A stretch of DNA of 64,000 nt, taken from positions 94,364,001 to 94,428,000 of the forward strand of contig OX597814.1 of the NCBI GenBank assembly GCA_951406725.2. The letters are read 5' to 3'. The stretch comes from Octopus vulgaris. Lineage: Eukaryota. Made by a program: the position numbers and the translations under genes. The stretch's first letter is position 1. Each line of letters starts with the position of its first letter. Below, in pieces: positions 1 to 64,000 of this stretch. The notes under the pieces are model-generated. The model saw only the letters and a list, made by a program, of their open reading frames with translations. It had not been told where the DNA came from and ran no database searches.

Positions 1-875
1 CTAATATCCGATTCGAATAAATTCAAGTGATTAATCAATTATAACTAATTTCTGTTTCTAGATGTTTCACATTATAACTTGTTATATCTAACATTGCAAT
101 TTTTAATGTTTCACATACCGCACTGTTTAATTGATTCTAAATTTTTAAGTGATCCACATACCACACAGTCTTATATTTTGTTATGTGTGCCCCTCAAATG
201 GCTTCATTATATTTCAATTCATTTTGTGCAAAATCCCAGTTATGGGATTTAGCAGTTTCTCAAATAATTGGAATGTAATGTTTGGCATCCTAAAGAAGGT
301 GAATGAAAATGTCTTGTAAAAGTTGAGTGTTTAATTGCTGGATTGAAGAGTTTCTATTTTTGAATGTAAATGATGACTTCTAGAAAGGTATATGAACGGA
401 TGTTGAAAGGTTCCTGGTTTTGAGTAAAAGAAAATACAGGAGGACCAGTTAATTATGATATTATTCAACATATTGCTCTTGTCAGATTCACACACTTATG
501 ACAGCGTTCCTTCAGTTTTATTAAGCCATGGAAAAGAACACCAACCAGGCCTTTCGCTACACCTTTAAAGCTAGGAACATTTCAGCAGCCCTTTGTAAAT
601 GCCCCACTTTCCAGCTAAAGTAAAAGAACTCATTACACAACAAAAAAAAACATTTTGTATTGTCAAGCATAAAATATACGTAGGCATACATCAGCTATAA
701 AAGTTTATTTTTAATGGAAGCTGAACTGGTTTCATACATTTATCGCAACGCAATGATTTTGTTAACTCGATTTATGAGACATTGGATCAAAAGACAGTTA
801 AAGCGTGATGGTTTACCGTCGTTCCTCGATGAGGATTGAGCTGTTCGTCAATTGAATAATTTACTCCTGAGTTAG

Positions 876-1098
876 TATCCAAAAGGTTGATGAAAAGTTC
901 CTGGCTTTAAGGGTATCGCGAAAGGCCTGGATGTAGGTCCAAACTTCCGATTTTTCTTACAGAGCTTAGAAAAACTAAAAGACCGCTGCCAAAAGTGTGT
1001 GTATCTGAGAGGGGAATACGTTGAATAAAACCATAATTAACTGATACTCCTGTATTTTCTTTTACCCAAACCGAGGAACGTTTCAGCACCCCCATGTA
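876..1098 (+). mobile_element. Mariner-derived MITE / internally deleted mariner
   Basis: Degenerate inverted ends (GGTTGATGAAAAGTTCCTGGCTT ... AACCGAGGAACGTTTCAGCACCCCCATGTA). The interior encodes a mariner C-terminus, FFLQSLEKLKDRCQKCVYLRGEYVE*. Confidence 0.75.
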
Positions 1099-1214
1099 TA
1101 AGTGGCTAAGCATTCCACAGACATAATCGCTCATAACCTAATTAACAGTCAGGATGAGTGTGATACAGTGTATGTGACAAGGCCATACTATTTTAATTTT
1201 ATGTACAAAGCCAG

Positions 1215-1376
1215 CCAATAGGTTCTATATAGTTTCTATCAACATAATTCCACACACGATGTATAGATAGACTTGACGCTACAAAAATTGACATTTGCCC
1301 AAGATGTCAAATTGTAGGATCGAGACCGAGCTCTCATGCTTGCGAAATGAACTTCTTAACAATTCAGCCATACTGC
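1215..1376 (-). mobile_element. Degenerate copy of SINE family A (tRNA head + CORE-like domain)
   Basis: Reverse-complement similarity to the intact copies (GACATTTGCCCAAGATG, CTTCTTAACAATTCAGCCA). Confidence 0.55.
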
Positions 1377-1462
1377 CTAAAATAACAGGAAATAAATATC
1401 TATAAACAGTAGTAACGAAAGAGAAAGTGGAATGATGGGATAAATAAATGCTCGTTACTTAC

Positions 1463-1668
1463 TTTTTGAGGTAGTCGAACTGCGGTTTGTACGTGTCGTA
1501 TAGATCTACATCATACATCTCTACTTCATGAGTAAGATCAAGCGGACTAGTCAACTGCCATTGCCAAGTCATTCCCGGTTCAAATTGCCACCAACATCCA
1601 AGGACTGATGCAATCTGCTGCAAGATGACCAGGTGCAGTACAGTCCATATCCATCCTGCATATACCAT
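1463..1668 (-). CDS. First coding exon of a secreted GH114-like glycoside hydrolase (endo-alpha-1,4-polygalactosaminidase family); gene continues leftwards, probably beyond the window
   Basis: Translation MVYAGWIWTVLHLVILQQIASVLG|CWWQFEPGMTWQWQLTSPLDLTHEVEMYDVDLYDT: a hydrophobic signal peptide followed by the GH114 N-terminal pattern W.P.PG.TWQWQL...D....YD(I/V)DL(F/Y)D. The exon is bounded by a polypyrimidine acceptor (TTTTGTTTTTTCAACAG, exon starts 1675) and a GTAAGT donor (intron starts 1462, phase 2). The ATG is in AAAATGG context. Confidence 0.85.
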
Positions 1669-1693
1669 TTTAAATCTGTTGAAAAAACAAAAG

Positions 1694-1762
<69 letters not shown>

Positions 1763-3080
1763 GTGTGTATGTATGTATGTATGTATGTATGTATTGTGTG
1801 TATTTGTGTGTGTGTGTATGTGTGTGTGTGTGATATGTGTGTGTGTGTGATATGTGTGTGTGTTTGACAGATATACGTTCATATATACATATATGCAAAC
1901 AAGCAATGTATCGAAATAAATATACTCTCTATTTCGTCGGTACACTATCCTCTTTCTAGAAGACAGACGTTCATAATATATGAGGATGTATATGTATATG
2001 CATCCTCAGCGGAAAAACATACAACTAGAGAGAATTTTACTCGGAGTAAATAAATGTAAAAACTCCCTGTGATACATGAAAGGAAACATCAAGACTAAAT
2101 CAGATTCCATTCAATTTTGAAATCTGCTGTATTAATAAATAAAATAAATACCATCTAGTTACAAGGAAAGTATTTATTGCGTACAAAACGTTTAGCAGAG
2201 AGCTCAATAAAAGTGAAAGTGAAAGAAATCCGCTGCTTGTATTCTTTCTGGTTTTAATATTATATGTCTATTAGAGTGAATTTTCGTTTAGACTGCAGGC
2301 TAAATACATCTGTGACCTTTCAATCACTGTTTAACTGTATCAGCTAGTAGCCGATGTGAGATAACGTGGATATTTACTGTTGAAGAAGCTTACAATAAGA
2401 AATGAAGATCCAGCAAATTTCATGACCAATGCTGGTCGACCTTTGCATACTGCCGATATTTTTCTGTTTTCATTCCTAAGAGATACGATCTCAGGACGAA
2501 TACGACAGTTTAGAAGGCTTTCAACATATACACATTCAAAGTATGCACAAGATCGGTAATAGTAAATAAATACAAGTGAAACGAATATTTTACAATAAAT
2601 CAAACTACTCGTTGCAATAAGCACATTATATATTCTTCAGCTTTTCTGGACACGATCGTTCTTATAGTAGAAAGAGATTCACAAGATATATGAATACGCG
2701 TAGGCTTAACTCCCATTAATTCAATTGTCTCCGTCTATCACAATATGTGCGTGTTTGTTTACATAAGCATGTGTATGTATATATATGAATGTATTTATAT
2801 TATGTAGGTACACAAACACACGAACGCACGCACAGAGATACACATTTATGCATATACATACATATATACATACACAAATACACAAACACATACACACACA
2901 TGGACACACATATCCCTTTCAAATGATCTATACTTCCTTTTGGCTTTACAAGACCCATTTACAACTTGTTTACAATTCAGCTAACATTATCTAATTACCC
3001 TTTATCTGTCTTTCCCATATATGTACATATATATGTATGTGTGCATATGTATATGTTTATATATATATATATATCTGTGC

Positions 3081-3129
<49 letters not shown>

Positions 3130-3161
3130 CATATGTATATATATATATATATATATCTGTG

Positions 3162-3204
<43 letters not shown>

Positions 3205-3205
3205 C

Positions 3206-3260
<55 letters not shown>

Positions 3261-3275
3261 TATATATGTATATAT

Positions 3276-3315
<40 letters not shown>

Positions 3316-3317
<2 letters not shown>

Positions 3318-3775
3318 TTCGTGCGTGGCTGTGTGCTAGGAAGCTTGCTTCCCAACAACAATGTTTCGGGTTCAATCCTGCTGCGTGGCACCTTTAGCAA
3401 GTGTTTTCTACTATAGGCTTGGGCCAACCAAAGCCATGTCAGTGTATTTGGTTGATGGAAACTGAAAGAAGTCTGTCCTCTCTCTCTCTCTTTATATATG
3501 TATATATATATATATATATATATTTATTTATTTATTTATTTATTTATATATTTATGCGTGTATATTTGTCTGTGTTTTTCCATGCGCACACACCATTGCT
3601 TAGAAACCGATATAGGTGTATTTACGTCCCCGTAACCTAGCGGTTCAGTAGACGATATCGATAGAATAAGCGCCAGGCTTACAAAGATAAGTCCAGGGGT
3701 CGAATTCTTCAACTACAAGTCGGTGCTTCAGCATGGCCACACTCGAATGACTGAAACAAGTAACAGAGTAAAAAA
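3316..3775 (+). mobile_element. SINE family A (tRNA-derived, CORE-like, OR-type) with internal microsatellite
   Basis: GTGGCTGTGTG..A box, GGTTCAATCC B box, GGCACCTT..GCAAGTG CORE-like motif, internal (TA)n, and tail ...CAGCATGGCC...ATGACTGAAACAAGTAA. A second partial copy lies at 3820-4075. Confidence 0.8.
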
Positions 3776-3776
3776 G

Positions 3777-3823
<47 letters not shown>

Positions 3824-4092
3824 CCTCAGGGTAACCAAAGCCGTGTGACTGGATTTCATACACGGAAACTGAAAGAAGACTGTCGTATATATGTGTATAT
3901 TTGTGTTTCTGTGTTGCTGTGTTTACGTACCCATAACTTAGCGGGTCGACAAATGACACTGATAGAATAAGTACTAGGCTTGCGAAGCATGAATCATGTG
4001 GTTGATGTGTTCGACCAACGGCGGTGTTCCAGCATGGCTGCAATCACATGACTGAAACAAATAAAACAGTAAAAAAACTATGGCATTTTAAT

Positions 4093-4121
4093 CCCGGGCA
4101 AGGACGGGTATCTTTGCTAGT
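4093..4121 (+). mobile_element. Helitron-like 3' terminus
   Basis: GC hairpin CCCGGGCAAGGACGGG followed 8 nt later by CTAG|T. Confidence 0.45.
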
Positions 4122-4124
4122 ATA

Positions 4125-4424
4125 TAAATATGCTCGAAGATAGAGCAGGACGTCCTTCAACTTCCACTACAGACGAAAAGAGTCAGCAAGCTCGAGAGAT
4201 AGTAATGGTCTTGGATCCCTGCTCTTTGTTCTTTTTTAGTGCATATCGCTAGTGGAGCAGCTATGCTTACACTGTAAAAGCAGAAAGAAAAATAGCGAAA
4301 TCAGGCTCAAGCTTCGATCGCGTAACCACAATAGTACCAACTATAAGCACGCATGCGCAGGAGGTTGTGTGACAATAATAAAGATATGGTGAAAGTGCGG
4401 ATAATTTTTGACTTCCCTTCGTAC
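4125..4424 (+). mobile_element. Mariner remnant (HTH-linker fragment plus right TIR)
   Basis: Translates as RAGRPSTSTTDEKSQQAREIVM (GRP linker). Ends in AAGTGCGGATAATTTTTGACTTCCCTTCGTA, a mariner-type TIR ending in TA. Confidence 0.6.
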
Positions 4425-5800
4425 ATATTATATCTTCAATTTTTATTTCCCACCAGTCACTTCCTCTCATTAATCTTTATATTGTCATCTACTTTGTAAC
4501 AGAGCCAGTTTGTATCAGGGACACTTAGTTAACGATAAATATTCTCGTAAAATTTTTCCTCCACACCTTAGTATATATCATTTATAAATTACACATAAGT
4601 TACAAGGCCTATCAATTTCTGGCACGGGAATATGTATTATGGTGACAGAAATCCGACTTTCAATGGATAATTATGTAGTATTAATAATCGAAAGAAAAAA
4701 ACCCACAAGAGAATAAGCATTTTTTAATCATAAATCCCTATCAAGTAGCAACAGTGGGGACGTGTATGTGTGAGTGTATGTGTGCGCGTGCGTATGCAGT
4801 TCTTGGGAAAAAATAAATTTTGTTCGTAACGTAGTTTCTCAGAAAAGAAAAAAGAAATTTTACGGTGCCCCAATATGACGGCTGCTGTCGATCTGAAACA
4901 AGTTAAAGAGTTAAACAATGTCAAAAATATAGGAAAGGCATCCCTATAGATGCAAATGCATTATTGCTGTATTTGCATAAGACACCATTTATTTTTAAAT
5001 AAAGAGTCTCAAAATTCACCTGGGGTCCTTCTATATGAAATTGACCCAGTATACATTCTTTAATGAACTAAAATTGTATATATGCGCTGATAAAATTGTG
5101 GTCCGTTAAATTCGCCTGTGCATTTTTATGCCATCAGATATGATACTTATCGCTCCTCGACAAATATAATTTTATTGGGATTTACATAAGTGTCCAACAT
5201 GTGTTCTGGAAATTGCATCTTGTCTATTTCTAGAATATTCACGCGAGAGAAATACGGAGGTATATGTTTATAGATTTCAATGATCCATTAGACTAAAGTA
5301 GGATTTAAAGTTTTGGATGGCAAGAAAATGAAATCTGTGAGTTCCAATAATAACTATCCCGACTGGTATTCGACTAATTGAAGGGCCTAATCATTGAATT
5401 ATAATGTAATTGACTGAGTTTTTCTCAGCTATGTGTATCATTTCAGATAGTTATAGACAGAAAAATAGGAAGATATAGTCTTTTGACAAAGATAGCCATT
5501 TATATTACAGGTGACGTCGCATCGAAGGGCTTCTACCAAGTTTTTATCAAACCAACTTCATTCACAAGTCTTAGAACGATCTGAAGCTATGACCCAAGAC
5601 ACTTACCTGGGCCAACGGTGTGGGTCAAACTTTCGAATATATGGTTAACGAGGATTGACTTTAATTCTCACTGCTATAACACTCTCCCCACCCCTCCCCA
5701 TACACATTAAACACACTCACACATAGATATGTATGTATATATCTGTAACTACGTATCTTTTTATATATATATATATATAATATAAAATTATATATATATA

Positions 5801-5997
5801 TGGCTGTGTGGTAAGTAGCTGTGTGGCTGTGTGGTAAGTAGCTTGTGGCTGTGTGGTAAGTAGCTTGCTTACCAAGAACATGGTTCCTAGTTCAGTCCCA
5901 GTGTGTGGCTCCTTGGGCAAGTGTCTTCTACAATAGCCTCGGGCCGGCCACAGCCTTGTGAGTTGACTTGGTAGACGGAAACTAAAAGAATCCCGTC

Positions 5998-6032
<35 letters not shown>

Positions 6033-6387
6033 TTTGTCTGTCTGTGTTTGTCCCCCACTCCAACATCCCTTGACAACCGATGTAGGTGTGTTTACGTCCC
6101 CATTACTTAGCGGTTCGGCAAGAGAGCCGGATAGAATAGGTGCTAGGCTTACGAAGAATAAGTCCCGAGGTCGATTTGCTCCACTAAAGGCGGTGCTCCT
6201 TTAGTGGAATAAAAGAATATGTGTATGTATGTATGTATGTATATACACACATATGTACACACAATCACACACACACATATATGTGTACAAAGAATAAGAC
6301 CTGTAGTCGATTTGCTCGACTAAAGTCGGTGCACCAGCATGGCCGCATTCAAATGACTGAAACAAATAAATGAATAAAAGAATAAAA

Positions 6388-6390
<3 letters not shown>
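5801..6390 (+). mobile_element. SINE family A, rearranged (triplicated head, duplicated tail)
   Basis: GGCTGTGTGGTAAGTAGCT x3, CORE-like segment, internal (TA)n, and two tail segments. Confidence 0.85.
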
Positions 6391-6441
<51 letters not shown>

Positions 6442-6989
6442 TAAGAAAACAAATCAGAGTCTCTATCCTACTATGACATCTGCATTTATTATTTTTCTAT
6501 ATAAAGACTACGATGCGAAATCATTTGAATATTTTCAGTTCTTGATCGGAATGTAATCCGGTAAACTTCGTTGAAATACAATAATGCTTATATGAATTAT
6601 TCATACGTACAATATTCTAATTCCCTGTGAAGCTGTTGAGTATTAATTCTAGAATAATCGTTTGTTTCATTCGTATTGGCATCTTTTATTTACTTGTAGC
6701 CTCTTTGAAATTCTTCCTTGTGAATTAATGTTTTCTGAATGATTCCACAAATTGCAGTATTAGAGTTTAAACTTCCTCTTTTCCATTTATTTATTATTCT
6801 GTATTCATTCCTGGTTGTCTAAATATTTCGTTGCAAAGATCTGGGTTTCTTTTCTTTTCTTTTTTTGTTTCTGTAATTTTTTTCTGTTTTTCTTTCTCAT
6901 GCTTTTACGGAAAACATATTACAATATATGTATGCATACATAGGTGTCCATAGATTCAAACACATACTCCCGTATACACTCACACATGT

Positions 6990-7060
<71 letters not shown>

Positions 7061-10000
7061 CATTAGTGTGTGTATGAATATATGAATACGTATGAAAGCT
7101 CATCGTTCACATCAGACATTTCCTAAATACAACATTCACACACTAAGTGACGCATGCCTACATTTATTTCAACTCATTTCTTTGATAAAAGGATAAGTCT
7201 GATAACCAGAAAGATAACTAGGAATAGATATCGGTTTATGTATATAGACATATATACATATACATACATGCATAGGCATATATATCTATCTGTGTGTGTA
7301 TGTGTCTACATGAGATGTATGTGCGCATATGTGTACATGTATGTATGATGTAAATTCTCGTCACATTGACATCTTGAATCATATCTGTGATATTGACTTA
7401 CTAGTCACTCTACCAGTCCTCACAATACACCCGCGCGTATATATGAAGGAATTTACACGATCAATAATACAGATTACACCACAAGCATAGAATATACTTT
7501 TTCGCCACTGTTAATTAATATACTGCTACTTCAAATTCAATACCCTGATTGTCATTGTGGAAGCACGTTCATTTTATATGGTTTGAAAATTGTCTTAGTT
7601 ATAATTCAGTTTCTGCTACCTCACCCTCTAATACTAAAGCCAATAATTGCCAATATGAGCACAAATACATCAATTTTTCGGGAATGGGGTGGTTGTTAGT
7701 CGATTTCATTGTCCCTAGTACTTTACTGGTATTTATTTTATCGAATTTGAAATGATGAATGGCAAAGCTAATTTCTGCGGGATTTAAACAGAAGAGGTAG
7801 AAAGTTGGAAGGAATGCCGCTAAGTATTTTTCCGACGAGTGAACATTCAGCAAACTTGCCAACTTGAAGGGTTTTAATAATATAAATGATAAGATATTAT
7901 TTTGTATATGAAACGTCATTATTTACATACCTTTAAAACCAAATAATGATAGAGTACATAAATGAAAGGAAAATAGTAAAATTGATGAGTATACAGGTTA
8001 GAGTGAAACAACCTTATCTAGAGGAATAGAAAAAAAATAGAGGAATAATGAAAGTAACAAGTTGACAACTCACAGAACAGGTGACATGTTGAATCAGTTG
8101 ACGAAATGGGGAGAAAAGTAAATGATTTACCGCTAAACATAGAGAAGAAAACAACTTCACTTTGATTGGCAGCGAATTAGGATTTTCGGATTTGTAATTT
8201 CCTTCTACTATCAGTAAAGCAGGAAACATATTAAGGCAAATAAATAACGAAGGAAAACAGGAAATTTTCTCTAAGATACATAATGATTTCATACACATGC
8301 ATATACACAAATACACAAACAACCATATCTACAAAATATATATTCCACCAGCCTTTCAAGTTCTTTCCTATCAAGTACGGATGTAAGGATTTGCGTGGAA
8401 CCTTATTTTTATAGTCAGTTATCTTAGTCAAGAATTTTGAGTCTGCCGTGCCTGTTATTTATTTGTTCCCATTAGATTTCAATTTTTAAACAATCCTTGA
8501 TATCAAATTTGTTTTAACAATCATGAAATAAGCTGGTCGTTGTTCCTGATATTTACGTCGATCGTTCAATGCCCTACGTGAAGTTCCCATGTTAAATTTT
8601 AAGTCATGCTTTGCTACTAATATAAACTGCATAAACAATCTTCTAAGTTTTTGTGCGTTTTCTGTATATACATTACATCACTAACAAATGTGAGTTATCT
8701 AAGTTTTATGCTGTGCTATGTTATATATTATCTTGTGTAGCTCCTTGCTATTTATATGCTTGATCTGTCAATGGGTAAGTTTGATAATAGTATATGTTTT
8801 GGCTAACACAAAAATTTAGTTTAAAACTCCCACACTTTGTAATTCATATTAGTCAATACTTGGGTTTATTGTTGATTTGAGACGGGGAAATTTCAGTATT
8901 ACCGTACCTTAAAGATAACAACGAGACAAAAACGCTATGTCCATTATGCTCTTTGTGTCGCGTTGTCTTGTTGCTGTGTAAGAAGCATATAGCTGGTGTA
9001 TATTGCACCATCACAGACAACTAGTTAAGGAAGTGCTCAGCTTTCAAAAATATACATACGGTCTAGGAGATTCTACACAGATTTATATAAGATATATCAT
9101 TCCACATATCGGCCAAGATTGTCACCAATTGTTGCGTTGAAAACAAAAAGGTAAAAAAAGATGTTTTTAGAGGATCGAATTTATGGTATCCTTCTTCTTG
9201 CACGCTCTTCTATGTGTGCCTTAAGCAAAGAAGCATTTAGTTGATCTTTGTGATACTGACCTTGTTTTCATTAGTTGTTTCACATTCACGCCTTTATTAC
9301 TAGCAACGGTTGTAAAATAAATGCTAATCCTGTATGAATTCAAAACACCACATTCGCTCCTTACATTGGGTTTGTCCCGTTGTTTGTCAAGATGCACATG
9401 TGCGATGTTCTTGGTGCTGGCATTATCGTTTTTGTAGTTATTGGCATTAACCGTGTCATCTAAAGTATTCAAATTAACAATTTTAGATGTTATAAAATTT
9501 AATTACTTTTCCATGCACGGTACGAGAGATTTATTCTGAAATTAGGTTTGTTCTTCGTGTTCATATTTACAATTTTTCTTTTAACATGGATTTCTGTGTT
9601 TGACTGGAAGCTATATTTAGATGAAATGTAAACAAAACAAAAAAGAATGTCCAAAAAAATCGTGCGTTATGTACCCCACTCATACGATCCCCAATGTTTT
9701 CCAGGCGTCTTCTCTGCTGAGAATTATCCCCAAAGTAATATATTTCCTTCAATCGTATTTGCCAAGACATTAAAAATCTCAGAGGAAAACGAAGAATCAT
9801 GGCAAATATCATAGGTTAATATACAATATTGGGAATGGAATCCAGAGATTATTTGCCCAAGGTGCTAAGGACTATTTATAAATTTTACTCTAAGGTTTTT
9901 CGATACATGTAATCCAGTAAATAATTCTTTTTTACTCTTCGTTTTACCAGACACTCATATAGATACTAAAATCAACAAATTATTACAGTCTCCATAAAAA

Positions 10001-10124
10001 TTACTCCATCCATTTGTTTCACTGTCATTTATAGCATTCAAATGTATGTGTCCTGACGGAAACCAGATCACCATTTCTGCTTACTAAGAGGACTGTGTTT
10101 TGGGTTTACTATGACGCCGATATA

Positions 10125-10455
10125 TATTGCTTTCAAATTTTGGCAGAAGGCCAGCAATTTCGAGCGAGTAGGTAAGTGGCGTACACCGACCCTAGTGCTT
10201 AACTGGTACTTATTTTAATAACCCTGAAAGGATGAAAGGCAAAGTCGACCTCGGTAGCATTTGAACTCAGAACATATAGTCGGGTGAAATATTTCAAATT
10301 TTGGCACAAGGCCAGCAAGTTCGGCGAAGTGAGTAAGTCGATTACATCGACCCAAGAACTCAGCTGGTACTTATTTTACTGACCCGAAAGGATGAAAGGC
10401 AAAGTGAAACCTCGGCGGAATTTGAACTCAGAACATAAAGACAGACGAAATGCCG
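10125..10455 (-). mobile_element. SINE family B tandem dimer (tRNA head + GCCTTTCATCCTTTCGGGGTCGATAAA central domain)
   Basis: Two consecutive units, each with GAAAGGATGAAAGGCAAAGT..CCTCGG..ATTTGAACTCAGAAC. Confidence 0.8.
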
Positions 10456-10716
10456 TTATTTATTAGCATTCTTCTCTGAAATATCGATCTAATATAATCT
10501 ACGAAATATTGATCTAATATAAAGGTATATATGAGCCAAAGAGAAAACCTTACAAGAGTTCTCGACCCAGCCAAGTTTCCCTCAAATCTCATCCAACTAT
10601 TTTGAAAGAAAATAGAATGACACATTTGAAAATGTAGTCCTTAATGTAATATATATATATAATCAATAATAAATCTGTGAACGAGGTATAAACAGTAGCT
10701 GCACGACAATGTGAAG

Positions 10717-11097
10717 TATATTTGCCATTTAAATGTGGCTAACCACTAAGGGTGGATGCTACTGTAACTTGTAGCCCCAGGAGAACATCTTCTCCAGCTG
10801 GCTATTGACACACTTCCTGTACCCTATCAGTATTTGCAAAGGGAAGCCATCCTTCTCATCGTCGACCTGACGTGATACGTACGGATCCGGGTTTCTGAAT
10901 ATTTTCCCGTCGTCAGCGCACGACAATCACCAGTATTCGATGCGAAGGGATCCCAATGCAAATACATATATCCTTTTTCCAGTAACGAAAAGTCACTGGG
11001 CACAGAAAGTGTGTCAATAGGCAGCTGGAGAAGATGTTGTCCTGGGGCTACAAGCTACAGTAGCATCCACCCTTAGTGGTTAGCCACATTTAAGTGG

Positions 11098-11105
<8 letters not shown>
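10717..11105. mobile_element. Foldback element with ~108-bp inverted arms abutting a (TA)n array (Penelope-like inverted pseudo-LTR, or MITE)
   Basis: 10717-10824 is the near-perfect reverse complement of 10998-11105, with a ~173-bp spacer. Confidence 0.7.
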
Positions 11106-11148
<43 letters not shown>

Positions 11149-11388
11149 ATAAATATTAGGGAATAAATCCAAATAAATCCAAATAGTGGTTTTGTCTCGA
11201 ATTATATTATATATATATATATATATATATAGATGAAACCAGAGTAAGGTAGTATAAAAAGCCAAGAGGGACATAACTGTAACAGCTTCAGCATAGGTCT
11301 TCTCAGTCAGGTTTGATCTGGGGTTAAACAACAACATATACAACTACGAAAACAAGAAAGAAAATATTTAAATTTGTATTAGTGTGTA

Positions 11389-11778
11389 GGCGTAGGAATG
11401 GCTGTGTGGTAAGTAGCTTGCTTACGAACCACATAGTTCCGGGTTCAGTCCCACAGCGTGGCACCTTGGTCAAGTGTCTTCTACTATAACCTCGGGCCGA
11501 CCAAAGACGTGTGAGTGGATTTGACAGATGGAAACTGAGAGAAGCCCGTCGTATGTGTGTGTGTGTGTCTGTGTTTGCCACCACCACCCCAACATCGCTT
11601 GACAACCGATGCTGGTGTGTTTACGTCCCCATAACTTAGCGGTTCGGCAAAAGAGACTGATAAAATAAGTACTAGGCTGGCTTACAAAGAATAAGTCATG
11701 GGGTCGATTTGCTCGACTAAAGGCGGTGCTCCAGCATGTCCACAGTCAAAGGACTGAAACAAGTAAAAGAGTAAAAGA
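11389..11778 (+). mobile_element. SINE family A, near full length
   Basis: GGCGTAGGAATGGCTGTGTGGTAAG...GGTTCAGTCCC...GGCACCTTGGTCAAGTG...(TG)n...CTGAAACAAGTAAAAGAGTAAAAGA. Confidence 0.9.
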
Positions 11779-12239
11779 TTAGTGTGCTAAATTTTACTTC
11801 TGTCGAACATATATTGCTTTTGTTGTTTCTATATTTTTCTCTCGCCCAAGAATAGATTCTTCTTATTACATTATATACACATAATACTACAATACAGTTA
11901 GTTATTTTTAGCTCACGGTATACCTTAACTGGATATTGCTGCCAAGCCTTCTCTGAAATCTTATTTACAACTTATCAAGAAAGAACAGCCATTTCTTCCT
12001 AGACGTTTCGGTTCTACAGGAAACGAAGTTAACCATCAACCTTGTGAACACATTTAGTTTTCGTAAAAATATTGCAGTTTCTACTGTATCTGAAGCCTTG
12101 TGGCTATAAAGGAAAATCAATATTTATTTACGAAGAAAGTTGTCTTTCGCTATAGGTAAACTTACCACGACATGGTTTTGATTCCTAGTTGTATTCTGAA
12201 ATAATTATTTAATCAGTCCCTTTCAGTCAATAATCGACG

Positions 12240-12425
12240 ACAATAAAGCAACTACTACTACTATTACTACTACTACTACTACTACCACGACTAAAACTAC
12301 AACGACTGCGGCAACCACCACCTCTTCTACTACTACCACCACCACTTTCATTGCTACTACAACTACTACTACGACGACAACTGCTGCTTCTAGTACAACT
12401 ACCACTACTACAACTATTACAACTA
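12240..12425. repeat. Degenerate trinucleotide (ACT/ACC/ACA)n tract
   Basis: Direct inspection; the source of the poly-V and poly-S pseudo-ORFs. Confidence 0.9.
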
Positions 12426-14067
12426 AGACCGCAAATGAACTGACTATATACCAAATGTCCCGGGTAAAGGAAATCAATGGTAGGTTAATGAATTTGATTC
12501 ATTAAGCAAAGAAATAAAGAAAAATATGCTAGAAAGATAGAAATGTCGAAGGTAACTGGAGAGGTTTGCAGAAAGAGAAAGAGAGAAAAAAACACGAGTG
12601 TGTTCTTGTGTGCATATGTGTGTGAGAGCAGTAGGAGAGTGGGGGAGGATAAGTAGTATATTATTGAAAGATTTACCAATGTAATACTATATAAAAGTAC
12701 CCATTCACCAGTAAACAATTTGAAACCAACAACAGACAACCGAGGAAGCAGCTTTCTTGTTTGTTTAAAATTAGATCAGAACAAGAGACTTCAAACAACG
12801 CCTACCGTGTAGATGAGTCTAAACAAGACTTGCTTACGATATTCAGGAAGTTTTGTCTCACCGGAGGGAGTAAGTTTTACATCCAATACTCAGCATCAAC
12901 GATGCATAGAGACAAAAACCATTGAACGAATCAACAACAACAAACAGTGAATCTTATAGAAATCGATTGACTTGTAGCATTCAGTGAAGATTTATTTCTG
13001 TTCTGAGAAAAGGACACTTCATCGCTCTTTTGTAATACAAGTTAAATCTGGTTATGGCATAACAGGAAATTTCATCCTGGCTGATAAGAAGTTACATATA
13101 ATTATCGAAACTACTACCAACCAATACAGTGAATTAAGTTTATTGAGTATATATGCGTGTCTCCATTGTGTATATGAAGATGTTTATGCAGCTGTATGAG
13201 TGTGGTTGTGAAAGTGTATTCACTTACTTGTGTTTGAATGCATACATATTTACGAGCTTATATTTGTAGATATATCGCGTGTTGCTCTTGTTTAACCCTA
13301 GTCTTGCCTGACTGAGTAGACCTATGATCAAACGCTTTCCAGGAATGTCCATTCTTTTTATCACATGAGCATTAGATATTTAAGATTACATTATCTAATA
13401 TATATCTCACTTTTCCAGACGCCAGTGTATAATTTGCTGAAGATTTGGCTGGTATTTCTAGCTGCTTGTTTGGTGAGTGTTTCTGTCAGAGAAATGAGTT
13501 CATTAAATATGTATTTCATATACTTTACGTTGTGTGATTCTGTTGACGCAAATAACTAAATACATATTTTAAGAGTGTTGACGTTCTACTATATGTGTAT
13601 TCATCTCGTATTTTCTCTACCATTTATAACCATAGAATGATGTCATTTATGTACATCATAGAGAGTTTTAGATAATAATGCTTACGATTATTTTAAATTA
13701 TATCTAGTATACTTTTCATAACATGATTATTGTAAATTCAATGACGTTACGTCTGATTATTATCAAGTTTTCATCTGTTTCATGTAAGTTTATACAGTGT
13801 CATCACGCGTATCGCCATGTTAATGAAGAAACACGGTAGTGCAATAATCGAGTACTTCCACAAAGCATTAAAGGAATTGTGTGCCACAAGAAAACATGAA
13901 CCGTGAATAGTTTCTTAATTTGAGAAATTTTCAAACAAGACAAAGGTAGATGTAATTTAATTCTATGAGACGACGTATGATGCGATACGGGGATGGACAG
14001 GTTGCAGTAGAACCATACAACATTAGAAATATAGACAGGCGTTATTATGCTGTGGAGATACATGGCA

Positions 14068-14310
14068 ATGGAGGCGCATAGCAGTGGAGATGCATGGCTT
14101 GGTGATTATGATGTTGGATCGTAAGATTGTAGTTTCGATTCCTGGACCGGTCGATGCATTATGGTCTTAAGCAAAACATTTAAATTCACGCTGCTCTAGT
14201 CACCTCGGCTGATAAAAATGAGTAATCCTGCGACGGATAGGTGTCCCATACAGGGGAGAATATATACGCCAGAGAAACCGAGAAACCGACACTATGCTCC
14301 TTATGGGGTC
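14068..14310 (+). mobile_element. SINE family C (tRNA-derived, CORE-like)
   Basis: GCATGGCTTGGTG..GTTTCGATTCC B box..TCTTAAGCAAAACA..CACGCTGCTCTAGT..GCTGATAAAAATGAGT. Related minus-strand copies at ~42690-43215 and 55612-55735. Confidence 0.65.
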
Positions 14311-14494
14311 ATGTGGACTAATTGTCACCTATTATGATGGACTTAAACTACTCTTTGATTCGAATGATGGGGAATTCCAGAAAAGATATACAAAATTAAC
14401 ATTCTATGGCGTTTTACCTTTATTTGATAGAAAAATCACTACACCTGAAGGCAAAGGATATTATTGTATTAGAATTCAAAGTGAAACACAACAT

Positions 14495-17440
14495 TCTTCT
14501 TCATTCTCGTCATCATTTAGCATCCTCTTACGTGCTGGCATGGGATGTAAGTTTTGACAGGAGCTGACAAATTAGAAGACTGTGCCAAATCTGCTGCCTC
14601 TTTTGTTATGGTTTCTACAGCTGGACGTCCTTCCTACTTCCAACCACTTTATAGTGTGTACTGAAAGATTTTTACACGGCACCAGCAGTAATGAGGTCAC
14701 CAAATAACTTGCAAGACCCCTTAATTGAGCGGGGAGTAACATTGAGGGAGATGGTTTTGTGCAAGGTATTGAGAGGTCAGAGTGTCTATAGAGGGACAGA
14801 AATAGATGTCTTGCAATAAAGAAGAAGCATGGCAATCTCAATAGGAGAGCGAGAGGGGGAAGAGAGGAGACAAGAAGAGTAAGGGAGAGAGAGAGAGAAG
14901 AGAGAGCGAAGAGAGTATGGAGAGAAGATGATGATGTGACGAGGGGTACGCTCAAATTACAGGAAGGTGTATACAAGTGAAGTGGAAGAAGAGTTTGGAT
15001 AAAGTAAGTAATACATTCGCAAGATTGCAAAAGGAGAGTGGATGGTAGACACGAAGGAATGTAGTAAGTGGACACAAATAGAGGGAGGAGTATTAGGAAG
15101 TCGTGTTGTGGGGAAGAGATTCAACGGAAAACAATATATGCAGGTAAATTCACGAGGATGTGATAGGGAATGGGGTTCTCTATTACAAGACAGTGTGTCT
15201 GAGAAAATCGCTACGTTGTAGGAGAGAAGGGTGCTCTAATGGATGGTGATACACTTGCATTTAGCTACTCTGTAAAGAAAGTGCCGTAGAAGTGTCACGG
15301 TGAAAAGCTGTTAAATGTGGAGAATGCAAGGGAAAAAGGGAGTCTTCCTAATGTGGACCCAACAGAGGGATCCAACAGCTGCATGATAAGGCAATGTATT
15401 TCCCTCTCCTTTGTCACACCCTCGTGTGATAGAAAAGAGTCAAATTAATTGCCATTTCTATCATGCATCCGTCAACTCAGAATATGGCTCCTTCTGTTGG
15501 ATCCACATTAGTAGGACTCTCCTTTTCCATGCATTCTACGCGAGGGTGTGATAGAGGTGAGGGTAAAACAGCGAGTGGTGAACTCGTATTGAGGAACTGG
15601 GGAAGTGTTAGGAAGAGAGGTTGCGGAGGAGAGGTTTGTCAGGGTCAGATTGTGTGCAAGTGAATGGACATAAACCGCATGCCTTTTTGGCCTCGAGTTT
15701 TACTTAACTGGACTGGTCTTCTCAAGCACAGCAAAGATCCAATCATTTTGGCCTTATGTCATCTCCTCTGCGATGCTTAACATCTGATGATCATTTCCCA
15801 TCACTTCGTCAAAGGTTTTCCTGGCTCTTTCTTTTCTACAGGTTCCTTCCATATTTAGAGATCGGCACTTCTTTATGCAACTGTCTTCATCCACACGCAT
15901 CACATGATCATACAATCAACACAATCTCCTCTTTTGCACAGTACGTCTGATGCATTTTATAACCATTTTTTTCTTTGAACACATTTACGCTTTGTAGTAC
16001 ACGCACTTTTTAGTACATACAGTCTGACATTGCACATTCAGTGGAGGATGCTGGCTTATTTCTTTCGAACCTTTCATATGTTCTCTGTATTCACAGCTCA
16101 CGTGAATGTAGCATATCCGTTCGTGCACAAACATCGTACAATCTACTTTTTACTCTGAAGGAGAGGTTCTTTGTTGCAACGAAGGTAATAGGTCTCTGAA
16201 CTTTGCCCAGTAGGTTCTAATTCTAGCAACTAAGCTTTCAGAGCATCCTGTTCCGATGCTAATTCTGTCAACGAGGTAACAGAAACTATCTACTACTTCT
16301 ATATACAGAGACGCTTAATAACAGCATCTCTCTGTATATGGCTTGGACGGCTTTCACCAGCTACTCAACTATCCTTAGCTTATGTAGGGACCGGTAGGCT
16401 CCCTACATATCAGCAGATGTTAAGTACAGCGGTTTATTTTTGGTTAAATGCTTCTTTTGCTTTACTAGGAAGAATGCCTTACTAGGAAGGTAGCACAAAA
16501 TCACATTGCACCTGATCTAGCTTAACTCTCTTCCTTATTATTTTAGTTATAACCATGTCCGTAACTTTCATGACCGGGTCTTACAGTTTAACACCTTTGT
16601 AATTATCCTTCGCCAATTCATCTCCTCTGCCTTTGTAGGAGTTACTTATGGTGCTGGTAATCCAATCGGAATGTCTGGCTCCTGCTTGAACGACCTGATT
16701 AACTATACGGCCATATTGCACACCACCAGATATCTTAAGCATCACGGCAGTAATTCCTGATGGGCCAGGAGCTTTCCTTGTCTTCATATCCTTAATTGCT
16801 TTATCTACCACGCACATGTCAACTCGGAATGCAGGTCCCTCTGTTGGGACCACATTAGGAAGACTCTCCTTTTCCCATGCATTCTCCATAATTAGCAGGC
16901 TTTCACATTCACACTTCCATGCCACACTCTAAGTAAGTGCAAGTGTAGCATCCTCCATTCAAACACGTTTCTCTCCTGCATCATGATTCTCTCAGACACA
17001 CTGTCTCGCAATCCAGAGTACCTCATGCCTCTGGTCCGCACACCAGAAAATATTGGTAAAATTCATCCTTTCTGCTTCTTACCCGAGCGTGACATTCTTG
17101 TCACCTAGTTTCTCCTCAAGCTACTTGATATAGTTCTTTACTACCCCTATTCCTCCACTCCTTCCACGCCTGTATCTTTGTTGTTATGGCACTGTCTACT
17201 TCACTCTTCCACCACCATGTCACACTAGGTTTGACTTGAATTTTGTACTGCTCATAAATTTGGTCGGCAGCCCTTAGTAGGCTAACCCGAAAGAAAAATC
17301 TTGTTACCCTCTATATAATTCTATCTCGTCCTCCTTATCGTCAAATGCTTTAGTTAGGAGGTCTCTAAGTCTATGACTATCTAAAATCATTTAGCTTCCA
17401 TATCTTCCTTTTCTTGCCTAATTCTTCACTTCAGACCTGT
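14495..17440 (-). mobile_element. Fragmented RTE-clade LINE (RT region to 3' end)
   Basis: Minus ORF 16581-16925 reads ...ENAWEKESLPNV.PTEGPA..VDKAIKDMKTRKAPGPSGITA.MLK, the conserved KAPGP.GI..E.LK motif preceding RT domain 1. Further degraded ORF2 pieces at 15700-16300 and 16930-17440. A trinucleotide-like 3' tail lies near 14495-14520. Confidence 0.75.
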
Positions 17441-18267
17441 TCTGCTTGAAAGACAAGCTAGATGTAGAACTCGTAGTGGATGTGCAAGCAACACTACAAG
17501 GATCAAAAGAAGATTCATTGATGATTATTCTTGAAGACATTTTAATGATTTTATTTGTGCACAAATGATAGACAGGAGATAAAAAAAACAGTTTCTTGTA
17601 TTGTACTAATTATATGAGGTAAAAATACTGAAATTTCAGACGTGTTCTATCTGGTATTGTAAACTTTAACAATAATGTGATTGATATTTTTCGTTGTTGA
17701 TTGACAGTATAGCAGTGACAGTAACTTAACCACCGTTGCCGTGTTTGGTCGGTTTTTAGTAGCAAGTACACTTACCACCTCTCTACTCATGGATACACTA
17801 CGAAAAAATGACAAATCAGTACCTTCGCAGCATCTATGGAGCTGGAAAGGATGCCAGATATGGTTAAGTAAAACTGTACATTCATTTACCTGCCTATTAC
17901 ACTGATGGGTAAATGAATGAATAGATTTTCTGTAGGTGTTTATTTCCTGAACCTAAGTACTCACTAAATTACACCACAAAGCAGCAAGAGTTTATTGTTA
18001 TAGTGGGTATGGTTTGTGCAGATCCATTCCCACCACATTGTCAAATATGTATCATCATCTGGCGCAACAAATGACAGAAGCCCACTATATCAGGATGCAG
18101 GATTTGTATGGAGTTACCATCTCTTAGAGGAAAAGCTAAAGAGCTGAAATGTTTCCTGTATCCAAGGTCTATTGGGTTGTCTGTAAGTGATCGTCTTCTG
18201 AAGGTTTTCAATAATATAAACAAATCTTCAATGATGTAAAGTTAGCCAGGTGCTGAGTGCCGTTTCC

Positions 18268-18515
18268 CATTTAGAGTTGGCAATGTCAATGTAGGCACAT
18301 TGAAATGTAGTTCTAAGGATAGTGTTGAGATGCTAGAACGGAGGCATGTAGATGTATGTTGCGTTCAAGGGGTAAGGTTGAGGGGAGTTTCATCGAAGCT
18401 CCTCCAAGGCATAGAAAATATGTATAAATTCTTCTGGGTAGGCAACAGTGATAGAATCAGATGTGTGGTCATACTTTTAGCTGAAAAATTAGAGAATAAG
18501 GGTATCGAGGTAAAA
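18268..18515 (+). mobile_element. RTE-clade LINE AP-endonuclease N-terminal fragment
   Basis: RVGNVNVGTLK...VEMLERRHVDVCCVQ.VR.RG...YKFFWVG....CVVILLA, a typical RTE APE start. Confidence 0.75.
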
Positions 18516-20783
18516 CAGCATAGTCTCATTATCGGGGTAAAAAAAGTATAGTCTCAAAAATGAACCAATAATATCAGTACTAATTTCCATATAATTGGTG
18601 ATCATACATTTCATCCCGTCACCGAAATATTGAAGAATCTGATCACTCCCCGATGATGAGGAAGAATAGGAAAGCGTGGCGATTACACATTTCTCATTCT
18701 GTTAGTTGATTAATACAAACACAAATCAAAATAAGTATTTGAACTTAGTTCACCAAGAATTAATGTTATAACACACTACATCTCATTTACTGCTTCAATA
18801 ATGGTACATAGTTAGGTTTGATGGGAAAGATTATAACCCATTCAATCGCCCTAACTATATTTAAAGTACTTAATTTATTAAATTTAAAGCGTCATATACC
18901 AATGATTATAGAGAATGCAGAGGCGAAACAAAATATTGAGGTAGTTTGTCCGGGTGCATACTGGGATTTCCCGGCTCTTTACTGTTTCAGTGTGATCAAG
19001 ACTTCTTACCAATTCCTAACTAACATCATAAACGAATTCAATATTGTGAAATTCATGAAAACACAAGGAGAGAAAAAAAATTATAGTAAAGTATGATTGA
19101 CCAGAAAACCAGGAAAATTTGATTTTTCCAGGCAAAATATGTTTGGTAAATGGTATAAACGTAGAAAAGAAAATAAGATATAGAAAAGAAAATTGTAAAT
19201 GAATATTTCAAGTATAAATCGTTTTAGAAATACATAGCCTTTCAGTAATTTTTCATATAAACATGTTGTTTATATTGGGGCGCTTTTTTTCTTTTACATC
19301 TTTTCACGAACAGACATTATTCAGATGATTGGTAGAAAATGAAAATTAATGATATTGGCTAGAACCGTAATAGATGCCTGGGAAATCGAATGAACCAGCC
19401 AAGTGCTAAACTTATTTCTCAAAAGAAAGAAATATATGTTCGTATTTTGGCGAGAACAAACAAATTTATCTTGAAAATCAGTTTAAAACGAATAAATAGC
19501 GAAAGAGAAAAAAATAAATCAATCATCACTATTTGCAAAATTTATAGATTTTTAAAAATATTTTTCAAAATCTTTTAAGACAGAGAAAAGTGTTAAGAAA
19601 AGAATATAAAACGTATAAAAATAAATGAAATAAAATAATAGCAATGATTAATGATTACAAGCTTGTTGCTTACTCAGTTCGAAAATAATTTAATCATTAT
19701 TTTATTCAATTATCGAGAAGTTGCTTTCGGCTAAAAAGAATAAAGCTTAAATTAAAATTCTAAATGTAGGAAAATAGAAATATATTCTGCACACAAGAAA
19801 AATGAGGCGTACTAAAGCAAATTTACATATTTCCTTCTTCATTTTCTGTTTTTTTTATTCTAGAAACTAATTGCAGAACAACTTTCATAGCTAGATATAA
19901 GCAAAAGCTTAATATAACAAAAGAGTGTTTCTCAATCGAAACCTATTCTCAATATACTTATAAAACTGAAAATCCGTGGATTGGCGACAAAACCGCTAGA
20001 ATGGCAAATAATCTACTTGGTACAAATTAATTGAAATGGATTATACGAACGAGAACATACAAACGATAATCAAAACAGCATTTGGCTCAGTTTACCAGGA
20101 GTTCACTTTATGGCGTTACTGACTACGTTTCAGTAACCCTTTAAATTCTTAAATCGCATCGAGTTCGGAACCTGGCTTTCCATCGTTAAAATAATGTTGT
20201 GGTTGATTTTATAAATTACATGGGTTGAAGTTAAAGAGAAATTTGGTTTCAATTTTTACTTGATGATATTTTGCAGAAATTATATTATATAATTATATGC
20301 GTCGAAAATACAGAATCAACATCATCCCTATATTTTTTTTCCTCTGCTATCATACGACATTTGTGTCTATGACTATTTATATTTAAACTTCATAACAAAG
20401 AAAATACCTACAGCATAGGGAAATAAGCTGTCAGCAAACAAAAAGCGCTACATGTTTGCAGTTCCTTATGATAAGCATATCATGGCATTTACGACACCTA
20501 TTGTTTAACAAATTATAATAATCGTATAATTGTCATGTAATTGAGAGGAGGAAGGTAGTCATTCTACTTGCACTTTATTTAACACCCAGCGAAATAAGAA
20601 AAAGCGTGGAGAGTGCAGACAAAATAATTTCCGTTCTTATTTCAAATCCTATTGAGGTCAAACTTCGATGGTAGTGGTGGTGGCGGTGGGGAGGTAACGT
20701 TATAATAAAGTACAAGTCAAATACTGATATCCTCCTCCCAATTTCTTGACAGTTATAATACAATTTTGTAACGCGTTAGACAA

Positions 20784-22810
20784 TACTCTCGGGTCCCAAA
20801 TAATAGGTAGAGTTGGAATAAGCAGGGGGGTCGGACATTTGCTTAAATTCATATAAGCGGGTGGGTTGGAATAAGCGGGGTTGGAAAATCGGTACTCTCG
20901 GTTCCCAAATAATAGGGGAATTGGAATAAGCAAGTGGCTTGGAATTTGCTTCAATTCATATAAGCGGGTGGATAGGAATAAACGGGTGGGGTTGGAAAAT
21001 CGGTAATAGTATAGTGATAACTATAAAATTAAAAAATTTTTAGGTTGTCTTCCTTGATTTTTTAAAAACCGGTTATTTACTTTTTGGTCCCAGATAATAG
21101 AGGGCGGGCGTTGGAAAAAGTGGGTGGGTCGAACATTTGCATAAATTCATATAAGTGGGTGGGTAGGAATAAACGGGTGGGGTTGGAAAATCGGTTATTG
21201 TATAGTGGTAACTATAAAATTTAAAAATTTTCTAGGATGTCAACCTTGATTTTTTTTTAAACCAGTTATTTACTCTTGGGTCCCAAATAATAGGGAGGGG
21301 GTGGAAAAAGCGGGTGAGTTAAACATTTGCTTAAATACATATAAGCGGGTGGGTTGGAATAAACTGGAGTGGGTGGGAATCAGTAACTGTATAGTGTATG
21401 CACGAAAATTAGGAAAATGAGTATCTTAAAGCAAATATAATGACACAATGAGGCAAAAGAAATTAACAAGAAGCAAGTGAAATTAGCACACACGTGTGCT
21501 TCAAACGTGCACTTTAGTTACGATAATAAAAATAAGACATTTGTTAATTATGGTAATTATGTGATTCTTTCTTTAAATGCTGTTCTCTAAACAGATATTG
21601 AAACAAGCAACACGTCTTTAAAAGAAAGAAAAGTAAAACACAATAAAGAGAGTATAATTACCGTTTCGTGGACTTGCAGTATATATTATACTATACATAA
21701 TAAAACATAGCTCTCTGTAAATAATTATAAATGATAGACTCATGATTTTTCGTCACTTTCCTTCTGCAGGTTTCTCGGTTTCGATATTCGCTTCTTTACG
21801 GACCGCCGAGCTTCAATGACAATTGACATGAGTATGCTTCGATATGGCAAGAAATGTGTACAGGTCTCGTTTACATCCAATACTTTCTGTATTTTTTCAA
21901 GGAACTGGGCATCTTTATTAACCTCATCATTACTGCTGATTCCTGCAAGAGAGCTAGGGCTTCCCGTCATCATGTCTGGCCATCCGTGCTTTGGCTCCTG
22001 CGAAACCTCCATGGGGATTTCTCCAGATGGGTCAATTACCTCCGAAAGATTCTCAAATGATTCGCTTTCATCTTCCGACTCACTTTCTGCAGCTTTTTTC
22101 CTCAATGCCGTCACCATGGAATAGTTCTGAGCCTTCAAACATTGTTTGCACGCTTAGCCCCTTTCAGTGGAATTAAGTATTTAATGACTCTTTGAATAGT
22201 ATTTTGGCAGGGGTTTGACATGATCTTTAGACGAAACTATTGCGTCAACGAACCGACAAGGTGCATGATTCGGTCTGACAGTGGCCCACATCTACTTGAA
22301 AGCAGCTTCGACATCAGTCTTGTAATCTGCATGTGCTTGATGTAGCATCTGCATCATCTCGGATCGATTGGGCGTGGGAATTTTATTCAGAGTTTGAACT
22401 AACTTTTCTAGCATCTTTGCTTTCTGTATTTCGCAATATTTTACTTTCAGTTGTTTGTGCAAGTGCATGTCGTTAACTTGAACAAATCCGGTGATACCAC
22501 CACCGATGATGACTAGCATATAACTCCTTTTACAGAGGGTGTCTGTCACCTCCGGTATCAAATGCACCATGTAATCATTGAGCACATAAATGGCAAAGTT
22601 TGCATGCGAAAACATTGATTCGGTTTGGAAGATTTTCAATAGTACAGAGTAGCTGTTCTAATCTATAAGAACCTTTAGGAGACCATTAATATTTAATTGT
22701 AGGCAGGGCATTCAGTAGTGGTGGTCTTTCTCCAGTTCCTTTGAATACAAACTCTGGGTTAAGATTGATTCTGGTATCATTAGGGTTGAAGGTTGTCAAT
22801 GCCATAAAAG
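20784..22810 (-). mobile_element. Degenerate pogo/Tigger-like (DDE_1-type) DNA transposon with tandemly repeated terminal module
   Basis: Minus-strand remnants PEFVFKG...WSPKGSYRLEQL and IIGGGITGFVQVNDMHLHKQLK (cf. the DDE_1 motif IPGG.T..LQP.D...K.FK), plus an acidic C-terminal ORF at 21740-22138. Four TACTCT..G..CCCAAATAATAG-initiated repeats start at 20784, 20893, 21078 and 21271. Confidence 0.7.
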
Positions 22811-23074
22811 GTTGAAGGCTCACTCGCATGAACATTGGTTGCATATACTGTGGATAAATATTTATTCTCCCATGCGTTATGAAAACAAATATAGAACACT
22901 CCAGGTTTTTTTCCCATTCCTGTCGTTATTTTTCATTTTTGTTTTGTCATGCTGATTCACAATTTGTGTCAGCTAAAATAATAAGGAATCCTCCAGAGTT
23001 TGCTGTTTTGTACTAGTAATGGGAGTCAGTTTAATCGAATTTCCCCTTCCCTTTAAATTTCTGGCCTAAGCATC

Positions 23075-23240
23075 AAGCAACGTGCCTTGCAGCATAGAGT
23101 TATCGTCCTTTACGTTCTCAGTTCAATCCCGCTGAGCTTAGCTTTACCTTTCATACCTACGGGGTCGACAAAAATAAAGTAATGTTCTAGTCCCTCCCCA
23201 CAAATTATTGGCCTTGTGCCGAAATGAGAAATCATTATTT
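23075..23240 (+). mobile_element. SINE family B, degenerate
   Basis: TACGTTCTCAGTTCAA...CTTTACCTTTCATACCTACGGGGTCGAC...GGCCTTGTGCC. Confidence 0.6.
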
Positions 23241-23618
23241 AAAATTTTCTCGCGTTGTCACCTTTGATTTTTTGAAACACAGAATTAGTTATTTAGTTTA
23301 TATATCCTATTTTACAATATAACGAATTACTTGTAATGTTCTTTTTTCTACTGTCATATAAATATAATGTTCTTAACTTTAAAATAAAATTATTAGATTC
23401 TCCAGCTGTTGTATCAGGATGAATATCTTAGAATAAAATTTCACCACAGTTTATCAAAATTTAACAAGATGGGAAGGGCTGGAATAAAAGCGAGTGGAGA
23501 GGATCTTAAAATTAATAAGCGGGTTGGAAAATATATGAAAAATAATAAGATATACATATTCACACACAAACACACATATGTATCCATGTACCAATGCATG
23601 CCTATGTATATATATTTG

Positions 23619-23790
23619 GGCGCAGACATGGCTATGTGGTAAGATGCTTGCTTCCCAACCACATGGCTCCGGGTTCAGTCCCACTGCGTAACACATTGGG
23701 CGAGTGTCTTCAACTGTGACCTCGGGCCGACCATAGCCTTGTGAGTGGATTTGGTAGGCAGACACTGAAAGAAGCCCGTCGTTTATATAT
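23619..23790 (+). mobile_element. SINE family A (5' half)
   Basis: GGCGCAGACATGGCTATGTGGTAAG...GGTTCAGTCCC...GAAAGAAGCCCGTCG. Confidence 0.85.
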
Positions 23791-25412
23791 GTATGTATGT
23801 TTTGTTTGAGTTTTTTTTTTTAAATACTTCTTATTAGAGTTCAAGCCAGTTGCAAACAAAGAAACAAAACTTTTGAACTGCGAGAGTTCCCGGTGTTTGT
23901 AAATATGTGTTTGAGTTGCTGTGTTATTTGAGCTCTCGATGCATACACCCAAGTGTTTGCTTCTTCACACATAAGAATCTCTGATAGACAATGTCTTACA
24001 AATCTTCACTGTGCCACCAATAGATAAGATTTAGAGAATCACTTCTTTTGCTCTTTCTTCGTGAAACCATGTATGTATGTATGTATGTATGTATGTATGT
24101 ATGTATGTATGTATGTATGTATGTATGTATGTATGTATGCATGCATGCATGCATGCATGTATGTATGTATGTATGTATGTATGTATGTACGTATGTACGT
24201 ATGTACGTACGTGCATAGGCATAACTTTAATGGTGCAAAGAGGAAAATTTGTACATATATGTCTTGATAATCGGTATAAGATACAGTGAGCCTCTTGGCC
24301 CTTGAGTCACTCTGTAACTTCTGCCGGTTATCATTAAACACGTACACGCACATACACGCGTACACACGCACGCGCACGCGCACGCACACAGGCACACAAA
24401 CATATATGGAGCGTGACGGGGGCATGTGTGACTGTGTGTTTTTGACTTTCTCTAAGGATTGTATTGAAAAAGGAGAACTATTCCAGTTTTAAGAAGTATA
24501 GAGGCAATTGCCTTTCAATTACTACATATATTCTTTCATCTATAATACATTAAAAGTCAGCTTGAATCTTGCTTGCTTGCTTGCTTGCAATGTTACCTAT
24601 CGAAACTGGCGCATAATGGGAAAATACTATGAATTATGCGCCCCTGAAATGTTAATACGAACGGAATAAAACAATTCGTGTAAATCGGACAAATAGTGTT
24701 TGAGATATTAGGGGTTTTCAGGGTATAAATACCCAAAACGGTGCATAATGGGAAAATATTCCGAAATTAAATTTATCTTGAATGGGAAGAAAGTCCTACC
24801 TTTCGATTAGACACAGTGACCTGACGACGAAAAAAAAAAAAGATTTGTTTTTTGCAGTGAATGTTTCTATTTTCGCTTTTGTTAAACACAATATTTTAAT
24901 CATTTAGAAATATGTTTAAGTGAATGTGAATTGAAAAATGTAAGTTGTCCGTATAGTAAGTATTTATATTTTAGCTTTCTTTAAATAGACAATAATTTAA
25001 TGTTTTTTAAATTATTTTTAAGTGAATACCATTCCAAAAATATTTTTGGCAGTGAAAATGGCTTTAAAAATACGGTAAATATTTCGTAAAAGACCCGTTA
25101 CTAACCTCCGTGTCAAATAAATTTTTCCATGGGATTTTTTCGAGTATATTTAACGTATCTCACCTGCAAAGACTTGGCTGCTACATCTAGCACGCCCTGC
25201 TACCACGTAACAGCTATTTTGCGATAAAGAAGCCAAAATACCGATTGCGTAGTAGCAGGGCGTTCAAGAAGTTCCAGCCAAATCTTTCTTTTTCTGGGAA
25301 AAGGTGCTGTTTACGCGTGATTTTGAGGTCAATCTTTTGAAAGCATGCGAAGTAACCTTGGAAAGAAAAACATCCACGAAACAAAACTCCGTTGGTGGAA
25401 AACTCAGAGTTT

Positions 25413-25444
25413 CCCGGTGGCCCAACGGGTCACGGGTAGTCTAG

Positions 25445-25445
<1 letters not shown>
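25413..25445 (+). mobile_element. Helitron 3' terminus; the upstream ~24590-25400 may be the body of a non-autonomous element
   Basis: Hairpin CCCGGTGGCCC-AAC-GGGTCACGGG followed by TAGT-CTAG|T. Confidence 0.6.
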
Positions 25446-25478
<33 letters not shown>

Positions 25479-25609
25479 ATATATAATGATAGATAGATAT
25501 GTGTGCGTGTATGTACGTGTATATGTGTATATATACATGTGTGTATCTGTGTCTGCTTGTGTATCTGTGTGTGTATCTGTGTGTGTCAGTGTGTGTACAT
25601 ATATATACG

Positions 25610-37627: not shown

Positions 37628-38525
37628 ATTGTTCAGTTTTACTTCAAGATGTCTTGCCAATAGAGAAAGAGCTGGTTTGTAACCCAGATTCACTGGAATT
37701 TCAACATAAACAATAGGGTATTTTTGTTTCTTTATATGTATGTATGTATGCATGTATGTATGTATGTATGTATGTATGTATTTGTTCAGATTTGTATGAT
37801 TTGCCTTATGTTTGTATTGTCATACACATAGTTGCACATCTAGACATGGTCATATATGTTTAAATGATAAACCTCTGGAAAGTTTTTCAGATTTTTTACA
37901 GTTCCAGTGATGGTTTGAATCTGTAGTCTTCTAATCAGCTTTCTCCTTTCTGGTTTTGAGAAGCCCATTTTCTCAAGATTGGTATTTAGGCAGTGTGTTA
38001 TATATCCCAGGGCCCCAATAATTACTGGTATGAACCTAAATTTGTAATCGGGAAAGAGTAACAGCAGATTTCTCAATAGTTCGGCAAAGGTGTTCTTTTT
38101 CACTGATCTTCAGTTTTATGTTAACATTAACCGCTGGGGAGCTAATTTCCACAACTGTGCACAGTTTCACTTCTATATGCCAAATCATTATATGAAGTCT
38201 GTTGTGCTTTCATTTTATTGAGGTTTTCACTGGGACATTCCACCAATATTCCTTTTTAATATGGATGGCTATAACGTCTACCATACTGTGGGTTCTTATT
38301 TTTGTCCTTTGTGTTATCCTTCCGACAGATTTAATTATATAGTGTCCTAGCTACAACATCATGTCTCATAGCTAGATAATACAGTGATAACATTTTGGGA
38401 CAAATGCTTATGGTGAGGGGGATATCTTCAATGTTAACACCACAACATCTGCATCGGTTGTCACATTTTACTGCTTTTGTGCATCAGGTACTTGGTTGAT
38501 ATTTCCTGTTCCTGGATTGTATTCA
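37628..38525 (-). mobile_element. 5'-truncated RLE-type non-LTR retrotransposon (R4/Dong-like family 2)
   Basis: Minus strand shows a decayed Zn knuckle (CRCCGV.IEDI....S.CPK), MRHDVVA, EYWWNVPVKT and FIPVIIGALG. Shares its 3' UTR with the 34430 copy. Both ends abut (TATG)n. Confidence 0.8.
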
Positions 38526-38815
38526 TGTATGTATATGTGTGTGTATGTATGTATACATGTATGTATGTATGTGTGTATGTATGTATATCTGCTTGTGCGT
38601 GCGTGTGTGTGTGTGTGTGTGTATCACAAAACTGTTTGAAAAATTGAAAAACGAGAGGAATTACACAATATACACAACATGATAATTTCTTTCGCAAAAT
38701 TTCGTGGCGTTATGCTTTTCGAAAACAGTGTGTGTGTGTATGTGTACGTGTATGTGTGTATGCGTGTGTGTGTGTTTTTTTGCACGCGTATGTGGGTGTC
38801 TGCGTCAGTATGTAC

Positions 38816-38857
<42 letters not shown>

Positions 38858-38858
38858 T

Positions 38859-38915
<57 letters not shown>

Positions 38916-40416
38916 ATGTGCATGTGTGTGTGTGTGCGCGCGTGCGCATGTGGTGTGGGTGAGTGCGTCAGAATTTATACATACATATATATATGTATGC
39001 ATGCTTGTGTGTGTGAGCAATATATATATATTTACGCATATATACATAAACTACCAGCATAGTCATACATGAATATTTATTCTTAATTTATGTATCGATT
39101 CTGTAACATTGAGTCCACGTATATCTATGGTCTCCACAGAATTAACCAGATTACAGACGAATTTCTCTTTTGGATTATTAGAGAAGTTGTTGCAATGGAC
39201 AAATCTTTTTCTTGGACTCAGTACTCCTACTATTTACAAAACAGATAAATCTGTTTGTCCTAATGTCCATTACTTGCGACTACTTAGGTGGACTCGGCTG
39301 TTGATAACAATATGCCATTGCTTGTGTCAATCCGAGCCAATAACAGGATACCACTTACTGATTCAGTCATCGTTGCTTCTTGTAGAGAATATCACGAGAG
39401 TTTTAATTCATTTTCCCTCTTTTTGTCTGAGCGTTAAACTTCCACTTATGAATGTTATGTTCTTAAGATATGTAGCCAAAAGAGACTGTATATTTATAGG
39501 TTGGTGCAGCTGTGATGAACGATAGCGAAAAGATTTAACGGCTTATATAAGTAGCATAACTAGTTTCCATTAACACAATATTTCGATGATTTATCGAGAA
39601 AAGACCGAATTCTCCAGCGGCTTATGATACAGTTATAGAATTGCTTTGATACGTATCAGAAATGTAACTGATAAGCATACAAAGTCTCGGGAATATTTAG
39701 ATTACTTCCTACATATTTCCTATTTGATTTATCATATTCTAAGATTTTCTTACACTCGTCTTCTATATATCTCGTTTGCTATTCTAACTTACCGTAATTA
39801 ACCAGTGAAATTCTGTACATTTCCTACACCAACACATCAATTTACAATGTTATTTTTGCAACGGAAAAGTTATATTAAGTACTTACCTTGTTCACAGTTT
39901 TAGCGTTTATCTATCAGAGACTTTTATTTATAAACGTAGCATTACCTACCCTAACTCCGTTCCCCAAACCTAAAACTAAATCTAATTGACTTTGTTTATC
40001 ATCTGTTCTTTCCTATCTGCTCCAACATGTCTGAAGATTTAAACTTTTATTGAAGATATTTACAGCTCAACAATCAACCTTAATTATCTATAATCGTCTT
40101 ACCCATCACTACTTCCCAAATCAAACACTAGATTTACTTGTCAAACTGTATTTACAAAATAAATAAAGAAATTAGAAACATCTGCCACTACTGTTTGTAG
40201 ATCTATTGGTGTATTAGAAATATAGAAGAAATAGTTAAGCCTTTTGACAATATAGTGTAAACAAGTGTATATATAAATACCGTACGTGCATTTTAGTACA
40301 CACGTCCGAAAAGACATACATATTGGAAGAGAATTTCTTTGAAAACACGTATTCGAGCACATGCACGCATGTGTACCTAAATACATAACTATATGGAGAA
40401 AGGAAGAGAGAGACAA

Positions 40417-40447
<31 letters not shown>

Positions 40448-40541
40448 ATTTGAGTAAGGGGGAGTATATGCTCCAGTATGGCCGCAATCAAATTATTGAA
40501 ACAAATAAAAGAATATATAGAGATTTATTATTGCTTGCAGA

Positions 40542-40587
<46 letters not shown>

Positions 40588-41019
40588 AAAATAAGACAAG
40601 GTAGAAAGTGCTAAAATAATTTTATCATGAAGAATATTTTAGTATCGGATTCAGTCTTTTCGACTTTTTCAACTTAGAGTAAAGCAAGACAAGCAATTGA
40701 ATTGAAGAAAAAGTCTTCAAATTCGTTCGACCTTTTCCTTTTCACTGTCTCTCTCTTTTACTTTTGTGAAGGCTAAGTAGATAGTAGCAGGTCTGAAGAA
40801 ATAGTTAATATGGGTGCAGAGAAACGTTGGTTCTCGATTTTGATTGTTTAAGCAGTATGGCCGCAGCCCTCGGGCTGAAACTAAAAAAGATGTATGTGTG
40901 TGCGTGCGCGTCTGTATGTGCGTGTGCGTGTGTATGTGTGTGCGCGTGCGCGTGCATGCGTGTGTACACATGTAAGTACGTGCGCACACATACTTATCTT
41001 AAACTAAAATTACTGCGCC

Positions 41020-41200
41020 AGATAAAATGCTTTGCGGCATATCTTCTGGCTTTACGGTCTGAGTTCAAATATCACCGAGGTCGACTTTAATTTCATCATT
41101 TTGGTGTTAATAAAATAAGTACCAGTCAAGCACTGTGGCTGCTGATATTGACGTACTCCTTCCCCTAAAATTGCTGGTCTTGTACCAAAATTTGAAACTA
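41020..41200 (+). mobile_element. SINE family B
   Basis: TCTGAGTTCAAAT..CCGAGGTCGACTTT..TTCATC..AAAATAAGTACCAG..GGTCTTGTACCAAAATTTGAAAC. Confidence 0.7.
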
Positions 41201-42780
41201 TTGTTTTAAGCTGAATTTGCATGGACTGCAATTCTTAGTATAGTGATTTTCAAGCAGTTAGTATCATAAATGAAACAAGTATTTATTGCGAATAAATTTG
41301 AAAATATTTGAATATCTACGTTAACAATACTCAGCATTCGTTGTAATAGAACTTGCATTACAAGAATCCAGCAGCAGTTTGTTCGTTTCTTATTTCGATA
41401 TCCGACGAAAAAACAAATAAAACATTTCTTAATGCACCTTAATTGAAGAAAATATTTCACATTTTTATTGCGTATTTAAATACATTAAGCTACTATTCGG
41501 TTATCCAACATTTGATGACTCAATACTTTGCGAATATTTTGACGTGTGGTGACAAAGGATATAAACTCTGAACCGAATGTTTACAGTAGAGGTTTTATAT
41601 AACGATATATTCATTTTCTCGCCAGCGTTACAACATCTGTAATCTTTGGCGTAGTGTTATTCATTCCAAACAGTTTTGTTAGTTTTCAAATATCATTGGT
41701 ATGTTTATAAACTTGCGTCAAAAACATGTTTTCGATTTCTGGAAGAATGTTCACACTGATTATATCGTCACTTGAATCGGTTTTGAATTAATCAAATAAA
41801 ATATTTGAAAACTCAATTTTCATTTGTATTTTAGCAAGCACAAAGTATTATCAATTTCGAAATACATATATTATCTAATAGATATAAACTATAATCTGGG
41901 CACAAAAAAAGATTTAGATCATTTTTATGAATATTTAGTCTTGATATATGCTAATTCTTTAAGAAAATTGTCTGCAACTTAAGCTAAATTTATAATTATT
42001 TCTGTTTAAACATTTATAATCTTTGTGATTCTTCGGGAGATGTTTATCAAAAAAAGTAAAGATGAACGATACGTGTACGGGAACTGTGATTAAACGAGAA
42101 AAAGGACATGAAGTGGATCGGGGAGAGTGGGATCCGGGAGAATATACTGGAAGAAAGGAGAAAAGAAGGGAAAGAACGAATAGAGAAGGGATATGTAAGT
42201 AAAGCGGATTAAAGGATAGAAGAAAAGATTAACTGTGTAAGATAAAAGGTCAGGGATTAACCACACCCGTATCATTTATTTGAAATGACTCGTAGAACAC
42301 CTTTAACGTTGTTTGTGAAACTCTATGCAGACACACCTTGGAATAATATTTTTTAATAATTTAGTGATAAGAATAAAGAAAATTACAATAATTAATTCTA
42401 ATTAAACTTTAACATATCAGATTAATTTATACAATTAAAAAAGAACAAAATGATATAATGAAAATCACTTTGTTTGATTGTGGAAAGAAACAAATGTTAC
42501 AATTTTATAGAACCCTTTCCATAAAACTAGCCAGTCTCCACCACAGAAACTCACTGGCCGTGAAGAAGCGATGAATTTATTTATTACAAGAGACTACTTT
42601 CAAAACTGGATTAGTTCGTATAACTGAGTACCAAGGACAGAAATTTACTATTTATCTAACTTACAAGGCTGGCTCTTGTGGATTACACGAACATCTCACT
42701 TTTGCCAGCTGAGTAGACTGGAGGAGCATCATGTAACAGTGTGCCACTGGTTTTCAAACTCATGATTGTGAGCCAAATAC

Positions 42781-43178
42781 CTTATTTATTTACTACCCAC
42801 AAGGGGCTAAACATAGAGGGGACAAACAAGAACAGACAAACGGATTAAGTCGATTATATCGACCCCAGTGCGTAACTGGTACTTATTTAATCGACCCCGA
42901 AAGGATGAAATCCAAAGTCGACCTCGGCGGAATTTGAACTTAGATCGTAGCGGCAGACGAAATACCTATTTCTTTACTACCCACAAGGGGCTAAACACAG
43001 AGAGGACAAACAAAGACAGACAAACGGATTAAGTCAATTATATCGACTCCAGTGTATACCTGGTACTCATTTAATCGACCCCGAAAGGATGAAAGGCAAA
43101 GTCGAGCACGGCGGAATTTGAACTCAGAACGTAACGGCAGACGAAATACGGCTACGCATTTCGCCCGGCGTGCTAACG
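42781..43178 (-). mobile_element. SINE family B dimer with 15-bp TSD, nested in a family C SINE
   Basis: TSD TTGTGAGCCAAATAC at 42766-42780 and 43179-43193; two units, each with the tail TATTT.TTTACTACCCACAAGGGGC. Confidence 0.9.
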
Positions 43179-43954
43179 TTGTGAGCCAAATACTTTAACC
43201 TTTAAGCCACGCGCCAGCAGATACCAGCTGACAATTGCATAATTTCCAATCGTTACCCAAACATACACAGGTAACGACATACACACATACAGACGCTAAT
43301 ACAGTCACATATTGTTACGTACATATATACAGAGTCTATTCGTTTTATACATACACACATTCATACATATATAATCACACAGACACATATGCACAGGTAT
43401 CAGCAGACATTCCACCCGCAGTCTGTATGTTAAACAAACAGATACCAACATGCACATTCAATAGTTGTTTCACACACACTATCTCTCTCACACACACATA
43501 TAGTCTCACACATTTACGCGCACACTCACAAACACACACTCAAACACACACCGTCTCATAGAGTTACGCGCACACACAGTTTCATACAGGTACGCGCGCA
43601 CACTCAGTCTCATCGAGTTACGGGAACACACATAAACACAGTCTCATACAGTTACGTGTATACATACAAACACACTCAAACACACAGTCTCATACAGTTA
43701 CACACACGCACACACATAGACACACACACACAGATACGAGCAGACAATCAGCGTCATATTTTTCATTTATTTATTATTGGAACGCAAAAGTCTTTGTAGG
43801 ACTGGACGAGAGAGGAGGAAGGTGTAGTGACTATAGCAGACGGACATGTACTGATAATCTGACACGTCAGTCTTCCCAAAACAATTCTACTAATATAGAT
43901 AAGATATCAAATGTGTATGTGTGTGTGAGTGAGTGTGCGTGCGTGTGTGTGAGT

Positions 43955-44018
<64 letters not shown>

Positions 44019-44454
44019 AGAGAGAGAAAGAGGGGCAGACTGACAAACAAACAGATAGATAGACAGAGTAACGTAGTTAGGCCACTTAGAATAATGGAAC
44101 TGACTGCCAATGTTTTAACAAAAACATACATAGACATACACGCGTACGCACGCACACACACTCACAGACACAGAACGCGCGCGCACACACAAACACACAC
44201 ACAAATATGTGCATATATATGTGTATGTATAAGTGTCTGTGAATAAAATGAACCTTCCCGTAGATTTCAACGGACATCATGAGTGTGTATGCTATTCAGT
44301 TTTATTTCTAGGTTTCTTGCTAGTAGGGAAATACTTCGTTTCTAAACTTGATTAAAGATTCCTTCCTTAGAATTTTAAACAGCATCAACAAGGTATTTGT
44401 GCATGTTTATGCATGTTTGTGCATGTGTTCACTATCTGGAGTCAGTGCATGTAC

Positions 44455-44505
<51 letters not shown>

Positions 44506-44583
44506 AAAAAGATTGATGGATTTATTTTCTCTTATGAGGTTTTTCACGCTAACTACTTGATAAATTCTTATAAAGATTTTATC

Positions 44584-44637
<54 letters not shown>

Positions 44638-44639
44638 CC

Positions 44640-44920
44640 ATGCATATAGTTACATATCTACACATGCAATTATGTACTTAAATGCTAAACGTTTGGATAG
44701 TTTTAGACCTTGGTAGGTCCATTGATGGATAATATCTTTAATCTCATAATTAACTTTTTTGTTTCTGGTTCGGAGAAACCTAATTTCTCAAGATTGGTGC
44801 TGAGGCAGTTTGTTACATATGCCAGTACCCTAATAATTACGAGTATAAATCTGAATTTGTAATTGGGTAGCTGTAATCGGGTAGCTAAATTTCTCGATAG
44901 TTTAGCGTAGATGTTTTGTA
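44640..44920 (-). mobile_element. Third, degraded fragment of R4/Dong-like family 2
   Basis: TTTCTCAAGATTGGTG..GAGGCAGT..CCCTAATAATTAC..AATTTGTAAT aligns by eye to 37960-38050. Confidence 0.6.
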
Positions 44921-44959
44921 ACTGAAAAGTATACCAGCAGTTGAACTAGTCGGTTCGCG

Positions 44960-45150
44960 TCTTCTCCGTCTAGAATAAGGGTCCAGCTTGCGTTTCAAGT
45001 GTCCACAACTTTTCAACAGTGTGCTAAGCAACCTCAGAGATTTGTTGAGTGGACTAATTCTTATCTGGACTAATTCTTATCTAAGATATGAGATAAAACC
45101 ACATTGCAGCAGGAGGTACCAAGAAGAGCATCCCCGTCCATCTCGATACT
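44960..45150 (+). mobile_element. CR1/L2-type LINE ORF2 C-terminal remnant
   Basis: SLRFKCPQLFNSVLSNLRDL resembles the (G)P.L(W/F)N.LP..LR motif; contains a 16-bp tandem duplication TGGACTAATTCTTATC. Confidence 0.5.
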
Positions 45151-45221
45151 TCACGATACAGAAAAAAAACCATACACGTGTGTGTGAATGCTCATAAAAC
45201 TCATATAACTAATCAACGGTG

Positions 45222-45264
<43 letters not shown>

Positions 45265-46424
45265 TACAAACAAATATACAGACAAACATACACACACATA
45301 TATATACACACAAACATAGATACATGTGTGTGTGTATGTATGTTAATATGTATAAAAACTTAAATATATATATAATTATATATATATAGAGATGCATATA
45401 TACATACATAAACGCATAAACCTATATGAATGTATGTATATAATGTACACACGAACGCATACACTGCATACGCAAAGATGTTTACATTGTATTGGTACAT
45501 ATATAGTTACACACATATTTCTGCAACCTTACAGAATAATAACATGGTGGTTTGAAATTATTGTTCATGTTTGACGAAGGAACCGAAGACAGCAACCGGA
45601 TATTAGCGCTTCGTCCGAAAGATTGCTGACCTTCAGGGTGGATATCATCTTGGCTACATATTGCAAAATTTCATTGATGTATTCAGATATTCGTTCTTAT
45701 AAATGATGAAGGTTCGGCCGACATTAAAGTGTAATAATGCGTAAAGTTTGGTTTGTTTGAACAATGGCGTGACGGGACAGTGGTTCCCTATAACGAGAGA
45801 CAACATCGACATATGTCTACAGACATGATTGTCAAGCAGCTCCAAGTTGGCTGGTTGTAAATACAGAAAGTGAAAAGCAAAGTGATACGTAATATATATA
45901 TATGTGTGTGTCTGTGTATGTGTGTGTGTGTGTGTGTATGTGTATGTATATATACACACACGCTATGTTAAGTAAGGCAACATATTGATGATTATAATAA
46001 TGATTCCACATGAGAAGATAACCGTTAATGCAAGAATAGAGTTTTGTCAATAAAGCATTAGCATCAATACATTTTAAAAGTGATAGATTGAAAATAAGAC
46101 ATGTAAGCAAGGAAATATATGATGAATGAGAGGAATGATCGAAGAACAAACGAAGACGGAATGAGATTGGCAGAGAGCGGTCAGTGACATTCACTGACAA
46201 TACGGGCAGTGACACACGTTTAGAAATTTATATGCATATATGTACATATATAGATGTATAGTTCTTCTACAATTATGAGTACATTTTCATATATATATAT
46301 ATATATATATCGAAGATGCAATCAAACGTTATGTGGTACAGTGCAAAGTAGGCGTTGTCCACTCAACGCAACACGTAGTAAATGATCCATATGCATTCGA
46401 GTAAACTGAGTCCTCAACTTGTCC

Positions 46425-46491
46425 ATTTGTCCAGAAGGTTTACAAAGCACCAGCAGACCTCAAGAGACACACGCTTGTCCATCGTACATAA
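46425..46491 (+). pseudogene. Possible decayed C2H2 zinc-finger coding fragment
   Basis: One frame reads TCPFVQKVYKAPADLKRHTLVH: C2H2 spacing with the second Cys replaced. Confidence 0.35.
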
Positions 46492-48321
46492 TCAGTTTTT
46501 TATTTTACTGAGAGAATCGATTATGTATGTATATACGTATGTATATATATATATATGTATGTGTGTGTATGTATGTATGTATGTATGTATGCATGCATGT
46601 ATGCATGTATGTGTGTGTGTATGTATGTATGTGAGAGATTCACGATGTTAGGCTGGTTAACCATTACTCTTTAAGGAAGATGTTCTTAGGTACACAATAT
46701 CACACAGACTTTGTGAAGATATATGACACGAACCCAACAATTTCAGCTAAAACTTAAATCATGCTATCACGTGAAATAACGGTTTTCTCCCGATTCTTCA
46801 TGGAAAATTGCAGCTCTTTAATGTGATTCACGCAATTAGTACTAACTAATGAAAACATGGGGCGCAATCGAGATCTTGAGTTTAGACAGATTTTCTCATT
46901 AATTTGCTTAGCAGACATCAGTCGAATAATTATACTCTACATCATGAGTGCATTATATTTCTTTGTTTTTTTATAAACAACGCATACACATATTTATATA
47001 TGTGAGTGTGCGTGCGTGTATAAATACATACACACACGTCCATACATGTACGTATGATTATAGATACCTGCACGTCGATGTATATATATATATTATATGT
47101 CTATATATACATTTGTGCATATACACATATATGCGTATATACGTATACGTGTGCGAGTATGTGTGTATGCATGTGTGCGTGTGTGTATGTATGCATGCAT
47201 TATGTATATACATATATATATATGCGTGTGTGGGTGTGTGGGTGTACAACAATCATAGATATATTCATTATAAACAGATATATATGTATATATAATAATA
47301 TATAAGTATATATACTTCGTAAATATTTATGCTCATATGTACGTGTGTATGTATGTATGTATGTATGTATGTATGTACATGTATATATAAGGCATACCAT
47401 TATATATTCTATTATATATTATATATTTCAATAATTTATGTTTCCATTACTACAGCGTGACCGTTTATAGAATCCGAGCCGTTATATTCTATGCGTTGAC
47501 TGTTTAATGATGGAAAGTATTTACAACTTTTGTATTATTAGCGTTAATGTTTATTGTTAATGTGTAACCATTTGCATTAAGCCACTTCCGACATAGCTTC
47601 CTCAAAACATAGGCTAAAAGCAGCCGCCATATTGATATGTTATCAATAGCTTCTCTATTACATTATTTATGAATTTATATCTCATAGTGTTCCGTATATT
47701 TCAATATAAAATTTACTCAGACGACAGTAAATTTATGAAACTGAATAACCAGAATAGAAGTTGTGAAGAATTTAGTTAACTTATTTATATCGTAATAGTT
47801 ATTTTAATATTTATTCACCGTTTAATAATATCGGTTTCTTTTGGTACCCTTTTTGTTGTTGTTGTTGTTGTTCCTGTTCTTGTTGGTGTTGTTGTTAATG
47901 GTGGTGGTTTGTGGTTGTCGTTGTTGTAGTTGTTGTTGTTGTTGTCGTTGCTTATCTCAGTGTTAGCTCCGAACGGTTATATGACCGCAGACGTTCCAAA
48001 CATAACCGTCTCATCGTTTTTTCACCGACTGGGTTGAAATAGATTTTATCTAATGAGCGTTGTAAATAAGGTTAACATATAAAGTAACTGCATTATTTGT
48101 GTGTCATTCAACACAATGCAGTGTACATGAATGTTAGTATATGCTTGTGTAGGTATGCATGAAGGGAAATGTTATAGACATTATGCACATTGACACATAT
48201 GCAACACACACATATACATATGCATAAGTATGTGTTGTGTGTGTATATATATATACATTCTCATTTGTACATAAGGGTGAACTTATATATATATATGTGT
48301 GTGTTTATTCATACATACATA

Positions 48322-48481
48322 GGCGTAGGAGTGGTTGTGTGGTAAGTAGCTTGTTTATGAACCACATGGTTCCGGGTTCAGTCCCACGGCGTGGCACCTT
48401 GGGCAAGTGTCTTCTACTATAGCCTCGGGCTGTCCAAAACCTCGTGATAGGATTTGGTAGCCTGAAACTGAAAGAAGCCCG

Positions 48482-48559
<78 letters not shown>

Positions 48560-48760
48560 TTGTGTGTCTGTGTTTGTCTCCCCAACATCGCTTGACAACC
48601 GATGCTGGTGTGTTTACGCCCCCGTAACTTAGCGGTAGGACAAACGAGACCGATAAAATAAGTACTAGTCCTGGGGTCGATTTACTCGACTAAAGGCGGT
48701 GCTCCAGCTTGGCTACAGTCAAATGACTGAAACAAGTAAATGAGTAAAGAGAGTAAAGAG
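48322..48760 (+). mobile_element. SINE family A, near full length
   Basis: GGCGTAGGAGTGGTTGTGTGGTAAG...GGCACCTTGGGCAAGTG...(TA)n(TG)n...AAATGACTGAAACAAGTAAA. Confidence 0.9.
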
Positions 48761-48971
48761 TATACATACATAAATGCATACATGCATACATGCATACGTA
48801 CATATATATATACATACATACATACTTACATACATACATACATATATACATACACACACATACATACACACATACATACATACATACTTACATACATACA
48901 AATTTGAGATGGACATATTCGTCGAAAATGCATCTGCATCAGTTTTGATTTTTCTTAATACAAATATATCA

Positions 48972-49329
48972 TTTTCTTCTCTAGGCACAAGGCCTGAAAT
49001 TTTGGGGGAGGGGCCAGTCGATTAGATCGATCCCAGTACGCAACTGGTACTTAATTTTTGGACCCCGAATTGATGAAAGGCAAAGTTGGCCTCGGCGGAA
49101 TTTGAACTCAAAACATAAAGTCAAACGAAATACCGCTAAGCATTTCGCCCGGCGTGCTAACATTTCTGCCAATTCGCTGCTTTATTTTAACAATAATAAT
49201 CTTTTCGACTCAAGGCACAAGGCCCGAAATTTTGAGGGAGGGGGCCAGTCGATTAGATCGACCCCAGTACGCAACTGGTACTTAATTTATCGATCCCGAA
49301 ATGATGAAAGGCAAAGCCAGCCTCGGCGG
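48972..49329 (-). mobile_element. Two adjacent SINE family B copies
   Basis: 48972-49180 is full length and 49205-49329 is 5'-truncated; both carry the GGCACAAGGCC.GAAATTTTG tail. Confidence 0.85.
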
Positions 49330-51165
49330 TATATGACAAATTTTTAACAACGCACAATGTCTTTTGCCTTACAACTCCTTTTGTGACATTCGAATTTGGC
49401 ACCTCAAGCGTATCAAGTACAAACCTTTCTTACTAGGTGTGATCGCCGTAAAGACAGCCAAGTGACGTAATGAGATCTCGATCTGTCAATTATAGATCTG
49501 TATTCCATTCAAATTCTGAAATAATTTTAATCAATGTTGGTCGCTTCATTTCATGTATTTGCATATCGTATGTCAACATTGTCTTTATACACTAATCATA
49601 GTGGATTAGTTTGGCTTCTTCAAGCTTTTCTTTTTTGTTTTTAATTTGCTTTTATTTCAACATTCTTGCTTCTGAGGTAGAAGTGTATATTGACAACAAT
49701 ATGTAAAAATTCTCCAAAATTGTCTTACTAAAGATACAGCTGAAATATGATATAAGTTACATAAGTATAACTGAAAGATTTATAAAGCATCAAACCGGAA
49801 CAGAAACATGGCTCCCGTAATAGAGCGGATAAAAAATTCTTTAAATATATTGTTGGCGGGCAAACGAGTGTAGTGAAATATACAAAGATTTCTAGTTTTA
49901 GTCGAAAGCTATAAAATACTAAACCCATTTTGTGACACACACATGGAATATTTTTGCGCTCCGAGCTCATTATGACTGGAAGAATTTCCTAGCTTTTAAA
50001 AATTCCATAGAAATGATCTATTGCGAGCATAAAGAGCACGAAATACATATATTAATCGATAGGGACCGCTTGAAAATTACTTTCTTGTTTTACGGATTTT
50101 ACCTCAAGGGAAAATTTTGGGGTGTAGCAAATCGCAGTAAACATTTTTTACTGCTCAAATATATTACCAAACGTATTTAAACTGATCGAATAGTTCTACA
50201 AGAATGCTTCTCGTTCCAATCATATATTTTGTTCTAACCTGTTGGCCGCTGCGAGTTTCTCTTTTGTGAGATTTCTATTGATTTCTTATAAATAAGCGAA
50301 AGATTTCCCTCATTTCGCAGCTCTCCTGCTTGACATCTAATACTGATGAAAGCATAAGGAGTTTTAAATGCACATAGTACTCCATGATGGCAAGGCGGGG
50401 TAGGATGCTCTAAAATGGCTGTAGCGCTGAACACCTTTTGCCTAAAGCAAGATTATTTTTTCATAGCAAAATGCCTAAAGCAAGATTCTTTTTCTAAGTC
50501 ATATATGTTCCAAACATTTGAACTGATCGAAAAATCTTCAAAAATTCTTAATTTGAATCTTTATGTGATACTACTTACTTTACAACAGTGTTAAAATAAA
50601 ATCACTTACAAAATTGCAAAGTAAGCGGTGAATAACTAGACTAAATGGAAGTTAACCACACAGAAACTGCATCCAAAATATTCGAGAAATATTTTAGTAT
50701 ATAAATATCTTAATTTCTCTTTTCAAGTTGATACATTTGTGATTGAAAATATAATTGATGTAAAACAATCAATAAAATAATTAGGAATTAGTAATAACAC
50801 CAAAAGTGTGTTATTCGAGCATATATATGTTGACGTCTTTGTGCTTTTACTTTGATGTGACTGAGTTATGTCTGATTGAATATGAAGCAGTTTTGATAAT
50901 AAAATCAACAAATTCAGTAAAATTTGAACCACTTAGAATTAATAAGAATCAATGCATATAAGCATAAGATAAGAGGTGGAGTTTTACACGTGTGTAGACA
51001 TTAAAAGAATGCAATCGCATACACATACAAAGACATATACAGATATATATACAAGCACATACATATGCAAACACTCATATGTATTTCCAGACGCGCATTC
51101 ATACACAGAAGCACTGTCAACACCAAAGATACATACATGCATACATACATACATACATACATACA

Positions 51166-51199
<34 letters not shown>

Positions 51200-51261
51200 C
51201 ATACATACATTAAACCATAGATGTAACTATGATGTTCTGCTGATCTCATAAGCTTTGTTCG

Positions 51262-51939
51262 CATTGATCTGTTGACCATGACAGAGAAAGTTGAGCAGAG
51301 AATCTGCATGAAATTTTGCCAAAAGCTTGGTGATACCAGCTCAGAGGCCTACGCAGATTTCAAAAAGGTTTCATCGTTCTCGACACAATTAAGGAGATCT
51401 TCTTGGTCAGCGGAAAGAAGTTTTGACACAAACGTAGCAGACACGTAGCTCATACCCAAATCTTCAGTGATAATGGATTGAACTGAACTGTAACTTATCT
51501 GCACATCCTCTGATAAATCACGGATGGTGATTCAACGATTTCCCATCACAGCTGCACGCACACCGGCGATGTTTTTTCTCAGTTCTGCTGGCTGCTGGCT
51601 GCTGGTCTACCACAACGTTCCTCAATATCGACAATCTTTCGGCCATCTTCCAAACGCCTGAACCTCTCGTACACTTGTGTGTGGTTCATACACTCATCTC
51701 CATACACTTTCTGCATCTTTGCGTATATTACTGAGCAGGTATCCCATAACAACTTTCACTGCCATGGTCAATGAGACGATCACACGCTATAGGCCTTCCT
51801 TCGAAGTACTGCTGTAAACAGCAATAGTGATCTAGAACGCTAAAACTTCGTGCGCATGCACAGCAAAGTTCAAGGTCAAACTGTGACAAGCGGCTTTGCT
51901 TTATGCCAACAGTCCAGATACTAATTGATCAGACTTCAT
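51262..51939. mobile_element. Mariner derivative with two inward-facing 5' ends
   Basis: Plus strand MTEKVEQRICMKFCQKLGDTSSEAY; minus strand GDTCS.IYAKMQKVYGDECMNHTQVYERFRR.EDGR...EERCGRP; TIR-like end CAGTCCAGATACTAATTGATCAGACTTCATA. Confidence 0.75.
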
Positions 51940-53483
51940 ATATATATTCTAGTTTCAGATCGAGAGCTGCGGCCATGCTGGGCCACCACCTTTTGCTTTG
52001 CTACGCTTTCACTAAACCTCCTATGATATGTTGCATTTGGTGAATAAGAGAGTTTGATGCTGCTGACCTCATCTGCGGTATTTGCCACGAGGTAGGCTCA
52101 TCCGGAACTCTTGACAGAAGATCCAGCTTTGTTGTGAAGGTACTTACGTACGCCCCATATAGGTCTCTCAGGCTTTGCGGGAAGATATTGAAGAGTTATG
52201 GGCCCTTGAAGCCCATGCTGTTGTAGTATATGCTCTTGTATCCTAACATCAATTTTGCGATTTTTGGCACTATACAACAGCTCACCGTTCTACTGTTTGT
52301 GCAGCTGATAATGCCAAAGTTTGTTACAAGCTCTTCTGTGTCATTTTTCGAGTATTCGGAAATAAATCTCTATCCGCGCAACATGAAGGTCAAATATATT
52401 CATCCTCATACGTCTTCCGCGCACTTGAATGTCATAATTTAGATTTGTTGAAAATCTTAGAAAACATTCTATTTCTTTACTTTCCCACTTATTACTTACC
52501 TATTCACATGATTTTCCTTTCTTTTTTCTCTATTTTCGTCACCTTTTTATTCGTCTTATTGTTCGTAATCTACATCTTTCGCTTCTACTAATTACTTTTC
52601 TCACATGCACATTTATCTTCACCCTATATTTTCCTTTCATTTTCTTTTTAGTATCTTTCTATATTTTTCTCTCTTTTTGCTTTTTTTGTTTTTGTTTTTC
52701 CACGCCTGTCGCATGCCTGAACAACCAATCACTCCCTGCCAATATTGTTTTCAAGGTAACTTCATTGATATATGTCAATTAATATGTGATAAATAAGCGA
52801 CAAAAACTACTACGCCATTCGTTGTAGGAGCGGGAACATAATCTCTATGTAACAAATTCAGAGGCATTTTCAATACATCGCACACGCGCTCACGCACACA
52901 GACGTGTACGCACACGCGCATGCACACACACACAGACATACACATACATACCAGTATATACAGACACTTGAGTGCAAGCCAGGGCGGGATTGAAGTATGG
53001 GCCAATGACGCTCATAGCCCAGGGGCCACATGCTTGAGAAGTCCCATGCATTACGAACCAATTTAACTAAACCTTGAAGTTGAAAATAAAAAAATATTTT
53101 ACTATTAAATAAATCGTTTGTAATTTTTTACGTGTGTAAATGTTTTTAAACTATCAGAGTTCTTTTCAAATCATTGAGCCATAAAATTCAATTGAGTACC
53201 TTTCGATCCAACGAAACCCCTTTAAGCTTAAGTTTTTGGCTCCTTGAAACTGTTCAGGAGCCCTAGATTTACGCAGATAAGGGAGCTATATATTATCTCA
53301 CTAAGTTTGTAACCTGCTATGTTTTAAGAAGTATCTCTTTAAAATAGTTTGAGTATGTTTTCTTCCGAAAACATTTTATTCTGAAACCATAGACAAAAGG
53401 TATTTGCACAAGAGTCCCAGTAACTCAGAAGAGCCCCGGTGCTAGCATATAGGTTGATGTGTGTGTGTGTTTGTATGTGTGTT

Positions 53484-53541
<58 letters not shown>

Positions 53542-54545
53542 GTAATAACTGCTCAAGAACTAAATCTCAACTAACATGGAATGTTCTTATGTTTTGCTAC
53601 GTGTTCTTTGAATCACGAAATACTTACACTATATGACTAATTTCGTGCAGAATGCTGTCAGTAACTTATCCCGATTTTCAAGCTAAAATCTTGCTGGACA
53701 TTTATGAGGGAAAATTCATTAATCTAGCATATCTGCTGATGATCCGGAAGGGTTTTGGACATTGTGATGGATTCAGAAGAGCTTGCAAAACCTCTGAGTA
53801 GCTCCTGCGATTTATCCGCGAGTCAGATAATCTTCGATGCTTATTTTATTTGACATGTAATGAACATGTAAAATATAGGCTTCGAATTTCCTCGTAAGAA
53901 TTTACACTCTAACAAGTAAAACGAAGATAAAATTCTGAGAATATTTATTGGCAACCCGAAACGTATATATTTAGAAAATTGTTATATAATTCTAGTAGTA
54001 CAGAGATAAAATCGAAACTCTAATTCTGAATTACATTCCATATATGGTGTGTACGCTTAAATTAGAACGCACTTGATTTAGCTTTATCGGTGCGTATGCA
54101 ATAATTGCAATGTTCAGTTTATTGACCATCCAATTTTTCATGTTGGCTGTTAAACCCGAACATTGCTTTACAGCTAAATTAGATACTTTTTACTTTATAT
54201 TATTGGTGCATAATGGTAGGAAATATTTTGCTTTATATATTTTTTGTTGTTTTTCATCAATTTTTGTTTTGTTTTGGTTTTTCATTTAACGGTACTAGTT
54301 AAAGGAGTGGAAAATGTAAATAGCTTTTGAAAATTTAATCATACAATAGAATCCCCAAAATACTATGAAACTGGAATGAATGGATGACCAGTCTATAGAA
54401 TTTAGAAACATCCTTTATGGAGTAAAAATATAATCAGCTAACCTGCATAATTCAATTTTGTATCTGCTTATTGAAAAGACGAAAAAGGAAATAGAAAAAA
54501 ATTACAAATAAAGGTACCAGCCATATTCAAATATTCAATGTGTAT

Positions 54546-54616
<71 letters not shown>

Positions 54617-54657
54617 TATACACGCATATGTATACATATGCATATATATCTAAATGC

Positions 54658-54723
<66 letters not shown>

Positions 54724-54770
54724 TTATATATATGCATATATACATATATATGTATATGTTCTTATGCTTA

Positions 54771-54833
<63 letters not shown>

Positions 54834-55136
54834 TTACAAGCACACAAATGTGTGTGTATATTATATTTGAAATGCTGACCGGTATTTTAGTTTTAAAATA
54901 TGAATGCTTGCAAAATACATTCAAAAGCAATAAATGCTGAAGTAAATAAACACCAATGTTTGAAGTATTAAAATAGTCTGTGATAAAAAAAAAAAGAATA
55001 GAAAAAGTGTGCATCATGGAAAAGTATTTTAATAACCAGTTTGGTTGAAATACGAATCGAACATGTTCTTTAAATAAATGTGAAAACAAAAAGACGAAGT
55101 GCTGAAAAATTGAATGGATATTCTACATAGTCTTTA

Positions 55137-55218
55137 GAGAGGAGGATTGCTAAAGCTTATTGGGAGAGAGGAGGATTGCTAAAGCTTATTGGGAGAGAGG
55201 AGGATTGCTAAAGCTTAT
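55137..55218. repeat. 29-bp minisatellite x2.8
   Basis: Perfect unit GAGAGGAGGATTGCTAAAGCTTATTGGGA. Confidence 0.95.
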
Positions 55219-55611
55219 ATGTTCTGCAATTTCTGCAATATATAGATGTATTGTTTTATATTCGGATTTCAAATATCGCGGAGCAAGACTTTAACTTTCA
55301 TCATGGTGCGGTCGATATAATAAGTTCTAAACAAAGTCATGGGGTAAAAACATTCTCCTCATTAGAACTGTTCCATCCCATTGCTCTTGGGAAATTCTGT
55401 CTATTAATCCTGGGCAATTGGAAGTTTCATATATGTATACAATCATGGACTCTCCTGTCATTGACAACGCATTAGTGTTCTGCAATTTCTTGCTGAGTAA
55501 CCACACAGATTATTTTTCTGCAGTGACCAAATGTGTTTTTCTTTTTTCACGTAAGTTCACTGTCTTCGTCAAATGGACATCACTTACGCAGGTGCCACAT
55601 ATCATATAGCG

Positions 55612-55735
55612 AAATTATTGCAGAGCAACGTGAAATAAAGCGTTTTGCTCAGGAGCACAGCGAAAAGACCGGTCTGGGAGCTGAAACCACGATCTCGCAA
55701 ATGCGAGTCCAACATTCGGACCACTAAGCCACTGA
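55612..55735 (-). mobile_element. SINE family C fragment
   Basis: GAGCAACGTGAAATAAAGCGTTTTGCTCAGGAGCAC...ACCACTAAGCCAC. Confidence 0.6.
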
Positions 55736-57614
55736 GCAATAGTACTGAGCAACAATAGAGATAGAAGGTGAAAGACCACATATAAAAACTTATGGACCTT
55801 AAATCTAATGTCATTTTTTAACCACACCTCAAAATACTTTCTAGCCCTTTGAACAGTAGCAAAACACAAAACCATACACACAGAGCATGAACATACTAAA
55901 AATGCAGTACTGCATGGTTTTGGTACTACAATTCATCTTTCGCCGATGGGATGTAAATAGATGGAATATGTAAACATCGCCGAATTAGCTAAAGAAAATG
56001 GACTTAAGTGCCTTGGGCTTTTTGTTCTGCATCATTTGTATCGTCAGAAATACAGATCGGCAGTCTGAAACCTGTAACGTATAGCGTTAAAGCTAACCAA
56101 CTGAGAATTAAATATATAAAATAATTAAATAATTGCAGTGATCAGTTAAATCGGAGAGACTTCTCTTCTAAAGTTAGTCACCTATTGTACCTATGGTATG
56201 AATCAATGATGTACGCATTCACAAAGCATTCGTCCTATAGTGGGATTCGAAATAGGAAGTAGAGATTTCGATAATTGTCTAAGTACTATAAGCAACTAAG
56301 ATGGAGTGATGTAAAATAAATAAGTTTTAATAAAGTAAAATAACAAGTAGTAAAGCGGAAGAGCTTATAAGAATGCGAAAAGGAAAGCTGAGTAAACTTT
56401 ATACGTTTCAATCACCAGAAGTAAACGGCTTAGGAATGTGGGTTCATGCAGATCCTACCATTTTGAATGCCGAACAGTAATTGAACCCGCTTTCCACGGT
56501 AAGACTATTTTGGGGAAATTGTTACTCCTATCAAATTCACCGGAAGCGAAGTCACTGCCCGTTCAGCAATTGTTGGGAATCATAAAATGTGAGGGTGATG
56601 TTATTAGGGGAACGGATGAATTAATGATCAGATGTTCGCATTCTATTCGTAGAAATTTCTTACTCTTTAAACTGATTCTGTGATGTCTTCCCCGATTGCT
56701 AGATATGTATCTACAACGTAATAATATAGATCTTAATTACTAGCAATAAGATTCATGGATTATATTAAAGGTAACCTATCTTATTTTAATGTTATTAATG
56801 CATATAACTGATGATATTTAAGCTATTTCTGCCTAACCCTGTTTTAAAAACATGTACTGAAGATTGAAATTTTATATAATTTATATTTCATATAATTTAA
56901 TTTAATACCTTTATTCAGTTTTCTAGAAGCAAATTGAATAATGGTATTAAATTAAGTGATATCCCTATAATGTTTATTTCACTTCCCTAGTTATGGCCTT
57001 TATAATTCTTTATATTCCCATAAATTCTTTTGGCATTTATGTCCTGTACAATTCGTATAATTCTCAGAAATTCTTGTAACTTTTTCTTAATATTGCCCAA
57101 GTTCTCGAGTGTATCTACTGAACTTACATGATTTTGATTGATTTGCATTATTTTCAATAATATTGTGACAATATCAATAGAAAGGCCCATAGATTTTCGT
57201 TTTTTTCTTGGGAATATCGGTTATGTTTTTCCTTCTGTTATTTTTATTCTTTCAGCCCTTAAGTTTATTATTTTTAAATAATTGGTCTCTCTAAAGGTCC
57301 ATATTTTACTATATCTCTATGTTGACACTGATTATCGCCAAAACTACTTTTATTGGTATAGTATATACCTGTGTTTATTTATGCCTATTCTATTTCTATT
57401 AAATTTTTATAACCTGCGATAATGCCTATCTTTGTATATTAATGATTTTATTTCTCTTTTATTCCCTTCTTTTTCCATTCCTCTCCTCTGAAATTTCGCA
57501 GAGATTTTCGCTATTCTCTGCGGAAATTCAAAATCAGACGCAAAACTGGAAGAAATGCTGCTAACTATATTGCTGGTTTGCTAACGTTTCTGCCAGTCAC
57601 TGCCTTCGTAATTA

Positions 57615-57805
57615 TTGGCTTCAAATGTTGGCACAAGGCCAGCAATTTGTAGTAAGTGACTAAGTCCTTTACATCAACCCCAATATTTCACTGGTACTTA
57701 TATTATCAACCCCGAAAGAATAAAAAGCAAAGCTGACTTGGGTAGAATTTGAACTCAGTAAGGTAAAGCATTTTATCCGAGCGATAACGATTCTGCCAGC
57801 TCGGC
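57615..57805 (-). mobile_element. SINE family B, degenerate
   Basis: TTCAAATGTTGGCACAAGGCCAGC...CTGGTACTTA...AATTTGAACTCAG...ACGATTCTGCCAGCTCG. Confidence 0.7.
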
Positions 57806-59344
57806 ATCTACGCAATAATCACCAAATATAAAACATAGTATTTACTGGAAGCTATTTATTTTGTTATTTAATTTTATGTATCTTAAAACAACGAGAAAGT
57901 TTCTATGGTGTCGCTAAACCAATTAAAATAGCAACCAAAAATTCTCCTTCAAATGTCTCTCTACTATGTTATCTGTAACTTGATAAAGTAAGTTAACATT
58001 ATTTACTTATTTCTCTAGACTTTCTACACCTTATGTCCAAATTCACATTTCACCCTTTCTGGGTCTCGATAAAAACAGTACCAATCCAAGGAGTAAATTT
58101 GGTGGAACTTCAATTACATTGGCCTATATACCAAGCGATATTTATATCGGTTCTTTGAGTTCTGCAAGGATTACCTGCGAACGTCAGTGATGTTTAATAG
58201 AATCGGCCTTGTTTATCTCTGGAAAACGCCCGTTGCTTGAAAGATATTTGCATATATGGGCAGTTGCAGCTTCCCACGTTATAAATTTTATTTATATCTG
58301 CGCCTTGGAGTAGAGCTCCTCCAAATAGAAAGCAAATTTCAAGTTAAATGGTCAGCTTTCAACTGGAAAAGCTTATTAAAAAATAAATTTAAAAAACGCA
58401 GCATCTTTAAAGCTAGAGTGCCGTCCATCATGGATCTACTAAATTAAAGCAGGCTTGGTGCAAACGAACATCTTTCTCTACCTTTGTTAACTTTCAATGA
58501 TTCATTTTCTCTGACATTCAACTGCCTCTTCACTGAATATTTCAAGTATTCACACGTATACATTCAGTTTTATGCAGAGAAGTGGGTTGTTCTTCCATTT
58601 TGTCTTTTGTATTTCCTGAATAATAAGACCAAATATTAATTAATAAGGTTAACGAAGCCGATAAACCGATGACCTTTTAAGTCCATGTGATTACTAAAGG
58701 CAAGAATATAATTATTGTTTACTTTAATCATTTAGCAATTATCCGCAACTTTTATTTTTATTTCGGAAAATAATTAGTGGTCTTTGCACTACCAAAATTA
58801 CATAAACACTTATGTGCGTGCATGTGTGTGAGTGTGTATGTATGTATATATATATGTCTGTGTATGTATGTGTGTACTTATGTATGCATGTATGTATGTA
58901 TGTATGTATGTATGTATGTATGCTTCTATGTGTATATTTATGTATGCATGCATGTATGCACGTATGCGTGTATTTTTGCATGTATATACATACATATAAG
59001 TATATACGTATAAAATTATGTAAATGCTTTTTGTGAGACAGGTGGACAGACAGACAGACAGATAGATAAATAGTTAGATAGATAGATATATACATACATA
59101 CATAGATATGCATATATAACTACATGTATATGTGTATATGTACATAACCACAAATACATACATATCCATACATACATGCACACACACATATCCATACGTA
59201 CATACATACATACATACATACATACATACATACTTACATACATACATACATCGTAAGTATTAACAACGCATATATTAATACATGTATATATGGCTGCACG
59301 AATAGTTCCATGTATAAATATCGCATAAGATTTCTCTTTATCCA

Positions 59345-59590
59345 GTTGATTTTATGATTTGGAATACTGTCGGTGTGTGTATCTCCGGTATAGAAGGAAT
59401 ATAAGTTGCCGTTGTTGTTGCCGCTATATATCGATTATCACACATGTTCTTTCTTTTTTTATTCACCACAACAATGTCCAGTTGCCGATGTCTGGCCATG
59501 TGATCGCACCGAAGCATTGCGGGTTTTCTCAAACCACGTCTTTGTTCTTTGTATATCGCGATTTCCACAGAGCCCCCAATGGATCATTCT
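59345..59590 (-). mobile_element. Older RLE-LINE (R4-like) nuclease fragment
   Basis: CDHMARHRQLDIVVVNKK...IIDIA pattern on the minus strand. Confidence 0.5.
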
Positions 59591-59651
59591 TGTCTCCTTG
59601 TTGTTGTTGTTGTTGTTATTATTATTATCATTATTATTCAGTATTATTATT

Positions 59652-61069
59652 TTTATAGCGTGCTTTCACTTCACTACCGAGCGCAGCTCTGTGTGCCTTG
59701 GGTATGTGCTGTGATTTGTTGTGATGCTCTGATGGTTATAGTATGGAAAGTGTTCTGCGTAGGATGTGTGCAGTGCCTAGTAGTGCAATTTTCTGTATGT
59801 TATATGTGTTTGTAAGTCCTTGTTATGTATTTGTTATATGTGTTTGTAAGTCCTTGTTATGTATTTGTCTGAATATTTTTTTATCATGCCTAATGCACCT
59901 ACTATGATAGGAATTGTTTCTGTTTTCAGGTTCCACATTCTAGTTAATTCTATTTCCAGGTCTTTGTATTTTGAGAGTTTCTCCATTTCTTTTAGAGACA
60001 CGTTGTCATCTGCCGGTATTGATACATCAATTAGAAAGCATTTTTTTCTTCATGATCTCTGACAACTATATCTGGTCTGTTGGCCTTAATTTCTCTATCT
60101 GTGTGTATCGGCATATCCCAGAGTATGGTTGCTTTCTCGTTTTCTGTGACCTTTTCTGGTGTGTGCCTATACCATCTTTTTTCTGTTGTTATTCCATAAT
60201 GTTGGCATAGCTTCCAATGTATGTAGGTTCCAACTCTGTCATGTCTGTGAATATATTCCTTCTTAGCCAGGACTGGGCAGCTAGAGATAATATGATTTAT
60301 TGTTTCTTGTCCATCTCCACATATTCTGCAGTTACTTGTAATATTTCTTTTCATTACATGTTTTTGGTAATTTCTGGTGGGGAGGCTTTGGTCTTGTGCT
60401 GCAATTAAAAATCCCTCTGTTTCTGCTTTGAGTCCTGAGCTTCTCAACCATTGCTGGGATTTTTCTTTGTCTATTTCTTTTGCGTTTAGTTTAGTGCAGT
60501 ATTTACCATGAAGGGGCTTTTCTTGCCATCGTTTTATCATGGCTCGTTGCTGTTCTATTTTTAGTTTGGATTTCATTTGTTTTATAGCTTTTGTTGTTTC
60601 TTCATCATCTTCTTCTTCTTCTTTGTGTTTATTAGGTGGTATGATTTCTTGTTTGTATTTGTCAGCTTCCTTAAATACTGAGAACAGTTTTTTGTTTTGC
60701 TCGTGTTTTGCTGCTATCTGGATCAGTTTTCCTTCCTTCTGAAGTAGGTATTTTTGCAGTCCTATGGTGGTTATTTTATAGTAGTTTTCCAGCTGTATAA
60801 GGCCTCTACCACCTTCTATACGTTGTATATATAGTCTTTCTATGTCAGATTTTGGGTGATGCATCCTAGATCCTGTCAGTATTTTTCTTGTTTTCCTATC
60901 TATTTTGGACAGTTCATTTCGTGTCCAGTTAAGGATATTGTAGCTGTAACTTATAACTGGGACAGCTAAAGTGTTGATACCTATTATCTTGTTTTTAGCA
61001 TTGAGCTCTGTTTTTAGTATTGATCTAACTCGTCTATAATATTCTTTTTTTATTTTCTCTTTCATTTGT

Positions 61070-61071
<2 letters not shown>
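59652..61071 (-). mobile_element. 5'-truncated R4/Dong-clade non-LTR retrotransposon (family 1) inserted in (TAA)n
   Basis: 344-aa ORF 60031-61065 with RLY..R.EGGRGL, CCHC knuckle CRICG...ETINHIISSC, RHD and RPDIV. Continues after a frameshift as FLIDVSIP...KEMEKLSKYKDL...IPIIVGALG...LLGTAHILRRTL* (stop 59736-59738). (TAA)n on both flanks. Confidence 0.92.
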
Positions 61072-61116
<45 letters not shown>

Positions 61117-61119
61117 AAC

Positions 61120-61240
61120 AACTCCTCCTTGGCGTAGGCGGAGGTATTGTCTTCAGTCGTGTTTGTTTCTTTGTCCGCGGACAACATATCTCAAAAATCG
61201 CTGGATGGATTGGGATGAAACTTTCAGGGTTGTTTGTTAC
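61120..61240 (+). mobile_element. Helentron-associated (HINE/DINE-1-like) element 5' fragment
   Basis: CTCCTCCTT..GGCGGAGG hairpin, TTGTCTTC..GTTTGTTT..GTCCG microsatellite-like block, and ATCTCAAAA..GATGGATT.GGATGAAACTTTCAGG core pattern. Confidence 0.55.
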
Positions 61241-62219
61241 TGGTCTGATTTATAGTCTTCTCCCTTTTCACAACCATATAACAACATTTGTCCTGACCAA
61301 ACGCCAACACTTCTTCCTTGAGAATGTTGTAATTAGGTCAAGGCTCTTTTTCATCTCATGCATATTCTTTGCATAAGGTTTAAGTCATACAAAGAAACAG
61401 CGTCTAATTTTGATTTTTCTGGTCCCTTGTATATACGTACGTATGTATGTATGTATGTATGTATGTATGTATGTATGTATGTATGTATGTATGTATGTAT
61501 GTATGTGTGTGTGTATGTATGCATGTATGTTTTTCGTATCATGGACAACCAATTAAATGATTTGTAAATAATTATTACATTCGTGGGACGGTTGTAATTG
61601 TTCATCGGTGGATTTTGGAAATAGATATCACTATCCTATGGAGACGGTAATGAACAAGGAATTAGGTGATTGTTTCCTTAAGTTAAAGAATTTTTTCGCT
61701 ATTTATTTTCTTATATTTTTGCCCTCCAATTCCTTTAACAAATAAAACAAATTATCTGCTAACAATAGGAAAACTTTTGGACAGTGGACACACTTTGTAT
61801 GTATATATGAATGTGTTTCTGTCTGTATATATGTGCGTGTGTGCGTGTGTTTGTGTGTGTGTGTGCGCGCGTGTGTGTGTGCATGTATATGTATATGTGT
61901 ATGTGTGTGCGTATATATATATATATATATAAATTATATATATGTATATATAAATGTATATATGTATATACATTTTAAATAAAGATGTATTATTACCGTT
62001 ATTAATCATATTAATAAGGTAATAATTAGATGGCCAGCAAGTTCGCACCATTACAGGCACAATATAAGGCACATTTAGATACGTAGGGTATGTAATACCA
62101 ACAATTATTTCACCCACATTATATGTATAACTGCTCCCCCCCATATATATATATATATATATATATAGGTACACACATACATATGCATATATACCTATAT
62201 ATCTGTATATGTGTATGTG

Positions 62220-62266
<47 letters not shown>

Positions 62267-62319
62267 ATATATACAGATATATAAGTATATATGCATATGT
62301 ATATATGCATATATACATA

Positions 62320-62354
<35 letters not shown>

Positions 62355-62958
62355 GGGGGGTGTTATACATTCATACATACATATATATTTAGGTATGTGT
62401 ACATGCGTGTGTTTGCGTATGTCTATATTGAGGTTGTGACGTTATTTTGTGTGATTATATGTAGATATCTGTGCATATATGAATGTATATTTGCTAGCTT
62501 ATTATATATAACTGTTCTAAATCTACGCTGCTAAATGTTCCATTTAAAATAATTACATTAAGTTTTACATTAATAAGATCTGACATCAAAATCGTCATGG
62601 AATGCTTCTATTTTGCATTCACCGCAAATAGCTTCAATATAATGCTGATCATTCCTCTTTATTTTAAGTATTTCACCAACTACCAATACACTAATATGTG
62701 TTGAGCTCATACTAAAGTATTGAAAAACTGCTACAGCTGAATTTAGTCTCATATTTATTATTAGTTGTTTCTATGTTTAATTTCACTTTTGGCATCAAAA
62801 TTAGAATTGCTGGCTAGACAAATATCCGTCCGCCTTTTGTGGCATTAAAGAATTATTTTGTTTCAGTGATAGTAAAGTTGGCCGTGATGAAACTGCTCAA
62901 CGCAGGATTGGCAGTATCTAGTTTTATATTCTGCCCATATGTACCAACTGAAATTATT

Positions 62959-63187
62959 TATTTCTTTACTACCCACAAGGGGCGAAACACAGAGCGGACA
63001 AACAAGGACAGACAAATGGATTAAGTCGATTACATCGGCCCCAGTACTGGTACTTAATTTATCGACCCCGAAAGGATGAAAGGCAAAGTCGACCTCGGCG
63101 GAATTTGAACTCAGAACGTAACGGCAGACGAAATACGGCTACGCATTTCGCCCGGCGTGCTAACGGTTCAGCCAGCTCACCGTCTTC
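62959..63187 (-). mobile_element. Young full-length SINE family B with 21-bp TSD
   Basis: TSD TATGTACCAACTGAAATTATT at 62938-62958 and 63188-63208. Confidence 0.93.
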
Positions 63188-63759
63188 TATGTACCAACTG
63201 AAATTATTGTTAACCTCCTTTCGTCAATGACACAGGATTCTTTGTAAAATATCCAATATTTCTAGTATCTGTCTATAGCCATTTTATCTTTGTATATGTG
63301 AAAGGTCTCCAAACAGGTCTCAGGCATTGATCGCGGGGTATATTATTTAAGGATAGAAAACAGATCAAAGGAGAGAATCTCCATGGAATCACTGGAAATG
63401 CTCCCCATGCAACTAAATCAACCCATCCCGAAATTCTACGGCCTCGTCCCATTAATTGTATACATTAGATTATATTAACTGTGTACTCTAAAAACATGAC
63501 GATATGATCACACTAATGGCAATATACCATCGATCTTACCAGAAATGGGAGCCAAGTTGTAATGTAAGTTCCTTAAATGCTTACCTCAGTTTATTTTTTA
63601 TTTGCGTCAATAGTCGACAGTTTTGCTGTTTATATTAAATATGTCGACATTGAAAATTATTGAAATATTTCATCCTTGAGAAACAGAAAAATGAGAAAAA
63701 ATAAGAAAAATAATGTGACATTCATTTTTTTCTGTCTCTTTATTATTGAGCTCAATTTA

Positions 63760-63972
63760 AGGCAGCGAGATGGCAGAATAGTTAGCACGCTGGGCAAAGT
63801 GCTTAGCGGCATTTGGTCCGACTTTACATTTTGAGTTCAAATTCCGCCGAGGTTGACTTTGCCATTCATCTTGTTGGCTTGGATAAAATAACTATCATTT
63901 GAGCACTAGCATCGATGTAGTTAACTTATCCCCTTCCTCGAAATTGTGGGCCTTGAACCAAATTTGAAGCCA
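63760..63972 (+). mobile_element. SINE family B, full length
   Basis: GGCAGCGAGATGGCAGAATAGTTAGCACG...GAGTTCAAATTCCGCCGAGGTTGACTTTGCC...GGCCTTGAACCAAATTTGAA. Confidence 0.85.
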
Positions 63973-64000
63973 TTATTGAGCTCAGTTAACCCATATTCTC

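Follow-up and report, generated by a model that had tools for sequence, protein, structure and literature searches.

The window analysed here, a 64,000-nucleotide (64-kb) stretch of Octopus vulgaris genomic DNA, carries on its minus strand the first main coding exon of a four-exon GH114 gene that belongs to the host genome and has orthologues across four mollusc classes. We give roughly even chances to the proposal that this single-copy gene, taken up from a bacterium in one event that preceded the divergence of the mollusc classes, encodes a secreted GH114 enzyme which cuts microbial alpha-1,4-galactosamine matrix polymers. The horizontal transfer, which a sequence-only reading of the window had offered as a novelty, has been in print for the octopus since 2018 (PMC6011040), and the headline is therefore not new. 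The likely single origin across the molluscs and the link to a shell proteome are useful additions that we have not found stated; no report of a mollusc-wide GH114 was found in the literature searched, mostly outside subscription journals, or among the matches listed, and an accession search of the literature for the other mollusc orthologues gave unrelated number matches only.

The gene and its four exons

The exon lies at 1675–1463 (minus strand), between a pyrimidine tract with AG acceptor at 1700–1676 and a GTAAGT donor at 1462–1457. Seven bases precede the ATG at 1668, which stands in good context (A at −3, G at +4), and the coding part of 206 bases comprises 68 codons plus 2 bases, ending in a phase-2 donor and corresponding to residues 1–71 of the protein record P0123. 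The clean exon with acceptor, donor, Kozak ATG and 68 codons described in the sequence-only reading is thus present in each of its elements, and the hydrophobic N-terminus, WQFEPGMTWQWQL and YDVDLYDT that it noted can all be read in the translation. Searched by itself against Pfam GH114, the exon gives a weak match of 20 bits (cut-off 27). Against a GH114 profile lacking the cephalopod rows it scores 39.0 bits, compared with 4.3 for the next best open reading frame of the window and a best score of 6.5 on 20 shuffled windows. The GH114 exon is real and stands well above chance.

Codons 1–24 (1597–1668, minus strand) form a signal peptide predicted from hydropathy, with a Kyte-Doolittle maximum of 2.10 over 11 residues and a putative cleavage site; 15 of the 16 mollusc orthologues examined exceed 1.9 within their first 30 residues. 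Codons 25–68 (1463–1596, minus strand) make up the N-terminal part of the GH114 barrel, matching PF03537 positions 1–35 and aligned to the Ega3 structure 6OJ1. Codon 25 (1594–1596, minus strand) encodes a seventh cysteine, located at the predicted start of the mature protein. All six rows of the cephalopod clade in alignment A2 share this cysteine, as does one of the chiton paralogues; it may lack a partner or may serve in dimer formation.

The downstream exons, expected to the left of the window, were found there, all three separated by GT-AG introns. Intron 1 (9,050 bases) has its 5′ part at 1–1462 of the window (minus strand) and continues past the window edge. Exons 2 and 3 were located by a PF03537 search of the octopus genome, about 9 and 15 kb to the left: exon 2 (contig 94356412–94356117, minus strand) carries W105 and D140, and exon 3 (contig 94350789–94350641, minus strand), beyond intron 2 of 5,327 bases, carries E198. 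Exon 4 (contig 94314874–94314731, minus strand), which ends in a stop codon, came from a motif scan as the sole match in 124 kb on both strands, 35.8 kb beyond exon 3 across intron 3 (35,766 bases). The introns have phases 2, 1 and 0. The spliced product of 264 amino acids is identical at 264/264 residues to P0123, a record named for both Octopus vulgaris and O. sinensis. Because a search of the genome with the whole protein returned four matches, one per exon, the gene appears to be single-copy.

Upstream of the main exon, a GT...AG intron of 6,398 bases (1676–8073, minus strand), with (TA)n and (TG)n repeats just before its acceptor, separates it from the 3′ end of a further exon (8074–8087, minus strand) whose in-frame ATG adds 7 residues; this accounts for isoform X2, the longer form annotated in O. 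sinensis and O. bimaculoides. Isoform X1 of the same two species, with one additional residue at the 1676–1681 junction (minus strand), would call for a tandem acceptor; in the window this site is CAACAG and offers a single AG. An alternative O. vulgaris model, P0129, lacks the signal peptide and has a different end, and the Pomacea model P0435 lacks the hydrophobic N-terminus; both are probably annotation errors.

Elsewhere in the window, a broken mariner (Mos1-type) transposase with HTH_48 and Transposase_1 matches occupies two open segments at 27989–29065 (plus strand). A 373-codon open frame at 60034–61152 (minus strand) resembles the C-terminal part of a non-LTR retrotransposon protein and gives a weak zf-RVT match, below cut-off.

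The identity of 50–54% to bacterial proteins is high, and on that ground the locus might be taken for bacterial contamination or a dead remnant. This reading has a negligible probability: it is excluded by the three GT-AG introns, 50 kb in sum, on a contig of 225 Mb, the open frame of 264 codons, the orthologues in other octopods (86–98% identity) and a published spliced cDNA, and the coding GC of 42.5% within a 36% GC region also counts against it. The cDNA is that of the O. bimaculoides orthologue, a 489-base RT-PCR product from hepatopancreas (Liu et al., 2018; PMC6011040), and it crosses the exon 1–2 and exon 2–3 junctions of the octopus model. The earlier view of an intron-bearing host gene rather than a contaminant is thereby borne out: the gene lies in the host genome, has spliceosomal introns and, as the printed cDNA indicates (PMC6011040), is transcribed. 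Exon 2 was also present in 20 of the 24 sequencing runs listed, none of them on record as RNA.

Predicted fold and catalytic residues

The full protein matches PF03537 with 274 bits (cut-off 27) over positions 1–231 of 231, confirming the GH114 identity proposed from the first exon, and PF03537 is the sole matching family in 20 of 20 mollusc rows. The match to Aspergillus Ega3 has an E value of 1.5e-59, and a sequence search of the PDB with the octopus protein gave three matches, all GH114. For the AlphaFold model (pLDDT 77.6) the best Foldseek match was Ega3 6OJ1 (E 1.6e-23, TM 0.78), followed by 9EP6 and then by GH191 and PelA. The modelled fold is a modified (beta/alpha)8 barrel with a beta3 insertion, closest to that of Ega3.

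In Ega3, D189 has been verified as nucleophile, E247 as acid/base and W154 as lid residue (available text of PMC12054363). Counted along the Ega3 alignment, these correspond to octopus D140, E198 and W105, so that the catalytic residues are intact; D140 and E198 are invariant in 20/20 mollusc rows and W105 is kept in 19/20. By analogy, a retaining endo-glycosidase mechanism would apply to the octopus protein, which also agrees with the family at 54 of 57 columns whose conservation reaches 90% or more in 394 non-mollusc rows. The motifs predicted for the downstream exons were recovered in part: VCYISVGTWENWR and DGIEPDN are present, and the acid/base motif reads TESC, with T replacing the expected N.

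At eight columns that are otherwise conserved, one of them adjoining the acid/base, cephalopods deviate from the family, and they have T or S in the acid/base motif where the family has N. GH114 enzymes have a negatively charged substrate cleft. The conserved acidic residues D53, D55, E84, D89, E108, D143 and E223 are kept in the octopus protein, yet its overall pI is 8.6; octopod proteins range from 8.4 to 8.7 against 4.5–6.2 in the other 17 mollusc rows. The basic character results from the C-terminal exon, exon 4, which is rich in Lys and Arg in octopods where other molluscs have Asp, Ser and His. With the long cephalopod stem in the trees (0.55–0.70), the T/S for N and the basic octopod proteins suggest that specificity may have shifted.

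Distribution and origin in molluscs

Named orthologues were found in Argonauta, a chiton (two paralogues), five gastropod genera and four bivalve genera. The suspicion that similar genes occur in other molluscs was well founded, with orthologues in chitons, gastropods, bivalves and other cephalopods, and a cephalopod-specific reading gives way to this spread over four classes. Two Logan clusters at 64–68% identity group with the octopods and probably come from other cephalopods. Named animal rows numbered 5 in one list of matches and 12 in that of the mollusc profile, and all were molluscs; the lists hold the best 120 of 1,817, 4,616 and 7,995 matches, mostly rows without names, and other animals are possibly among the remainder. 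Seven of ten representatives looked up were named protists or chytrids. In other eukaryotes the family has a patchy distribution, with members in chytrids, an oomycete, a plasmodiophorid, a diplonemid, a labyrinthulid and an amoeba, and also in brown algae (accessible part of PMC11468063). Tandem proteins of two to five GH114 domains are seen in Plasmodiophora, Diplonema, Hondaea and two chytrids (P0266, P0267, P0274, P0276, P0365). A mollusc-specific C-terminal insert was considered as a shared marker and rejected: the 14-residue spacing from the EY motif to the next Cys is found in 15/16 molluscs but also in 136/370 non-mollusc rows.

Phylogenetic analysis started from 538 domains that passed the length filter; 18 near-duplicate mollusc rows were removed and the remainder thinned at 80% identity to 410. 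IQ-TREE runs under a mixture model, on hand-picked subsets of 55, 58 and 52 of these rows, recovered a mollusc clade in all three analyses (support 99/91, 95/97 and 87/98; the bootstrap of the 99/91 run had not fully settled, at 0.979). A separate gain of GH114 by cephalopods would fit the FastTree analysis of all 410 rows, in which the four cephalopod rows stand apart from the other 12 molluscs, and also their pairwise values, which for each of the four are about equal for the best non-mollusc row (0.56–0.59) and for the best other mollusc (0.53–0.58). We regard such a gain as very improbable, because the three mixture-model trees place cephalopods with the other molluscs and because the octopus introns coincide with Mytilus at two positions and with a chiton at one.

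These shared positions were read from proteins rather than gene models, and are evidence separate from the trees. Five short Mytilus ORF fragments were inspected; each is identical to the full-length Mytilus protein at residues 62–159, the span of octopus exon 2, and each is flanked by intron-like sequence, Phe/Leu-rich before and a Gly followed by unrelated residues after; these flanks fit genomic read-through with a phase-2 acceptor and a phase-1 donor. A chiton isoform carries a 5-residue insert, with Val as first residue, exactly at the octopus intron-3 site. Because the intron positions of octopus, Mytilus and chiton match, the gene likely predates crown Mollusca, and it probably entered once, in an ancestor shared by chitons, snails, clams and cephalopods. 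The split between chitons and shelled molluscs is more than 500 million years old.

A Myxococcota-like bacterial donor is favoured, though not proven, by the sequence comparisons. The nearest named relatives are mostly Myxococcota among the matches listed, and when the 394 non-mollusc rows are ranked by mean identity, two named bacterial loci are among the first 15 (0.56–0.57), from which Ega3-like rows are absent; two of the latter take ranks 286 and 340. In the tree with six Ega3-like rows the molluscs fall among Myxococcota-type sequences (84/85), and a clade of molluscs with all 12 eukaryote-type rows is rejected (p 0.032). The horizontal origin advanced in the sequence-only reading can accordingly be graded probable, the best trees nesting the molluscs among bacteria. 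In the phylogenetic check, a sister group of Ega3-like rows, which are judged fungal by likeness to Ega3 only and stand in unrooted trees, is not rejected by AU tests, with p 0.63 in one analysis (constrained tree 4.1 lnL better than the free tree of the 95/97 run, which was thus not the optimal one) and p 0.073 with six Ega3-like rows (constrained tree 30 lnL worse).

These two AU results leave some room for an immediate origin that was not bacterial, either fungal or by opisthokont inheritance with loss in most animals, as does the top feature match in the atlas, an Ascomycota cluster. GH114 in chytrids, several protists and, in the text available to us (PMC11468063), brown algae would agree with such an origin, and other animals could hide beyond the best 120 of 1,817, 4,616 and 7,995 matches. 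We nevertheless consider it unlikely: with six Ega3-like rows the placement among bacteria is the one that is 30 lnL better, a clade of molluscs, chytrids and Ega3-like rows is rejected (p 0.0085), eukaryote GH114 sequences are scattered among bacteria in the tree, and the 12 named animals among the best 120 of the mollusc-profile list are all molluscs.

Predicted secretion, proposed substrate and related systems

The course that we infer from a bacterial donor onwards is as follows. After a single acquisition before the mollusc classes split, the enzyme would be secreted into gut and mantle secretions. By inference from Ega3, D140 as nucleophile and E198 as acid/base would carry out a retaining double displacement, and the W105 loop would close over the polymer chain. 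The candidate substrates are microbial alpha-1,4-galactosamine polymers, Pel and deacetylated GAG, and the enzyme would serve to loosen biofilm, either ingested or settling on secretory surfaces. For a predator such as the octopus, a purely nutritional role is less plausible.

Evidence on the location of the protein comes from the limpet Lottia, whose orthologue (gene model 163670, with peptides that match P0228) appears with 4–9 unique peptides in six of the six protein tables of hypochlorite-cleaned shell matrix (accessible part of PMC3374290). On re-analysis it amounts to about 0.002% of the shell matrix by iBAQ and is labelled uncharacterised, DUF297 (accessible part of PMC4094399), and the available text of the shell-matrix study cautions on passive occlusion (PMC3374290). 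The Lottia data support an extracellular location in the mantle compartment; a structural role is not supported. In the supplements of octopus skin-mucus and ink proteomes to which we had access (PMC10138644, PMC10142993) an identifier search gave no match, and the identifier schemes may differ.

Presence in all six shell-matrix tables could also point to a substrate of the animal's own. With the same history, the enzyme would then trim or transglycosylate a galactosamine glycan of mucus, extrapallial fluid or shell matrix, a reading that we hold to be rather unlikely, given the trace level in the shell and the hepatopancreas source of the octopus cDNA (PMC6011040). It would be in keeping with the retention of the gene in filter feeders, grazers and predators alike, with the transglycosylation of which GH114 enzymes are capable (available text of PMC12054363) and with the action of Ega3 on a polymer of its own maker (available text of PMC9860509). 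The PelF/Gtb3-type domain PF11997 gave no match in the octopus genome, which fits a foreign substrate; this blank is weak because the genome was searched exon by exon, with controls matching in 3 of 14 cases. A search of the same genome for PF12138 (Spherulin4) gave no match, and no control matched either. To our knowledge no alpha-1,4-linked GalN polymer has been described from molluscs, which also counts against an own substrate.

Returning to the microbial polymers, the substrate is less safe than the mechanism, because a Fusarium GH114 failed to act on Pel although its catalytic residues are intact (available text of PMC12054363) and because cephalopods deviate at eight columns. Only a few GH114 enzymes have been assayed according to the same text (PMC12054363), and the literature searched, mostly outside subscription journals, yielded no assay of an animal GH114. 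The anti-biofilm reading, if true, would make this the first enzyme from an animal with demonstrated cleavage of Pel or GAG. A small secreted animal GH114 is easy to express, and with it one could ask directly whether animals produce an enzyme of their own against the cationic biofilm polymers of Pseudomonas and Aspergillus; inactivity on Pel/GAG-type polymers would suggest a molluscan glycan not yet described. Its phylum-wide distribution with shared introns would turn the gene into a dated marker of early mollusc evolution. A fuller account, which we advance tentatively and with some doubt, is of one capture by a biofilm-grazing mollusc ancestor, three introns in place before the classes split, and a phylum-specific anti-biofilm enzyme of gut, mantle and shell kept for more than 500 million years, with a fast-evolving basic variant in cephalopods.

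Among known systems, the closest is the O. bimaculoides ‘PGS’ (XP_014784751.1, LOC106879613), which falls in the same 90% cluster, its isoform X3 being identical at 259/264 residues. A companion paper by Liu et al. in Gene (2018) calls the transfers ancient in its title, and may already report other molluscs. In the Data in Brief article (Liu et al., 2018; PMC6011040) ‘PGS’ is one of 12 transferred genes and is nested among bacterial homologues; the screens there cover bacteria, protists, fungi, plants, vertebrates and nr only, and the text is silent on other molluscs, introns, catalytic residues and function.

With Ega3 of Aspergillus fumigatus (6OJ1/6OJB), the octopus protein shares the barrel (TM 0.78, 39% identity), the nucleophile, the acid/base and the lid tryptophan. 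Ega3 has an N-terminal membrane anchor and a place in the GAG biosynthesis cluster (PMC9860509), its properties being taken here from the accessible parts of PMC12054363, PMC9860509 and PMC13345962, whereas in octopus the barrel follows immediately on a short predicted signal peptide, the protein as a whole is basic, and no GAG cluster was seen. The bacterial GH114 proteins, endo-alpha-1,4-polygalactosaminidases whose nearest named members are mostly Myxococcota, are 50–54% identical; unlike the octopus gene, theirs have no introns, and the several inspected have longer N-terminal extensions before the domain. The GH166 hydrolase of PelA and GH191 have related barrels (Foldseek E 1e-9 to 2e-11) and act on the same polymers, but differ from the octopus protein in sequence, with 10–17% identity, and are absent from its PDB sequence matches.
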